A program made the translations under genes and the position numbers. From a virus (taxonomy: Duplodnaviria > Caudoviricetes): a DNA stretch of 64,000 nt. The stretch is taken from IMG/VR virus record IMGVR_UViG_3300021431_004524, positions 96,001 to 160,000 of that record; one strand, given 5' to 3'. Below, piece after piece: positions 1-64,000 of the stretch. Position 1 is the stretch's first letter. Every line of letters begins with the position of its first letter. The notes below the pieces were generated by a model that saw nothing but the letters and a program-made list of their open reading frames with translations, was not told where the DNA came from and did not search any database.

Positions 1-234
1 CTAAATATGGTGATGAGGGAATTGTAGAACCCGGAAAACCGATAACCGGTACAGAAGCAACTATATGGTACGCAATATGGGGTGAATCATCTGAACCCGG
101 AACTAAATAACATTTAATTATATAAATAAAATAAATGCCAATGTTCAACAAAATATAAGTGGTCAATGTTATTTAGATGGTTCCAGTGCAGAACAAACAA
201 TTTTTATGAGATATGAATTTAAACAAAATCCATA

Positions 235-3159
235 ATGAACAATATTCAAATTAGATTAGGACATACAGATTCCGTAAATTCAGTTGATAGACAGAATTTC
301 TTAGACGTAGAACTTAAAAATACGTCTAAGTTATCTCATTTTACTGATATTAAAGCGACGATAGACCAATACGAACAGTTTAATACGGAAAGAGAAAACT
401 GCAATAAATATCGTTTAATTTTAACCATTAATCCATATTGTACAAATGTCTTATTTAATCCGTTTACTGAAATCGTATATGCAGAGGGTGCGGGTGCAAT
501 TGAAAATAAATTTGTTGGATGTGAAGCAATTGTTGATGGAGATACTTTCTGGGATAATGATAAGGATAAGGATGAGGAACCGGATATAGAAAAAGATTAT
601 GCTAAACAATTAAACATAGACAAAGTTTACGGTAATGCAAAGCCAAATCGTGTTCAAATGATAATGAACACTGAATATTCAAGACCTGGCTGTGCTAATG
701 ATAGTAAGGATAAGAATGGAAGAGAAATAACTGATGAAAATTATGTATATCATCCTGGCTATGATATATTCAATAATCATATATTAAGAAACAAATCCTT
801 CAAAATTGTAAATAAACCAAAAGGAAACAACCACGAGCAATTTTTTAATACTATTGCGGATAAAATGCGTTATGCTGATGGTGAACAGGTGAAATATCGA
901 AGAAGGGAAAGTTTACAAGATGATACTATGCCGGAAAGAGATAAACATTTATATGATTATGCTGATATATTACAATTTTCAAATGGTGATGCAATTAATG
1001 CCAATCTCACTGAAGAGAATGGCTGGTATGGTTTTATAAATACTTCAACAATACAATCACGTGACCCGGATGCTGGAGAAAATGGAGATAAATTTAATGA
1101 ATTGAATATTGGCCGTGTGTTGAATGACCATAAATCGTGTGAGTTTATTGATATGTATCCTGATAGGACATTATACTCATTTAATCCTAAGTATAACAAA
1201 TACCGACATCGTGAGGAATATAATTGGGAAGTAATTCTTACATATCCGTATAAAAACGTTGTTGCTGATAAGAAAAACAATGATTACAATGTTGTAAAAG
1301 ATGGTGATTGTAATGGATTGTTAATTCTTTCTGCCGTTAAGACTATGAGTCCAAGCAATGAAACAATAATTTTGTTTAGATGCATGACTAAACATGGGCT
1401 TAAACGTGGGGACACAGTGAGATTTTATTATATAGATAAAGAAGATGAAAATAAAAAATGGCAACAGTATGAAAAGAATTTCATTGTAAGAAACATAGGA
1501 GATTTGGAAAATAATGAAAAAGAATATTATTTCTATATAAATGATATGGATTTCATTAGACTAATTGACCCGGATAAATATGATGATATGGATGAAAATA
1601 ATAATGATTTTCAAGTACCCGATAAAAAATACCGTTTTGCAAGAATAGTCGGAAATGTTCCTTCAAGATACTATATAAGGATTTTCAAGAAATTACCAAA
1701 TTTCAAATATGCTGAAAAGAAGTTCCCAACCGACGGAAGTATGACAATTGATGATTATATCAATAATAATGCGAAGTATCCTGAATATTTTCCGGATGAT
1801 AAAAAGGGAAAAATGGTAACTTATGATAAGGAACAATATAAATTGGCATTTGAGTCAACAATTTACAATGATGATAGTACGCAGATAGTATTTACTGATA
1901 CTATTGATATTGATAATCTTGTCGATAGTCGTGGTTGTCCATTAACCGAGATTTATACCACAATTGTTAAAACAAATTACGGACATGACATGTGGTATGG
2001 TACTAATGGAAAAGATATTAATCGTAGTAATGAAGGTGTTGAATTTTCGCATTGTTTCGGACCGGTATCTGAAGGTTTGCAATTTTCACAGATAGAAACC
2101 GAATCCAAATATGCAGAGACAAATAGGAGAAATTGTGGTGATGTATGTATGTTATGTGTAGAAAAAGATAAAAATACTAATAAATATTTTGTATCTACAC
2201 CTTACAATGAGAATGTTACAATAGGTTCAAATGATGAATTTTTGGGTGATATAGTTGAATTTAACCCCAACGAATGTATTGAAAAATCATTACAATTCTT
2301 TATGCACCGTTTTAATACTGCTCAGAGGGAGTTGAGTGATGGAAGAATTTTCACATGGAATGAAATATGGTCAGACGATTGGGATGCTAAACCAAGTAAT
2401 GAAGACCATGTTATAACTGATAAAACTGATAAAGGTGATTTTCCTTTTTCCGTTACTGAAGAGACTCTTGATGATGACACGGTAACACAACGCCATGAGG
2501 GATATTTCTATCAACCGCATTATCGTATTCCTTTAAGGGAATTCGGGGCTATTATACAAGACCAACACTATGATGTTAATATAAACAAGATAGAACCTGT
2601 GCAGGCAGATGCCATTTATTTGAAAATAGTCACAAAAACAAGGAGTGGTGTCAATAAGGGCGATATTATTTATCTTTTTGATGATAAGAATAACAAAGTA
2701 TATGACTTTATTGTTACATATGTCGAAAATAAAGTTTCATTCTACGTAATGCCGTATGTAAAAGAGGGTAATCCTTGGCAGATTTTCAATTCAAAGAGTC
2801 AATTAAACTGGCTGGATATATGTAATTTGGCTGTTCCTGATGATAACGGTGAAATAAAACTTTATTTCAGAATAAAGAATGAAGAAATTCCACCTTATGC
2901 TGAAAAAGTCGGTAAAAACAAGTATTTGTGGCGTGAAGTTTTAAAGCCCGGCAATATGGATATACAGAATTTACCTGAATACGCATATTCAAACAATGCA
3001 TTTTACATATCTAATGAAATCAATTTCTTTTTGAAGAGGCAAGACCCACAAGGTTGGAATAATCTTTATTATGAGGATGGTTTCCCTAACGATATTCGGG
3101 GAAATATCAAGAAAGAATCTAATTATATCTATAAGGAAGAGAAAGAAGTCATATGTTAA
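235..3159 (+). CDS. large hypothetical protein, probable virion structural protein
   Basis: 974 aa ORF in a tightly coupled run of large D/N/Y-rich ORFs; no enzyme motif recognised. Confidence 0.55.
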   Translation: MNNIQIRLGHTDSVNSVDRQNFLDVELKNTSKLSHFTDIKATIDQYEQFNTERENCNKYRLILTINPYCTNVLFNPFTEIVYAEGAGAIENKFVGCEAIVDGDTFWDNDKDKDEEPDIEKDYAKQLNIDKVYGNAKPNRVQMIMNTEYSRPGCANDSKDKNGREITDENYVYHPGYDIFNNHILRNKSFKIVNKPKGNNHEQFFNTIADKMRYADGEQVKYRRRESLQDDTMPERDKHLYDYADILQFSNGDAINANLTEENGWYGFINTSTIQSRDPDAGENGDKFNELNIGRVLNDHKSCEFIDMYPDRTLYSFNPKYNKYRHREEYNWEVILTYPYKNVVADKKNNDYNVVKDGDCNGLLILSAVKTMSPSNETIILFRCMTKHGLKRGDTVRFYYIDKEDENKKWQQYEKNFIVRNIGDLENNEKEYYFYINDMDFIRLIDPDKYDDMDENNNDFQVPDKKYRFARIVGNVPSRYYIRIFKKLPNFKYAEKKFPTDGSMTIDDYINNNAKYPEYFPDDKKGKMVTYDKEQYKLAFESTIYNDDSTQIVFTDTIDIDNLVDSRGCPLTEIYTTIVKTNYGHDMWYGTNGKDINRSNEGVEFSHCFGPVSEGLQFSQIETESKYAETNRRNCGDVCMLCVEKDKNTNKYFVSTPYNENVTIGSNDEFLGDIVEFNPNECIEKSLQFFMHRFNTAQRELSDGRIFTWNEIWSDDWDAKPSNEDHVITDKTDKGDFPFSVTEETLDDDTVTQRHEGYFYQPHYRIPLREFGAIIQDQHYDVNINKIEPVQADAIYLKIVTKTRSGVNKGDIIYLFDDKNNKVYDFIVTYVENKVSFYVMPYVKEGNPWQIFNSKSQLNWLDICNLAVPDDNGEIKLYFRIKNEEIPPYAEKVGKNKYLWREVLKPGNMDIQNLPEYAYSNNAFYISNEINFFLKRQDPQGWNNLYYEDGFPNDIRGNIKKESNYIYKEEKEVIC

Positions 3160-4946
3160 AATATCAGTTAAATACACGGTTCATCAGAAATGACCTGGTT
3201 CCGATTGAATTATACGATTATTCAAGTGACGAACTGCTTGGTGATGAATTTAAGGATAAAATGTTGCTTACTTGCTATTCAAATGGAGAATTAACTTTTG
3301 GTAAGGATGCAAGTATAATGGCCATGTATGAACAATATATGGTCAATGACGATTTTATATCTTCCACAGCATATAATTTTAGCACTATTTATCATCCTTA
3401 TGGTTTAAATAAAGAAAATCGCTCATTTTCAATTATTTATAACAAATATTTCAACCTTGAAGTTGAAAGAACAAGTGTTACTACTGAGTTAGTAGATGGT
3501 CAACCACAAAAAACATGGTGGTATATATGGTTTAAGGGCAGTCATTTATTTGATATAAGTGGTGGTAATACATATACATTGTATCTTACGTTTGACGGTC
3601 CTAATGGATATAATGAAGACGAGCCTTTTGAATTGGAAGTTAATGGTTCAACATTTGTAACGAGTTCTATACTTAGGTTTTCTTATAAAGATGTTTTGGA
3701 TAAGATTGAACTTAACGGTGTTAAACTTGAGGATGTTATTTTCTATGAAGAAGATGGACAAACAGTCAGTGATGTATCGAGGGTGAGATTTTTCCGTGAC
3801 AATTTCGTATTTACCACCGGCATGTTCCAATTGTTTCTTGATAGGGCAATGGCAACGATTTCTTTACCGATTGAGCAGAAATTTGCCAGTGACTTATATC
3901 AGGATGACAATATACGTGAGCATTTTACGAATGCTGAAATCAAAAAGTCCATTAATAAGATAACTGAAATGGAAAAGGATGTGTATCATCCTGTTATATG
4001 GGATTCAGAAGACGATAAAGTAAAAAATGAAGTTTATAAAATAAGATTTAATCTACATTTCAGAGAACATAGAGGTGATGATTGGCTTGCAGATGCGGAT
4101 ACGTATTGGAATGGTGTAAATCCTGCCAAATTAGAGCCTATTGATGGTTATTTTACTTATTCTAATCCAGAACAACAGTCTGATTTGCTTACGTATTTGA
4201 ATTTTACTGACAAAGATGTACGCTATCAGAAAAATAAACTAAAGAAATCGTTTTTAAGAGTCATGTTTTTTGATTCAATGAATCCGGCTAATCAGAATAT
4301 GCTTGCATATTATACGATTTTCATGGATAGTGGAAATTATTTCAGTAAATATGCAAGATATATAGAGGCTGAAGGGTATAGAAAAATCAGTAAAACACCG
4401 GATGACACCGGTAAATATGACATAAAGGATAAATTAACGGGAATAAAAGTAGATAGAGAGCCAACAATAGATAAGGACACCGATATTGATGATATTGAGG
4501 AAGTTAGATTAAGTTCTCAGTTTGTCGTAGAGGATAAATATATGTCTGATGCTTCGAGTGAAGGTTTCTATCTTTATCTGTGGAAAGATAATTTCTTAGG
4601 TACATATCCTCAGAATATATACATGAAAGTGGAGTTTAACCATGCGGGATATGGAAGAACTATTCCGTTTATGTGCCCGTTTAAAGACCCGACTAAGAAT
4701 GAGGGTAACGGTTTCAAGTCATTTAGTGAGATATTAGATGATTGGTCTAGTAATGATAAAAAATACGGTATAGTAAAGTATTCAAAATATTCATACATAC
4801 ATTTTAAGTATAAGTATGACAAGATAAGTGAGAGACACGTATATTATCTTGATGATAAATTTTATGGAACTAAGCCGGATAAAGGTGGTGTCCATTTTGA
4901 AGATAACGCCATAACAATAAATTTATATGAAGCGAAGATAGTTTAA
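3153..4946 (+). CDS. hypothetical protein, probable virion structural protein
   Basis: 597 aa ORF overlapping upstream stop. Confidence 0.55.
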   Translation: MLKYQLNTRFIRNDLVPIELYDYSSDELLGDEFKDKMLLTCYSNGELTFGKDASIMAMYEQYMVNDDFISSTAYNFSTIYHPYGLNKENRSFSIIYNKYFNLEVERTSVTTELVDGQPQKTWWYIWFKGSHLFDISGGNTYTLYLTFDGPNGYNEDEPFELEVNGSTFVTSSILRFSYKDVLDKIELNGVKLEDVIFYEEDGQTVSDVSRVRFFRDNFVFTTGMFQLFLDRAMATISLPIEQKFASDLYQDDNIREHFTNAEIKKSINKITEMEKDVYHPVIWDSEDDKVKNEVYKIRFNLHFREHRGDDWLADADTYWNGVNPAKLEPIDGYFTYSNPEQQSDLLTYLNFTDKDVRYQKNKLKKSFLRVMFFDSMNPANQNMLAYYTIFMDSGNYFSKYARYIEAEGYRKISKTPDDTGKYDIKDKLTGIKVDREPTIDKDTDIDDIEEVRLSSQFVVEDKYMSDASSEGFYLYLWKDNFLGTYPQNIYMKVEFNHAGYGRTIPFMCPFKDPTKNEGNGFKSFSEILDDWSSNDKKYGIVKYSKYSYIHFKYKYDKISERHVYYLDDKFYGTKPDKGGVHFEDNAITINLYEAKIV

Positions 4947-6809
4947 ATGAGTAAGATACAGAAAACAATATGCAGAGAGGAACTGAAGTCACGTATTCCG
5001 GGATTGTTTGCCTATATAGAGGAAAATGATGCCGGTGAATTTAAACTTCATAAAGCAACGGACTCATTAAGTGGTTGTTATGGTAAAATTATCGAAAATA
5101 TGACTGTAAACGCCTCGTTAAAGGTTAATGGTGAGGATATAATAATGAGTGGTAATGTGTATTCGTACAGAACAATTATGAATGCTTATTATCAATATAA
5201 AAATAATAGTATTGATACCGTAGAGGATACTAATTTTTTTAAATTTGTCGATGATGCCATTGGAAAGGTAGAGATAGATTTCAATACACTTGGTTTGGAT
5301 GAGGAAAAGAATGACATGGTTCCACATTATATCTATTTGGCAAATACAAGAAATCTGTTCAGCCAATATTCAAAACTGAAAATTGTATATGATTATTATA
5401 CAGGTGGGTATACTGAAATTGATGGGAAACTTGCACCAAGTACTTTCGATATTAATAATTTAGAAGGGGATATTTGCTGTTTGTGTGCCAAATATGTAAG
5501 AATGGGTGGCACTATAATGTATAATAAATTAAATGGATTAATTTCTGAGGCTGAAACTGTCGCAAATAGATATTACGGCTATGTAGCAAATAATGATAAT
5601 TTGACTTTGAATTTAAACGTGTCATTAAAACAGTCAATTCATGATATTGGCTATCTTTCATGCTACTTACATGAATGGGTTGGAGGTGAAGAACATTTTA
5701 AAGACGAATTGTACACTTATAATGGATGTACATATAGATGTATGGAAAATAACCACGATAAATACAATGAAGAATTGATGAGATTTGAATTTGATGATAC
5801 TAAATTCAAAAAGATAACGGATTTGTATGATGGTGAAGGACAAGAAGAAATATATGATAAGTTAATTTCTTCATATAATCCATTTGGAAATAAATGGGTA
5901 ATTCGTGATGAGGATGGAAACATATTAACTGATGATAAATCTTATAATTTATCTGGTTCTGCCGACAGTAAGTTAAAATCATTAAGAAAATATAAGAATT
6001 ATATTAACGGTGAGGATAAAGAGGAAAAACCGAGTGATGATGAGGATTGGCTTTATTTCTATCGTGTTGGTACTGTTATTAATTATACAACAGTTACAGA
6101 TAATTCTGGAAACATAGCAGATATCGATAAACTTGCTGAAGGTATATTGGAACCGGCAACAGATGTTAATAAACTTGCAGCCTATGGCAATGTAATTAGT
6201 AATATTGAACCAGACCAAGACCAGACAAAACGAACAATAACGTTTGAATATTACATAAATGCACATTTAAAAGCCAAAAAAGTTATTACAAAAAAAGATG
6301 ATGACGGTAATACATTATATATGTTTGATGGATTTTATGCCGATGAAGATGACAAATATCATGGTGTAAAATATACGGAGACATATACATACGATGAAGG
6401 TGGAGAATTGGATAAACTTGTCAATGGTCAAGATACTATAACATTTGACGATTATGTAAATGATATTGACGATAGTATAACAACATATAATAAATATCCA
6501 TTTAGACTAACCGATTCAATTGTTTATTATAACAAGGAATTGCCTACGCAAATTGTTAGTATTCCGTTTATAAAAAGTGATTATGAAACCACTATAAAAA
6601 ACGAAACTGACTATTTATTTGCAGAGACGTTTAAGACGGACTATTTGGGCGATATAACCTATAAACCGAAGGTCGATAATAATGTAAGAATAGACAGAGG
6701 TAATTATTCAGCGTTTGAAAGGCATTTGAAACTTGCCGAGGTTAAAACTTTGAATGACCTTGTTGAGTATAGTAACGGTTCGTTTTTTAACGTGCAGAAA
6801 GTGAATTAA
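4947..6809 (+). CDS. hypothetical protein, probable virion structural protein
   Basis: 620 aa ORF abutting upstream stop. Confidence 0.55.
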   Translation: MSKIQKTICREELKSRIPGLFAYIEENDAGEFKLHKATDSLSGCYGKIIENMTVNASLKVNGEDIIMSGNVYSYRTIMNAYYQYKNNSIDTVEDTNFFKFVDDAIGKVEIDFNTLGLDEEKNDMVPHYIYLANTRNLFSQYSKLKIVYDYYTGGYTEIDGKLAPSTFDINNLEGDICCLCAKYVRMGGTIMYNKLNGLISEAETVANRYYGYVANNDNLTLNLNVSLKQSIHDIGYLSCYLHEWVGGEEHFKDELYTYNGCTYRCMENNHDKYNEELMRFEFDDTKFKKITDLYDGEGQEEIYDKLISSYNPFGNKWVIRDEDGNILTDDKSYNLSGSADSKLKSLRKYKNYINGEDKEEKPSDDEDWLYFYRVGTVINYTTVTDNSGNIADIDKLAEGILEPATDVNKLAAYGNVISNIEPDQDQTKRTITFEYYINAHLKAKKVITKKDDDGNTLYMFDGFYADEDDKYHGVKYTETYTYDEGGELDKLVNGQDTITFDDYVNDIDDSITTYNKYPFRLTDSIVYYNKELPTQIVSIPFIKSDYETTIKNETDYLFAETFKTDYLGDITYKPKVDNNVRIDRGNYSAFERHLKLAEVKTLNDLVEYSNGSFFNVQKVN

Positions 6810-6864
6810 AGTTTGAAAACAGCATAAAAATAATATATATTGATAGATATACATATTAAGGTAA

Positions 6865-7776
6865 ATGAATAGTACATATGGGATTGTAAAAGCTAGTTTG
6901 ATAGACCCTGCGCAAGATGCACAGGTGTTTTATCATTATAGGCCGTCAAGAAGTAGTCAGGATACTTCTTTTGAAAATTTCAAGGAAATCAAAGACGTTT
7001 CATCAATTTTCACAAACTCTAAGTTAGAGACTGATGAAAATGACAAACGTTTACCTGGTATGTATAATCTTAATTTGCCAGTGTCTATATTTGGTAAAAA
7101 GGGTATTTACACGATTTACATAAAACCTAAAGAGTTTTCATGTACAATTAAAGATGTCGGTTCATTGTCAGCATATCCAGATGTAAAAGGTATCGTTATT
7201 GACATAGATAGTGTCGAAAACCGTTCTATGTTTGATACTGATAAATTAGTTGGATATCGTGTTGAATATTTTGAATATAATAACAGTAACGGTTTGGAAA
7301 GACAAGATTATTACAGGTTAATCACAAGTAATAATATGTGCGAACCGGTTTCACAGAACCTTACATCAGCAAATACAAATTCAAATGGCTATCGTTTTAA
7401 TGGAAGTGGTAGTTTATGTTTCATAACGCTTACGCCATCTACAAGTCCGAGTTTTAAGAGTAATTCTAAACCATATATAGGAACACCAAATCAAAAAATA
7501 GTCATCACCAATACTAAGTTCGACCCTGTAATGATTGAACTTGAAATGGTTGACCATGATATTGAGACACTTAGTGTAATGGCCGAGGGTAATATGATAA
7601 GGAATATGGATAAGGGTATCGTATCCTATTATAACTTTAATAATGAGATTTACAAACAGTATGAGTTCTCAACGATTAAGGATAATTACACTAAGAATAG
7701 TGTAGCAGAGACAAAATTTGACAGAAGCGATAATATTGACAACAGTCTTGATATAAATGATTTGATGGAAGTATAA
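6865..7776 (+). CDS. hypothetical protein, probable virion (tail/baseplate) protein
   Basis: 303 aa beta-rich ORF, TAATG-coupled to next gene. Confidence 0.5.
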   Translation: MNSTYGIVKASLIDPAQDAQVFYHYRPSRSSQDTSFENFKEIKDVSSIFTNSKLETDENDKRLPGMYNLNLPVSIFGKKGIYTIYIKPKEFSCTIKDVGSLSAYPDVKGIVIDIDSVENRSMFDTDKLVGYRVEYFEYNNSNGLERQDYYRLITSNNMCEPVSQNLTSANTNSNGYRFNGSGSLCFITLTPSTSPSFKSNSKPYIGTPNQKIVITNTKFDPVMIELEMVDHDIETLSVMAEGNMIRNMDKGIVSYYNFNNEIYKQYEFSTIKDNYTKNSVAETKFDRSDNIDNSLDINDLMEV

Positions 7777-10487
7777 TGGCAAGATATAGCAAGATACATA
7801 GTAATTACGTTTTAAGTAAAACCCATCAAGATACCAAAAAAGGTCGTATATATGTGAGAGATTGGGTTACAATCGGCGGGCAGCATCAGATTGAGAAAGG
7901 TAAAAAACCATACTATTCTGATACTAACTTCCTTTTTACCGATAATTCATACCCATCTTACAAGAAAAAACATAACTACGGTAAGTGGGTAGCCCATTGG
8001 GATTACGAAGACGTAAAAAACAGTAAAGAAGATGTAAATATAGTAAAGGTCAATACGTCAAGTAATGATATACGTGACTTTGCTTATTATGGCTCTGCTG
8101 TAGAACTTGTCAAATCCTCTGTAACCAACATTATTAAATGGTTTCCTGCAAGGATTACATTGTCAACTGAGGCTGTAACTTATTTAGATGACAATCAGTA
8201 CAAAGAATTATCCGGTTATAAGATGCTGAATAACCCTTTTGAGGTTGATTTTGTACATACCCTCAGTGAAAAGGAAAAGGAAGAATACAACGTTGACCGT
8301 TTCTTGTGCGAATCATACGGAAATTTTATTTTTAAAGCACAAGATAGTGAGTCGGTACCGGAAACGGAAATGGAAATTATGTCATACACTGTTACAACAT
8401 CTAATGATTACTTGTTAGGTGGTTGTATACCCGAAAATTGGCTACCGAGAGACAATAGAGAACCTGTATATTCAGTTTCAATCAATGGTAGAAAGGTAAT
8501 CGAGGCATGGGTTATTAATTATGAGATTATTCCATTGAGTCAGTTATATAAATTGGAAATTAAACCTAAAAAAGAACTTCTTGATAACTATTTCAATGAA
8601 ATAGATGGTTTTGAGAAGCAACTTTTGACACTTGATTCGAAACCGTTGTATAAAAACTCTTTTTTAACGGCTATTGAAGGAGAATTAGACTATAAATACG
8701 TCTATCGTGATTATACGTGGCCGTCAACAGCAGTAGAATTTACCGTAGGAAATGAAACATTTACACATGGCATAATTGACATATCATCACAGACGTATAT
8801 GGACTATGTGTCAAGTTTGATTGATATGGCTTCTGTCTTTGATGAATTGTGGTGTGATAACCTTTATAGGAATATGACGCATGAATCCATCAAGAACTTT
8901 GACTGGACATATACAAGGGAATATAATGAAGGTGATGAACAAGACAACATAGACGGAGGCAATCAGATAATGAAATTAATTCGTGTCTATGGCCGTGCAT
9001 TTGATGACCTCAAACACAAAATAGATGGTATAAAATATGTTTCAAACAACACCTATGACGGATTTGTTAATCAACCTGATGCTGAAATTTCAGATAGACT
9101 TGAATTAATGGGATGGGACGTAACGTCTACAATTCCAAATTTCATTGATACTGACCAAGGATATATTGGAAAAGATACCGGATATGTAATCGATAAGAAA
9201 ACGTGGGATAACCTTAGTTCTATTGAGCAAGGTAAATATGAACTTGCTTACTATGATGAAGAAACCGGTGATATTATTGGCCAAACGTCTTATAATAAAC
9301 TTGATACTGAAAGTAAAAAGAAATTTAAGAACTATTATCCTCAAATGGATTTGAGCGATGAAAAAATTACCTCATCATTTATTGAAGAAAATGAATATAA
9401 ATGGTTTGATGCGGTAAACAGTAATAATATCAGTGCTCAGAAATCGGATATTGATTTCATGAAAAGGTTGCTGTTGTCTTCAAGCTGTATTTTCAATACA
9501 AAAGGCACTAAACATTCCATCGACATGGTAATGGGCATGTTTGGTTTCGGTGAAAGTGATTATACAATTACTGAAACATATTATCAAACAATCCCAATGG
9601 ACTATACAGATGAAACATATGATGAAATAGAGAATATCAATTATTACAAGAATTATTCTAAACATTATGATGATGCTTATTCTGGTGTTCCTATAAAGGA
9701 TATTTTCTTAGGTAGTAAACATGTCATTGTGCCATATTATGACCAAAGAAGGATATATGACGGTGATTTCATATTTGAAAGCCGCGGTGGATGGACTGAG
9801 AATGGTGAAAATACAGGAATATATACTGAAACATTATCATACCTTCATGTGGTAAGTGATTTTAGTGAGTTGTTGGATATTGACCCTAATTCATTACATG
9901 ACAAAGACATATATTATGTGGCAAACCTTTCAAGTTACAGTGAATATGTTAATACATTGCCACCTAACTTATCACATTTCTTTGTTCTTGTGCTAAATGA
10001 AGATTATAATGGTAAATACATGCCACACCTACCAGAGTCATGGGATAATATTGACATGAGTGATGTAAATAATGAAGATACAAAAAGAGCAAAATACCTT
10101 GATAGTATTATATCGACAAACATAGGAAATAATCCCCATGTCGGTTACGGTACATATGATAGTGGTGACGAATTTAAGCAATATATGGAGAAACCATTCA
10201 AATATGCCATTGATGAATATCTTCTTGATGAAGATTGGAAAACAAAGGCAGAGGATTTAACATTCAATATCAGTGATGCGGAAGATAATGACAAGGTTAA
10301 GAATCTTGTTAATTCTGGTGACAACACACCATATTATATTAACAGAAAATACATTAAAATCACAAATAATTTAGATAATGATTTGTATAAAGAATATTTT
10401 ATGGATGTTATCGTAAAATATCTTATGCAAGTTATTCCATCTACTGCCATACTTGTATTGGAAGGTTTCGATTATACCGAATCTTGA
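7776..10487 (+). CDS. putative baseplate wedge-like structural protein
   Basis: 903 aa; IFNTKGTKHSIDMVMGMFG resembles the KGT motif of phage baseplate wedge/tail-I proteins. Confidence 0.45.
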   Translation: MARYSKIHSNYVLSKTHQDTKKGRIYVRDWVTIGGQHQIEKGKKPYYSDTNFLFTDNSYPSYKKKHNYGKWVAHWDYEDVKNSKEDVNIVKVNTSSNDIRDFAYYGSAVELVKSSVTNIIKWFPARITLSTEAVTYLDDNQYKELSGYKMLNNPFEVDFVHTLSEKEKEEYNVDRFLCESYGNFIFKAQDSESVPETEMEIMSYTVTTSNDYLLGGCIPENWLPRDNREPVYSVSINGRKVIEAWVINYEIIPLSQLYKLEIKPKKELLDNYFNEIDGFEKQLLTLDSKPLYKNSFLTAIEGELDYKYVYRDYTWPSTAVEFTVGNETFTHGIIDISSQTYMDYVSSLIDMASVFDELWCDNLYRNMTHESIKNFDWTYTREYNEGDEQDNIDGGNQIMKLIRVYGRAFDDLKHKIDGIKYVSNNTYDGFVNQPDAEISDRLELMGWDVTSTIPNFIDTDQGYIGKDTGYVIDKKTWDNLSSIEQGKYELAYYDEETGDIIGQTSYNKLDTESKKKFKNYYPQMDLSDEKITSSFIEENEYKWFDAVNSNNISAQKSDIDFMKRLLLSSSCIFNTKGTKHSIDMVMGMFGFGESDYTITETYYQTIPMDYTDETYDEIENINYYKNYSKHYDDAYSGVPIKDIFLGSKHVIVPYYDQRRIYDGDFIFESRGGWTENGENTGIYTETLSYLHVVSDFSELLDIDPNSLHDKDIYYVANLSSYSEYVNTLPPNLSHFFVLVLNEDYNGKYMPHLPESWDNIDMSDVNNEDTKRAKYLDSIISTNIGNNPHVGYGTYDSGDEFKQYMEKPFKYAIDEYLLDEDWKTKAEDLTFNISDAEDNDKVKNLVNSGDNTPYYINRKYIKITNNLDNDLYKEYFMDVIVKYLMQVIPSTAILVLEGFDYTES

Positions 10488-10541
10488 AATAATCGACATG
10501 TGCAAAGTGTTTTTGAAAGATAAAGAAGAATAATTTATGAT

Positions 10542-11711
10542 ATGAACAGAACAATATTGGTTGATAATATGAATCTTGTGTTTCCGGCTAATTGGGCAGC
10601 CGGAGACACTTCTAATCAAGATGAATTTACTGTTTTAATTGACGGAAAATCCGAGGGTGGAGGATTCAGATATGAAACAAGTAATGATGATTGGTTTGAT
10701 ATTATTCTTACTGATAATACGTTCACTGTAACTGTAAAGGAAAATTTCGACATTATTGAAAGAAACGGATATATCATTATACACCATAACAAAATGATAG
10801 GCGATGATGGTGAGGTGGTTGTTAATATCAAGCAAAATGGTGTTGAATGTGCCATACAAGCCAATCCGTCTGAAATAAGTTTCACCATTTATCCTTGGGA
10901 AAAACCGGACTTAGCAGATATACAAGCAAAACCTGAAAAAGATGAGAGAGAGATTAATATTTCTGTTATTGGTGGCAATGAAAAATACTTTATCAAGTCA
11001 TTTAAGGAATATAAACCAGTTGAAGTGACTAATGACAAAGGCAGAACTACTGTGAATAAGGTAATACAGAATGACAAAGGTATAAAAATCGAAAAAACAG
11101 GCGAAGATAAATTGAAAATTACCAGTTATGGACGTGTTTTTAAGGAAAACGACCAATTCTATGAGATAGTTCTTGCACATGATAATGATATTAGCAAAAC
11201 AGCGACTATTAAGGTTACATATGACGGTGTAGCAATTAATGATGATGTTCCATCATTAAATAGTAATACTAATCAAGTCGAAGAAGTTGTGAATACCGAA
11301 CCTACAAGAACCATGTTAAGAAAATCTGCTAATAGTTTAACCACTAAAAACGAAAATACTGACAATATGGGTAGTTATCTTAAAATTTATGGTTTAAATG
11401 AGCCAATTGTTGAATTAACAAAAAGGGGCAGGAAAAAAAGCATAGAAGAACCCTCAGAAGAAATCATTTTTGAACACGATGGTGGTGTAAAGGAATATGA
11501 TTTTGAAGTATCTCCAAAGCATGCATACGTAACAGTTAAATTGAATTGTGATTTCGTAAAATATAAGATAACCAATAATAAACTTATATTGGAAGCATCG
11601 CCAAGCACGGATATTTATGACCGATATGGCTTTATTAGAATAAGAAATGCAAGTGACCCGTTTGCTGTAGTATATAAGAGAATAGTACAAAAAGGAGAAA
11701 GCCCAAAATAA
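10542..11711 (+). CDS. BACON-domain protein
   Basis: DWFDIILTDNTFTVTVKENFDIIERNGYIII and a similar C-terminal repeat fit the BACON Ig-like pattern. Confidence 0.6.
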   Translation: MNRTILVDNMNLVFPANWAAGDTSNQDEFTVLIDGKSEGGGFRYETSNDDWFDIILTDNTFTVTVKENFDIIERNGYIIIHHNKMIGDDGEVVVNIKQNGVECAIQANPSEISFTIYPWEKPDLADIQAKPEKDEREINISVIGGNEKYFIKSFKEYKPVEVTNDKGRTTVNKVIQNDKGIKIEKTGEDKLKITSYGRVFKENDQFYEIVLAHDNDISKTATIKVTYDGVAINDDVPSLNSNTNQVEEVVNTEPTRTMLRKSANSLTTKNENTDNMGSYLKIYGLNEPIVELTKRGRKKSIEEPSEEIIFEHDGGVKEYDFEVSPKHAYVTVKLNCDFVKYKITNNKLILEASPSTDIYDRYGFIRIRNASDPFAVVYKRIVQKGESPK

Positions 11712-11719
11712 CTTTCTCC

Positions 11720-12550
11720 TTATAAATTAATCAGAATTTCATCATCGTTTTTCACGTCTTCATATGAAGATATTTCAAATTTATATGTCTTGTATGGGTT
11801 TGTTACTTCATGTAGACTATATTTCATTGTTTCTACGTCCCATATTACAAAACCATGACCGGTTGTGTTTTCTCCGCTGTTGCATTGGAATACAGAGCCT
11901 GCATATACAATTGGAACACCGTTTTTCTTGATGGTCTGAAACTTATGTATATGTCCGGCCATAACACAGTCACATTCTTTGAAGTCGTTAGTATCAATAC
12001 CTTTCTCAGACATTCGACCTATATCAGTTACAGCACCGGCCACATCACCATGATATAATCCTATTAGTTTACAATCGGGATTCTTTTCCTTTAACCCATC
12101 AATGTTAGGTTTCATGAATTTATCAAACATTGAATAGAGTACCCATATAATGTTATCATCCTTGATATATCCACTTTTATAATTTAGAACCCTATCAGCA
12201 TACGTTATATTGGGATATACACCCTTAATTGAAAATGTAGGTGAGATTGAATCCATTCTATCTTGATTATTTTCAAGCATATCATGATTACCGGCGACGA
12301 TGATTGTTTTTCCGATAGCATTGATATAATTCATAAATTCATGAAATAAATCTTTTGATTCGTTGTCGGCTTTGATTTTCTTTTCAAATATGTCACCAAC
12401 GATTACAATTCTTATTTCTTCTTTTTTGAAACCTTTTGTTTCAAGCATTAATTCACCTGCAAGTTGTTTTAACATCTCGCCAAACGGTCTGTCTGAAGAC
12501 GTAGAGTTCGGTATATGAATATCGGCAATGTGTATAATTTTACGTATCAT
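11720..12550 (-). CDS. SbcD/Mre11-like metallophosphoesterase nuclease
   Basis: HIADIH, VGDIF, AGNHD, LYHG, AGHIH calcineurin-like motifs. Confidence 0.85.
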   Translation of the reverse strand: MIRKIIHIADIHIPNSTSSDRPFGEMLKQLAGELMLETKGFKKEEIRIVIVGDIFEKKIKADNESKDLFHEFMNYINAIGKTIIVAGNHDMLENNQDRMDSISPTFSIKGVYPNITYADRVLNYKSGYIKDDNIIWVLYSMFDKFMKPNIDGLKEKNPDCKLIGLYHGDVAGAVTDIGRMSEKGIDTNDFKECDCVMAGHIHKFQTIKKNGVPIVYAGSVFQCNSGENTTGHGFVIWDVETMKYSLHEVTNPYKTYKFEISSYEDVKNDDEILINL

Positions 12551-12718
12551 AATTTATATTTTTTGCAAATATACTACATTTTCTTGTTAAAACAAAGTTA
12601 ATTTTAGTTAAAAGTTTCTTATTCGGACCTAGGTCCTTGTATACATAGCATATTTATTGATAAATGAAAATATTTCTTATATTTTCATTTTATAGCTTAT
12701 AATTAATTTTTAGTTAAC

Positions 12719-13483
12719 ATGGACCAGGACCTGAAGAAAAAGAGAATAATATTAGGTTTAGATGTTTCAACACGTTGTATAGGTTCCACGGTGGCAAGCC
12801 TTGACGATAATGGAACAATTAAAATTTTAGAAATAAGTCATTTAAGACTTAAAACCCCATCTAAGATAAAGGGAACGAAGTCGTTATTTCTTAAAAGTGA
12901 TTTATTCAAGCAAAAGTTAAAGGACAAATATATGAAATATTATATTACGGATGTCATCATCGAAGAACCTCTTATAAGCAGTAACAATTCTGAAACTGCT
13001 GCAACTTTAATGAGATTCAACGGAATGATTTCACAGTCCGTTAAGGATATACTTGGTGTAATACCGGATTATATCTCTTCATATGACGCAAGAAAATACG
13101 GTTGTCCTTCACTTATGGCAATTAGGAAATATAATAAGCATGGAGAACCATATCCATATAAGAAGATTCAGAAATCTATTAGGAAGAACGAGTTAGTGCT
13201 GTTTGGTGCTTATCCATTTGATTGTGCCAAGAAATACATACTATGGAATTATATTTCGGAGAAATTCCCGGATATTAAGTGGGAATATAATAAAAAACAA
13301 GAACTAAAAGATGAGAATTTTGATGCAAGCGATAGTCTTATGTGTGTTCTTGGATATGTCAGTAAGTGTAAATATGGAAAGAAAGGACCGGAAATTGTAT
13401 GTTGTACGAGTAAGAAAAACCGCATTGAATATACGGTAAGTTTCTGTGGACAGACTTTTAGTAAAACAATTACTTTTGAATAA
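12719..13483 (+). CDS. RuvC-like Holliday junction resolvase
   Basis: ILGLDVST, VIIEEP, FDASDS acidic RNase H-fold motifs. Confidence 0.7.
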   Translation: MDQDLKKKRIILGLDVSTRCIGSTVASLDDNGTIKILEISHLRLKTPSKIKGTKSLFLKSDLFKQKLKDKYMKYYITDVIIEEPLISSNNSETAATLMRFNGMISQSVKDILGVIPDYISSYDARKYGCPSLMAIRKYNKHGEPYPYKKIQKSIRKNELVLFGAYPFDCAKKYILWNYISEKFPDIKWEYNKKQELKDENFDASDSLMCVLGYVSKCKYGKKGPEIVCCTSKKNRIEYTVSFCGQTFSKTITFE

Positions 13484-13508
13484 AATATAGTTAATTTTTT
13501 ATAAAAAA

Positions 13509-13540
13509 TTTGGATATTCAGTATGTTTTCAGTATATTTG
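13509..13540 (+). promoter_or_regulatory. Bacteroidota primary-sigma promoter (-33 TTTG / -7 TATATTTG)
   Basis: TTTG-N20-TAnnTTTG before primase; same pattern near 14581, 26088, 48576, 59703 and on the minus strand before 12550. Confidence 0.75.
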
Positions 13541-13558
13541 CAGACAAATCGAGTTTAA

Positions 13559-14575
13559 ATGGAAGAAAGCATACTGAATTTGATTTATACGTTTCTCGGC
13601 AGTTATGGAAAACATTCTGGTGAATGGTATTCATTCAATTGTCCTGAGTGTGCTGCTGAAAAGGGTGTAAAAGCAGATAATAAATACAACCTTGAAGTAA
13701 CCATAGACCTTGCAGTTAGAGGCTGTGGAGGGTATCATTGTTGGCGTTGTAAGGACACAAACGGCACAAAGGGCACACTTGTATCATTGTTCAAGAAATA
13801 TGCCTCTAAACCCGTCCTAGATGAGTTCAGGCAGATTGTATATGATTATCGTGAGGCAAGAAAATATGAATTATTCGATGGAAGTGGTAACATACCCGAT
13901 GAATTTTCAGAGGAAAACGAGTTTTTTCTTCCTGATGGCTTCAAACCGATAAGAGAAAATGACATAAATGCCAAAGATGCAATTGAATATCTTTCAAAAC
14001 GTGGTATTACCAATGATATAATCAGACGTTTTAACATAGGATACATCGGTGATGATGAAAATGTACATTTTTCTTTAAGAAATAGGATAATCATACCGTC
14101 TTATGACAGTTTTGACGGACTTAATTATTGGGTCGGCCGTGATTATACGGGTAAAAACAAGGTCAGATACAAGAATCCAAAGGCCGAGAAGACAAAATTC
14201 ATTTTTAATGAAGGAAAAATCAATTGGTATGAACCTATTACACTGGTAGAAGGCCCGTTTGACCATATTGTCGTGCCTAATTCAATACCTTTACTTGGAA
14301 AAACGTTGGATAAGGATTATTTACTCTATGATAGGCTTGTTAAGTATTCACATAGCCTTATTAACGTGTTTTGTGATGATGACGCGTTGTATAATGCCAA
14401 AAAGATATATAAATTATTGGAAAATACTGAATTAAATGGTCGTATAAGGCTTATTGAGTGTCCAAATGGGTATGATGCTTCATTAATTTATGAAAAATAC
14501 GGAAATAAGGGTATTTTATCATTTTTAACAAAGGCTAAAAAAATAAATGACTATGAATTAGCAACTTTATGCTAA
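13559..14575 (+). CDS. DNA primase (Zn finger + TOPRIM)
   Basis: CPEC...HCWRC, YLSKRGI, RIIIP, LVEGPFD, DDDA. Confidence 0.85.
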   Translation: MEESILNLIYTFLGSYGKHSGEWYSFNCPECAAEKGVKADNKYNLEVTIDLAVRGCGGYHCWRCKDTNGTKGTLVSLFKKYASKPVLDEFRQIVYDYREARKYELFDGSGNIPDEFSEENEFFLPDGFKPIRENDINAKDAIEYLSKRGITNDIIRRFNIGYIGDDENVHFSLRNRIIIPSYDSFDGLNYWVGRDYTGKNKVRYKNPKAEKTKFIFNEGKINWYEPITLVEGPFDHIVVPNSIPLLGKTLDKDYLLYDRLVKYSHSLINVFCDDDALYNAKKIYKLLENTELNGRIRLIECPNGYDASLIYEKYGNKGILSFLTKAKKINDYELATLC

Positions 14576-14640
14576 TTCATTTTGTGTTTTTGTAAAAATA
14601 TAGTATATTTGCATAAGATATTGATTTAAAGGGAATAGAA

Positions 14641-15039
14641 ATGACAGTTGAAATTGAAATAATAGACCGTGTTTTCTATGGCTTAGAGGATTTTTGCTCT
14701 GCTAATGGGTTAGATGTTAAGGAATACATGTCTGATGCCATTATGGAGAAATATAACCTCGACAAATATGGTGATTTAAACGAAAAACTTGCTAAAAAAA
14801 CGAATATAGAGTCTACCAAGACAGATGAAACCAAGAAAAAGGTTGGAAGGCCAAAGAAAATAAAGGAAGAGGAAATAAATAATGAACAAGACGTTACATC
14901 ACAGGTTACTGAAGACAGACAAACAGAGCCAAAAGAAGAAGAAACAAGACTTGTGGAGGAACCAGTGGTTGAACCTGTGCCTATTGAAACAAACGGCGAA
15001 CCAGTTAAGAAGATAAGAAGGACATTAAAGACAAAATAA
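14641..15039 (+). CDS. hypothetical protein
   Basis: 132 aa ORF after host-type promoter. Confidence 0.6.
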   Translation: MTVEIEIIDRVFYGLEDFCSANGLDVKEYMSDAIMEKYNLDKYGDLNEKLAKKTNIESTKTDETKKKVGRPKKIKEEEINNEQDVTSQVTEDRQTEPKEEETRLVEEPVVEPVPIETNGEPVKKIRRTLKTK

Positions 15040-15042
15040 AAT

Positions 15043-17463
15043 ATGGTTAATGTAAATCCGACAGATAAATTAGTATTTGATTTGAAAATGCTTCAAATCG
15101 ACTTCAACGAACAAAAGAAAGAGTCTCTTAGAAAGGAAATATCTGAGAAATATGGTGTTCCGTTGAAGAATGTTGAGGTTAATTTTGTACCTATTACCGT
15201 TGATACCGATGGTAATAGGATTTCTCTGACCTCAGATGTCATAGAGAATGTACAAGACCCTAATTTCCAAATTGAATTAATGAAGGAAATGCTTGATATT
15301 AGGGAAACAAAGGACGTTGATATTGAGGATATTAAAACTATTGATGCACAGGTTAACGCCTTCGTTGATTTTGACCAATATTCAAAGTATAAACTATATA
15401 AATTCAAATATGTAAAGTGGAGTAATTACCTTTCATACGGTAAGGATAACTATTTTGACTTTACAAAACTTCATGGACTTGTATTATTGAATGGAGAACC
15501 TGAAAATCAGAGTGGTAAAACAACTTTTGCAATAGATTTGCTCAGATTTGCATTATTTGGAAAGGCCCATAAGTCTCCAAACCTTGATAGTGTATTTAAT
15601 GTATACCATCCGGAGGAAACAGAGGTTGTTGTAGAGGCAGGAATTGAGATTGATGGTGTTGATTATGTAATCAGAAGAACAGTTACACGTCCTGCTTTGG
15701 AAAAGAGGACAAAAAAGAGTAAATCAAAACAGAAAATTGAGTATTTCAAGTTACTTAATGGTGATTATGAATTGATTGAGAACTGTGAGGGAGAAACTGG
15801 TGCTGAAACAAACAATATCATTCGTGAATCAGTCGGAAGCGTTGAGGATTATAATCTTGTAATTTCAGCAACTTCAAAGACACTTGCGGATTTGTTTGAT
15901 ATGGGACAGACTGATAAGGGAAAACTATTTTCTCGTTGGCTTGGCTTGCTTACTATTGAAAAGAAAGAGGAAATAGCAAAGGATTTGTGGAAAAAGAAGA
16001 TTTCACCGACATTACTTTCGAATACATACAATAAGGCAACCATTGAGAGTGAAATGACCGATTATGACACCCTTATTAAGAATAGTAAGGATGAAATAGT
16101 AAAGTCGCAGGAAAAGTTAAATGCTTCCAATGAAAAAATCAATAATCTTAATAACGAGAAGGTAAAAGTACTTACGAATCGTAAGGAAATAAAGGAAGAA
16201 TTAATCAAACTTGATGTTACTACGATAGAAACTAAATTAGCCACTAATAATACGGAACTTGCTAACTACCGTGCTCAAATGACTAAGTTAAAAGAGGATT
16301 ATAAAGTAGTAAAGGATGCTAAGTTTGATGAGAGTGAGTATACTTCAACAAAAGAAACAATTGAGAAGAAGAAAAACGAACAAAAGACATATTCAGACAA
16401 GAATATTGAAATAAAGGTTAAAATAGGTCAATTAAGAAATGATACAAAACGTATTGAGAAGTTAATTGAGGACAAAGTATGCCCGACATGCGGACACCCT
16501 ATTGAACTTGATGAACAGAACGGCTTTATTGATAAGAATAAACAAGAAGAAAATAAACTTATCGATGAAGGAAAGAAGAATAAGGCCGAAATCGATAGAA
16601 TACAGACTGAAATCGATAAATTGAACAAACTTGTCTCAGACATGGATGTTCAAAAGGAAAATCTGAGGAAAAAAGGTGAATTTGAACTTAGAATGACAGC
16701 CATAAAGTCTAATATTGAGAATTTGAAACTTAAAATTGCGGATTTAGAAAGACAAAAGACTGAAATTGAGACAAATAAGGATAATATCAAGTATAATAAT
16801 GAGATTGATATTAAGATAAAAAATCTTGATGAGACAATTAAGGCTGAAACAAATATAAAGGAACAACTTATCAAGGAAATTGAAAGTTATAACAATAATA
16901 TCAAGAATTACGAAAAGGAAATCACGAAACGTAAGGAACTTGTGACAAAGTTGTTAGAAGAAGAGAAAATTATCAGAAATTGGACTATTTATCAACAATT
17001 AGTAGGAAAGAATGGTATCGTAAAGATTGTGCTTAAGAGGGCATTGCCAATCATTAATAATGAGATTGCACGTATTCTTGACGGTCTGTGTGACTTTGAG
17101 GTTAAATTGTCGATTTCAGATGATGGCAAGGTGTGCATGGACTTGATAAGGGATGGAGTTGCGATTGATTTAGGAACCGGGGCTTCTGGATTTGAAATGA
17201 CGGCATCTGCACTTGCTATTAGAAGTGCTTTGGCTACAGCCAGCTCGTTGAGTCATAGTAATTGTTTGGTTTTGGACGAGGTTACAGCCCCAGTAGCAGT
17301 ATCAAATTATGATAATTTACATGAATTATATAAGAGAATAATTAAAAATTACGACTTTATACTTCATATTTGTCATAATGAAATGCTTTCAGATTGGCAC
17401 GACCAAAATATTGTAGTAGTAAAAGATTTAAAGAACAATGTTTCAAAAATTGAACTAAAATAA
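15043..17463 (+). CDS. SbcC/Rad50-like SMC ATPase
   Basis: Walker A NQSGKTT, coiled coil with CPTCG zinc hook, ASGFE signature, LVLDE Walker B. Confidence 0.9.
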   Translation: MVNVNPTDKLVFDLKMLQIDFNEQKKESLRKEISEKYGVPLKNVEVNFVPITVDTDGNRISLTSDVIENVQDPNFQIELMKEMLDIRETKDVDIEDIKTIDAQVNAFVDFDQYSKYKLYKFKYVKWSNYLSYGKDNYFDFTKLHGLVLLNGEPENQSGKTTFAIDLLRFALFGKAHKSPNLDSVFNVYHPEETEVVVEAGIEIDGVDYVIRRTVTRPALEKRTKKSKSKQKIEYFKLLNGDYELIENCEGETGAETNNIIRESVGSVEDYNLVISATSKTLADLFDMGQTDKGKLFSRWLGLLTIEKKEEIAKDLWKKKISPTLLSNTYNKATIESEMTDYDTLIKNSKDEIVKSQEKLNASNEKINNLNNEKVKVLTNRKEIKEELIKLDVTTIETKLATNNTELANYRAQMTKLKEDYKVVKDAKFDESEYTSTKETIEKKKNEQKTYSDKNIEIKVKIGQLRNDTKRIEKLIEDKVCPTCGHPIELDEQNGFIDKNKQEENKLIDEGKKNKAEIDRIQTEIDKLNKLVSDMDVQKENLRKKGEFELRMTAIKSNIENLKLKIADLERQKTEIETNKDNIKYNNEIDIKIKNLDETIKAETNIKEQLIKEIESYNNNIKNYEKEITKRKELVTKLLEEEKIIRNWTIYQQLVGKNGIVKIVLKRALPIINNEIARILDGLCDFEVKLSISDDGKVCMDLIRDGVAIDLGTGASGFEMTASALAIRSALATASSLSHSNCLVLDEVTAPVAVSNYDNLHELYKRIIKNYDFILHICHNEMLSDWHDQNIVVVKDLKNNVSKIELK

Positions 17464-17484
17464 AAGAATATGGATTATGGATAG

Positions 17485-18189
17485 ATGAAGAGAACACAAA
17501 CGTTCGAGAAATTGGATGAAATTGATGCCTATTTTGAAGATATTAAGAAATATCGACCACTTTCTTCAAGGGAAGAAAAAGAATTGGCGGTTAAAATCAG
17601 AAAAGGTGACAAATCCGCTTTAGATAAGTTAGTTAATGCTAATCTAAAATTCGTTGTCAATTACGCAAAACAGTACCGTAAAAGTGGCGTACCGTTTTCA
17701 GACTTGATTTCTGAGGGAAATATAGGGCTTATTAAAGCGGCTGAGAAGTTTGATGAAACCAAGGGCGTTAAATTCATTTCATATGCCGTATGGTGGATTA
17801 GAAACTCAATTCAAGAATGCATAAACAGATATCTTGGAAATGTAGAAGAAGTAAATGCAGAAGCACACGTTTTTGACAATTGTAAAAAGGCCGAATATGA
17901 TTATTCTTCTAAAATAGTAAATGAGGAATTTGAAGAGGAACTTACAAACCTTCAAAGTAGGGAGGCCACGATTTCCGAATTAATGAAAACACTTAAAAAA
18001 CGTGAGATAAGAATACTTTCACTGTATTTCGGACTATATGACGGAAGAGAAATGACGTTAGATGAAATAGGACAAGAAATGGACTTGACAAAGGAGAGAG
18101 TTAGACAGATTAAAGACAAGGCGTTGGTTAAACTTAAAGTTAATGCTCTTTCATCAGACGAGTTCGATACATTTAAAGAACTAAGATAA
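17485..18189 (+). CDS. sigma70-family RNA polymerase sigma factor
   Basis: ANLKFVV, DLISEGNIGLIKAAEKFD, KFISYAVWWIR, TLDEIG...TKERVRQI. Confidence 0.92.
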   Translation: MKRTQTFEKLDEIDAYFEDIKKYRPLSSREEKELAVKIRKGDKSALDKLVNANLKFVVNYAKQYRKSGVPFSDLISEGNIGLIKAAEKFDETKGVKFISYAVWWIRNSIQECINRYLGNVEEVNAEAHVFDNCKKAEYDYSSKIVNEEFEEELTNLQSREATISELMKTLKKREIRILSLYFGLYDGREMTLDEIGQEMDLTKERVRQIKDKALVKLKVNALSSDEFDTFKELR

Positions 18190-18212
18190 TTATATAAATA
18201 AGGTATAATAAT

Positions 18213-18761
18213 ATGGCAAAAAAATCCGAAACTAAAAAGAATAAGAAGCAAGTCAAGAAGAGCGAAACCAAGAAAGTTGTAGATACAAGTTTCAAGGACG
18301 CATTTATGGAAGATGCAAAGAATACAACTTTCACTGAGGAAACAGTTAAAGAATTGGATGAAGTAAAGGTTGAACCAACTGATAATGAACCTGTAGAGGA
18401 AACAAATGAGGTTGAAGTCGTTAATGCGACTGAAGAACAAGAAGATACGACACTTGACGTAACAGATAGTGAACATGAACATTGGGACATTTACGCAACG
18501 GGTAGTGAAAATGAAGAACCTGTAGAAGAAGTTGTTACGGAAGCAGAGCCGACAGAAGAAGTGCCTCAAGTTCCATTTGTACAAACAGTCGTCGAAGAAG
18601 AATCTGAGAGTAATACGGTTGTGGAATCTGTTTCTTATACTCAGACTGAGGTTGAAGAAGAACCACAACCAAAGAAAGAAGAAATTAAACCTAAGAAAAA
18701 ACGTTCGACTTCAAAGGAAGTATACGGATATCATTGGATGGGTCTTATTTACGATGAATAA
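18213..18761 (+). CDS. acidic low-complexity hypothetical protein
   Basis: 182 aa E/T/V-rich ORF. Confidence 0.6.
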   Translation: MAKKSETKKNKKQVKKSETKKVVDTSFKDAFMEDAKNTTFTEETVKELDEVKVEPTDNEPVEETNEVEVVNATEEQEDTTLDVTDSEHEHWDIYATGSENEEPVEEVVTEAEPTEEVPQVPFVQTVVEEESESNTVVESVSYTQTEVEEEPQPKKEEIKPKKKRSTSKEVYGYHWMGLIYDE

Positions 18762-18779
18762 AAATATATGATTTAAACG

Positions 18780-19286
18780 ATGAGTAAGGATAAAGGTTAT
18801 ATAGAGATTAGCGAAAGCATCAGAAGAATACGTGAGATAAATGAAGGTGGTCATCTGAATGAGGATTATTCATTTACTTCGACATCTACCGGTGTGCCGT
18901 CGTATAAATACCAAAATTCAACGGAAGATGATAACAGTGATGCCGTACCTTATACGATGCAGGATGAGTTAATGGCTAATATCACACAAACAGCCAAAAC
19001 ACAATTTGGCGCAGATTTTTCACAATCAAAAACACCTATGTTATACTATCCGAAAGACGGTGATGTGGTGCTTAGTGGAACTATCAGTGATATGAATGAT
19101 GCCAAATTCCAATTTAGATTTAAAGATTCTACCGGTAGCGGGTGTTATGTATGGGTTTCCCCACTTCAACTAACAGATGAAACAATAAATAAACTTTCCG
19201 TTATTAACGGTGTATTCAAAAATTGGAAAAAAGAACTTTCCGGTGTTGAGGATATTAAACCGATGGGTTTTAACAATAAACAATAA
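18780..19286 (+). CDS. hypothetical protein
   Basis: 168 aa ORF followed by terminator. Confidence 0.6.
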   Translation: MSKDKGYIEISESIRRIREINEGGHLNEDYSFTSTSTGVPSYKYQNSTEDDNSDAVPYTMQDELMANITQTAKTQFGADFSQSKTPMLYYPKDGDVVLSGTISDMNDAKFQFRFKDSTGSGCYVWVSPLQLTDETINKLSVINGVFKNWKKELSGVEDIKPMGFNNKQ

Positions 19287-19292
19287 TATATG

Positions 19293-19323
19293 GAGATAGA
19301 TTTCGGTCTATCTCTTATTTTTT
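19293..19323 (+). terminator. intrinsic terminator
   Basis: GAGATAGA-tttcgg-TCTATCTC then T-rich tail. Confidence 0.7.
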
Positions 19324-19381
19324 CTATGGTTTTACAAACATTCTTGGTTTGAAAACTATTTATAGAAAATACTCATTATTA

Positions 19382-19597
19382 ATGACAATTACTGAGAATG
19401 AAATAAGGAAAATGCTTCAAGAAGAATTGACCAAACAAGAGGTAAGGAGCATGATAGACGATAAATTATCTGAGTATCTTAAAGACCGAGAACTTAAGAA
19501 ACAGATAAGAAATATTGCCGTTGATGTTATTGACGATTTTTTCCGTGAAATGTGGAGAAAGAACGGCTTTTGGAAAAATCCGCTTAAAAATAGATAG
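19382..19597 (+). CDS. hypothetical protein
   Basis: ATG at 19382 preferred over TTG 19349; begins MTITENEIRKMLQEEL. Confidence 0.55.
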   Translation: MTITENEIRKMLQEELTKQEVRSMIDDKLSEYLKDRELKKQIRNIAVDVIDDFFREMWRKNGFWKNPLKNR

Positions 19598-19608
19598 GAG
19601 ATGCACCG

Positions 19609-20811
19609 ATGAATGATGTTATAATGTCAAATTTGAAAAAGTATGCCGCAAAGAACAAAAGTAGTGTTTTCGCCTTGAGGGATTGGATTACATTAAAAAT
19701 GAAAAATTTCTCTCTTACGGATGCACTTGAATGTGTGTATTTATTTGCCGGTGGACATGAGGATGAAATGACAAAGATAATCAAACAACTTACTGAAAAA
19801 CGTAAAGTTAATGGGCGCACACAAGTATATAATGCTGATAATATAGATATGATTGACATTGTTCGTGGTGCTAACGGAAAACTTGAATTGAGGGGCTATA
19901 ATCCGGATAAAGAACCAATGGCAAAAGGTCAACATGTATCACGTAACCCTAAAATATTCAGAAAGAGTGATGGTAAAATCAGTAAGACGTTCCAAAATTC
20001 TGAGAAGAAGATGATGGATTTCGGTGAAAAAGTAAGAGCACTTTATCCGGATGGTGATAATATGTATATTACACATGCAATGCAAGCCATTAAGAATTAT
20101 GCCAATGATAAGAAGATAAGTCCTGATAAGGTAATAGCATCGTTAGAAAAAGGAAGACTGAAACTGAAAGATGAGGATTATAACACATTTGAAATAGTTT
20201 CCGCTTTCAATGAATCAAGAACTATTGTAATAACCGAGGCGATGTTAAATGAACTTTACAATGAGTATGAAATGACTGAACATAAGTTCTATAACAATAT
20301 TAAGAAATTTCTTGCAGATTTACTTGCAGACCCGGTTAATGCAAAACCAACGAAACTTCTTTTAATGTATGGCATTACACGTAAATTCCTATTGAATCAG
20401 TTAGAGCGTTGTGGTATAATTGAACGTAAGAATAAAATATCTGATAAAGATGAAAACGGACAACCCAAAGAAGCCACAATGATGGTTGATTTCAATGTAC
20501 CGAGAAAAAATTTTGATAGAAAACTTAATCGTTTGTGGATAAGATTGTTTGAAAAGAATTTACCACCAAGAAAACGACATAATACAGAAATAAATGAAGA
20601 AGGGGAAGGCGCAACAACGGCAGACGCTTCAGGTGAGTTCTCTCAGCCGTTATTCCCTATGCAAAGAAGAAAAATGCCGGTAGAAGTTGAAGAGGCAACG
20701 GCCACAACAACAGCCGGTGACTATGAATACGACGTTCCTTTTGCCGGAGATAAAGAGACTTTGGCAAGAAAGAATGGCGTTGGGGGTTCTGTTTCTGTAA
20801 ATAGAGTATAA
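19609..20811 (+). CDS. hypothetical protein
   Basis: 400 aa ORF. Confidence 0.6.
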   Translation: MNDVIMSNLKKYAAKNKSSVFALRDWITLKMKNFSLTDALECVYLFAGGHEDEMTKIIKQLTEKRKVNGRTQVYNADNIDMIDIVRGANGKLELRGYNPDKEPMAKGQHVSRNPKIFRKSDGKISKTFQNSEKKMMDFGEKVRALYPDGDNMYITHAMQAIKNYANDKKISPDKVIASLEKGRLKLKDEDYNTFEIVSAFNESRTIVITEAMLNELYNEYEMTEHKFYNNIKKFLADLLADPVNAKPTKLLLMYGITRKFLLNQLERCGIIERKNKISDKDENGQPKEATMMVDFNVPRKNFDRKLNRLWIRLFEKNLPPRKRHNTEINEEGEGATTADASGEFSQPLFPMQRRKMPVEVEEATATTTAGDYEYDVPFAGDKETLARKNGVGGSVSVNRV

Positions 20812-20825
20812 ATTTTTCGTAAATA

Positions 20826-21023
20826 ATGAATATTTATAGATGTAATAATGACGAGTATGCTCACGAGGCAGTAATAGAAAGATTGAAAGATATTGCAGGT
20901 GAGTTAGAACTTGAAGAAGAGAAACCGGAAGATGAAAGGGACAGTGAAAAGGAATTTAAACTTATTTACCGCCAATTCATTGAGGGTTTGAAACTGTCAA
21001 CAGGATACAGATATGGATTATAA
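20826..21023 (+). CDS. hypothetical protein
   Basis: 65 aa ORF in operon spacing. Confidence 0.5.
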   Translation: MNIYRCNNDEYAHEAVIERLKDIAGELELEEEKPEDERDSEKEFKLIYRQFIEGLKLSTGYRYGL

Positions 21024-21044
21024 AAAATTTAAATAAAATAAAAA

Positions 21045-21908
21045 ATGTTATCAAAGAGATATACGTTCGGCGAATTAAATAGAATCCTTATGGAAAGCCA
21101 CAACGAGTTCAATCCTAAGATTGGCGATAAGGTGGAGAGTGAGGACAAGAAAAACAACGAAAAGGCAGTGGACGATATCATGAAACAGTCTAAGGAGTTC
21201 GATGGCGGTATTACTGATAAAAAGAAGAATACCAACAAAGAAGACATACAGGACTTCAACAAGACGACCCTTGATGTAGAGTTTGCATCTGAACCGGGTG
21301 AGGCTTACAGAGAGAGAGTTAAAGCACAAGTTCATGGTTTCCCATCTGCTGATAATGAGAAAAACAGCAAGATTAAGGAAGATAACAAATCCTTAGATTT
21401 TGAGGGTAATGAGAAATTCTATGACGCACAGAAGAAAAAGTCAGAAGAAATAAGTGACAAGGAGGCAGAACTTAAACATGCCGGCCTTAAAGCACGTGAG
21501 TTACCAAAAGAAGATTTCAAAAATGATACATTATTTAAAGAGAATAAAACAATGAAACGATTACATTTCAAAAATACCGTGTTTCTGAGTGAAGCACAAA
21601 TGCTTAAGAAAGTGCCGGAAGAATATAGAACATCTGACGGAAGATTTATTATGAAGGATGCAAGCGGCACTGAATACCTTGTAGAATGTTCTTATAACAA
21701 AGAATTTAATCATGGAAAATTAACGGTTGTTAATAAGACAAATAAAGAACAAATCAATGAACAGCTTGACCGTATGAGAGAATTGTTTGATTATAACAGT
21801 TCGTCATATATGGGCGGTACAACAAGTTCTTCAAGAAAAACAGAAACACAAGGCTTATCTGAAATGATTAACCGTGTAAAAGATATAGAAAAAGACGGAA
21901 TTAAATAA
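21045..21908 (+). CDS. hypothetical protein, possible head-internal protein
   Basis: 287 aa K/E-rich ORF. Confidence 0.55.
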   Translation: MLSKRYTFGELNRILMESHNEFNPKIGDKVESEDKKNNEKAVDDIMKQSKEFDGGITDKKKNTNKEDIQDFNKTTLDVEFASEPGEAYRERVKAQVHGFPSADNEKNSKIKEDNKSLDFEGNEKFYDAQKKKSEEISDKEAELKHAGLKARELPKEDFKNDTLFKENKTMKRLHFKNTVFLSEAQMLKKVPEEYRTSDGRFIMKDASGTEYLVECSYNKEFNHGKLTVVNKTNKEQINEQLDRMRELFDYNSSSYMGGTTSSSRKTETQGLSEMINRVKDIEKDGIK

Positions 21909-21916
21909 ATTTTGAA

Positions 21917-22645
21917 TTGAGTTTTAAACAGGAGGAACCGGAGATTGAAATGGAACAGATGGAGCATATTGGCTTTTTGGAGCGTATGATTAAACTTATG
22001 GACAAATATGGGCTTTGGAAAATAATCCAAGCAACTTTAGTATTGTCCTGTTTTTTGTATATAATGTATAATGTACAAAATTTACCGGAGATTGTATCTG
22101 GTGCATTTAACAGACAAACGGAAATAACACAAGAGGAACATGATGCGGCAGTTGAAGTCAGACGTTCTATAAAACCTGATATTGATATGTTATTAAAAGA
22201 TGCATTGTCTAGTATGAATGCCGATAGAGCATTTATTATTGAAATGCATAACGGTACTAACAATGTGGCCGGTCTGCCATTTATATATGGCGAAATGACC
22301 TATGAGGAAGTAAGGTCTAATATTTCACATGTTGATGAAGATTATACTTCTATAAACCTTTCAAGGTTTTCCTTCCCAATGTTTATCGAGAAAAATCATA
22401 TATGGTATGGAACTGTTGATGAACTCAAAAGGATTGACCCAAAAATTTCTGGGCGACTTGCATCTAATGATGTAACATACTTGGCAATAATAAATCTTTA
22501 TGGTGTCGCTAATAGCCTTGGATATTTCGGTTTCACCTATTGTAACGGAAAAGTTGTCCCGAATAGTAAGGAAATTGAAAGCCATCTTATGTCAACAGCC
22601 CAAAAATTATCGATTCTTCTTGATTCAAAAAGAAGAGTACGTTAA
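21917..22645 (+). CDS. putative holin-like membrane protein (one TM + GAF-like domain)
   Basis: hydrophobic segment LWKIIQATLVLSCFLYIMY, then ADRAFIIEMHNG; architecture like T4 holin T. Confidence 0.45.
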   Translation: MSFKQEEPEIEMEQMEHIGFLERMIKLMDKYGLWKIIQATLVLSCFLYIMYNVQNLPEIVSGAFNRQTEITQEEHDAAVEVRRSIKPDIDMLLKDALSSMNADRAFIIEMHNGTNNVAGLPFIYGEMTYEEVRSNISHVDEDYTSINLSRFSFPMFIEKNHIWYGTVDELKRIDPKISGRLASNDVTYLAIINLYGVANSLGYFGFTYCNGKVVPNSKEIESHLMSTAQKLSILLDSKRRVR

Positions 22646-22662
22646 AAAAGGAGGATATAGAT

Positions 22663-22929
22663 ATGGGATTTAAGGAAATTTACAATAGGTTTAATGAGGT
22701 GCTACAGTGGACGTTGATAACTCTTACACTGATTCTGTGCGTTGTTATATTAGTTAGAAATGGCAATGCAATTGACGAAAGTGAGAACTTACGACGTGAG
22801 AACTCTTACATTAAAATATACAGTAGTCAACGAGCGGCAGAATTATCTAAAAAGAATAAAGAATTGAATGATTCAATCTTGATTCTTAACGAAAAATTAG
22901 AAAAATACATAAAGAAAAAAAAGAAATAA
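22663..22929 (+). CDS. membrane-anchored coiled-coil protein (spanin-like)
   Basis: N-terminal TM, C-terminal coiled coil. Confidence 0.4.
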   Translation: MGFKEIYNRFNEVLQWTLITLTLILCVVILVRNGNAIDESENLRRENSYIKIYSSQRAAELSKKNKELNDSILILNEKLEKYIKKKKK

Positions 22930-22932
22930 TAT

Positions 22933-23433
22933 ATGGGAAACAACTGTAACAAAACTTTATTAATATTGCTTGCAATTCTTATTGCTTCTGTGATACTTAA
23001 CGTTGTACAGTATTATGACTTGCATAATATGGAAACTAAGACCACAATCGTTGAGAAACACGATACTATAACAGTATGTGACACACTTTATATAGAAAGT
23101 CCAAAGCCGGCAGAAGTCATAAAGACAAAGGAATATATTAAAGTACCGGTTGAAGTCATTAAAAATGATACCGTGTTCGTTGAATTGGAAAAAACCGAAA
23201 AAACATACAAGGATGATTCAACGTATGAATGTAAAATTTCCGGTGTCGAGCCGAATCTTGATTACATAAAAGTATTCCCTAAGACTACTATAATAACAAA
23301 TGAAAAAGTGATAACCAATACAATAACAAAGAAACCACATTTCAATTGGGGTATTCAAACAGGCCTTGGATACGGCGTGATAAACAAGAAACTTGATGTG
23401 TTTGTTGGACTGGGAGCACAATATAATTTTTAG
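22933..23433 (+). CDS. putative spanin-like protein of Bacteroidota phages
   Basis: N-terminal TM, DT repeats, C-terminal beta-hairpin ending GLGAQYNF. Confidence 0.45.
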   Translation: MGNNCNKTLLILLAILIASVILNVVQYYDLHNMETKTTIVEKHDTITVCDTLYIESPKPAEVIKTKEYIKVPVEVIKNDTVFVELEKTEKTYKDDSTYECKISGVEPNLDYIKVFPKTTIITNEKVITNTITKKPHFNWGIQTGLGYGVINKKLDVFVGLGAQYNF

Positions 23434-23470
23434 TCACAAAGGTTAACATTATTTTTTTATTATTATTTTT

Positions 23471-23499
23471 CGGCCAATCCTTGAGTTTGGCCGTTTTTT
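23471..23499 (+). terminator. intrinsic terminator
   Basis: CGGCCAA-loop-TTGGCCG followed by T6. Confidence 0.75.
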
Positions 23500-23533
23500 A
23501 TTATATATTAATAGTATATACATTAATCGATTT

Positions 23534-23716
23534 ATGTTTTTGACAAAAGTTTTAGTGTTCATATTAATTATGTGTATCCTTAATCTATGCCGAGAGGCTT
23601 TTAGATTTGGTTACTGTTTTGCCGCCAATGAAAAATATGAAAGCAGTATTGTAAGAACATTGTTTTCATGGGCATCCATTTCCTATATATTAACAATAAT
23701 TTTTTGTGGGTTATAA
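23534..23716 (+). CDS. small two-TM membrane protein
   Basis: two hydrophobic stretches in 60 aa. Confidence 0.5.
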   Translation: MFLTKVLVFILIMCILNLCREAFRFGYCFAANEKYESSIVRTLFSWASISYILTIIFCGL

Positions 23717-23719
23717 ACT

Positions 23720-24229
23720 ATGGATTTACAGGAGAAATTAATTGAACTATCGGGATACGGTGTCACTTTCAATGTGGCAAATAATAATTTCGTTATAAAA
23801 ATAAAATATGACGAAAATTGGTCTATTATACAGCCAGAGGGTAATGATATAGCATTTTATCGTGACGAGGCAAATAATTCCGTATATTATTATGTTGCAC
23901 CGATAACGGTTAGCATTGATAAGTTATTCTCTGCAATAGATGAAACCATCGAGTATAATCAGGAACTTGAATTGAAGGTGAAACTGTTCAGAGAAAAAAT
24001 GACAGAATTGCAAGAATTGTTTACAAAAGAAAGTCTTGAAGTTCTTAAAACACTTGAATTTAAAGTAAAAAAGAAAAGAGATAAAATCAAAAAAAGTAAA
24101 CAAACTGAAATAGAGGAAGAAGTATCTGAAGAGAATGAATCAGTAAAAGATATTGAAAAAGAAGATACGGTAGAAGAGGAAAAAGAATCTGAAATAGATA
24201 AGAAAATAAGTGAATTGATAAAGAAATAA
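23720..24229 (+). CDS. hypothetical protein
   Basis: 169 aa ORF. Confidence 0.6.
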   Translation: MDLQEKLIELSGYGVTFNVANNNFVIKIKYDENWSIIQPEGNDIAFYRDEANNSVYYYVAPITVSIDKLFSAIDETIEYNQELELKVKLFREKMTELQELFTKESLEVLKTLEFKVKKKRDKIKKSKQTEIEEEVSEENESVKDIEKEDTVEEEKESEIDKKISELIKK

Positions 24230-24230
24230 G

Positions 24231-24620
24231 ATGTTGCTATTAATTACATTCATAAGTTATATTTTTTTATTATATGGACTTTCCAACCTTGTGGTATTCG
24301 CCAATGGGCCGTTTCATGTATTTGAAAAATGGCGTAATTTCTCACATAACATAGACGAACAGTTTGGTGAATTGTTTACATGTATGATGTGTTTTTCAAC
24401 ATGGGTAGGACTTGCTTTAAGTCTTATTAATAACTTGATATTCCCAACCGTATCATTTACGGCATTTAATATCATTTTAGGCTCAGTAGCACCTTGGTGG
24501 TTTATTGCGATATTGGATATGGGGTTTGCAAGTGCCGTGGTTTGGCTGTTGCATCAACTTGAAGAAATGATGGAAAGAAGTAATCCGATTTATGATGAAA
24601 CGATAGAGGAAACCGAGTAG
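24231..24620 (+). CDS. DUF1360-like membrane protein
   Basis: GELFTCMMCFSTWVG (G-x-L-x2-C-x2-C-x-S-x-W) with three TM segments. Confidence 0.6.
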   Translation: MLLLITFISYIFLLYGLSNLVVFANGPFHVFEKWRNFSHNIDEQFGELFTCMMCFSTWVGLALSLINNLIFPTVSFTAFNIILGSVAPWWFIAILDMGFASAVVWLLHQLEEMMERSNPIYDETIEETE

Positions 24621-24622
24621 AT

Positions 24623-24877
24623 ATGGATAGTGAGATTTTAAGAGAATTGGAAATTAACCGTAATGACAAGGTTGCCGTTGAGACACAAGTTGAGAACTAT
24701 AAGAAATCATTTGCCAATGAATTGGTTAATGGTGGACTTGGAACGGAAATGTGTATGGGGTTGAAATTAAATCAGGCTTCAGTTAAATTGAGGAAACCCT
24801 TAAAACTTAGATTTAAGGAAAAAATGGATAATTTAAAGAATAAATTCAAAATTGTTTTCGGTGTATATGGTGATTGA
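24623..24877 (+). CDS. hypothetical protein
   Basis: 84 aa ORF. Confidence 0.5.
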   Translation: MDSEILRELEINRNDKVAVETQVENYKKSFANELVNGGLGTEMCMGLKLNQASVKLRKPLKLRFKEKMDNLKNKFKIVFGVYGD

Positions 24878-25136
24878 TGACTTATTTGAAATTGCCAATG
24901 GGTTTGACAATACGTTATTGATGCTTCAAGAAAAGTATCAAAGTGATTTGAAGAGAAAATTTACAATAGGCATACAACTGCCTATAAAGGAACTGAGGGT
25001 TCTTGACCATGACCTTTATGTCACGCAGAATGGAAGTTCAGATGGTTTTACGCCAAGTGATGAAATCAGAGCCAAGATATTAGGACTTGATTTCGTTATT
25101 GTCTCAGAAGAAGAAAAGGAAACTGAACAATCATAA
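24867..25136 (+). CDS. hypothetical protein
   Basis: ORF, ATG 24867 preferred. Confidence 0.5.
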   Translation: MVIDDLFEIANGFDNTLLMLQEKYQSDLKRKFTIGIQLPIKELRVLDHDLYVTQNGSSDGFTPSDEIRAKILGLDFVIVSEEEKETEQS

Positions 25137-26042
25137 GGCATGTATGCGTTTGCAAGCCTCTCTTGTCCAACCGGTTTTCTTTTCCAATTCATTTAAAAAC
25201 CATGTTGACATATGCTTATTAAGTTTGTCCGTAAAAAGGATGAACTTATTTTTCTTTAGTTTAATGACTTGTTTTTCCAATATATCATATAGCCTTTCCG
25301 CTTCTTTGTCTGTCTTACATGTCACAAAGTCGAAGTCCGTATCATATTGGATTACAACCTTATTATTATATATGAAGACACGTTTGGTGTTTTCCCGACA
25401 TACATCTTTTAATACCATTTCATTAAGTATGAAATGTGCATCCTTTCTCTGTTTTTTAGGATGATAACCGTATACACTGAAGTTTTCCTCTACCTTCCAA
25501 TCATGCTTTGCAATTATTTTGTAGTCACTGTCAGTTATTACGTTTTCTATGAATTTTCCATCTTCATTTCTGAATTTACTGATTTTATCCTCATCTTCAA
25601 TATCGCCGACTTTTTCAACAATCATTATTTCATATTTCATGTCGATGGTTGAACTACCGTTCTTTGGTCTGCCATTAGTTGTTTCATATATTTCAACCGG
25701 ACATAATACACTATTTTGATTTTCTTCTATAGCATCGTTATACATGTCATAAGCATCGTTTTTCCACCAAGTAGTTCCAATCCTTTTGACACGTTTATGA
25801 TTCTTCATTATCACAACCATGTAATATGCATATTTATCATGTTGTTTCTTCTTCTCTTCAAGGATAACAGCACGTCTTTTTTTATATGCACGCTTATTTT
25901 GCTTACTTCTCAGTTTTTTCTTATGTTCAATTTTCTTTAATCTTTCCTTCTCAGCCTTCTTTTCGGCTTTAATACGTTCTTTTTCTAATTTTTTCTGTTT
26001 TTCTTCTTCACGTTTTTTAAGTAACTTTTCTAATTGTGTCAT
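25131..26042 (-). CDS. hypothetical protein with basic N-terminal helix
   Basis: 303 aa ORF. Confidence 0.6.
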   Translation of the reverse strand: MTQLEKLLKKREEEKQKKLEKERIKAEKKAEKERLKKIEHKKKLRSKQNKRAYKKRRAVILEEKKKQHDKYAYYMVVIMKNHKRVKRIGTTWWKNDAYDMYNDAIEENQNSVLCPVEIYETTNGRPKNGSSTIDMKYEIMIVEKVGDIEDEDKISKFRNEDGKFIENVITDSDYKIIAKHDWKVEENFSVYGYHPKKQRKDAHFILNEMVLKDVCRENTKRVFIYNNKVVIQYDTDFDFVTCKTDKEAERLYDILEKQVIKLKKNKFILFTDKLNKHMSTWFLNELEKKTGWTREACKRIHAL

Positions 26043-26157
26043 AATGAGTTAAAATCAAATAATAACATAAATATATGCTGAAAATGTTTTGCAGTAAAGT
26101 AAAAAAGTAGTATATTTGCAACTGACATATAAAAATATTAATTAAAAAGGTATAAAA

Positions 26158-26649
26158 ATGAAAACATTTGATTTAACAGAAGAGAATCAGGAGTTGTTTA
26201 ATGACTTGTTTGAGGAAACCGGTTATCACAATTACATGCAGTTGAGACTTATTGGAGTCGCTAAATCAAAAGATGTGATTACAGTGAACAGACCAAATGC
26301 GGTTGCAAAACATGTCGGACATCTACCAGATGATGTAGTAACTATTCTTGTGTATGAGGATGCATTTGACCGTCTTGATGATAAAAATAAGAGACTGCTT
26401 ATCAAAGATGCATTTAACCTTATATCTTATGATAGTGAAAAGGATAAGATTACAATTGGCACACCAATGATTACTGTGACTGTAAATGGCAGACAGATGT
26501 GGGGTGATGAACTTATTAATGCAGCAGAGATTGGTGTTATGGCTATCCAACAGATAGAGGAAGAAAAACGTGAGGCACGTGAAGAGGAAAAGGCACGTAA
26601 GGCGGCTGAAAAGGCTGCTAAGAAACGGTATAAAAACAAGAATGCATAG
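26158..26649 (+). CDS. hypothetical protein
   Basis: 163 aa ORF after host-type promoter. Confidence 0.6.
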   Translation: MKTFDLTEENQELFNDLFEETGYHNYMQLRLIGVAKSKDVITVNRPNAVAKHVGHLPDDVVTILVYEDAFDRLDDKNKRLLIKDAFNLISYDSEKDKITIGTPMITVTVNGRQMWGDELINAAEIGVMAIQQIEEEKREAREEEKARKAAEKAAKKRYKNKNA

Positions 26650-27400
26650 TAATTATTCATTGTATTGTGGTGATTGTATAGAGGTAATGCGTCAGCTTAT
26701 TGCAATGCATGTAAAGGCTGATGCAATTATCTGTGATATTCCCTATGGTATTCATAATAATAAGTTTGATACGGTTATACCATTTGATGATATGTGGGAT
26801 TGTATCGACAAACTTGTTAAACCAAAGGGCAATATCATCTTATTTGGTAGTGGTTTGTTTGCTTGCAAATTGGCTTTAAGCAATGAGAAGAAATTCAGAT
26901 ATGAATTAATTTGGAAAAAGTCAAAATGCGGCTCACCACTCACTGCCAAGTATATGCCATTAAAAAAACATGAGAATATTCTTGTATTCGGTGAAAGCGC
27001 AGCGTATTATGAGCCACAAATGACAACCGGGACACCATATAAAAGGAAATATACGCCAAATAAGGTAAATAACCTTGGTTATGGTATTGCAGGTGTACAG
27101 ACTGACAATAAAGGCACAAGACACCCATCAACAGTGCTTGATTTTCCACAAAAATGGAGAAGACAAGACCAACTTCATCCAACACAGAAACCTGTTGAAT
27201 TAATGGAATTCCTTGTTAAGTCCTATTGTCCTAAAAGCGGACTTGTAATAGATTTTTGTGCCGGTAGTGGAAGTACCGGTGTCGCATGTATAAACACTGA
27301 TAGAGATTTCATCGGGATAGAAATTGATAAGAATTATTATAAGACAATGAGTGAAAGAATAAGTAAGGCTGTAATTAATAAAGAACAAAGTAATGGATAA
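26642..27400 (+). CDS. beta-class N6A/N4C DNA methyltransferase
   Basis: CDIPYG motif IV, HPTQKP, DFCAGSGSTG; ATG 26642 overlaps upstream stop. Confidence 0.88.
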   Translation: MHSNYSLYCGDCIEVMRQLIAMHVKADAIICDIPYGIHNNKFDTVIPFDDMWDCIDKLVKPKGNIILFGSGLFACKLALSNEKKFRYELIWKKSKCGSPLTAKYMPLKKHENILVFGESAAYYEPQMTTGTPYKRKYTPNKVNNLGYGIAGVQTDNKGTRHPSTVLDFPQKWRRQDQLHPTQKPVELMEFLVKSYCPKSGLVIDFCAGSGSTGVACINTDRDFIGIEIDKNYYKTMSERISKAVINKEQSNG

Positions 27401-28070
27401 TGTAAAAGATTTAAGGCTTTTTGCCACAGATAAAGGTGTAAATGGTAATACATTTGACGAGTATCAGAAGTATAATTTTGGAAATACATATATAAATCCA
27501 AGTGTTGTTGAAGAACGCCAACTTAATGTTACAAGTATCGATGTTTTCAGCCGACTGCTTATGGATAGGATTATATTCCTTGGTACTGAGATTAACGAAG
27601 ATGTTGCAAATATCATTTCTGCTCAACTTCTTTGGCTTGAACAACAAGGAAACGGTGATATTACACTACAGATTTCAAGTCCCGGTGGAGGCATTTATGC
27701 CGGATATCAGATACTTGATACGATGTCATTCATTAAACCAGACATTTCAACTATATCTATGGGTATGGTTGCTTCAATGGCAACAGTAATTGCAAGCAGT
27801 GGTACAAAAGGAAAGAGATTTATCCTACCTCATGCAAGATTCCTTGTACATCAGCCTTTACAGCACGGCGGTGGAACAAAACAATGTAGTGATGTCCAGA
27901 TACAGGCAAAAGAGATACAGATATTAAAGGAAGAATTACAGCATATATTGGCTGAAAATAGCGGTCAACAATATGATGTGATTGAAAAAATGTGTGACCG
28001 TGATACAATCCTTACAGCAAAGGAGACAATTGATTATGGCTTTGTTGATTCAATAGTAAATAGGAAGTGA
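27393..28070 (+). CDS. clpP: ATP-dependent Clp protease proteolytic subunit
   Basis: DVFSRLLMDRIIFLG, SSPGG, ASMA (Ser), HQP (His), DRD (Asp). Confidence 0.95.
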   Translation: MDNVKDLRLFATDKGVNGNTFDEYQKYNFGNTYINPSVVEERQLNVTSIDVFSRLLMDRIIFLGTEINEDVANIISAQLLWLEQQGNGDITLQISSPGGGIYAGYQILDTMSFIKPDISTISMGMVASMATVIASSGTKGKRFILPHARFLVHQPLQHGGGTKQCSDVQIQAKEIQILKEELQHILAENSGQQYDVIEKMCDRDTILTAKETIDYGFVDSIVNRK

Positions 28071-28876
28071 TGTTAGACATAAACAAGGTATATAATGGTG
28101 ATTCAGATTTGATATTGAAAAATATTGACTCTGAATCAATTGATTTAGTAGTTACATCACCACCTTATGATAATCTAAGGAAATATAATGGTGTTGGTGA
28201 CACGTGGAATCATGATAAATTCAAAGAAATTGCCAATGAATTGTGCCGAACACTGAAGAAAGGCGGTGTAATTGTATGGAATGTCAACGATAAGACAGAA
28301 AATGGCTCTAAAACGGGTACATCTTTCAGACAAGCATTGTATTTCATGGATTTAGGTCTTAATTTGAACGACACAATGTTGTGGAAAAAAAGCAATTGTA
28401 TGCCGCAAGTCAAACAGCCGAGATATACACAGTGTTTTGAATATATGTTCATATTTTCTAAAGGTAAACCAAAGACTTTTAACCCAATTATGAGACCGTG
28501 TAAATCAGCCGGGTTGCATTATCAATCAACAGCAAAAATAATGGGTGGGGAAAGTGGAAGAAAAAGTCTTGATTATCATGTAAATTCAGAAATGGTAGAT
28601 TATAACGTATGGGAAATGGCAGTTGCACAGAATCGGGAAACATATCCTGTAAATGGCAAGGAAATAAAACATCCTGCTGTCTTTCCTTATGAATTGCCAT
28701 ACAGACATATACAAAGTTGGTCAAATGAAGGTGACATTGTGTTAGACCCTTTTGCTGGTAGCGGAACTACATTACTTGCAGCAAGAGATTTGAACAGGAA
28801 TTACATTGGTGTTGAAATGAATAGTGATTATTGTGAGATAATAAAACAAAGACTAAATAAGGATGGATGCAGATAA
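28067..28876 (+). CDS. beta-class N4C DNA methyltransferase
   Basis: TSPPY, HPAVFP, DPFAGSGTT. Confidence 0.9.
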   Translation: MMLDINKVYNGDSDLILKNIDSESIDLVVTSPPYDNLRKYNGVGDTWNHDKFKEIANELCRTLKKGGVIVWNVNDKTENGSKTGTSFRQALYFMDLGLNLNDTMLWKKSNCMPQVKQPRYTQCFEYMFIFSKGKPKTFNPIMRPCKSAGLHYQSTAKIMGGESGRKSLDYHVNSEMVDYNVWEMAVAQNRETYPVNGKEIKHPAVFPYELPYRHIQSWSNEGDIVLDPFAGSGTTLLAARDLNRNYIGVEMNSDYCEIIKQRLNKDGCR

Positions 28877-29073
28877 GATTATAAATGATTTATACCAAGG
28901 TGCTTTGGATAACAGACCGACATTTACGGATGAAATGATTGAACATATGAAACAAGAAGTTGCCAAGATGAAAGATGAAGCAAGAAAATGGCACGAAATT
29001 CATAAAAAAAATTAAAATGATTGTCGTTTTTTACTTAAGCACACTAATTATTAGTGTACTTATTTAATTAAAA

Positions 29074-29742
29074 ATGATGAATACTTCGACAAACGATAAA
29101 ATATTAAATAAATATTACTTTGTACAAGATGAAGTAATTTATAATATAAGTAATTCACAAGATTCAGATTACTGTGGGATATCACCTGGTTATGATGATA
29201 ATGGAGTAAAAAGTGATGATGTTCTTAAGGGTATTTTTCCATACATCAAGCTTACTTATACAACATTTAAAACAGAGACAGATTCAGACGGTAATATAAC
29301 ACGAACAGACGAAACTACTGGTAATCAGAAATATTTATGGTTGCAAAATTTTATTTATGAAGGCGATAAATATGACGGAAGTAAATTTATCTGTACGGAA
29401 AAATTACATAAAGATGGGTGTAAGACTTTCATACAAAGATATGTTAAAAGTTTAGAGAATCAAATCAGAGATAGAATAAAAGCGGGGTATACGGTTTCAA
29501 GTCTGCGTAATTTATATCCCATCTATCTTTATGAGAAAGAATATGAAACAAGAATAGATGGAAAATATGTTAAAGTTACAGATGTATCTGATTTTGCTAC
29601 CCTTAGTATTCTTTCTGATGATAATATAGGTAGTTTGTATGAAAGATTAGCGAAAGAAGAAGCCGAAATTGCTGCAAATAAGATACTTAATAAAAATAAT
29701 CAGCAAGTTGATACTTTAGATTTAACTGTTAAACCTATTTAA
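29074..29742 (+). CDS. hypothetical protein
   Basis: 222 aa ORF. Confidence 0.55.
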   Translation: MMNTSTNDKILNKYYFVQDEVIYNISNSQDSDYCGISPGYDDNGVKSDDVLKGIFPYIKLTYTTFKTETDSDGNITRTDETTGNQKYLWLQNFIYEGDKYDGSKFICTEKLHKDGCKTFIQRYVKSLENQIRDRIKAGYTVSSLRNLYPIYLYEKEYETRIDGKYVKVTDVSDFATLSILSDDNIGSLYERLAKEEAEIAANKILNKNNQQVDTLDLTVKPI

Positions 29743-29748
29743 AATTAA

Positions 29749-29776
29749 AAGAGTCTCAATTTACCTTGAGACTCTT
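29749..29776. terminator. hairpin between convergent genes, probable bidirectional terminator
   Basis: AAGAGTCTCAA-tttacc-TTGAGACTCTT. Confidence 0.6.
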
Positions 29777-29895
29777 CTTATAAATCTTCGAGTGGTATTC
29801 GGTGTTCCATTTGTCACAACAGTATGTGAAGGTGTCTTTATAATCTTTTTAGCCGGCTGTGTAGCCAAGTTCTTTTTTCCGCAATTACATCTCAT
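29761..29895 (-). CDS. 44 aa basic protein starting MRCNCGKK (below ORF-track cutoff)
   Basis: manual translation; starts 20 nt after the stop of 29916-30329 on the same strand. Confidence 0.5.
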   Translation of the reverse strand: MRCNCGKKNLATQPAKKIIKTPSHTVVTNGTPNTTRRFIRRVSR

Positions 29896-29915
29896 TTTTG
29901 TATTTATTGTTTAAG

Positions 29916-30329
29916 TTAATTATTTTGCTTATAGTTTGATACTTTATCAAAAGAACAAAGGAATATGTTCTTCTGCATTGCGCCTTTGTAATCATCAATT
30001 GTTGATACAAGTCCTGATAATTTGTCAATTTTACTAAATTCAGTCTTTAGAATATCAACTATTTCTGTTGCTCTCTCACAAAGTTCACCGAGGTCATCGG
30101 TTTCATTAATTTCAAGTTCGTTCAACTTAGTAAGTTGTGAATATGACGGCTTTCCGTAATATCCAAATGACTGTTCAGCCAATTCATCAGCGAAATCGAC
30201 AATAGTATTTCTGACTTTATCGCATAATTCATGGGCATGATTGCTGTCAGTCGAATAGTGTATCATTTTCGTTGCATCAGCATATAGATACAGTTTAAAA
30301 ATTATGTCACTTATCTGTGAAATCTCCAT
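29916..30329 (-). CDS. ferritin/Dps-like four-helix protein
   Basis: KMIHY...HAHELCD...DELAEQ metal-ligand spacing. Confidence 0.55.
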   Translation of the reverse strand: MEISQISDIIFKLYLYADATKMIHYSTDSNHAHELCDKVRNTIVDFADELAEQSFGYYGKPSYSQLTKLNELEINETDDLGELCERATEIVDILKTEFSKIDKLSGLVSTIDDYKGAMQKNIFLCSFDKVSNYKQNN

Positions 30330-30442
30330 TTTGCTATTAATTTTCCTATAAATATACTTTAAAAATTAAACTTTAACAATATTTAAGATACTTTTATACA
30401 ATTTTTGGCAATAAATTAGTATATTTGCCAAAAATTTAGATT

Positions 30443-30646
30443 ATGAGTATAGTTTATCTGATAATTGCCATTATTATAATATTAAATGGCACACGTGTTA
30501 GAAACAAATATGTGAATTACTATTTTAATTTTGATACAAGCAGCCCATGTAAAGCGTTTGCACATTTTTTGGGGACATTTTTATATGCCTTAACTGAGGG
30601 TGTTTGTTGGTGGTATATAATAAAAACAATAATTGAAAAAATATAA
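30443..30646 (+). CDS. small membrane protein
   Basis: 67 aa, two hydrophobic segments. Confidence 0.45.
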   Translation: MSIVYLIIAIIIILNGTRVRNKYVNYYFNFDTSSPCKAFAHFLGTFLYALTEGVCWWYIIKTIIEKI

Positions 30647-31476
30647 TGTTTCAACCTGTAATTAAGTGGAGTGGCAGTAAAAGAAGCCAAGCAAGTGAGA
30701 TTATTAAATATTTTCCAAAGGAAATTGATACCTATTATGAACCTTTTTGCGGAGGCGCATCTGTGTTAAGAGCGTTATTAGAAAGTGAAATAAAGGTTAA
30801 TAAATATGTGTGTTCAGATTTAAATAATGGCTTAATAGAACTATGGAATAAAATAAAATATAACCCTAATGAAGTTGCCGACCACTATGAGAAGTTGTGG
30901 TATGAAATGAATGGTGATGTCAGCAAGGATAAAGCATATAAAAGGTCTTATTTTGAAAAAATAAGGGAAAGATACAATATAGAGCATAATCCATTGGATT
31001 TTATGTTTATAATGAGGACTACGACAAATGGAATGCCAAGATATAATTCCAATGGTGATTTTAATAATTCGTTTCATATTACAAGAGACGGAATTATTCC
31101 AGATAAATTAAGACAGATAATTAAAGAATGGAGTGATTTATTGTTCACTAATGATGTGTCATTTATAAACTGTTCTTATGAATATATAACCCCGTCAGAT
31201 AATGATTTTATGTATATCGACCCACCATATGCCGGCACAAAGGGTATGTATTTTGGTGGATTTGATAATAACAAATTATTTGAATGGTTGAAGATTGTAA
31301 AATGTAAATGGGCGATGTCATATGATGGTATAAGCGGTAAAATAGACAATACATATAACGTACCGGAAGATTTATATGATGAACATATATACATTAAGAG
31401 TGGAAACAGTTCATTTAAAAGAGTGATAGGTAAATCGAGAGATTCAATAGTTTTTGAAAGTTTATATATAAAATGA
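30646..31476 (+). CDS. Dam-family DNA adenine methyltransferase
   Basis: KWSGSK, EPFCGGAS, IDPPY. Confidence 0.9.
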   Translation: MFQPVIKWSGSKRSQASEIIKYFPKEIDTYYEPFCGGASVLRALLESEIKVNKYVCSDLNNGLIELWNKIKYNPNEVADHYEKLWYEMNGDVSKDKAYKRSYFEKIRERYNIEHNPLDFMFIMRTTTNGMPRYNSNGDFNNSFHITRDGIIPDKLRQIIKEWSDLLFTNDVSFINCSYEYITPSDNDFMYIDPPYAGTKGMYFGGFDNNKLFEWLKIVKCKWAMSYDGISGKIDNTYNVPEDLYDEHIYIKSGNSSFKRVIGKSRDSIVFESLYIK

Positions 31477-31790
31477 CAAAAGAAGTTGAAGAATTTATAC
31501 TTCTGAATGATAAAGAAGATAAATTATTTTTAAATAATACAGAAAAGGTAATGTTTATTATCCTATCCGACCAAATCTGTATGTTATTTGAAGAGTATAA
31601 TAAAGAAAGGTATTTTGATAAGTTAAAACTAATTAAAGACTTCTATGATAAAATATTTGTCTTTACTGTAAGACCGTTGATGGAAAACAATGAAAAACTG
31701 ATGAAAGAACTTGAGTTACAGATGAAATACGGCACAAGAATCACATTATTGCCGGAAGAAATTGACAAAATAAGGAAAAAGGCTCTATGA
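31473..31790 (+). CDS. hypothetical protein
   Basis: 105 aa ORF overlapping upstream stop. Confidence 0.5.
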   Translation: MTKEVEEFILLNDKEDKLFLNNTEKVMFIILSDQICMLFEEYNKERYFDKLKLIKDFYDKIFVFTVRPLMENNEKLMKELELQMKYGTRITLLPEEIDKIRKKAL

Positions 31791-31870
31791 GTTGTTTCCC
31801 TACTATAAGGAACACTATAATAAGTTAAATAATAAAAATGGTTTAAAGTTAAAAAAAAAGTTTGGTAATT

Positions 31871-32158
31871 ATGTTAAGAGCTTGGGCAGTAAAGGACAAT
31901 AAAGGGCGGGAAGTCATTTGCCAATGTCATTGTAAGCCGTTTGACTATCTTGAAACGGTTTTGGATAATGAAAGACATGGTTTTGTACCTAAAGGACTAT
32001 ATTCATCCAAGGATATGGTCGAATATCAAGGCGGTTGGTGCAATATATACTCATCCGGTCATTATTCAGTACCGAAGTTAGATGGGGTTGTTGTCCCTGA
32101 CGGTACTTTTAAGAAATTAGGGATTGACTATCAAGGTGAACCTGTTGAAATTGTATAA
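31871..32158 (+). CDS. hypothetical protein
   Basis: ORF, ATG 31871. Confidence 0.5.
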   Translation: MLRAWAVKDNKGREVICQCHCKPFDYLETVLDNERHGFVPKGLYSSKDMVEYQGGWCNIYSSGHYSVPKLDGVVVPDGTFKKLGIDYQGEPVEIV

Positions 32159-32161
32159 ACT

Positions 32162-32431
32162 ATGACAAAGGATTATTATAAAGAGGTTGAACGTACAAGA
32201 ATATTCTTTGATAATTATAAAGGATTTGTTAGAAAAATAGAACATTACCCGGTCTACTTCTATATTGGTGATTGTGGTATATGGTTTAGGTTTCAATATA
32301 ATTTAGGTTATTATTATGCGGGTAATTTAGTTTTAAAAGATATTGAAAATAGACTTATAAACGATTTTCCTTATATTAAAAGTGTTCAGTTTTATGATGA
32401 AATTGGCTACAATGCAGGAATAATAGTATAA
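32162..32431 (+). CDS. hypothetical protein
   Basis: 89 aa ORF. Confidence 0.5.
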   Translation: MTKDYYKEVERTRIFFDNYKGFVRKIEHYPVYFYIGDCGIWFRFQYNLGYYYAGNLVLKDIENRLINDFPYIKSVQFYDEIGYNAGIIV

Positions 32432-32562
32432 CAAATACGATGAACAGACTAGAAGAAATATGGCTCCTGCTAATAATAAATCTGCTTTTTATTCAGATGA
32501 AGAAAGAGAAATCGCTTTAAATTCAATTAATAATAAATAATATAAAAATATTTGTAATACAA

Positions 32563-33384
32563 ATGAAAGAGATAAAAACGCCATTACGCTATCCCGGTGG
32601 AAAAAGTAGAGTAGCCGATATGTTAGTAAATATGGCACCTAAATTCGATGAGTATAGAGAACCGTTACTTGGTGGTGGTTCTGTTTTTATTAAAATGAAG
32701 CAGAAATTTCAGAATGCTAATTATTGGATTAATGACCTTTTTTATGATTTATATTGTTTTTGGAATGAAATTAAAAATAACAAAAACGAGGTAATTAACA
32801 TTGTAAAAAAGTGGAAAGAAAACTACAAAGACGGGAGGGCATTATATAAATATCTTTGTGATAATTTGTTTACGTTTTCACCGACAGAAAGAGCGGCTGC
32901 GTTTTTTATTTTGAACAGAATTACGTTTTCTGGCACTAGTTGCAGCGGAGGGTATAGCCAAGAATCTTTTGACAAGAGATTCACTGATACGAGCATAGAA
33001 AGGGCAGAAAATATTTCTGAATTATTACGTGGAGTTAAAATTACTAATCTTGATTATGAAAGCCTACTAAATGAAGATGGGGATAATGTGTTCATATTTA
33101 TGGACCCGCCATATTATACTGCCACAAAATCGGCATTGTATGGAAAAAATGGTGATTTACATAAAGGATTTGACCACGAGAAATTTGCAAACGACGTTAA
33201 GAAATGTAAACATAAATGGCTAATTACATATGATGACTGCCAATATATACGTGATTTATATAAAGATTACACTATAATTCCATTTGAATTAATGTATGGT
33301 ATGAAAAATGTCACCAAAAATGCTGAAATGAAAGGAAAAGAAATCATGATAATAAATTATGAATTTGACACAAGAAGCGAGTAG
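32563..33384 (+). CDS. Dam-family DNA adenine methyltransferase
   Basis: RYPGGKS, EPLLGGGSV, MDPPY. Confidence 0.9.
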   Translation: MKEIKTPLRYPGGKSRVADMLVNMAPKFDEYREPLLGGGSVFIKMKQKFQNANYWINDLFYDLYCFWNEIKNNKNEVINIVKKWKENYKDGRALYKYLCDNLFTFSPTERAAAFFILNRITFSGTSCSGGYSQESFDKRFTDTSIERAENISELLRGVKITNLDYESLLNEDGDNVFIFMDPPYYTATKSALYGKNGDLHKGFDHEKFANDVKKCKHKWLITYDDCQYIRDLYKDYTIIPFELMYGMKNVTKNAEMKGKEIMIINYEFDTRSE

Positions 33385-33494
33385 AAAACCAAATTATTCT
33401 ACGGTATACAGACCACGAAAAGTCTTATATATGTCCTTATTTAGTCTACGATAAAAGAAAAAATTAATCGATTAACAAAAATTAACAGAAAATA

Positions 33495-33526
33495 TTTGGT
33501 ACTTTCAAAAATTTGTAGTACTTTTG
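33495..33526 (+). promoter_or_regulatory. Bacteroidota promoter for Y RNA / Ro60 unit
   Basis: TTTG-N20-TACTTTTG. Confidence 0.8.
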
Positions 33527-33540
33527 CAACTGAAAAACTA

Positions 33541-33692
33541 AAATAGTAGTGATTTGAGAGATACTTCGATTGGAATTGTGGGTCTGTGGTTCGAGTCCAC
33601 ATCTGCCGACAAACAGTAATAACAAACGGCAGATAGCTCAGTTGGTAGAGCAACAGTTAAGAATACACTGTCAATGATTTCCTCTATTTTTT
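33541..33692 (+). ncRNA. YrlA-like Y RNA (permuted tRNA mimic), copy A
   Basis: T arm TGTGG-TTCGAGT-CCACA precedes acceptor TCTGCCG..CGGCAGA and D arm GCTC-AGTTGGTA-GAGC; ends pair (AAATAG/CTATTT); immediately upstream of TROVE gene. Confidence 0.85.
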
Positions 33693-33747
33693 AATATAAT
33701 AAGTAAAAAATTTCTTTTAATAATAACAAATTAAATAGTGATAGAAT

Positions 33748-35412
33748 ATGGCAAAGTTTAATTCAAAGAAAGAGGCTGTAAAGCCAACAGTGATTAACGA
33801 GATGGGTGAGAAGGCTTTTGAACTTACAGCAAAGGAAAATCTCGTACAGAGTGTGTTAACCACATTCCTTCAGGGACAGTACTATGAAAGTGAGTCAGAG
33901 GAAATGAAGAAAATCCTCGATTGTGTTGAGAAGGTTGACCCATTGTTCGTGGCAAAACTTGCATTATATGCACGTAATGAGGGTAATATGAGGTCATCAA
34001 GCCATCTGCTTGGTGCAGCATTGGCAAAGCATATTGCCGGTCAGGAATATGCCGCACGTTTCTATAACAAACTCATTGTACGTCCGGATGATATGTCTGA
34101 GGTGCTTTCATGCTATGGTTCATTGAACGGTATGAATCTTACCGATAAGTCACTTCGTAAGATTCCAAACTCTATCAAGAAGGGATTCAAGGCTGCACTT
34201 GAGCGTCTCGATGCTTATCAGATTGACAAATATAAGATGAATAGCCGTCAGGTGAAACTCATTGACCTTGTTAACCTGTTGCACCCAACACCAACACAGA
34301 AGAATAAGGAGGCATATAAGCGTCTTATCAACGGTGAGTCTCTTGCTGACCTTTATGAGAGCAAGGTGTTGGAGAAGGAAATGTCAAAGGGTGGCCAGAC
34401 AGCCAAGACTGAGGAAGAGAAGACTGCCGCCAAGGAGGAAGCAATCTCTTCTGTTCTTGACAATGTTAAGGGTATGCCAATTTTCAACTTGCTTCGCAAC
34501 TTGCGTAACATTATCCTCTATGCGCCAAACCGTATCGACGATGCTATTACACAGTTGACTACAAGGGAGAAGATTGTCAATTCAAGACTGCTTCCATTCC
34601 GTTTTGCAACTGCATACAATGAAATTGAGAATATGAGTTATGAGGCAAAGAAGCCTTCATCTTCAATCGCTTTGGAAAGCGAAATCAGTAAGATGAAACT
34701 CACTCAGAACGAGTTCGCTACTATTAAGGCAAAGGTTCTTAAGGCTCTTGAAGATGCACTTGAGTATGCTTGTGAGAATATTCCTGAGTTGGAAGGAGGA
34801 ACCTACATCCTTTGCGATGACAGTGGTTCAATGAGAGGTGATATGGGTGGTCATTCACGTGTATCTGCATTCTCAAAGACGACATCATCTACAATTGGTC
34901 ACTTGTTTGCCGCAATGGTCGGTTGGAAACAGAAGGATATTTATATCGGTCTGTTCGGTGATAGGCTCATTCCAGTGGAAGTTGACCGTTCTAAGAGGAT
35001 GCTCGATTTCTGTAACTACATGGACAGTAAGGGTGGCTCATGTGGCGGTGGTACAGAGGCCGGTATTTATGACTTCCTTCGTCAGTGCATTAAGGAGAAG
35101 AAGAAGGTGGATAACGTAATCGTCTTCTCTGACTGTCAGATTGGTTCCGGTGCAGAGACCGCATGGTATGGCGTGGATAGTAGTGACCGTAGTGGACGCT
35201 TCCAGGACTTGTTCAAGGAGTTCAAGAAGATTAACCCAATGTGTAACTTCATTGTGTGCAATCTTCGTTCGGCTAAGGGCAACTCAGTATTCCACAAGTC
35301 ACAGAGAATACTTAACATCGCTGGTTGGAGTGAGAAGATTTTCGACGTGATTAAGTCCAATACCGTTGGTATGGAGGCAATCATCAAGAAGATTGAAGCC
35401 ATCGAGATATAA
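33748..35412 (+). CDS. rsr: Ro60/Rsr TROVE-domain RNA-binding protein
   Basis: KLALYARNEGNMRS, LLRNLRNI, SRLLPFRF, vWA MIDAS DDSGSM, VIVFSDCQ, IAGWSEKIF. Confidence 0.92.
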   Translation: MAKFNSKKEAVKPTVINEMGEKAFELTAKENLVQSVLTTFLQGQYYESESEEMKKILDCVEKVDPLFVAKLALYARNEGNMRSSSHLLGAALAKHIAGQEYAARFYNKLIVRPDDMSEVLSCYGSLNGMNLTDKSLRKIPNSIKKGFKAALERLDAYQIDKYKMNSRQVKLIDLVNLLHPTPTQKNKEAYKRLINGESLADLYESKVLEKEMSKGGQTAKTEEEKTAAKEEAISSVLDNVKGMPIFNLLRNLRNIILYAPNRIDDAITQLTTREKIVNSRLLPFRFATAYNEIENMSYEAKKPSSSIALESEISKMKLTQNEFATIKAKVLKALEDALEYACENIPELEGGTYILCDDSGSMRGDMGGHSRVSAFSKTTSSTIGHLFAAMVGWKQKDIYIGLFGDRLIPVEVDRSKRMLDFCNYMDSKGGSCGGGTEAGIYDFLRQCIKEKKKVDNVIVFSDCQIGSGAETAWYGVDSSDRSGRFQDLFKEFKKINPMCNFIVCNLRSAKGNSVFHKSQRILNIAGWSEKIFDVIKSNTVGMEAIIKKIEAIEI

Positions 35413-35425
35413 TCTGAATATTCAG

Positions 35426-35576
35426 AAGAACGGTTGACTGAGGGTATTTGAAAGAGAATATCTGCCACAGGGCGTTGAAAGCATGAATATAATAAACATG
35501 GATAAAGATTCAAGGCGTACAACTGTTAAGAGGAAATAAAAGTTAGAACTAGCCTGTTCCTAGCAACCGTTCTTTT
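35426..35576 (+). ncRNA. candidate structured ncRNA downstream of Ro60 gene
   Basis: 11-bp terminal helix AAGAACGGTTG/CAACCGTTCTT, inner pairings, 3' T run. Confidence 0.5.
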
Positions 35577-35616
35577 AAAAAGAAAACCTAATTTATTAAT
35601 AAATAAAGTTAAGCAT

Positions 35617-35847
35617 ATGAGTAAGAAGTTATTTAAGCGGCTGATGGCCACTAAGACCGCTGAATTGAGAAAGTGGGCAAGCAGGCATAATCTTACATTC
35701 AAGACAACATCAGAGATTGAGCGTGAAAACACTGAACGCGAGAAGGAACGGAAACGTCTTGAACGTGAGCGTAGTAGGACAGAAGGTAATGGCCGTTATG
35801 GTGGTGCCCGAGGCAAACGTAATTTTAAATCACAACGTGATGCATAA
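35617..35847 (+). CDS. small basic hypothetical protein
   Basis: 76 aa R/K-rich ORF overlapping next start. Confidence 0.5.
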   Translation: MSKKLFKRLMATKTAELRKWASRHNLTFKTTSEIERENTEREKERKRLERERSRTEGNGRYGGARGKRNFKSQRDA

Positions 35848-37303
35848 CGAAAAGGTTTTCACACCAATTTGGATGGTTAAAATTATGCTTAATAAGTTGC
35901 AGTATTTCGGTAACGGGATACTGCAAAAGCATATTATTGATAATAGTTGCGGTAAGGGTGCGTTTCTTGCTGAGATAGTAGATAGGTACTGTAAAGCATT
36001 TCTTGAGACCTACGGAACTAAAGGTAACCTTAGCCTTAAACATGAACTTGAAACATATATACACGGTATAGAAATCGATGAAACTTGTTGGGGATTGACA
36101 ATTGTTAATCTTAACCGTGTCGGGCTTAAATATGACTTGGAAAATGTAGATTGGGATATTAAGCGTGGCGATGCTCTTGAAATAGATGAATACAATGGTA
36201 AAATGGATTATGTCGTTGGCAATCCACCGTATTGTAATGTTCATGACTTCGGTGACAAATATGATGCAATAAAGAAGTTCTCTTTTTCACAAGGCGGCAT
36301 GGCAGATTTGTATCTTGTATTCTTTGAAATTGGTATAAACATGCTCAACGATACAGGAAAGTTAATTTATATTACACCAAGTTCATGGACAACAAGCATC
36401 GCCGGAAAACCATTCAGAAAATATCTTATAGAAAACGATAAACTTAGTGAAGTAATTACATTAGGACATGAGAAAGTGTTTCCGGATGCAACTACATTCA
36501 CAATTGTTACAGTTATCGAGAAAATAAAGGATATCGATGATGAACATGAAATAACATTATATAACTACGATTCAGAAAATAATTGTATCGATTATATTGC
36601 AACAAGACCGTTACATTTATTCACAGTAGGTGATTCATTCTATTTCAATGGTGATGTTGAATCAATCAGGCTTATCAAGGAAATAGAAAAGCATGACTAT
36701 GAGGATTTAGTTAAAGTGAAAAACGGTTTCGCAACACTCAATGACAAATTGTTCGTCATCGATGAAGATATACAAGAAAATGACCCAAGGTTCGGAGTTA
36801 AAGATATAATTCCGGCAATTAAGGCATCAACCGGTGAAGAAAAGTGGATGGTGTTCCCATACGATATGAAAAACGGTAATAAACCGTTTAAGTTTGAAGA
36901 ACTGTCAGATGTAACACAAAAGTATCTTCTGAAACGTGCAAGACAACTCAACATGGAAGAAAAAGGTAAGATGACCGGAGAATGGTGGCTCTATGGAAGA
37001 ACACAGGCAATTAATGACTATGGAAAGGGTAACAGATATGCTATTAATAACCTTATAAGAAATAAAGAGGATATTAAGATAAATGGCTTATTCCATACAA
37101 CCGGTGTTTATAGCGGGTATTATATCATTGCAGAAGGAAAAAAATTAACCATAGTCGATTGTATGAAATACCTATACAATGATACATTCGTAAATTATGT
37201 AAAAACACTAGGAAAATATAAGAATGGCGGCTATTATACCTTTTCTTCAAAGGATTTACAAAATTTTCTTAACTATCAAATAAAAAAATTTGATAAAAAT
37301 TGA
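35840..37303 (+). CDS. gamma-class N6A DNA methyltransferase (Eco57I/TaqI-like)
   Basis: VFTP, DNSCGKGAF, GNPPY, DLYLVFFE; ATG 35840 preferred. Confidence 0.88.
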   Translation: MHNEKVFTPIWMVKIMLNKLQYFGNGILQKHIIDNSCGKGAFLAEIVDRYCKAFLETYGTKGNLSLKHELETYIHGIEIDETCWGLTIVNLNRVGLKYDLENVDWDIKRGDALEIDEYNGKMDYVVGNPPYCNVHDFGDKYDAIKKFSFSQGGMADLYLVFFEIGINMLNDTGKLIYITPSSWTTSIAGKPFRKYLIENDKLSEVITLGHEKVFPDATTFTIVTVIEKIKDIDDEHEITLYNYDSENNCIDYIATRPLHLFTVGDSFYFNGDVESIRLIKEIEKHDYEDLVKVKNGFATLNDKLFVIDEDIQENDPRFGVKDIIPAIKASTGEEKWMVFPYDMKNGNKPFKFEELSDVTQKYLLKRARQLNMEEKGKMTGEWWLYGRTQAINDYGKGNRYAINNLIRNKEDIKINGLFHTTGVYSGYYIIAEGKKLTIVDCMKYLYNDTFVNYVKTLGKYKNGGYYTFSSKDLQNFLNYQIKKFDKN

Positions 37304-37354
37304 TACTTTTCAAAAACTACCCTATATTTATTTTTAAAAATTAACCAAATAAAA

Positions 37355-37543
37355 ATGCAGAAATCTTACATCAGCGCATCAGCAAGCAGACAATGGCTTC
37401 AGGGAACCACAACAAGTTGTTCTCCGATTAATAGTGCGTTGTATGGCAATTTTGTACCAGCATTTGAACATGGTTTAGATTATGATAAAATTGAAAAGGG
37501 TATAAAGCAGCGAAAAAAGAAAATATTAAATGTAGCCGCATAG
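37355..37543 (+). CDS. small hypothetical protein ending LNVAA
   Basis: 62 aa ORF with A-rich leader. Confidence 0.45.
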   Translation: MQKSYISASASRQWLQGTTTSCSPINSALYGNFVPAFEHGLDYDKIEKGIKQRKKKILNVAA

Positions 37544-37682
37544 GAACATTCCGATAAAACTCAATATATTTTCCCCAAAGCTGTGATGAAGACCCTAAAA
37601 AGTGAAAATCACGGCTTTTTTATATTATAATAAGGTGTATTCCTTAAAAAATATTAACAAGGATAAAAAAGTTGAGAAAATA

Positions 37683-37714
37683 TTTGGATATTTCAAAAAA
37701 AGATAGTACCTTTG
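37683..37714 (+). promoter_or_regulatory. Bacteroidota promoter of the tRNA operon
   Basis: TTTG-N20-TACCTTTG. Confidence 0.8.
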
Positions 37715-37794
37715 CATCGCAATTCAGAATTAATACTTCTGATAAAGCAAAAACGGAACAATGAGGTAGAAATACCAAATGTAAGTTTCCAAAC

Positions 37795-37813
37795 AGAGTT
37801 CTTTGACATATTG
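37795..37813 (+). promoter_or_regulatory. rrn-type boxA antitermination element
   Basis: AGAGTTCTTTGACATATTG after promoter and hairpin; near-copy at 47241. Confidence 0.65.
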
Positions 37814-38016
37814 GGACAACAAAATAAAGCAAAAAAAATCAATTCGGAGAGGATTGGTGAAAAACCACATTCATTTTTGCCTATAAGGTGACGAATTGGG
37901 GTCAGGTAGTCAGTAATTACAAGCCCACCTTACGGGATGAGCCTATAAGCAAACAAAATGAATTAGTTCAGTAAATATAAGGTAGAAATACCTAACAGAA
38001 TTCCAAGTTGAGACAT

Positions 38017-38172
38017 TCAGGTGTAGCTCAGAGGCAGAGCAACGGACTGTATACAGAGTAAACTGTAAAATCAAACTCAGCAATTAAAAATGGAAACATT
38101 AATGATTTCCCGGTTCGACTCCGGGTTGTTGGGCTAATCCGTAGGTCGAGATTTCGAAATTCTCCACCTGAG
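38017..38172 (+). tRNA. tRNA-Asn(GTT) with 84-nt insert (38051-38134)
   Basis: TCAGGTG/CACCTGA acceptor, G73, short variable loop; removing insert gives CT-GTT-AA. Confidence 0.75.
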
Positions 38173-38180
38173 CATATATA

Positions 38181-38467
38181 GAACAAGTACAGACCACTGA
38201 GTAGGAACTGGGGGAAGTGATAGGTAAATGCTAGATTCATATTTATCACGCAGACGGACTCAAAGTAGTACCGACAGACCAGTGAAAGGTGTTGGTTAGG
38301 TTAATTCCTAAAACGTGAAGAGCAGCGGATTCTGTGAAGAGCCATATGACACGGAACACAACAAACGTCGTAAAACAGCGCAAGTGCCTAATAGCGGGTT
38401 ACCTGATTAAATCTGAATAAGATGATAAAAGGTTGCAAAAGTCTGTACCTCGTCAATTTACTTGTTC
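38181..38467 (+). ncRNA. unidentified multi-helix ncRNA candidate
   Basis: GAACAAGTA/TACTTGTTC and GTACAGAC/GTCTGTAC closing helices, several internal hairpins, no plus-strand ORF. Confidence 0.5.
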
Positions 38468-38638
38468 TTTTAATTTTAAAAATAGTTAAATTTCTTAACT
38501 ATCATTTTTTGTTTTAAAAACTCCGAGGGAAGGAAATGGTTGGACTTACGGCAAATGCTAGGAACCTGATGAACCGTAAGACAAAGGTATGTTGTAGGAG
38601 TTGCAGGTGAAACGGACAACAGTGTAGGAGTTTTTTCT

Positions 38639-38711
38639 GGGGGAGAAGCTAACTTAGTAGAAGCGCTGGACTGAAAATCCAGAGGAGGTGGAGCGTAACC
38701 ACCCTCCCCCA
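38639..38711 (+). tRNA. tRNA-Phe(GAA)
   Basis: cloverleaf, CTGGA-CTGAAAA-TCCAG; atypical T loop AGCGTAA. Confidence 0.85.
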
Positions 38712-38720
38712 CTTTTTATT

Positions 38721-38888
38721 GGGAGGTTATTCCGTAAGTGGTAGCGGGGCTGACTGTATACAGAGTAAACTGAAAATCAAACTTCGTATTGGTCGAGTGG
38801 CTAAAACTTGCATACGTTGGTTCGAATCCAACATACGAAGCAAATCAGCTGCTTAACGGCTCGGGTGGTTCGACTCCATCACCTCCCA
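38721..38888 (+). tRNA. tRNA-Tyr(GTA) with 84-nt insert (38758-38841)
   Basis: GGGAGGT/ACCTCCC, long variable arm, A73. Confidence 0.8.
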
Positions 38889-39160
38889 CATCTAAATTCA
38901 GAACCTATGTTTTGCTGTGTCAGAGTAAATAAACAGTAGGTGGGATATGGTATGTCACCTTGAGAGAGGAAACAGAGAGAAAACGGCGAAATAGACGGTA
39001 GGCAAGTTCGTTCTTCGTTAATATCAGAATAAACCATTAATACTAGTTAAGGGTAATGAGGTTTTGTAGGTAAGGAAACCGCCACACTAAGTTTGGAAAC
39101 AATAAATAAGAACTAAGTGAAATGGTAAGTTGGTTTATGGATTTCCAACGTAAATTTTAT

Positions 39161-39235
39161 GGGCTGCTCATATAATGGTTATTATGCCGGCTTTGCAAGC
39201 CGGTCATCTGGTTTCGACTACCAGGCGGTCCACCA
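39161..39235 (+). tRNA. tRNA-Ala(TGC)
   Basis: loop TTTGCAA, G3-U70, encoded CCA. Confidence 0.9.
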
Positions 39236-39240
39236 TCAAT

Positions 39241-39314
39241 AGATGCTTAGTTCAGTTGATTAGAATATCGGTCTCCAAAACCGAGGGTCGGAGGTTTGAG
39301 TCCTTCAGCATCTG
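39241..39314 (+). tRNA. tRNA-Trp(CCA)
   Basis: TCGGT-CTCCAAA-ACCGA, G73. Confidence 0.9.
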
Positions 39315-39324
39315 CATTTTATAT

Positions 39325-39396
39325 GGCGCATTCGTCTATCGGCCAGGACACAAGATTTTCATTCTTGGAAGAGCAGTTCGATTCTGCTATGCGCTA
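39325..39396 (+). tRNA. tRNA-Glu(TTC)
   Basis: CAAGA-TTTTCAT-TCTTG. Confidence 0.88.
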
Positions 39397-39412
39397 CTAT
39401 TAGTTTATCAAA

Positions 39413-39485
39413 CGGGATATGGTGTTTAATGGTAGCATCCTTGGTTTGGGACCAAGTGGAGTGGTTTCGAGTACCGCTATCCCGA
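39413..39485 (+). tRNA. tRNA-Pro(TGG)
   Basis: CTTGG-TTTGGGA-CCAAG, CGG start. Confidence 0.9.
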
Positions 39486-39493
39486 CAAATGAT

Positions 39494-39565
39494 GGCCGGT
39501 TCGTCTATCGGTTAGGACACAAGATTTTCATTCTTGGAAGAGGGGTTCGATTCCCCTACCGGCTA
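39494..39565 (+). tRNA. tRNA-Glu(TTC), second copy
   Basis: same anticodon arm as 39325, different acceptor/T stems. Confidence 0.9.
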
Positions 39566-39576
39566 CTTTTATTTTC

Positions 39577-39648
39577 GCCTCCTTGGGTGAGTGGTTGAGC
39601 CACCGGTCTGCAAAACCGGGCACCCCTGTTCGAATCAGGGAGGAGGCT
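39577..39648 (+). tRNA. tRNA-Cys(GCA)
   Basis: CCGGT-CTGCAAA-ACCGG, U73. Confidence 0.9.
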
Positions 39649-39663
39649 CATATATAATTAATT

Positions 39664-39815
39664 GCCCTGTTAGCTCAATTGGTAGAGCAGCGCACTTGTA
39701 TAATGGAGTAAACCATTAATAAAAATCAAGACTATATAGATAGGTATTATAATAAGGTTCGAATCCTTTATATAGTCCAATGCGCAGGTTGTTGGTTCGA
39801 TTCCGACACAGGGCT
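39664..39815 (+). tRNA. tRNA-Thr(TGT) with 79-nt insert (39700-39778)
   Basis: GCCCTGT/ACAGGGC, U73, GCGCA/TGCGC anticodon stem. Confidence 0.8.
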
Positions 39816-39888
39816 CAAAAATAAAAAAGTTCAAATACTTGAAATATTTGAAAAATCCTTTATATTTATAATAAAGTGTAGTTCGAAT

Positions 39889-40482
39889 ATGAAGGTAAAT
39901 TGGATTAACGAAAAAGAAACTATTGAGAAACTTATAAAAGAAGGAGTATCATATGAACGTATTGGTAGGCAGTATGATGTTACAGGTGCCGCAGTTAAAA
40001 AGGCAGCAAAAAAATTAGGTATCGAACTTAAATATAGAAGGGAAATAAATCCCAACGAACATTTCAATAAAGGAGTTAAACAAATACATATTTGTTTAAA
40101 TTGTGGTAAAGAATTTGAACATAGTAGAAACACAAAAAATAAATTTTGTTCACACACTTGTCAACAGACATATCGACGTAAACAATATATAGAACGATGG
40201 AAAAATGGCGAAGAAAATGGATTAAGTGGTGAATATAATTTATCAAAAGTAATTAAACGTTATCTAATGGAAAAACATAATTACGAATGTGAGAAATGTG
40301 GATGGGGTGAAAAAAATATTTACACAAATACAATACCATTGGAAATACATCATATAGACGGTGATTATACTAACAATAAAGAAGAGAATCTACAGGTTTT
40401 ATGCCCTAACTGTCATTCTCTTACTGAAACACATAAATCACACAATAAAAAGGGCAGAAAGGGAAGAAAAAAATATAATTAA
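39889..40482 (+). CDS. free-standing HNH endonuclease (HTH + Zn finger + HNH)
   Basis: CLNC/FCSHTC, CEKC, LEIHHIDGDYTNNKEENLQVLCPNCHS. Confidence 0.9.
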   Translation: MKVNWINEKETIEKLIKEGVSYERIGRQYDVTGAAVKKAAKKLGIELKYRREINPNEHFNKGVKQIHICLNCGKEFEHSRNTKNKFCSHTCQQTYRRKQYIERWKNGEENGLSGEYNLSKVIKRYLMEKHNYECEKCGWGEKNIYTNTIPLEIHHIDGDYTNNKEENLQVLCPNCHSLTETHKSHNKKGRKGRKKYN

Positions 40483-40491
40483 TAGATAGTC

Positions 40492-40576
40492 GGCTTCATG
40501 GTGGAATTGGTAGACACGTCAGGTTTAAGCCCTGATGGGCATTGTGCCTGTTCGGGTTCGAGTCCCGATGAAGCCA
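40492..40576 (+). tRNA. tRNA-Leu(TAA)
   Basis: TCAGG-TTTAAGC-CCTGA, long variable arm. Confidence 0.9.
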
Positions 40577-40608
40577 CTGAATAATGGGTGTTTAACTCAG
40601 TGATAACT

Positions 40609-40682
40609 GTTGGCATAATTCAGTAGGTTAGAATGTCACGCTGATACCGTGAATGTGGGTGGTTCGAGTCCATCTGCCAACA
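40609..40682 (+). tRNA. tRNA-Ile(GAT)
   Basis: TCACG-CTGATAC-CGTGA. Confidence 0.85.
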
Positions 40683-40690
40683 CTTTTTAT

Positions 40691-40765
40691 AGTGCGTTAG
40701 TTCAGTAGGTTTAGAATGCCACACTGTCACTGTGGAGGTCGCCGGTTCGAATCCGGTACGCACTG
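40691..40765 (+). tRNA. tRNA-Asp(GTC)
   Basis: CCACA-CTGTCAC-TGTGG, G73. Confidence 0.9.
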
Positions 40766-40797
40766 CTTAACTATCTGATTATCAGTCAGTTATGTTT

Positions 40798-40951
40798 GAC
40801 TCCGTAGCTCAGTGGTAGAGCACCTGACTTTTTTAACGGAGAGAACCGTCTTAAACACATTTCCATGTTTAAAAGTGGTGAAACAGATGAAAGTCCGACT
40901 CTTTCACATGGAACAATCAGGGAGTCATGGGTTCAAGTCCCATCGGAGTCA
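40798..40951 (+). tRNA. tRNA-Lys(TTT) with 82-nt insert (40833-40914)
   Basis: GACTCCG/CGGAGTC, CCTGA/TCAGG anticodon stem. Confidence 0.8.
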
Positions 40952-40963
40952 CAAAGTTAATAT

Positions 40964-41039
40964 GGGACAGTTGGCCGAGAGGTTAGGCGCAGGATTGTGG
41001 TTCCTGTTTACGTTGGTTCGAACCCAACACTGCCCCCCA
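40964..41039 (+). tRNA. tRNA-His(GTG)
   Basis: CAGGA-TTGTGGT-TCCTG, G-1:C73, encoded CCA. Confidence 0.9.
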
Positions 41040-41044
41040 TAATT

Positions 41045-41117
41045 GCACCATTGGTGTTAGCGATTAGCATATCAGACTTCCAATCTGAAGGGGACAGTTT
41101 GAATCTGTTATGGTGCT
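41045..41117 (+). tRNA. tRNA-Gly(TCC)
   Basis: TCAGA-CTTCCAA-TCTGA, U73. Confidence 0.9.
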
Positions 41118-41124
41118 CTAATTT

Positions 41125-41196
41125 GCAGTATTCGTATAGTGGTTATTACACCTGCTTGCCATGCAGGAGACGAAGTTTCGATTACTTTATACTGCT
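41125..41196 (+). tRNA. tRNA-Gly(GCC)
   Basis: CCTGC-TTGCCAT-GCAGG, U73. Confidence 0.9.
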
Positions 41197-41204
41197 CTAA
41201 TTAA

Positions 41205-41685
41205 TAGAAATTGACGATATAAGTTGAAATTAATTCAGCAATGTTGATGCAATGAAGATTATCATTGAAATCTGAGTTTATGCAGCGGTGGCCAGGTAAT
41301 TGCATCAGTAGTGGGTCAAACGACACTATGGTCAAATTGTTGGATTTACTTGCAGGGATTTCGACTTTTTTATGGAGAGTAAGGTGGCGCACTCCGCCGG
41401 AATAAAACGTCACGCTTATAAGTTGGAATTTTTAAATGCCTATTAGGACACCGAAAGGGTCGGGAGTAGATTTCATCCAAAAATTCGTATGAGGATTTCG
41501 AAAGGGTATTTAATCTTCGAAGGATTTCAACTTTTTTGATATGGTTTTATTCTGACTTCGAGTAATGGCAATTCGGCAGAAAGCATTTGTAGGTTGTTAG
41601 ATGCTATAGAGTGATAATGGTTGGAGTCCATAATGTCGTTTTGTGTTATCTACTGCTTGGAGAACTCTAATTAAAACTATTTTTG
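41205..41685 (+). ncRNA. unidentified large structured ncRNA candidate
   Basis: long-range helix AAGTTGAAAT/ATTTCAACTT, TGATGCAAT/ATTGCATCA; no plus-strand ORF; between tRNAs. Confidence 0.45.
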
Positions 41686-41700
41686 CTTTATTATATAAAT

Positions 41701-42226
41701 GGAGACATAAGCCTAATTGGTAAGGCAGTGGTCTTGAATTTAATTCGAGTGCTATGGCGAGAAATCCCATAGTAGAATCTCCCTAAAACGGTGGAATTCC
41801 TTAAATAATAAGATACACTTATCTTACTACTTGTCAAATATTTAAGTGTATAATACTCGAAATTGAAATTAGAGGTGACTCCGAACCACAACGTTTAGTA
41901 ATTCCATAAAAATTAGACAAGGGAATTAATGTGGATTAACGTACTTATTATTTCAGAGACAGTTTATGCTTTAACTATAGTTCAAATACTGCATGAACAT
42001 TAAGAGAACACTACACTAACCAATAATGTGTAAGGATAATACCGTTCGAAAATAACTTATATCGGGTGGGTAAACTCTCTACAGAAGTGATGGTAATAAG
42101 GGGAGAGGATAAGTTATGAACGTGTAGAGACTGAACGGGAGATACCTAAGTTGAAATTAAAGGCATCACAATAGTGCGTGTCAGGCTTGCAAGCATTTCA
42201 ATATGGTAATAATAAACTGTCTTCCA
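41701..42226 (+). pseudogene. tRNA (Ser-like) pseudogene with truncated group I intron
   Basis: tRNA 5' half to U34, P1 with U-G, P (AAAACGGTGGAA), Q (AATACCG), R (GTAGAGACTGAACGGG); S element and most of tRNA 3' half not found; acceptor 3' strand TGTCTTC remains. Confidence 0.7.
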
Positions 42227-42230
42227 TTAA

Positions 42231-42320
42231 GGAGGGGTAACCGGTGTGGTATACCGGCGCGGTCTTGAAAACCGTTGGTTCGTGTAACAAGCGAATGGGA
42301 ATCGTGCTCTCACCCCTCCG
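42231..42320 (+). tRNA. tRNA-Ser(TGA)
   Basis: GCGGT-CTTGAAA-ACCGT, long variable arm, G73. Confidence 0.85.
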
Positions 42321-42382
42321 CGTTTTTTTTTTTGTAAAACATCAACAAGAAGAGAAAAATTCTTAATAATGGTTGGACTAAA

Positions 42383-42469
42383 GGAGAGTGAACCTGTCGG
42401 GGATAGGGGCTGTCTGCTAAACAGTTCGTCCGGAGTATTTTGGATGTGGGTCGGGACCACCGCTCTCCG
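42383..42469 (+). tRNA. tRNA-Ser(GCT)
   Basis: GCTGT-CTGCTAA-ACAGT, long variable arm, G73. Confidence 0.85.
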
Positions 42470-42480
42470 CAGAGTTATAT

Positions 42481-42602
42481 GGGCATATGGTGTAATGGAC
42501 TAACACGGCGCAAGCAAGGCGACTCTCACGCTCAGTGGCTTGAGCAACCACAAAAAAGAGAGTGTTGAAGTACAGATTTCGGTTTGAATCCGGATGTGTC
42601 CT
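42481..42602 (+). ncRNA. tRNA-like RNA with anticodon arm replaced by a nested structure
   Basis: acceptor GGGCATA/TGTGTCC, D and T arms present; central ACTCTC-[GCTCAGTGGCTTGAGC]-GAGAGT. Confidence 0.6.
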
Positions 42603-42636
42603 CTAAGTTTAACATTAAAGAAGAAAGGATAGAATT

Positions 42637-43308
42637 ATGGATTCAAGTTGGAAATACCCAAGAACGTTTCACGTCCCGTTCTCAGAAGGGTTACAGAATG
42701 ATGACAGACGTGTTGATGACGATTGGTTTTCCTATTTGAAGGGAAAGGAACTTATTCTTAGCGAAAAATGCGACGGTGAGAATAATTCTATATCTCGTTA
42801 TGGTGTTTATGCTCGTTCTCATGCAGCACCTACAAGGAATCCTTGGTCAATAAACCTATGGGGAAATGACGGACTTTATTGGAGAGTTAAGGATTTGATT
42901 GGTGAAGATGAAATGATTTACGGTGAGAACTTATATGGTGTTCATTCAATTGAATATAACAGGTTGAAGGAATATTTCCATATGTTTGCCGTAAGGGATG
43001 AAGAGAAATGGTATTCTTGGGATGATGTTTCAGAAATGGCACAGATTCTTGATTTGCCGACTGTTCCTGTATTGGAAAGACGTTCATTTGACACTGAGGA
43101 TGAATTAAAGGAACGTGTATTATATTGGATGACGCAAGGCAGTAGGTATGGTGATACTATTGAGGGTGTTGTTATCCGTAATGCAGATAGTTATCCGATT
43201 GATGAGTTTTGCCATAATGTTGTGAAGTATGTACGTAAGAATCATGTTCAGACTGACCAATTTTGGGCAAAGAATTGGAGAAAAGCAAAAATAACGGAAT
43301 ATTATTAA
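42637..43308 (+). CDS. ATP-dependent RNA ligase family protein
   Basis: KYPRTFH, motif I EKCDGEN, GENL, EGVV, KYVR. Confidence 0.85.
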   Translation: MDSSWKYPRTFHVPFSEGLQNDDRRVDDDWFSYLKGKELILSEKCDGENNSISRYGVYARSHAAPTRNPWSINLWGNDGLYWRVKDLIGEDEMIYGENLYGVHSIEYNRLKEYFHMFAVRDEEKWYSWDDVSEMAQILDLPTVPVLERRSFDTEDELKERVLYWMTQGSRYGDTIEGVVIRNADSYPIDEFCHNVVKYVRKNHVQTDQFWAKNWRKAKITEYY

Positions 43309-43327
43309 CAACTTTTAATGAAAAATA

Positions 43328-43359
43328 TTTGTGTATTTCAATGATTATTTGTACTTTTG
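43328..43359 (+). promoter_or_regulatory. Bacteroidota promoter for tnpB
   Basis: TTTG-N20-TACTTTTG. Confidence 0.75.
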
Positions 43360-43383
43360 CACTCAGTTAATGAAAAAAAAATT

Positions 43384-44589
43384 ATGAAAAGAGGTTATAA
43401 GTATCGTATTTATCCAACAGAAGAGCAGAAGAATTATTTTAAGGTATGTTTTGCAGCAAACAGATGGTTTTGGAATTATGCTTTAGATAAAATCAATGCA
43501 CAATATGAAAAAGATAAAACACATTTGTCAGCACAATATAAGATTGCACGTGATTTACCATCCTTAAAAAAAGAGGAAAGTACATGTTGGATTGGGCACT
43601 GTGATGCAATGTCTTTTATTTACACGGCGCAAGCACTTGATGCATCTTTTAAGAAGTTTTTCAAGAAAGAAGGTGGGTTTCCAAAATATAAGTCGGCTAA
43701 ATATGATAATTCTTATACAATACAAATACAAGAAAAAGGTAAAACAATCATTGATTGGGATAAATCAATGATAAGAATAGGTAAAGCCGGCGATGTAAGT
43801 ATTGTTTTGCATAGGAAATTTAATGGGGTTATTAAATCGGTAACAGTTTCCAAGAAGAGTTTTGACTATTACGAAGTTTCACTTCTTGTTGATGATAATT
43901 TCGTCAAGCCGTCCGAAAAACGTATAACTACGTATGATGGTACTGTTGGAATCGACCTTGGGGTAAAATCCGATTCAAATGTAATTTTAACTGATGGCAC
44001 TAAATTTCCTGCAATTGAAGTAGGACGTGAAACTAAACGTATTGCAAGACTTAGACGTAGACTTTCCAAGAAGGAATGGAAAAAAACCGGTGAGAAAAGA
44101 TTTTCCAAAAAATATGGTAAGGAAGTTGATGTAAAAGTTCCCTCCAAGAATTACATAAAGTTAAAGAATCGTATTGCGAAACTTGAAGATGAAATTGTCA
44201 GAAAACGTACTTATAATACGCATATGATTACATCTTATGTCGCTAAGAATCCAAACGTCAATACGGTCTGCATTGAAGATTTGAATGTTAAGGGAATGGC
44301 TAAGAACCATCATATTGCAAAGTCCGTAAGTAATGCGAATATGGGTGAGGTTAAAAGGCAACTTGAATATAAATGTGATTGGAATGGAAAGAATCTGGTT
44401 ACTGTTGACAGATTTTATGCAAGTTCACAAATCTGTTCGTGTTGTGGGTTTAAAAACGAAAAGGTGAAGAATTTGTCGGTAAGACAATGGGTCTGTCCGA
44501 ATTGCGGGGTACATCATGATAGGGATGTGAATGCCGCACTTAATATTAAAAATGAAGGATATAGAATTATAACTGAAGGAAAACAGTGA
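43384..44589 (+). CDS. tnpB: TnpB-family RNA-guided nuclease (candidate CRISPR-associated)
   Basis: YKYRIYPTEEQ N-terminus, RuvC GIDLG / IEDL / DRDVNAALNI intact, CSCC-CPNC Zn finger; no transposase adjacent. Confidence 0.92.
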   Translation: MKRGYKYRIYPTEEQKNYFKVCFAANRWFWNYALDKINAQYEKDKTHLSAQYKIARDLPSLKKEESTCWIGHCDAMSFIYTAQALDASFKKFFKKEGGFPKYKSAKYDNSYTIQIQEKGKTIIDWDKSMIRIGKAGDVSIVLHRKFNGVIKSVTVSKKSFDYYEVSLLVDDNFVKPSEKRITTYDGTVGIDLGVKSDSNVILTDGTKFPAIEVGRETKRIARLRRRLSKKEWKKTGEKRFSKKYGKEVDVKVPSKNYIKLKNRIAKLEDEIVRKRTYNTHMITSYVAKNPNVNTVCIEDLNVKGMAKNHHIAKSVSNANMGEVKRQLEYKCDWNGKNLVTVDRFYASSQICSCCGFKNEKVKNLSVRQWVCPNCGVHHDRDVNAALNIKNEGYRIITEGKQ

Positions 44590-44597
44590 ATAAAAAA

Positions 44598-44760
44598 CCC
44601 TACCCAGGTGTATCGGGGATGTTAAGTCTGTGGATTACCCTCTAATGGATGAACGTGATTTATCACCTAAAAAGTTATGGTAAGTTGAATCAGAAAAACG
44701 GTTTACAACAAGTAAACGACCACCTAAGAAGCGATTTTTAGGTAACATTTTTAAAAGTAA
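44598..44760 (+). ncRNA. omegaRNA/reRNA-like scaffold (possible tracrRNA)
   Basis: AAGTCTGTGGA...TTGAATCAGAAA core typical of tnpB 3' regions, hairpins CGGTTTAC/GTAAACG and ACCTAAGAA/TTTTTAGGT. Confidence 0.65.
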
Positions 44761-44791
44761 TGTGGCGTAATCAATGCTTTATTGGAAATAT

Positions 44792-45197
44792 GGTGTATGC
44801 TGTATTAAAATGTTAGGTAAATACAACTGGAGTTGGTTGCATCCATTAGCGACAAAGCGGTGTATGTCATATTAAAATGTTAGGCGAATACAACAGGACT
44901 TCAAACCTACCCTCGAAAAGAACGGGTGTATGCCTCATTAAAATGTTAGGTGAATACAACCAGTAGTTAAGAGCCTCTTAAAGCAATGGGGTGTATACCA
45001 CATAAAATGCTAGGTAAATACAACTCAGACAGTCGAATGTTTCTTTGTCCTTTGGTGTATACTACATTAAAATGCTAGGTAAATACAACTTATTTCCTCT
45101 TGTTTCTTCGCTATTGAGGATGTATGTCACATTAAAATGCTAGGTGAATACAACGACCCGCTATCAAGGTCTTCCAATTGTTTGGTGTATGTTACAT
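44792..45197. CRISPR. CRISPR array, 6 full + 1 partial 36-nt repeats, six 29-31 nt spacers
   Basis: consensus GGTGTATRYNNYATTAAAATGYTAGGYRAATACAAC at 44792, 44859, 44925, 44990 (35 nt), 45054, 45119, 45184 (partial); unique spacers. Confidence 0.92.
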
Positions 45198-45211
45198 GAG
45201 ATTTGTATTAC

Positions 45212-45282
45212 TGGACCATGGTGTAATGGTAGCACCACAGATTTTGGTTCTGTCAGTTTCGGTTCGAATCCGGATGGTCCAA
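45212..45282 (+). tRNA. tRNA-Gln(TTG)
   Basis: ACAGA-TTTTGGT-TCTGT. Confidence 0.9.
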
Positions 45283-45288
45283 CTATTT

Positions 45289-45360
45289 TGGAGATTGGTG
45301 TAATTGGCAACACGTGACACTCTGGATGTCAAATTATCAGTCCGAGTCTGGTATCTCCAA
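45289..45360 (+). tRNA. tRNA-Gln(CTG)
   Basis: TGACA-CTCTGGA-TGTCA. Confidence 0.88.
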
Positions 45361-45367
45361 CTAATTT

Positions 45368-45412
45368 GGCTTCATGCCGATACTCGTCCGGGTTCGAGTC
45401 CCGGTGAAGCCA
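45368..45412 (+). pseudogene. tRNA-Leu-derived minihelix (acceptor + T arm only)
   Basis: GGCTTCA/TGAAGCC-A identical to tRNA-Leu 40492; D and anticodon arms absent. Confidence 0.7.
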
Positions 45413-45484
45413 CTAAACAAATAGTCATTTAGTATTGAAAAACTGTTAAACTATATTTATATTAATATTAAATTTAATTAAAAG

Positions 45485-45784
45485 ATGGATGATATACTTG
45501 ACAGATATTTAGATGAAACACTTCTTACTGAGGAAGAGAGACAGAAAGTACAGCAACTTGCCGGTGATTATAATAGATTAGATATGGATTTATTTATAAG
45601 CAGAATTGGGGGTGCTGAAAAGATTGAAGAAATGAGGCGTATCAATGACAAGGCTGATAGAATGTATGTTGTCGATGGCGTAGTACATCATAAATCTGAC
45701 AAAACAAATGAAGATATTGAGGAATGGAAGAAAGGTTTTATGGAAGGATTTGAAGAAGCATACAAAAGATTAAACATGAAATAA
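45485..45784 (+). CDS. hypothetical protein
   Basis: 99 aa ORF. Confidence 0.55.
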   Translation: MDDILDRYLDETLLTEEERQKVQQLAGDYNRLDMDLFISRIGGAEKIEEMRRINDKADRMYVVDGVVHHKSDKTNEDIEEWKKGFMEGFEEAYKRLNMK

Positions 45785-45806
45785 AAGATATATTTATCTA
45801 TAATAT

Positions 45807-46206
45807 GGGGATAACAGGAATTTGACAGCAAGTATGAAATGGTCTGTAAGCATGCAGTGTGAAGACTATTACACCTAAATCAATTGGTCGAACAATTAAT
45901 TGGCGAAACAACTTACGCTCTCGCTGCCTAATCGAAGTACAGTAGGTTACTGGCTTAATTCCCTTACAAGGTGAGGGAACGAGACATCACTTAATGAGTT
46001 ATTTTCTGAGACTTGTTAGTATAGTGGTGCAGGGAAATCAGAAATAGTCGGTCTATGCCTTGATGGATTGATGAAATTTAAAAGGATAAGAATGCAATTT
46101 GGTAGTCCAAGTCGTGTTGCATTATGAAAATCAAAATTGAACTAAGCATGTAGAAAGCATATTGTTTCCTTGTTTGGACGAGGTTTCGATTACCTCTATC
46201 TCCACA
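45807..46206 (+). ncRNA. ssrA: tmRNA
   Basis: GGGGATA/TATCTCC-A acceptor with G3-U, T arm, tag ORF 45902-45931 GETTYALAA*. Confidence 0.95.
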
Positions 46207-46215
46207 AATTAGGAT

Positions 46216-46301
46216 GCCGTTGTACCCGAACTGGTATAGGGGACAGTCTAAGGAACTGTTGCGACGGAAGTTGCGTGAGGGTTCGACTCCCTCCAACGGC
46301 A
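46216..46301 (+). tRNA. tRNA-Leu(AAG)
   Basis: ACAGT-CTAAGGA-ACTGT, long variable arm, A73. Confidence 0.85.
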
Positions 46302-46311
46302 CAAACATGAT

Positions 46312-46463
46312 GGTTCCGTAGCTCAGTTGGATAGAGCAACTGCCTCTACAGAGTAGTTCACTGTGACGAACTTCATTACATGGTATTTAGAATACTTAAC
46401 GGAGCGAAACCGTGTGTAATGGCTCTAAGCAGTAGGTCATGCGTTCGAGCCGCATCGGAATCA
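46312..46463 (+). tRNA. tRNA-Arg(TCT) with 78-nt insert (46346-46423)
   Basis: GGTTCCG/CGGAATC, D loop AGTTGGATA (A20), ACTGC/GCAGT; anticodon depends on insert boundaries. Confidence 0.7.
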
Positions 46464-46497
46464 CAAAATAATTATATTTATAATAAAATAGAGTGAA

Positions 46498-47154
46498 ATG
46501 ACAAATTTTGGTATTCCTGAACGAGTTGGTGAATATGATATAAAAATAGGTGAGTACTCTGTTCATGTAAGTATTCATCAAATGAATGCCCGTATGTCTA
46601 AAATGGATTTGTTGGGTACAAGAGGAACAATTGGTGGAACTAAGAGTATATTAGGACATGATATAACCGTTACTGATAAAGAAGGAAATATAGTTAAAAG
46701 TATAAAGGATATCGATGAAAGATATTTTACTGAATATATGGAATCTATATATAAAGAATATATGGATATAAATCCAGAAAAATTGAGTAATAAACTATAT
46801 AGTTTTATATGTTATGGAAATGGGCGTAGATTATCGATTCCAACAGGAGGGGTTAAAATATCAAGTATAGGCGATAATTTCGTTAAGGTAATATATGCCA
46901 TTGATAAATGGGGTGTTGATATAGATGGACTTATAACTGACCTTACTAACATAGGATGTACAGTAAAGAGACTTAAAGACAAAAATATAAGGTCATTCAG
47001 TTGTTTTGTATTGTCGGTATTAATACCGAAGCAGTTAAGTATAACTGAAGGAATAGTTGGTAAGAGATTGATAAGATTAACGGAATCTAATTTGCGTATG
47101 ATAATAGAAAATTCAGTGAATAGTGTACTGAAAGAAATGAAAATAGGAAAATAA
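46498..47154 (+). CDS. hypothetical protein with C-terminal LTESNLRMIIENSV motif
   Basis: 218 aa ORF. Confidence 0.6.
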   Translation: MTNFGIPERVGEYDIKIGEYSVHVSIHQMNARMSKMDLLGTRGTIGGTKSILGHDITVTDKEGNIVKSIKDIDERYFTEYMESIYKEYMDINPEKLSNKLYSFICYGNGRRLSIPTGGVKISSIGDNFVKVIYAIDKWGVDIDGLITDLTNIGCTVKRLKDKNIRSFSCFVLSVLIPKQLSITEGIVGKRLIRLTESNLRMIIENSVNSVLKEMKIGK

Positions 47155-47189
47155 TTTTTCTTGAAATTTACAATTTTTAACGAAAAAAG

Positions 47190-47259
47190 TTTGGTAGTTT
47201 CAGAAATATGTAGTATCTTTGCACTGTCAAACGATGACAAAGAGTTCTTTAATATATTT
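47190..47259 (+). promoter_or_regulatory. Bacteroidota promoter plus hairpin and boxA-like element for Y-RNA array
   Basis: TTTG-N20-TATCTTTG, TGTCA-aacga-TGACA, AGAGTTCTTTAATATATT. Confidence 0.7.
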
Positions 47260-47282
47260 ATAATGTAGAAAACAAAAAAATT

Positions 47283-47375
47283 ACGAATAGTGATGTGAGA
47301 GTTACTTCGATAAAATAGTGTGGATATTTTCAATCAAAACTCACTCTCGCTGTTTTTCTTTCGTTTTTTTTTTTT
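47283..47375 (+). ncRNA. Y-like RNA copy B (module only, no tRNA body)
   Basis: ACGAA-TAGTGA-TGTGAGAG-TTACTTCGAT ... CTCTCGC-TGTTTTTCT-TTCGT-polyT. Confidence 0.7.
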
Positions 47376-47383
47376 AAGATATA

Positions 47384-47535
47384 AGTTGGTAGTGAAGTTA
47401 AGGGTTACTTCGATTAATTATTGGTTCGAATCCAATAGATTCCGTTTGGGAATTTTGGCGAAAAGGTTAAACGCGAAACACTTGAAATGTTTTTTAGACA
47501 GAAACTCACCCTTGCTGTGATTCTCCAATTTTTTT
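47384..47535 (+). ncRNA. Y-like RNA copy C carrying permuted tRNA-Ser(TGA)-like body
   Basis: module encloses T arm, loop-closed acceptor, D arm, then AAACA-CTTGAAA-TGTTT. Confidence 0.75.
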
Positions 47536-47539
47536 ATAC

Positions 47540-47677
47540 GGGCGTAAAGTTTAGAAAAAGAAATTTACTGAAGGTATTTTCTTTGATTTTTCAATAGTGA
47601 ACTTTACAGTTACTTCGAATGGTTAAAACGTTATCCTGTCAAGATAAAGATTCTGGGTTCGACTCCCAGTACGCCCG
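47540..47677 (+). ncRNA. tRNA-Asp(GTC) with Y-like module (copy D) inserted in its D loop
   Basis: GGGCGTA/TACGCCC-G, TTATC-CTGTCAA-GATAA; module halves in swapped order, capped by TTGA-tttt-TCAA. Confidence 0.75.
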
Positions 47678-47682
47678 CAAAC

Positions 47683-47823
47683 AACAAGTAGTGACAGAAG
47701 AGTTACTTCGATTTTTTAGCTAAGTTGGTTATAGCACAAAACAGTTAATTTTGGTGACCGGGGTTCGAGTCCCCGAAGAATCTATTTTGTAATACTCTTC
47801 TAATTTTCTCTTGTTTTTCTTTT
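47683..47823 (+). ncRNA. Y-like RNA copy E enclosing tRNA-Asn(GTT)-like body (47710-47783)
   Basis: AACAAG/CTTGTT and AGAAGAG/CTCTTCT helices flank a full cloverleaf with loop CAGTTAA. Confidence 0.75.
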
Positions 47824-47849
47824 GAAAGTAGTATGTATTTATAAGAAAT

Positions 47850-47990
47850 ATGCAGTAGTGACGTGACTGTTACTTCGATAACATTTAGACAAGTGGTTAA
47901 GTCGCAATTTTTGGGTAATTGAGAACGCCGGTCCAATTCCGGCAATGTTGTAAACAATAGCAAACAGTCACAAATTTTCTCTGTATTTTT
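47850..47990 (+). ncRNA. Y-like RNA copy F enclosing tRNA-Pro(TGG)-like body (47879-47951)
   Basis: ATGCAG/CTGTAT and GTGACTG/CAGTCAC helices flank cloverleaf with CAATT-TTTGGGT-AATTG. Confidence 0.75.
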
Positions 47991-47995
47991 ATGAT

Positions 47996-48081
47996 TGGGG
48001 ATTAGTTTAATGGTAAAACGACGGCCTCATAAGCCGGGGACATTTGTGTGCATTGTGTTGGTCCGAATCCAACATCCCCAA
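47996..48081 (+). tRNA. tRNA with CAT anticodon (Met/Ile2) and long variable region
   Basis: TGGGGAT/ATCCCCA, CGGC-CTCATAA-GCCG, about 19-nt variable region. Confidence 0.7.
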
Positions 48082-48188
48082 CATTTTTAGAAAGTTGTCC
48101 CAATATATCGTAGGGAGCATGCAATTGTCTTGAAATACAGACTTTTGCATATTTTATTTTATATATAAAGACTTATTATTAATTGAAA

Positions 48189-48554
48189 ATGAGCGTAAAC
48201 AGATATGATGAATTATTAAGACAGTTATATGAGAAAGACTTTGTTAATTTGAGGTTCACTGTATTCAATTTTATTGACAGTGACGGTTATGTAAATGAAA
48301 TTTCGGCATTGAATAAGGCACATTACGGTATTGATGATTTTGAATTTATGGTATTTGACATTTCTGATGAGGATAAAAAGGCGATTAAGAATGGAAATGC
48401 GTTTATAATTCAGAAATACCGTGCATTTAAGCATTATATTGAAAAAGAGTGTCAGGAAGTTCCGAATTGTGCTATTTTCATCATGAAAGATTTAGGGATT
48501 GTCATTGCGGTTAAGTTAAAATATTATAATCTTGGAAAAATGAAGGAAGTTTAG
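48189..48554 (+). CDS. hypothetical protein
   Basis: ORF, ATG 48189. Confidence 0.5.
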   Translation: MSVNRYDELLRQLYEKDFVNLRFTVFNFIDSDGYVNEISALNKAHYGIDDFEFMVFDISDEDKKAIKNGNAFIIQKYRAFKHYIEKECQEVPNCAIFIMKDLGIVIAVKLKYYNLGKMKEV

Positions 48555-48622
48555 TATTTTTTAACGGTATTTCTTTTGGGATATCGTTTTTTTGTAGTAT
48601 TTTTGCATTAAATTTATAGATT

Positions 48623-48844
48623 ATGGCTTATTATTCAGAGAAAACTTGTAAATGCATTAAGGAATTTGTTGCACTTCCTGATAATGTTTTTTCCAATGAG
48701 GATGAATTATATTTCCATGTTGGAAGGGAGTATCAGGTTGACATATATGCGTTATATTTCAGGGTTTATCAAAATGGTGGTTATAATGACTATGTTAATT
48801 TGGATGATAGTGAATTTTCGGAATATTTTAGATTAATTGATTAA
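48623..48844 (+). CDS. hypothetical protein
   Basis: 73 aa ORF after host-type promoter. Confidence 0.55.
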   Translation: MAYYSEKTCKCIKEFVALPDNVFSNEDELYFHVGREYQVDIYALYFRVYQNGGYNDYVNLDDSEFSEYFRLID

Positions 48845-48858
48845 AAAATGTAAGTTAT

Positions 48859-49785
48859 ATGAAAGATTACAAAGATGTTTTTGAGAAATTGGTGAATGGT
48901 ACTGAGGATTATGTGAAGAATAATGGCTTGAAGAGCCTTGTACTAGGAATCTCTGGCGGTATTGACAGTACTGTAGTCGCAGCCATTGCAAATGAGGTAA
49001 GTAACCGCCTTGGTATTCCTTTTATTGGGCGTAGTTTGCCTTGTAAGACAAATGGAAATGATGAAATCAGTGCCGCCACGATGGTTGGTAGTGCTTTCTG
49101 TACTGATTTTAAGGAAGTTTCAATCCAGAAGTTGTTTGAGGCATTTAAACCGGTTATTACTGAGAGTGAGGGTGATAAGTGTTGGTCTGATATTTCACAA
49201 GGTAATATCAAGGCACGTTTGCGTATGATTTATCTATATCATTTGGCAAGTAACAATTGTGGCATCGTTTTAGACACCGACAACCTCTCAGAGCACTATT
49301 TGGGGTTCTTCACCATTCATGGAGACGTAGCGGATTTCAATCCAATCGGTGATTTATGGAAGACTGAGGTATATGGTCTTGCTAAGTGGCTTGTTGGTTA
49401 TTATGCGAACAAATGTATCGAAGGCCGTGAGAATAACCAGAAATATTGTGACATGTCGACTGCATTGCAAGAATCAATTAAACTAACCCCTACTGACGGT
49501 AATGGTGTCGCTGTTGGTGGTGATATGGCACAGATTGCTCCCGGTTACACATATACTGAAGTCGATGAAATTCTTCGTCTTGTGATTAAGCATGAGATTG
49601 ATGATTGTTATGGATGGCATACATTTGAGAATATAGTTGATTATAAGAATCTGTGCAATAAGTATGGCAAGGAAACCGTTGATAGGGTAATTTCAAGATA
49701 CCGTAAATCAGAGTTCAAACGTAAGCACATGCCCATTGTAATTAGAATTAAGGAAAATCCAAGTGATAAGTTACTTGAATCATAA
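48859..49785 (+). CDS. nadE: NH3-dependent NAD+ synthetase
   Basis: LGISGGIDS PP-loop, GNIKARLRM, GFFTIHGD, PIGDLWKTEVY, SEFKR. Confidence 0.92.
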   Translation: MKDYKDVFEKLVNGTEDYVKNNGLKSLVLGISGGIDSTVVAAIANEVSNRLGIPFIGRSLPCKTNGNDEISAATMVGSAFCTDFKEVSIQKLFEAFKPVITESEGDKCWSDISQGNIKARLRMIYLYHLASNNCGIVLDTDNLSEHYLGFFTIHGDVADFNPIGDLWKTEVYGLAKWLVGYYANKCIEGRENNQKYCDMSTALQESIKLTPTDGNGVAVGGDMAQIAPGYTYTEVDEILRLVIKHEIDDCYGWHTFENIVDYKNLCNKYGKETVDRVISRYRKSEFKRKHMPIVIRIKENPSDKLLES

Positions 49786-49838
49786 TTTCGCAATAGATTG
49801 GTATTTTTGTAGAAAATAGGTTAAAAAATTGGTTTAAA

Positions 49839-50573
49839 ATGGATAAATCGCAATATATTGGGATTGTTGAGAATACTGACCCTTGTTTCCACTTGGAAAT
49901 ATTTGATAATTTGTATGATGGCAACATCATTATAACAAAAAGATTGACAGATAAACTAAATGAGAAACTTATTCAATATAAAGAAAAATGTATATTACAT
50001 CTTACTGTTACTGGTATGGGTGGTTCAAAGGTTGAGCCTTTTGTACCGTCGGTTGAACAGTCTTTTAAGAAATTCAAGAAACTAATTGAAGATGGTTTTC
50101 CGATTGAACATGTTGTGTTAAGAATTGACCCGATTGTACCGACTGATAAGGGAATAAACACGGCTTTACATGTTATTGATGTATTTAAGGACTGTGGAAT
50201 AAAGAGGGTTCGTTTTTCTGTGTTGGATATGTATAAGCACGTAAAAGAACGATTTGAAAAGGCTGGTATTACTATACCTTATCACACATTTCATGCACCA
50301 TTGGAAAAACGTTTGGAAATACGTGACAGATTAGTGGAATTAGGCAATCAATATGGTTTTGAAGTAGAGGCGTGTGGTGAGCCTGGTATTGAGAGCATTT
50401 CATGTTTATCACAGAAAGATATTGACATTTTAGGCTTAACTGACAGGATTAAATTAGAGGGTAATAAATGGCAGAGGAACAGTTGTAGTTGTCCTGCCAA
50501 TAAGACACAGTTATATAAGAATAAAATGGAGCATTGTCAGCATGGTTGCCTTTATTGTTATATCAAAGACTGA
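49839..50573 (+). CDS. DUF1848-like Fe-S protein (radical SAM/spore photoproduct lyase-related)
   Basis: LRIDPI, QRNSCSC, C-terminal CQHGCLYCY. Confidence 0.7.
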   Translation: MDKSQYIGIVENTDPCFHLEIFDNLYDGNIIITKRLTDKLNEKLIQYKEKCILHLTVTGMGGSKVEPFVPSVEQSFKKFKKLIEDGFPIEHVVLRIDPIVPTDKGINTALHVIDVFKDCGIKRVRFSVLDMYKHVKERFEKAGITIPYHTFHAPLEKRLEIRDRLVELGNQYGFEVEACGEPGIESISCLSQKDIDILGLTDRIKLEGNKWQRNSCSCPANKTQLYKNKMEHCQHGCLYCYIKD

Positions 50574-50662
50574 CAAAATGGCAGAAAATTAGAATTGGCA
50601 CAATGTTTGAATATATAAGTAGTGAAATTAGAAAAATAAAATTTTAAAAATATAAAAGAATT

Positions 50663-51256
50663 ATGAAAAAGTATGATTTAAGTACAGTATTCGGTAATGT
50701 TACCGATTTGTTTAATGATTTCATGGATGATTTTGATTTTACTCCAACGACATTTTTCAATGATTATTCATGGATGAAGCCAAGTTATAAAATGGAAGAC
50801 AAGGGCGATAAGTATGCCGTTTCAGTTGAGTATGATGAAAATCATGACGAAGTTAGCGTTGATGTAAATACCGACAAACGTGAAATTACAATTACAGTTT
50901 CATCTAAGCCAAGCCTTTTCCAATCTTGCACATATTATGGAAAGTACACAATGACAGTTCCAAAGGATTGCAATCTTGAAGCCGGTTGGTCTAAGGACAT
51001 TGATAAGGAAAACGAGAAGATGGTAATTTCTTTTGATAAGGTTAAACAGACTGCACCTGAGAAATTGGAGAAGATTTGTAAAAATGAAGGTGCTGAATCG
51101 GATACCGATTATAAGAAACTTTATGACAAACTTTTGGTCCTTACTGAAAAATATGATGAGAAAATCAAGAGTCTTGAGGAAAAGAACGATAGACTTCGTA
51201 AGGATAATGAAGACCTTGCAAAGAAACTGAGTAGTATTAAGAACTTATTCAATTAA
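50663..51256 (+). CDS. small heat-shock (Hsp20-like) protein with C-terminal coiled coil
   Basis: F/D-rich N-terminus, alpha-crystallin-like beta strands, directly upstream of dnaK. Confidence 0.55.
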   Translation: MKKYDLSTVFGNVTDLFNDFMDDFDFTPTTFFNDYSWMKPSYKMEDKGDKYAVSVEYDENHDEVSVDVNTDKREITITVSSKPSLFQSCTYYGKYTMTVPKDCNLEAGWSKDIDKENEKMVISFDKVKQTAPEKLEKICKNEGAESDTDYKKLYDKLLVLTEKYDEKIKSLEEKNDRLRKDNEDLAKKLSSIKNLFN

Positions 51257-51287
51257 TAAAAATACGAATTTTAAATAAAAAAGAATT

Positions 51288-53264
51288 ATGGGAAAAGTTA
51301 TTGGTATCGATTTAGGAACTAGCACAAGTGCAGTTTCTGTTATTGAGAGTGGTAAGCCTGTGATTGTTGCTAACTCTGAGGGTGGTCGTACAACACCTTC
51401 AGTTGTTAGTCTGAAAGATGGTGATATTAAGGTTGGTGCTGCTGCCAATCGTCAGCGTGTTGTTAATCCTGATACAACGATTTCGCTTATTAAGCGTTTC
51501 ATGGGTGTAAATTATGACCAATGTGAGAATATTGTTAAGCATGTATCATATAAAGTCGTTGATGTTGCCGGAAAACCGCGTGTTAGGATTGATGGCCGTG
51601 ATTATTCACCAGAGGAAATTTCTTCATACATTGTCAATAAGATGAAGAAGACTGCTGAGGATTACCTTGGTGAAGAAGTTAAGGATGCCGTTATTACAGT
51701 TCCAGCGTGGTTTGATAATAATGCCCGTGAAGCGACGAAGGTTGCCGGCGAAATGTGTGGCTTAAATGTACTTCGTATTATTAACGAGCCAACAGCGGCT
51801 ATTCTTGCAAGTAATATTGATGTTAAGAGCGGTGATAAGATAGTTCTAGTAGCAGACCTTGGTGGTGGTACTACAGACTTTAGTGTATGTGAACTTTCAG
51901 ACGGAATGGTGGAGGTACTTGCTTCTCATGGTGACGTATTCCTTGGCGGTAGTGATTTCGATAATGCGATTGCCGAGTGGGTCATTGAAACATTTAATAA
52001 GGAGAATAATGTTGATTTGAGAAAGTCACAGGATTCAGCACAGGCATTGCAGCGTATCGTCGAGGCTGCTGAAAAGGCAAAGATTGAGTTGACAACTTCA
52101 CCTTCTACCGAGATTAATCTTCCTTATATTACTGTTAAGGACGGTACTCCGTTGCATTGTGTAATGACACTTACAAAGGCTAAGTTTGCACAACTTACAA
52201 AGCATCTTATTGATAAGGCGATTGATTGTGGTGTTGAAGCAATGAAAAAAGCCAAGGTTGCCTATAATGAACTTGATTGTATTCTTCTTGTAGGTGGTCA
52301 GTCACGTTCAACGGAATTCCAAGATGCACTTACTAATACATTTGGCGTACCTCTTAATAAGAGTGTAAATCCGGATGAGGCTGTAAGTATGGGTGCTGCT
52401 GTTCAGGCCAATATCATTGTTGGTGGCGAAGGTGCAGGAGACTTGCTTTTGCTCGATGTAACACCATTGACACTTGGTATTGAGACTATGGGCGGTGTGA
52501 TGACAACAATTGTTGAGGCTAACACTACCATTCCTTGTAAGAGGTCGCAGACTTTCACAACGGCTTCTGATAATCAGCCTGCTGTTACCATTAATGTACT
52601 TCAAGGTGCGAGACCAATGGCAAAGGATAATAAATCAATTGGTCTATTCAATCTTGATGGTATTGCTCCGGCACGTCGTGGTGTTCCAAAGATTGAGGTC
52701 ACGTTCGACATTTCGGCTGATGGCCTTGTAACTGTAACGGCTGTTGATAAGGCTACCGGTAAAGAACAGCATATTACAATTGAAAATAAGTCTTCACTTT
52801 CACAGGAAGAGATTGAGAGAATCAAGAGAGAGGCTGAGGAACATGCTGCCGAGGATGCCAAGACCAAGGAGAAACTTGAAAAGGCTAACAAATGTGAAAG
52901 TCTGATTTACTCAACAGAGCAGACACTTGATAGCCTTAAAGATAAGGTTACTGATGATGAGAAGGCTTTCTTCAACGGAAAGATTGAAGAGTTGAAGAAG
53001 ATGAAAGAGTCTGATGATTACACCAATTTCGAGACTATTGAAAAGGAAGTGCAAGAGAAGTGGTATGGAATTTCGGCAAAGGCTTATGGTGCTCAGAACG
53101 GTGGTTCTAACCAATTTGGAGGTGCTGGTAATCCGTTCGGTGGATTTGATGCATCACAGTTCGGAGACATTTTCGGTGCGGCTGCCGGTGGCGCAAAGAC
53201 CGAGACTCAGACAGCACAGCCTACATCAGAATCAGATGCTGAAGAGATTCAAGACGCAAAGTAA
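51288..53264 (+). CDS. dnaK: Hsp70 chaperone DnaK
   Basis: [42 protein letters not shown]. Confidence 0.98.
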
Positions 53265-53402
53265 GTTGAAACGATGAATGTATTAGAAATAGTAGGTGGT
53301 TTTTAGTAATTACCTACTATTTTAATTATTTTTAACATAAAAATGTTGGTAAATTAAGAATAAAGTATTACCTTTGCAGAGTTAATAGTATATATTAATG
53401 TT

Positions 53403-54497
53403 ATGGCACAGAAAGACTATTACGAAATATTAGGGGTAGATAGGAATGCATCCCAAGATGAAATCAAAAAGGCATATAAGAAAATCTGTCTTCAAAATCA
53501 TCCGGACCGTAATCCTGGTAATAAAGAGGCTGAGGATAAATTTAAAGCGGCTGTTGAAGCCTATGACGTACTATCAGACCCACAGAAGAAACAGCAGTAT
53601 GACACATTCGGTACTGTAGATGGACAGTTTGGTATGGGCGGTGCTGATTCCACAATGGATGAAATACTGAGACGTTTCATGAAACATGGCGGTTTTAACA
53701 TATTTGGTGATGATGACGAATTTATGGGTGGTTTCAGACAGCAAACGGTGATGCGTGGTACGGATGCAAAGGTTAGGGTTACGTTGACTCTTGAAGAAGC
53801 ATATAAGAGGGGTAGTAAAACTATTAAATACAATAGGCTTAAACCTTGTAAGTCATGCAATGGAAAAGGCTCAAAGGACGGAAGTACCATAGGTATGTGT
53901 CCTCACTGTCATGGAACTGGTTACATAACTCAGGTACAGCAATTTGCATTTGGTTTTTCACGTCAGACTGTTCAATGTCCATATTGTAATGGAAGTGGAA
54001 AGAAAATTACCAATCCGTGTCCTAAATGTAATGGAAGTGGTCTTGAAATGATGGAGGAATCATTCACGTTTGATATACCGGCCGGTGTAACTGACGATGT
54101 TACAATGAGAATACCAAGAAAGGGTAATTATTGTGAACGTATGGAAGGACAGGAGGGTGATTTGGTGATTTATTTCAGAATCGCTGAAAATGCCCGCTTC
54201 AAGATTATACCTAATAGCCCTTATGATTTGGCTTATATCGATGAAACACCGGTTTTGGACTGTATAACGGGTTGCGAGAAAACTATTAAGCATATTGATG
54301 GCAAGACATACAAATACACGTTGAGACAAGGTATTGAAGATGGAAGTATTATCAATTTAACCGGTAAGGGACTTGCGAAGAGTAATGGCTTATATGGAGA
54401 TTTGAAGATTGTTGTTAAATACAGGATGCCAAAGGCTATTACAAGTGAGGAAAGAAAGTTAATCGAAAAATTAAGAAAAACAAATAATTTTAGTTAA
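53403..54497 (+). CDS. dnaJ: Hsp40 co-chaperone DnaJ
   Basis: J domain HPD, G/F region, four CxxCxGxG repeats. Confidence 0.97.
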
Positions 54498-54498
54498 T

Positions 54499-55005
54499 AT
54501 GAGTTTAAATGCAAGAAACGGTAAGCGTAAGGCTACACCAAGGGCATCATTCAGTTATACGGATGCTGATTTTGAGCGTGTGATGGGTATTATGTTGGGT
54601 CTGACTAATAATGCAAGATGTTGTAAGGCGTTGGGTGAGGTCGTAAAGGAGATTGGTGATGAGCAGCTTACCAAATTGTTCATCCATGACATTGGCGAAT
54701 ATTGGACATCATATTGCCGTTATTTTAAGGGTCTGAAGGACGTTGATACTAAGTGGCACTATGCGATATTCGATGGTTTTGCCAATCGTGGCGGTAAGGT
54801 TGATTTCATGAACAAAGAATGTGGCGCAAGCAACTTCAAGTATTTCAAGTGTTGTTCGAAGTATGCCAATGCACATTTAACTCCGTTGACTTCTAATAGG
54901 AAATATGAGGTATTCCTTCGTTTCTTATCCCAGACCGTTACGGCAAGTATTAGGGAGAAACGTAGGGAATTTCAAGTCGATGGCATTAATGCTAAGAAAT
55001 CATGA
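54499..55005 (+). CDS. hypothetical protein
   Basis: 168 aa ORF. Confidence 0.55.
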   Translation: MSLNARNGKRKATPRASFSYTDADFERVMGIMLGLTNNARCCKALGEVVKEIGDEQLTKLFIHDIGEYWTSYCRYFKGLKDVDTKWHYAIFDGFANRGGKVDFMNKECGASNFKYFKCCSKYANAHLTPLTSNRKYEVFLRFLSQTVTASIREKRREFQVDGINAKKS

Positions 55006-55445
55006 AGTATTCAGCAGGCATTATTCCTTTTAGAGTTAATTCAAATAATGAATTAGAGTTCTTCGTCGGTCATCCGGGTGGTATTGGATGGAGAAACAGA
55101 GAATATTGGGCATACCTTAAAGGTGGTGTGGAAGCGGGTGAGAATTATGTAACCGCCGCTATACGTGAGTTTAAGGAGGAATCAGGTCTTTCAATGGAAG
55201 ATTGTGAAAGCCAGATGTTGATACCGCTTGGTACGAGTTTGCAGAACCCAAAAAAGACTGTTATTGCATATGGCTTGCATTATCCAAATATCAATCCGAA
55301 TGACTGCCATTCAAATATGGCCGATAACGGGCTGAATCCTGAGATTGATGCTTATAGGTGGCTCACATATGAGGAATTGAAAAAGTATACCCATCCGGCA
55401 CATCTTATTTTTTATGAAACACTAATTAAGATGAACAAGAGGTGA
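55002..55445 (+). CDS. NUDIX hydrolase
   Basis: GGVEAGENYVTAAIREFKEESG Nudix box. Confidence 0.9.
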   Translation: MKYSAGIIPFRVNSNNELEFFVGHPGGIGWRNREYWAYLKGGVEAGENYVTAAIREFKEESGLSMEDCESQMLIPLGTSLQNPKKTVIAYGLHYPNINPNDCHSNMADNGLNPEIDAYRWLTYEELKKYTHPAHLIFYETLIKMNKR

Positions 55446-55448
55446 ATA

Positions 55449-56024
55449 ATGATTAATATTATCAAAGATAAGGAGCCGATTTGGGAAACCGATAAATATG
55501 ATGTCATATTGGTAGGTACAAGCATATATAATATGTTATCAAACGGTTTCCAGTCTAAATTACGGTTAAAATACCCGTATATCGAGGAAATTAACGATTC
55601 TACGAACTATGGTGACTTGCGTAAATTGGGAAAAAGGATGACAATACAGGGAAAACCGATAATTTCCTTGATGTATATTGCCAAATATCCTAATAGCCGT
55701 AGGGAATTTATTGATTACGATGCACTTGAGCATGCTTTATCTACCGCAAATGCCGAATTTAGGGGTAAAAAGGTCTTAACCACCATGTTGGGATGCTCAA
55801 AGTTTGACGGAAACGGTGACAAAGATAAAGTTTTGGAAATAATCAATAGGACCGCCAATAATTTGGAACTGGATGTATATGACTATCTTCAATTGGAGAA
55901 AAGAAAGGAGATTGCATTGCATTTCAAGAAAATAAGGGAGTTCGAGACAACAGAACCGGAAAAATTCAACCAATTATGGCCTATTAGGAAAGAACTTATA
56001 AAGGATTTATACTTAGAATTTTAA
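55449..56024 (+). CDS. macrodomain-like protein (divergent)
   Basis: DVILVGTSIYNMLSNGFQSKLRLKYP, IDYDALEHAL, MLGCSKFDGNGD follow macrodomain motif order. Confidence 0.5.
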   Translation: MINIIKDKEPIWETDKYDVILVGTSIYNMLSNGFQSKLRLKYPYIEEINDSTNYGDLRKLGKRMTIQGKPIISLMYIAKYPNSRREFIDYDALEHALSTANAEFRGKKVLTTMLGCSKFDGNGDKDKVLEIINRTANNLELDVYDYLQLEKRKEIALHFKKIREFETTEPEKFNQLWPIRKELIKDLYLEF

Positions 56025-56031
56025 ATAATAC

Positions 56032-56565
56032 ATGATTAGAGGAAAAAATTCAATTGATGAACCACGTATTAATGACGAAATCGTCGGTTATGATGAAGTG
56101 AGACTTATTTACAAGGGTGATGATGGTGAAAACCATTCGGAAGTAATGTCTCTTGATGAAGCACGTGAAAAGGCTGCAAGTGAAGAGAAGGATTTAATTG
56201 AAATCAACCAGAATACAACGCCACCGATTGTGAAAATTGAGGATTATTCGAAATATCTGTATGAGTTGAAGAAACAGATGAAGAATAACAAGAAACCTTC
56301 TGTTACTTTAAAGGAAATCCAACTTAGCACGAACATTGCAAGTAATGACTTGTCGGTAAAGGCGAATAAGGCAAGAAAATTCATTTCTGACGGTGATAAA
56401 GTCAAGGTGGTATTAACTATGAGGGGAAGGGAGTTATCACGCCGTGATGACTCTAAAAAGTGTCTCTATGAGTTCATAGACATGCTTTCTGATATATCTG
56501 TGCCCGAAGCATTGCCACGTGACGAGAGAAATAAGTGTTTCGTAATCCTTAAAAAGAAAAAATAA
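56032..56565 (+). CDS. infC: translation initiation factor IF-3
   Basis: RINDEI...EVRLI, DLIEI...PPIVKIEDYSKYLYE, KEIQL, GDKVKV..MRGRE. Confidence 0.93.
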   Translation: MIRGKNSIDEPRINDEIVGYDEVRLIYKGDDGENHSEVMSLDEAREKAASEEKDLIEINQNTTPPIVKIEDYSKYLYELKKQMKNNKKPSVTLKEIQLSTNIASNDLSVKANKARKFISDGDKVKVVLTMRGRELSRRDDSKKCLYEFIDMLSDISVPEALPRDERNKCFVILKKKK

Positions 56566-56967
56566 ATGATTAAAATAAACCGGCATTTTGATGAAAACAG
56601 TCCTTTGATAAGAAAGATTAATTTAGTCGAACGATTATGTGAATTGAAATACAGGGCAACTGGTCGTACAACAAGATTAGTTGATGAATATGTACAGAAT
56701 TTGTATTCAAAACCGAACGAGTGGATTGGGATAACCGACCATTTTTGGAATTATAAAACCGGTAAGACTGATACGGGGGCAAACTATTCAATTTTTAATA
56801 AATTGATGCACCGTCTAAGTGACGAACACCCTGGCGATAAATTCGACTATCGTAAGAATGGTAATCATATGGAAGTAAGACTTGTATCTTCTGTAAGTGG
56901 GGAATACATAAACGAAGAGATTAAGAGATTAGAAAAAGAACTTATGGAATTAAATACAAAAGAATAA
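56566..56967 (+). CDS. hypothetical protein
   Basis: 133 aa ORF. Confidence 0.55.
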   Translation: MIKINRHFDENSPLIRKINLVERLCELKYRATGRTTRLVDEYVQNLYSKPNEWIGITDHFWNYKTGKTDTGANYSIFNKLMHRLSDEHPGDKFDYRKNGNHMEVRLVSSVSGEYINEEIKRLEKELMELNTKE

Positions 56968-56970
56968 AAA

Positions 56971-57852
56971 ATGGGTTTTTTGATAGATTGTAAATCACAA
57001 GATTGTGGATATTGGAACAGAACTGATTTAACTACCGCTTATTTTGATGATATAAAGGATTATCCTTTACTTTCGAGTAATGAGGAACGTAAGTTGCTTG
57101 AAAGGGCAAGGTCTAAAAATCCGTTTATTGCATCGGAAGCACGTAAGAAACTTGTTGAGAGCAATCAACGTTTCGTCGTATCGGTTGCAAGACGATGGCA
57201 AAAGGGTGATAACCTCATGGATATTGTGAATGAGGCAAATATAGGGCTGATGCATGCAATTGACAACTATGACCTTAATAAGAAGCAGCGTTTTATAACA
57301 TATGCCGTATGGTGGATTAGGAAATACATCAATGACTATATCATTTTCAAGGAAAGACCGATTGTACCTGCAAATGCCGTTAAACTGTACACTTATGTGC
57401 CAAAGGTAAGGAATGCGTTCTTTACGGAGAATCACCGTTATCCCACTTTCGATGAGTTAAAGGAGATACTCAAGAAAAAGCATAATGTAAGTGTTAAGCA
57501 TGACGAGGATTTGGAAATATTCTCAATGACTTCAATCGATGATACGTATTTCGAGCCTAACGAACATGTTATGAGTGAGGACACCATCGAATATGAGAAT
57601 GTCACCTCATCCAATAATATTGAGGATGATAACGATAAATCTGATGTTAAGACGATTGTAAGCACATTACTTCAATATCTTAATGAAAAGGAACAGAAAG
57701 TCGTTAAATTGTACTATGGCATTGACTGCCATGAGAAAGGACTTGATACGATTAGTGATGAAATGGACGTTTCAAAGGAAAGAGTCAGACAAATTCTTAT
57801 TTCTTCCTTGAAAAAACTGAAGAAAAAGACTAACTTGATTAATAAGATATAA
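56971..57852 (+). CDS. sigma70-family sigma factor (second)
   Basis: SNQRFVVSVA, EANIGLMHAIDNYD, RFITYAVWWIR, SKERVRQI. Confidence 0.92.
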   Translation: MGFLIDCKSQDCGYWNRTDLTTAYFDDIKDYPLLSSNEERKLLERARSKNPFIASEARKKLVESNQRFVVSVARRWQKGDNLMDIVNEANIGLMHAIDNYDLNKKQRFITYAVWWIRKYINDYIIFKERPIVPANAVKLYTYVPKVRNAFFTENHRYPTFDELKEILKKKHNVSVKHDEDLEIFSMTSIDDTYFEPNEHVMSEDTIEYENVTSSNNIEDDNDKSDVKTIVSTLLQYLNEKEQKVVKLYYGIDCHEKGLDTISDEMDVSKERVRQILISSLKKLKKKTNLINKI

Positions 57853-57861
57853 AGATAAATT

Positions 57862-58428
57862 ATGGCAAAGGTTACTATTACATTTACAGAGGAACATATC
57901 AAGTTGATAAGGTGTCTTAGGTTTAAACAGATTGAAATAAGACATGAGAAGTCAGAACTTGGGAAGTATACCAATTACATACGCAAGAAACTTGATGCGA
58001 TTAACGGAACAATTGAAATAGGTGAGGAAATCCATGACATCTCAACTAAGTTGGATGCAATAGACAGGATTTCGGCAATTTCAAAGGCTTATGCGGCAGA
58101 GGATGTTGACAAGTATTATGGAATTGATACGTATGACCTGTTCAATTGCGACTATTGGTATGACCAAATGGCACATATTGTCGGATTGTCAGACAAGGTG
58201 ATACCGGGGACTGAAGAGGATACAAACGGTCCGAAATACCCCGAAGAGGTTATTAAACATCTTATGGAATTGGATGATTTCCTTGTAACTAACATCGTGA
58301 GTATCGAGGATATTATCCACCAATTCTGTAACAGGGGCGGTATAGAAGCCGGTGTTACATATGTATCATATGACTATGAAGGCATATGGTATAAGGAAGA
58401 GGATTGGAAGAAAATAGGTAGAAGATAG
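57862..58428 (+). CDS. hypothetical protein
   Basis: 188 aa ORF. Confidence 0.55.
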   Translation: MAKVTITFTEEHIKLIRCLRFKQIEIRHEKSELGKYTNYIRKKLDAINGTIEIGEEIHDISTKLDAIDRISAISKAYAAEDVDKYYGIDTYDLFNCDYWYDQMAHIVGLSDKVIPGTEEDTNGPKYPEEVIKHLMELDDFLVTNIVSIEDIIHQFCNRGGIEAGVTYVSYDYEGIWYKEEDWKKIGRR

Positions 58429-58458
58429 TTTATTTTTAATTTTTATATTTATAATAAT

Positions 58459-58497
58459 AAGGAGTGACGCTATTCACATAGAATCACTCCTTTTTTT
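58459..58497 (+). terminator. intrinsic terminator
   Basis: AAGGAGTGA...TCACTCCTT followed by T run. Confidence 0.7.
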
Positions 58498-58587
58498 GAC
58501 TATATATACTAAACTTTAATTAAAATTACGAGTACTCGTTAAATAATTTTGCCTAAGTTTATAAAATTGAAGAATCAAGTAAATTCT

Positions 58588-59634
58588 TTACGTATGCACA
58601 CCACGCACAAGAAGACCAAGGCGGCGGAGTGGGTCGTACATAAATGCCCCCTCCTCATAGGTGACAGTCAAGCCGTAGGCTTTGGTACTATTGTAAGGCG
58701 TAGAACTCCAATAGTTGCATTCAATACCTTTTTTGGAACCACCGCTGTAGTTGCCACCAGCAGGTAAAAACAACATATTTCCGCTCGAATTGAAAACGCT
58801 TCCGTTCACTCCATTGTAAGACACCAAATAATCGTAGCTTAGAGCGGAAAGTTCACTTTTTGTTGGCATTCTCCATCCTTCGCCCATTACTTGTGTTGCA
58901 GTATCATAACTTGATGGTAGTGGGTTTTCAGTACCTGTATAGTATTGGTCTTCATTCTTATAGGTTGTAGAACCAGCTCCCCATTGATAATAGTTTCCAT
59001 AGTCTTGAACTGAGTTTGCTCCAACGTTCTTGATTGCCCAATTAACTCCTTCTATAGATACATAGCTTCTGCTATGATAGTCACTTGGGAGTTGGATAAT
59101 CACTAATGTAGTACTTTGACTTCCACCATTAACAGTTATATTGGCAGTTCTAGCCGTGCTACCACTATTATTACTTGATGCAGTTACGTTTATCTTACCG
59201 CTTGAATAAGTAACAGTAGCCCAAGATGGTACATTACTGAAGGTTACATTACCGCAATCAATACTACCACGACTTCCGCTAGTTCCGTCAAGCAAAATAC
59301 CTCCATAACCTAGTTGTAATGGTTTTGCATATTGTCTAATATTGAGAGTTATTGTTTTATTGCTATCATTTTGTTTTAGTACTACGTTTCCACTTCTTTC
59401 GTAGTATGTTGAATTGGCACTGTATCTAATAGTAACTCTAGTTGCCGCAGTTGTTACACCTGTTACCACTGTTCCATCATAAGAAACTACTGAATATCCT
59501 ATGTTAGTGCCGTTTGCAGTTGATGTTATATATACGTTAGTGGAACTGCTACTATAACTTACACTGACAGATGTTGATTGTGCGCTGAACACATACTCAA
59601 TACTGTCTCCACCTAATAAATTTCTTCTTCTCAT
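58588..59634 (-). CDS. BACON repeats + C-terminal lectin-fold domain, probable DGR target adhesin
   Basis: two BACON-like repeats; WAIKNVGA, GNYYQWG, WRMPTKSEL, LFLPAGG, YWSST...VRGV. Confidence 0.7.
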   Translation of the reverse strand: MRRRNLLGGDSIEYVFSAQSTSVSVSYSSSSTNVYITSTANGTNIGYSVVSYDGTVVTGVTTAATRVTIRYSANSTYYERSGNVVLKQNDSNKTITLNIRQYAKPLQLGYGGILLDGTSGSRGSIDCGNVTFSNVPSWATVTYSSGKINVTASSNNSGSTARTANITVNGGSQSTTLVIIQLPSDYHSRSYVSIEGVNWAIKNVGANSVQDYGNYYQWGAGSTTYKNEDQYYTGTENPLPSSYDTATQVMGEGWRMPTKSELSALSYDYLVSYNGVNGSVFNSSGNMLFLPAGGNYSGGSKKGIECNYWSSTPYNSTKAYGLTVTYEEGAFMYDPLRRLGLLVRGVHT

Positions 59635-59764
59635 TTTGTTTAGTTATTTGCTAATTATTAGCAAATAACTCTTAAAAAGAAGAGAAAATTTCATAAAAAT
59701 ATTTTGTTAATCTGGTTAAAAGTAGTATATTTGCATCGAATTTTATAGTAATTAACAGAATTTG

Positions 59765-60541
59765 ATGAAATATTTGTTTAGTAAGGAAGAATGTATTAAT
59801 GCGAAATCTATATTAGGTAAGAGTGGTGCAATAAGTACGATTTGGCGTGATTATTTTGCGCCGAGTAATAGAATAGGGAACTGTACTAATTTATATAGGC
59901 TATTAAAACCTGACAGTTGTGAGGATTTTTTTGATAAGTACATAAAATATGCAAGTTCGCATAAGGATTTGCCTATTTCCAAGCGAGGATTAGATGAAAC
60001 TGAACTACTTCTTTTGGCCGAAAAGTACAGAAATTTGGTTCAAAAGAAAACGGGAATAACAAATGATTTATTAACATATTATTATGATGCATTATGTCAT
60101 ATCATCGTAGAAACATGGGATGGACAACAGAATGAGAGGGATTTCATTAAGTTTTTGACTAATTTAGGGTACAGTTGTTCAAAGTTTGATGGTAAGATAG
60201 ATGCTGAATATGGTGTTGACATTAAGGTGACACGTGATGATGGCAGGGTATCTGCAATTCAGATTAAACCCATTTCATTTTTCAAGTCAAACAGGAGTGA
60301 TGTACAGTCTGATAGGATAAACCTTTGTAAGAAATACGAAGAGGCTTATAAGAATTTAGGCTTTAAGACATATTATGCGATATATGTAAGGGATAAGGCT
60401 ACTGGTGAAATAACTTGGGTCAAGAACGGTAATGGCTATAGGTTTAGGATAAACGAGTTATTCAATTATGACCCAAGTGACATAAGAGGTACGTTTACGA
60501 GGCTTGCATTACCTGAAGTATATGAAAAATTACCTATTTAA
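59765..60541 (+). CDS. PD-(D/E)xK restriction endonuclease-like protein (MjaI-like)
   Basis: DAEYGVDIKV...SAIQIKP. Confidence 0.55.
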   Translation: MKYLFSKEECINAKSILGKSGAISTIWRDYFAPSNRIGNCTNLYRLLKPDSCEDFFDKYIKYASSHKDLPISKRGLDETELLLLAEKYRNLVQKKTGITNDLLTYYYDALCHIIVETWDGQQNERDFIKFLTNLGYSCSKFDGKIDAEYGVDIKVTRDDGRVSAIQIKPISFFKSNRSDVQSDRINLCKKYEEAYKNLGFKTYYAIYVRDKATGEITWVKNGNGYRFRINELFNYDPSDIRGTFTRLALPEVYEKLPI

Positions 60542-60610
60542 CTTTTTTTAACTGATAATATTTTGTATTATCAATTTTTTGTTATATCTTTGCAAAGAAA
60601 ATTAAAATAT

Positions 60611-60820
60611 ATGATTTATACCTTAAATGAATATAAAGAAGCTGCAATAGTGGCTGAACGATGGGAATTTGCTAAGAGATATGCGATAGCTGATGAGGAT
60701 ACGGCCAAAAGAATTCTTGAAATACATCGGAAATTTGAAGAGAATATTGAGAATAATGATTTTCTTGAACTATTATATGAGGATTATTTAAGAATGGAAG
60801 GTTTAAGATATGACCGTTAA
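60611..60820 (+). CDS. hypothetical protein
   Basis: ATG 60611 after host-type promoter. Confidence 0.5.
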   Translation: MIYTLNEYKEAAIVAERWEFAKRYAIADEDTAKRILEIHRKFEENIENNDFLELLYEDYLRMEGLRYDR

Positions 60821-61388
60821 GATTGATGTAGATGGCGTGATAAGGGATATTATCACAGCAATGTGTCAGATTTATAATGATAAGTTTGGCGGTAAACTAT
60901 GCCCTGATGATATAGATGACTATGACATTAATACGAATTTCGTAGAGATACCTAAGAGAACCGGTATGACTCCCGTTGATTATTTTTTTAGGGAACATGC
61001 AGATTTGATATTCGAATATGTCAGTCAGCCGTTTGAAGGTGTCAAGGAGAGTATTGATGAATTAAGGAACAACGGGCATAAGGTCGTTATTGTTACATGG
61101 CAGTTCAATTTGGATAATATTATGCACACGCTTAGGTTTCTTGATATGCATTGTATAAAATACGATGATATTTGTTTCACAAAGGATAAGTGGATGATAA
61201 AGGGTGATTATCTAATTGATGACAATCCTGAGTTCATTATGGATAAGAGGGATAAATCAAAGAAAATAATCGTTGATACCCCGTATAATCGGAATGTCTC
61301 AAAGAAGTATAAGAGGGTTAATTCCTTGAAAGATGCTATAGTATACATTATTAATAATAATAGGGAAGAAAATAAGGAAGCCGCATGA
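60810..61388 (+). CDS. HAD-family 5'(3')-deoxyribonucleotidase
   Basis: IDVDGVIRD, IVT, K, LIDDNP, PYNR. Confidence 0.85.
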   Translation: MTVKIDVDGVIRDIITAMCQIYNDKFGGKLCPDDIDDYDINTNFVEIPKRTGMTPVDYFFREHADLIFEYVSQPFEGVKESIDELRNNGHKVVIVTWQFNLDNIMHTLRFLDMHCIKYDDICFTKDKWMIKGDYLIDDNPEFIMDKRDKSKKIIVDTPYNRNVSKKYKRVNSLKDAIVYIINNNREENKEAA

Positions 61389-61627
61389 AGAAGTTTATTT
61401 TATTTATTTTCAGTTTATTTTTGCTGTTATCTTGTGGTAATGAGATAGGGACGGTAAAAATATCGCCGGGTGATAAAAGAGCGACTTATACCAAAGATTA
61501 TATTGTAATTGAGGAATGTACCGGTTTAAACGGTTTTAATATGCCGTTTTGGGAACAGAGGGAAATTTTGAATAGAAATCAGAATGATACAATCATAGTA
61601 ATTTTGAATAACAATGGAAAAAAGTAA
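61385..61627 (+). CDS. putative lipoprotein
   Basis: MKK + hydrophobic stretch + LLSC lipobox. Confidence 0.65.
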   Translation: MKKFILFIFSLFLLLSCGNEIGTVKISPGDKRATYTKDYIVIEECTGLNGFNMPFWEQREILNRNQNDTIIVILNNNGKK

Positions 61628-62111
61628 GATTTACATTGTAATGGAGTCCACCGGACAGTATGAGGACAGTTTTGAGAGTCCGTATAAGGCTTTTACAAGC
61701 AAAGAGAAGGCTGATGCTTGTGTTGATAAACTGAAAGCATATTATGACGATTTGATGGACAGATACAGTCAGATTGATTTTGATGTTCAAGAGAAACTGA
61801 ATGATTTGTTTGACCGGTATTTACAGGACACCAATAATGAACTGTTTGTGGCATATAAGAAGGCTATGACAGAAACAGTGGACAGTATTCCTGAGGTTGA
61901 GTTCGATTGGGATTTGTATCATGACATCGAGGATGACTTCAAGGAGAATGAGGAATTAGTAAACAAGTATGCTGATATATGTGGATTGTCTGATAAGGAA
62001 CGTAAGGCAATAAGTGCATATCAGGAATATTCGGAACAGATGGATTGTGACGGTTCTTTACCGTATTTCTATGTAAGTAATCACGTATTGGATTTAGATG
62101 ATGAAGATTAA
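61614..62111 (+). CDS. hypothetical protein
   Basis: 165 aa acidic ORF. Confidence 0.55.
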   Translation: MEKSKIYIVMESTGQYEDSFESPYKAFTSKEKADACVDKLKAYYDDLMDRYSQIDFDVQEKLNDLFDRYLQDTNNELFVAYKKAMTETVDSIPEVEFDWDLYHDIEDDFKENEELVNKYADICGLSDKERKAISAYQEYSEQMDCDGSLPYFYVSNHVLDLDDED

Positions 62112-62301
62112 GTTTGATATATTAGGTAAGATTGCTGAAAAAACTATTGGATTTGATTTAGGTGAAGGTGTTAAAGCAATGACACCGGAAGAATCTGAAG
62201 AATGGCACAAGAAACATTCTTATAGAAAAAAGAATGGTGATTTGGTAATTACTCCTTATGAAATTTCTGAAGAACAAAAGAAAATATTAGAAAACACGTA
62301 A
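62098..62301 (+). CDS. hypothetical protein
   Basis: 67 aa coupled ORF. Confidence 0.5.
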   Translation: MMKIKFDILGKIAEKTIGFDLGEGVKAMTPEESEEWHKKHSYRKKNGDLVITPYEISEEQKKILENT

Positions 62302-62302
62302 T

Positions 62303-62659
62303 ATGCCAAGGTATAAGTTGTCAAATGCCCTCAGAAGCAGCCGAATAAAGGAGTTTAAGACAGATAAGTCCGCATGGAACACTTTGCGTAAGGACATGCT
62401 GTTTAAAGAAGAAGATGGAACTGTTTCCGGATGTTATATTTGGCTGTGGAAAGAGATTGAGGTGGAATACCCAATTAATAATGAGGAAGTTTATGTAGAA
62501 ATGCATAACAAGAAATACGGTCCTCGCCCTTATGGATATGGTCCTGATAATGCTAAATTATTAAAGGTGGGTGAACTTAGTAAATCAACTGTTTGGATTC
62601 CTGTTCTTGAAGGAATTACGACACATCCTTATAAAGTAAATAAAAAGGTAAGAAAATGA
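62303..62659 (+). CDS. hypothetical protein
   Basis: 118 aa coupled ORF. Confidence 0.5.
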   Translation: MPRYKLSNALRSSRIKEFKTDKSAWNTLRKDMLFKEEDGTVSGCYIWLWKEIEVEYPINNEEVYVEMHNKKYGPRPYGYGPDNAKLLKVGELSKSTVWIPVLEGITTHPYKVNKKVRK

Positions 62660-62850
62660 CAGGATATAAGATACATTATGGTGAATATGGCCATGATTGT
62701 TGGGGAGCCAGTGAATGGTTTGGGTGGTATGATTATGATAATGTAGTATACCTTAAGCATGAAAAGGCTGAAAAGGTAATGGAAGATGCAAAAAGGCAAT
62801 TTCCTGATAGAAGTTTTGAAATTTATGAAATCAAAATTGATGAAGAGTAA
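62656..62850 (+). CDS. hypothetical protein
   Basis: 64 aa coupled ORF. Confidence 0.5.
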   Translation: MTGYKIHYGEYGHDCWGASEWFGWYDYDNVVYLKHEKAEKVMEDAKRQFPDRSFEIYEIKIDEE

Positions 62851-62905
62851 AAAATGAGGATTGCCTGTGTTCGTTTTATGCAAATGTAAATTATTAATGT
62901 AAAAT

Positions 62906-63667
62906 ATGAGATATTGCGGAAGTAAAAGGCGTTTCATGAAAGAGTTGAAACCAATTCTTGAAGAACATTTAAAGAACAAGAAACAGTTGTTTATAGATGC
63001 TTTTGGTGGTGGAATGAACGTTGTTTGTGAGATTGATTGGTCACATAAATGGGCAATTGAATTAAACAAGTATGTTTGTGCTTTATGGAGGTATCTTCAA
63101 ATATACGGTGCTAATGGTATTCTTGAGAAGTATGCTTCAATGACAGAAGATGAATATTATAGTATTAAACAGGACTATATCAATAAAGGCGGTGTATATC
63201 CTGATTGGTTGATTGGCTTTGCCGGTACATGTGCGTCTTATGGTGGTGCTTGGTTTGGCGGCTATGCACATTTTAATCCGAAGAAGAATGAAGACCATAT
63301 AAAGGAGGCTTTCAATGGACTTAGAAAACAAGTTAATTCATTTAAACATTTTGAAGAGACACAGTTTTTCAATTGGTCATATGAACTGATTTCCACTGTT
63401 GTAATTCCTTCCAAATCGGTTATCTACTGTGACCCGCCATATGAGTCTACAAAGAAATATGAGAGCGATTTCGACCATGCGAAGTTTTGGGATTGGGTAA
63501 GAAAGATGTCCAAAGCGGGATATTATGTATATGTATCTGAATACACAGCACCGGATGATTTCAAGTGTATTTGGGAGAAAAAGAAGAAAGATGGTATGGC
63601 AACTACCAAGAAAGGTAAGAAGCAGAATACCAAGACTGAGAAATTATTCGTATATAACGGAAAATAA
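62906..63667 (+). CDS. Dam-family DNA adenine methyltransferase
   Basis: RYCGSK, DAFGGGMN, YCDPPY. Confidence 0.88.
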   Translation: MRYCGSKRRFMKELKPILEEHLKNKKQLFIDAFGGGMNVVCEIDWSHKWAIELNKYVCALWRYLQIYGANGILEKYASMTEDEYYSIKQDYINKGGVYPDWLIGFAGTCASYGGAWFGGYAHFNPKKNEDHIKEAFNGLRKQVNSFKHFEETQFFNWSYELISTVVIPSKSVIYCDPPYESTKKYESDFDHAKFWDWVRKMSKAGYYVYVSEYTAPDDFKCIWEKKKKDGMATTKKGKKQNTKTEKLFVYNGK

Positions 63668-63668
63668 T

Positions 63669-63881
63669 ATGTATAAGAGATTTAGATTTGTAAAGCCTTA
63701 CCGTAGTTTTGACGGTACTATTGGAACGGGTAATGAATTGACAGTTATGAACGGAACCATTTATTATAATGGTGGTATGTTACAGCCGGGTTTCTATGAT
63801 GAGTTCAAGGAATTGATTCAGAAGGAAATGAAGAAGCCACATTATTTGAAACAAGTTCCAATTCCATATAATAAAGTATAA
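63669..63881 (+). CDS. hypothetical protein
   Basis: ATG 63669 just after upstream stop. Confidence 0.5.
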   Translation: MYKRFRFVKPYRSFDGTIGTGNELTVMNGTIYYNGGMLQPGFYDEFKELIQKEMKKPHYLKQVPIPYNKV

Positions 63882-64000
63882 TTGCTATGTATGAGTGGTT
63901 TAACGATTGGGTAACTAATCGGAATAATAGTGAAAAGAAAAGTATTATTGTAGTTAATAGGCGTGCATTTCCTATTATAGTGGATTTGACAAAGGATTGC

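What the first reader, a model, noticed from the sequence alone, without database searches (positions are those of the whole stretch)
47540..47677. Otherwise normal tRNA-Asp with the Y module inverted inside its D loop
Seen: normal 5'/3' ends, G73 and GTC anticodon, but about 60 nt in the D loop carry the module halves in swapped order (CTGAAGGT-ATTTTCT, cap TTGA-tttt-TCAA, TAGTGA-ACTTTACAG-TTACTTCGA). This shows the module is a topology-independent internal-loop element. Inference: a possibly chargeable tRNA with a Ro60 handle. A plain tRNA-Asp exists at 40691, so this copy is free to specialise.
Basis: partly seen in the sequence, partly recalled or inferred. Interest (0 to 1): 0.7.

Follow-up and report, generated by a model that had tools for sequence, protein, structure and literature searches.

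The report
tRNA-Asp carrying a Ro60-type Y-RNA arm
A large gut-type phage that encodes its own Ro60 protein has a complete aspartate tRNA gene with a 64-base hairpin in its D loop, and that hairpin is the loop-closed form of the stem shared by the phage's Ro60-linked Y RNAs, a design I did not find in the papers I could search.

Summary
Window 47540-47677 folds as a full tRNA-Asp(GTC) cloverleaf. About 64 nt (47555-47618) sit in the D loop, and ARAGORN calls a normal 76-nt tRNA-Asp once they are deleted in silico.

The insert is a circular permutation (3' half, 4-bp cap, 5' half) of a module with six copies in the window. One copy lies 200 nt upstream of a phage Ro60 (TROVE) gene and gives a sub-threshold, full-length hit to Rfam YrlA.

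The module recurs with covarying stems in many phage contigs, and these nearly always encode Ro60. Loop-closed versions occur in at least three other tRNA-shaped scaffolds, one directly upstream of a Ro60 gene. Against the sister phage, the module cores show 0 differences in 204 nt against 39 in 522 nt elsewhere. The tRNA's T stem carries a compensatory double change.

Most likely this is a Y RNA of the YrlA kind whose effector domain is a whole tRNA-Asp with free ends. Ro60 binding, retention of the insert and charging are all untested. "Otherwise normal" is slightly overstated: the gene has A8, U48 and A38, and the sister phage has A32.

This scan noted the same design on other DNA. I rate it a new variant of a known kind.

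The parts
47540..47677 (+). The whole composite gene: a tRNA-Asp(GTC) body with the capped Y-type module in its D loop (138 nt; CCA is not encoded, as in the neighbouring tRNAs)
47540..47554 (+). 5' piece of the tRNA body: acceptor 5' strand GGGCGTA, A8 A9, D stem 5' strand GTTT, A14 G15
47555..47566 (+). A-rich linker from the D loop to the module (one A longer in the sister phage)
47567..47582 (+). 3'-type half of the module: inner-stem strand ACTGAAGGT plus the conserved ATTTTCT
47583..47594 (+). Cap hairpin TTGA-TTTT-TCAA. It stands where the other copies have the outer stem formed by the RNA's 5' and 3' ends.
47595..47618 (+). 5'-type half of the module: TAGTGA, inner-stem strand ACTTTACAGT, and TACTTCGA. 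In copy A the TACTTCGA motif aligns to the GNCGAA motif of YrlA.
47619..47677 (+). 3' piece of the tRNA body: D loop A-T-GG-TTA, D stem AAAC, anticodon arm (GTC at 47638-47640), T arm CTGGG-TTCGACT-CCCAG, acceptor 3' strand TACGCCC, G73
   Evidence: compensatory T-stem change at 47655/47667 in the sister phage
33535..33700 (+). Module copy A: a YrlA-type Y RNA in T arm, closed acceptor, D arm order, with its own Bacteroidota-type promoter about 33497-33535, directly upstream of the Ro60 gene
33748..35412 (+). Phage Ro60 gene (554 aa; TROVE domain plus a weak Ro60 vWA match; the nearest solved structure is Thermus phage phiLo Ro60)
47182..47225 (+). Bacteroidota-type promoter (TTTG ... TAtcTTTG) in front of the module operon B-C-D-E-F-tRNA-Met. 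The same layout precedes the arrays in related phages.
   Evidence: read from the sequence; the consensus is from memory
47275..47362 (+). Module copy B: no cargo
47380..47536 (+). Module copy C: cargo is a permuted tRNA-like domain with a closed acceptor and an anticodon arm
47678..47822 (+). Module copy E: the two halves flank a whole tRNA-Asn (47710-47783). The last two bases of TACTTCGA are nucleotides 1-2 of the tRNA.
47845..47992 (+). Module copy F: the two halves flank a whole tRNA-Pro (47878-47952)
40691..40766 (+). Plain tRNA-Asp(GTC) of the same phage (U8, C38, G15-C48). It is not a recent duplicate of the composite gene.

Best explanation
The gene encodes a Y RNA of the bacterial and phage YrlA kind, built the other way round. 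Canonical YrlA has a Ro60-docking stem made by the RNA's two ends and a tRNA-like domain with a loop-closed acceptor. Here the docking stem is closed by a 4-bp cap and the acceptor stem is open. The tRNA part is not a mimic: it is a complete tRNA-Asp(GUC) with all four arms.

The stem leaves the tRNA through the variable-length part of the D loop, between G15 and U17/G18. G18-G19 and the T loop are kept, so the L shape can still form.

Inferred life cycle:
1. The RNA is transcribed with five other module-bearing RNAs from the promoter at about 47182-47225.
2. Its ends are made like tRNA ends (RNase P, 3' trimming, CCA addition).
3. The insert stays in the mature RNA.
4. The phage Ro60 docks on the hairpin (TAGTGA/ATTTTCT internal loop, covarying helix, TACTTCGA motif).
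5. The tRNA-Asp body acts as the effector domain. It brings Ro60, and whatever Ro60 holds, to proteins that recognise tRNA-Asp, or it masks the tRNA elbow.

Shown: the architecture, the identity of the module, covariation of its helices, its association with Ro60 genes, and stronger conservation of the module than of the cargo.
Inferred: Ro60 binding, processing, retention of the insert, and the effector role.
For: 1. Architecture.
2. The module is real. It has six copies against 0.01 expected. The five relatives searched (found through their Ro60 genes) hold 2-5 copies each, all on the Ro60 strand, with reversed-pattern controls of 0-1. The inner stems differ between copies and phages yet keep pairing.
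3. Link to Ro60 and YrlA:
- Copy A lies 200 nt upstream of a TROVE protein on the same strand.
- Copy A matches Rfam YrlA over model positions 1-114 at 34.5 bits, with its ACUUCGAU aligned to the GNCGAA motif (the motif is described in PMC4201824).
- Ro60-adjacent RNAs of relatives down to 26% protein identity keep UACUUCRA.
- TROVE is present in 8 of 10 module-bearing contigs found blind. The two misses are fragments, 3% and 15% complete. All five contigs that are at least 90% complete have it. TROVE is absent from all 3 large complete phages that hold only chance hits.
4. The capped wiring is a natural, selected form:
- L230 carries it directly upstream of its Ro60 gene, in place of the anticodon arm.
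- L168, L207 and L213 carry it in place of the D arm of a GTA-anticodon scaffold, and L161 in place of the anticodon arm.
- On the alignment of six capped modules, 87% of cells pair against 68% in shuffles (0 of 500 reach it). Seven of 10 pairs change on both sides. Slid controls give 38-47%.
5. Selection on this gene, from the comparison with sister phage G001:
- The insert's module is identical.
- The T stem changed G-C to U-A on both sides (47655/47667).
- The module cores of the operon show 0 differences in 204 nt against 39 in 522 nt elsewhere, Fisher p = 3e-6.
6. No removal machinery was seen. The 235-kb record holds no tRNA splicing endonuclease and no RtcB. The insert hits no Rfam ribozyme or intron family.
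Against: - No experiment shows Ro60 binding to this module or to this RNA.
- The Rfam YrlA score of copy A is below the gathering score (34.5 against 69), and the composite gene itself does not hit YrlA.
- The gene lies 13.8 kb from the Ro60 gene, not beside it.
- The D-loop form of tRNA-Asp is found only in this phage and its near-identical sister. It is absent from G003 (complete), G004 and G005. It is therefore young, and conservation evidence for it is thin.
An unknown excision and ligation route cannot be excluded.
- The record is only about 60% complete.
Confidence: 0.6

Rival explanations
1. It is a working decoding tRNA-Asp. Either the D-loop hairpin is tolerated by AspRS, EF-Tu and the ribosome, or it is cut out and the D loop religated (for example with the RNA ligase at 42637-43308) to give a normal 76-nt tRNA.
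For: - Deleting the insert leaves a clean cloverleaf that ARAGORN calls at default settings.
- G73, G2-C71, G10 and GUC are present. These are Asp identity elements in E. coli (from memory).
- The insertion point is the length-variable part of the D loop.
- An RNA ligase gene sits in the tRNA cluster.
Against: - No endonuclease or RtcB was found, and there is no self-splicing signature.
- A plain tRNA-Asp already exists.
- The gene has A8, U48 and A38.
- The sister phage has A32, whereas all 19 plain tRNAs of the window have a pyrimidine at position 32.
- A 64-nt arm, with or without a 60-kDa protein, at the elbow should clash with the ribosomal sites that hold the elbow (inference).
- The module is conserved more strictly than the tRNA body. 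That pattern is not expected of an intron that is thrown away.
Confidence: 0.15
2. It is a by-product with no function of its own: a tRNA-Asp gene disrupted by recombination within the tandem module array, still young and decaying.
For: - It is found only in this phage and its sister.
- Junctions of tandem modules naturally create the order '3' half, spacer, 5' half', which gives an easy route to such a product.
- It departs from tRNA norms at positions 8, 38 and 48.
- The plain tRNA-Asp makes it redundant.
Against: - All four tRNA helices and both module helices are intact.
- The T stem has a compensatory double change between the two phages, and the module has no change, against a background of 7% divergence.
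- The same loop-closed design has arisen and is kept in several other Ro60 phages, once as the Ro60-adjacent RNA.
Confidence: 0.1
3. The module is not a Ro60 dock but a processing signal of the tRNA operon: a site for an RNase, or a small undescribed ribozyme. In this gene it would cut the tRNA into two halves.
For: - In copies E and F the halves flank whole tRNAs, and TACTTCGA overlaps tRNA nucleotides 1-2, so RNase P would cut inside the motif.
- All the modules lie in tRNA-rich operons.
Against: - The module also stands alone with no tRNA to process: copy B and many cargo-free copies beside Ro60 genes.
- It co-occurs with Ro60 across very different phages.
- It aligns to the Ro60-contact region of YrlA.
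- There is no hit to any ribozyme family.
Confidence: 0.1

Closest known systems
YrlA (Y RNA-like A; Rfam RF02553; Chen et al. 2014, PMC4201824; structure in Wang et al. 2018, doi 10.1101/312249)
   Same: - It is a small RNA of Ro60-encoding bacteria and phages with two modules: a stem carrying a (G)NCGAA-like motif on its 5' strand, and a tRNA-shaped domain with canonical D and T arms.
- It is encoded on the Ro60 strand.
- Copy A of this phage has exactly the YrlA order and hits the Rfam model along its full length.
   Different: - In YrlA the RNA ends are in the Ro60 stem, the acceptor is a closed loop, and there is no anticodon loop and no free CCA end (10.1101/312249).
- Here the Ro60-type stem is loop-closed, the acceptor is open, a full anticodon arm with GUC is present, and the stem leaves from the D loop, not from the anticodon-stem position.
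- The module also has extra conserved parts that are not in the Rfam model: the TAGTGA/ATTTTCT internal loop and an outer stem.
- Scores are below the family threshold.
Mycobacterium smegmatis YrlA after RNase P cleavage and CCA addition (Chen et al. 2014, PMC4201824)
   Same: A Ro60-bound tRNA-like Y RNA that ends up with an open, CCA-bearing acceptor stem.
   Different: There the open acceptor arises by cutting a closed loop, so the RNA is in two pieces and still lacks an anticodon arm. Here a single chain is wired as a tRNA from the start.
Yrl1/Yrl2 of Thermus phage phiLo with phage Ro60 (NAR 2025, PMC12135203)
   Same: - These are phage-encoded Ro60 partner RNAs upstream of the phage Ro60 gene: a stem, bulge, stem design with a CGAA motif.
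- phiLo Ro60 is the closest solved relative of this phage's Ro60.
   Different: The phiLo RNAs have conventional wiring and no tRNA body.
tRNAs with inserts: archaeal non-canonical introns, permuted tRNA genes of Cyanidioschyzon, and the 'enigmatic' introns of Lak megaphage tRNAs (Devoto et al. 2019, PMC6784885; the first two from memory)
   Same: A tRNA gene interrupted outside or inside the anticodon loop by a short structured insert.
   Different: - Those inserts are removed, or presumed removed, and carry no Ro60-type module.
- This insert shares no motif with the phage's 80-nt anticodon-loop inserts.
- No splicing endonuclease was found.

Membership tests
YrlA / bacterial-phage Y RNA | Encoded near a Ro60 (TROVE) gene, on the same strand | tested here: met
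   The phage has a Ro60 gene at 33748-35412. Module copy A is 200 nt upstream of it. The composite gene is on the same strand but 13.8 kb downstream, further than the 4 kb used by Chen et al. 2014.
YrlA / bacterial-phage Y RNA | GNCGAAN0-1G motif on the 5' strand of the Ro60 stem | tested here: inconclusive
   The module has UACUUCGA. In this gene it reads UUCGAAUG, which matches 7 of the 8 motif positions. In the other copies it reads UUCGAU. Infernal aligns copy A's motif to the YrlA motif.
YrlA / bacterial-phage Y RNA | Score at or above the Rfam RF02553 gathering score (69 bits) | tested here: not met
   Copy A scores 34.5 bits. The composite gene gives no YrlA hit even at E-value up to 10.
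YrlA / bacterial-phage Y RNA | Wiring: RNA ends in the Ro60 stem, loop-closed acceptor-like stem, no anticodon loop | tested here: not met
   The wiring is the opposite: a capped stem, an open 7-bp acceptor and a complete anticodon arm.
YrlA / bacterial-phage Y RNA | Binds Ro60 | not testable with these tools
   Only association is available: TROVE is present in 8 of 10 module-bearing contigs found blind (9 of 11 counting G018, first taken as a control) and in none of 3 control phages.
tRNA (elongator, Asp) | Cloverleaf with 7/4/5/5-bp stems, a 7-nt anticodon loop with U33, T loop TTCRANY, and G18 G19 | tested here: met
   ARAGORN calls tRNA-Asp(gtc) after deletion of 47556-47618. Rfam tRNA scores 31.5 bits on 47619-47670. 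A compensatory T-stem change is seen in the sister phage.
tRNA (elongator, Asp) | D loop of normal size (7-11 nt) in the mature RNA | tested here: not met
   The gene has about 73 nt between the D-stem strands. Whether the mature RNA keeps them cannot be tested here.
tRNA (elongator, Asp) | Near-invariant U8, Y32 and a standard 15-48 pair | tested here: not met
   The gene has A8 and G15 opposite U48. It has C32 here but A32 in the sister phage. Of the 19 plain tRNAs in the window, 18 have U8 and all have Y32.
tRNA (elongator, Asp) | Asp identity elements (E. coli set, from memory: G73, G2-C71, G10, G34 U35 C36, C38) | tested here: inconclusive
   Six of the seven elements are present; position 38 is A. 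Charging cannot be tested here.
Spliced tRNA intron (protein-dependent or self-splicing) | A splicing endonuclease or a self-splicing fold is available | tested here: not met
   The record has no PF01974 and no RtcB, and the insert has no Rfam intron or ribozyme hit. An RNA ligase (PF09414) is present. The record is about 60% complete.

The most novel reading that the evidence does not exclude
The RNA is matured and aminoacylated like tRNA-Asp while carrying Ro60 on its D-loop arm. It would be a charged, Ro60-tagged tRNA that the phage uses in tRNA conflict or quality control. For example, it could act as a decoy or sensor for host nucleases that cut GUN-anticodon tRNAs. Asp, Asn and the Tyr-like scaffolds are the cargos seen with anticodon loops. 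Alternatively it could bring Ro60-bound exonucleases to tRNA-handling enzymes. More broadly, phages would be treating the Ro60 docking stem as a portable tag that they graft onto real tRNAs at any exposed point.
Probability: 0.15. Interest if true: 0.85.

Novelty: new variant of a known kind. Interest (0 to 1): 0.66.

Why it matters
What the tRNA-like domain of bacterial and phage Y RNAs binds is still open. Wang et al. 2018 end on 'an unknown factor'.

Here nature has replaced the mimic with a genuine tRNA-Asp and kept the Ro60-type stem. In the same operon the same stem is placed on a tRNA-Asn, a tRNA-Pro, a permuted tRNA-like domain and nothing at all.

This argues that the effector side of these Y RNAs really is tRNA biology. 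It also gives a defined set of natural constructs for testing it: which tRNA enzymes, nucleases or ribosomal sites meet Ro60 through them. And it shows that the docking stem works as a module whichever end is closed, which is useful for defining the minimal Ro60 site in the Bacteroidota-phage lineage.

Tried and rejected
- The blind scan of viral contigs with the 5' half-pattern alone gave mostly chance hits inside genes. It was useful only after I read the context of each hit.
- The first MAFFT alignment of capped modules misaligned the window copy. I redid it with trimmed ends.
- My first script filter for capped modules demanded a stable cap hairpin and missed the window's own AU-rich cap. 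I relaxed it.
- BLAST of the operon against the GenBank phage collection found nothing.
- Known ribozyme, intron or riboswitch: no Rfam family hits the insert at gathering scores or at lax E-values.
- The idea that the two halves belong to two different neighbouring modules: rejected, because neither half has another complementary partner within reach and they pair with each other.
- Recent duplication of the plain tRNA-Asp: rejected, because the two genes align poorly.
- The D-loop form in closer relatives: the covariance model of the capped module finds none in G003, G004 or G005.
- A second capped copy in G009 (L161:4571-4619) has a GTTT...AAAAC stem and a GTA loop like a D-loop graft, but I found no T arm or acceptor 3' strand. 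I did not count it.
- Two reviews on bacterial Y RNAs (PMC10870794, PMC6047535) are not held and could not be read.

Full report
WHAT IS THERE

Window 47540-47677 (+ strand) reads as follows.
- Acceptor 5' strand GGGCGTA, then A8 A9.
- D stem 5' strand GTTT, then A14 G15.
- A 64-nt insert, 47555-47618.
- The rest of the D loop, A-T-GG-TTA, then D stem 3' strand AAAC and G26.
- Anticodon arm TTATC-CTGTCAA-GATAA with anticodon GTC.
- Variable region AGATT.
- T arm CTGGG-TTCGACT-CCCAG.
- Acceptor 3' strand TACGCCC, then G73.

ARAGORN does not call the gene as it stands. When 47556-47618 is deleted in silico, it calls a 76-nt tRNA-Asp(gtc) at default settings, with a perfect 7-bp acceptor. The Rfam tRNA model hits the 3' two-thirds above its gathering score, 31.5 bits against 29.

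The insert alone folds into one hairpin. The cloverleaf plus hairpin costs only 1.8 kcal/mol more than the unconstrained minimum, and the window's ordinary AU-rich tRNAs do not give a full cloverleaf as their minimum-energy fold either.

THE INSERT IS A PERMUTED COPY OF A REPEATED MODULE

TAGTGA-N9/10-TACTTCGA occurs six times in the window, all on the + strand, against 0.01 expected. In five copies the layout is:

outer stem, TAGTGA, inner stem, TACTTCGA, cargo, inner stem', (A)ATTTTCT(C), outer stem'.

The cargo differs from copy to copy:
- Copy B, 47275-47362: none.
- Copy A, 33535-33700: a permuted tRNA-like domain with a closed acceptor.
- Copy C, 47380-47536: the same kind of domain.
- Copy E: a whole tRNA-Asn.
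- Copy F: a whole tRNA-Pro.

In the finding the order is: inner stem', ATTTTCT, cap (TTGA-TTTT-TCAA), TAGTGA, inner stem, TACTTCGA. The two inner strands pair with each other (9 bp, one bulged A) and have no other partner.

The cargo still joins the helix at the TACTTCGA end. The only change is that the far end is closed by a cap instead of being the RNA's termini. So this is a circular permutation, not an inversion in space.

THE MODULE IS A Y-RNA, Ro60-LINKED ELEMENT

- The window is part of a 235-kb virus record. Its promoters are of the Bacteroidota type. A related Ro60 locus lies on a scaffold labelled Prevotella.
- The ORF at 33748-35412 is a Ro60: TROVE at E = 4.6e-16 plus a weak Ro60 vWA match. 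Its closest solved relative is Thermus phage phiLo Ro60.
- Copy A lies 200 nt upstream of it on the same strand. It matches Rfam YrlA over the whole model at 34.5 bits, below the gathering score of 69. Its ACUUCGAU aligns to the model's conserved 5' motif. Chen et al. 2014 (PMC4201824) describe that motif as GNCGAAN0-1G and take it to be the likely Ro60 contact.
- Seventeen viral loci encode relatives of this Ro60. The five whose whole records I searched each hold 2-5 module copies on the Ro60 strand, with reversed-pattern controls of 0-1.
- The stems differ between copies and phages yet stay complementary.
- Ro60-adjacent RNAs of relatives down to 26% protein identity keep UACUUCRA.
- Of ten module-bearing contigs found blind by DNA pattern, eight encode TROVE. 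The two misses are fragments, 3% and 15% complete. All five that are at least 90% complete have it. Three large complete phages with only chance pattern hits have none. A fourth contig, first taken as a control, proved to carry both a module-like site and TROVE.

THE LOOP-CLOSED WIRING RECURS ELSEWHERE

- L230 (Ro60 63% identical) has, directly upstream of its Ro60 gene, an RNA with a 7-bp open acceptor and normal D and T arms. The capped module stands in place of the anticodon arm.
- L168, L207 and L213 have a GGGGGAG acceptor (with encoded CCA in L168 and L213) and a CTGTAAA or CGGTAAA loop. The capped module stands in place of the D arm. The caps covary: TGG/CCA, TGATT/AATCA, TAG/CTA.
- L161 has an acceptor, a small hairpin, the capped module and a T arm.
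- On the alignment of these six capped modules, 87% of cells pair against 68% in shuffles (0 of 500 reach it). Seven of ten pairs change on both sides. Slid controls give 38-47%.
- A covariance model built from the alignment finds only the finding's copy in this window and in sister phage G001. It finds none in G003 (complete), G004 or G005. The tRNA-Asp graft is therefore specific to this lineage.
- Earlier notes of this scan report the same design, including D-loop grafts, in other genomes. I did not test those cases.

SELECTION ON THIS GENE

The sister phage G001 (Ro60 95% identical) has the same gene.
- The module is unchanged.
- The T stem changed from CTGGG/CCCAG to CTTGG/CCAAG, a compensatory double change at 47655 and 47667.
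- Position 32 went from C to A.
- One A was gained at each junction of the insert.

Over the whole operon the ten module core segments show 0 differences in 204 nt, against 39 in 522 nt elsewhere (Fisher p = 3e-6). The shape of the tRNA and the sequence of the module are kept.

Features that matter for decoding look less protected. The gene has A8, U48 and A38, and the sister has A32. Of the 19 plain tRNAs in the window, 18 have U8 and all have a pyrimidine at 32.

HOW IT MOST LIKELY WORKS

I read it as a Y RNA whose effector domain is a real tRNA-Asp. It would be made from the operon promoter near 47182-47225 and end-processed like a tRNA. It would keep the hairpin, and Ro60 would dock on the hairpin next to the tRNA elbow.

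Capping should not hinder docking. In the frog complex Ro60 binds the side of the helix and mainly its 5' strand (as summarised in PMC4201824 and 10.1101/312249). L230 uses a capped stem in the RNA beside its Ro60 gene.

Every step from Ro60 binding onward is inference.

RIVALS

- A decoding tRNA whose insert is tolerated or excised. An RNA ligase lies at 42637-43308. However, the record holds no splicing endonuclease and no RtcB, and the insert has no ribozyme signature.
- A young, non-functional recombination product.
- A processing signal rather than a Ro60 dock.

COMPARISON AND NOVELTY

The closest known family is YrlA. The gene shares the two-module logic and the motif. It fails the family's wiring (closed acceptor, no anticodon loop, ends in the Ro60 stem) and its Rfam threshold.

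I found no paper among those searchable that describes a Y-type stem on a complete tRNA. Two reviews could not be read.

I class it as a new variant of a known kind. This scan has already met the same variant on other DNA.

Noticed in passing
L118:5790-5990 (sister phage G001, upstream of its Ro60 gene): In the sister phage the same promoter and Ro60 gene are kept. The YrlA-type copy A is replaced by an unrelated stretch of about 170 nt that has no module and no Rfam family.
   Followed up: partly
window 47710-47783 (tRNA-Asn inside module copy E): The anticodon loop is CAGTTAA, with A at the normally invariant U33. The sister phage has CTGTTAA. The two genes differ at 11 positions.
   Followed up: partly
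window 47704-47711 and 47871-47878: In copies E and F the TACTTCGA motif overlaps the first one or two nucleotides of the enclosed tRNA. RNase P cleavage would therefore cut the motif. The module may act on the precursor, or these tRNAs may not be released.
   Followed up: no
L233:3820-3960; L138 (G004:C1:56872-59895), - strand, module 5' half starting at base 1367 of the reverse complement: A further wiring. The module halves flank a tRNA-like body without its own acceptor, and CTTCG of the motif pairs with a downstream CGAAG as an acceptor-like helix.
   Followed up: no
L136 about 2050-2320 (G001, between copies E and F): The sister phage has about 270 extra bases here, GC-richer than their surroundings, with no Rfam hit.
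   Followed up: partly
L237:1480-1580 (G009): A capped module sits between GTTT and AAAAC and is followed by an ACAAT-CTGTAAA-ATTGT arm. It resembles a D-loop graft on a GTA tRNA, but no T arm or acceptor 3' strand follows.
   Followed up: partly
window 38639-38712: The plain tRNA-Phe also has A at position 8, so A8 alone does not mark the composite gene as aberrant in this phage.
   Followed up: no
window 46498-47154: A 218-aa ORF with no Pfam match lies between an intron-bearing tRNA and the promoter of the module operon.
   Followed up: no
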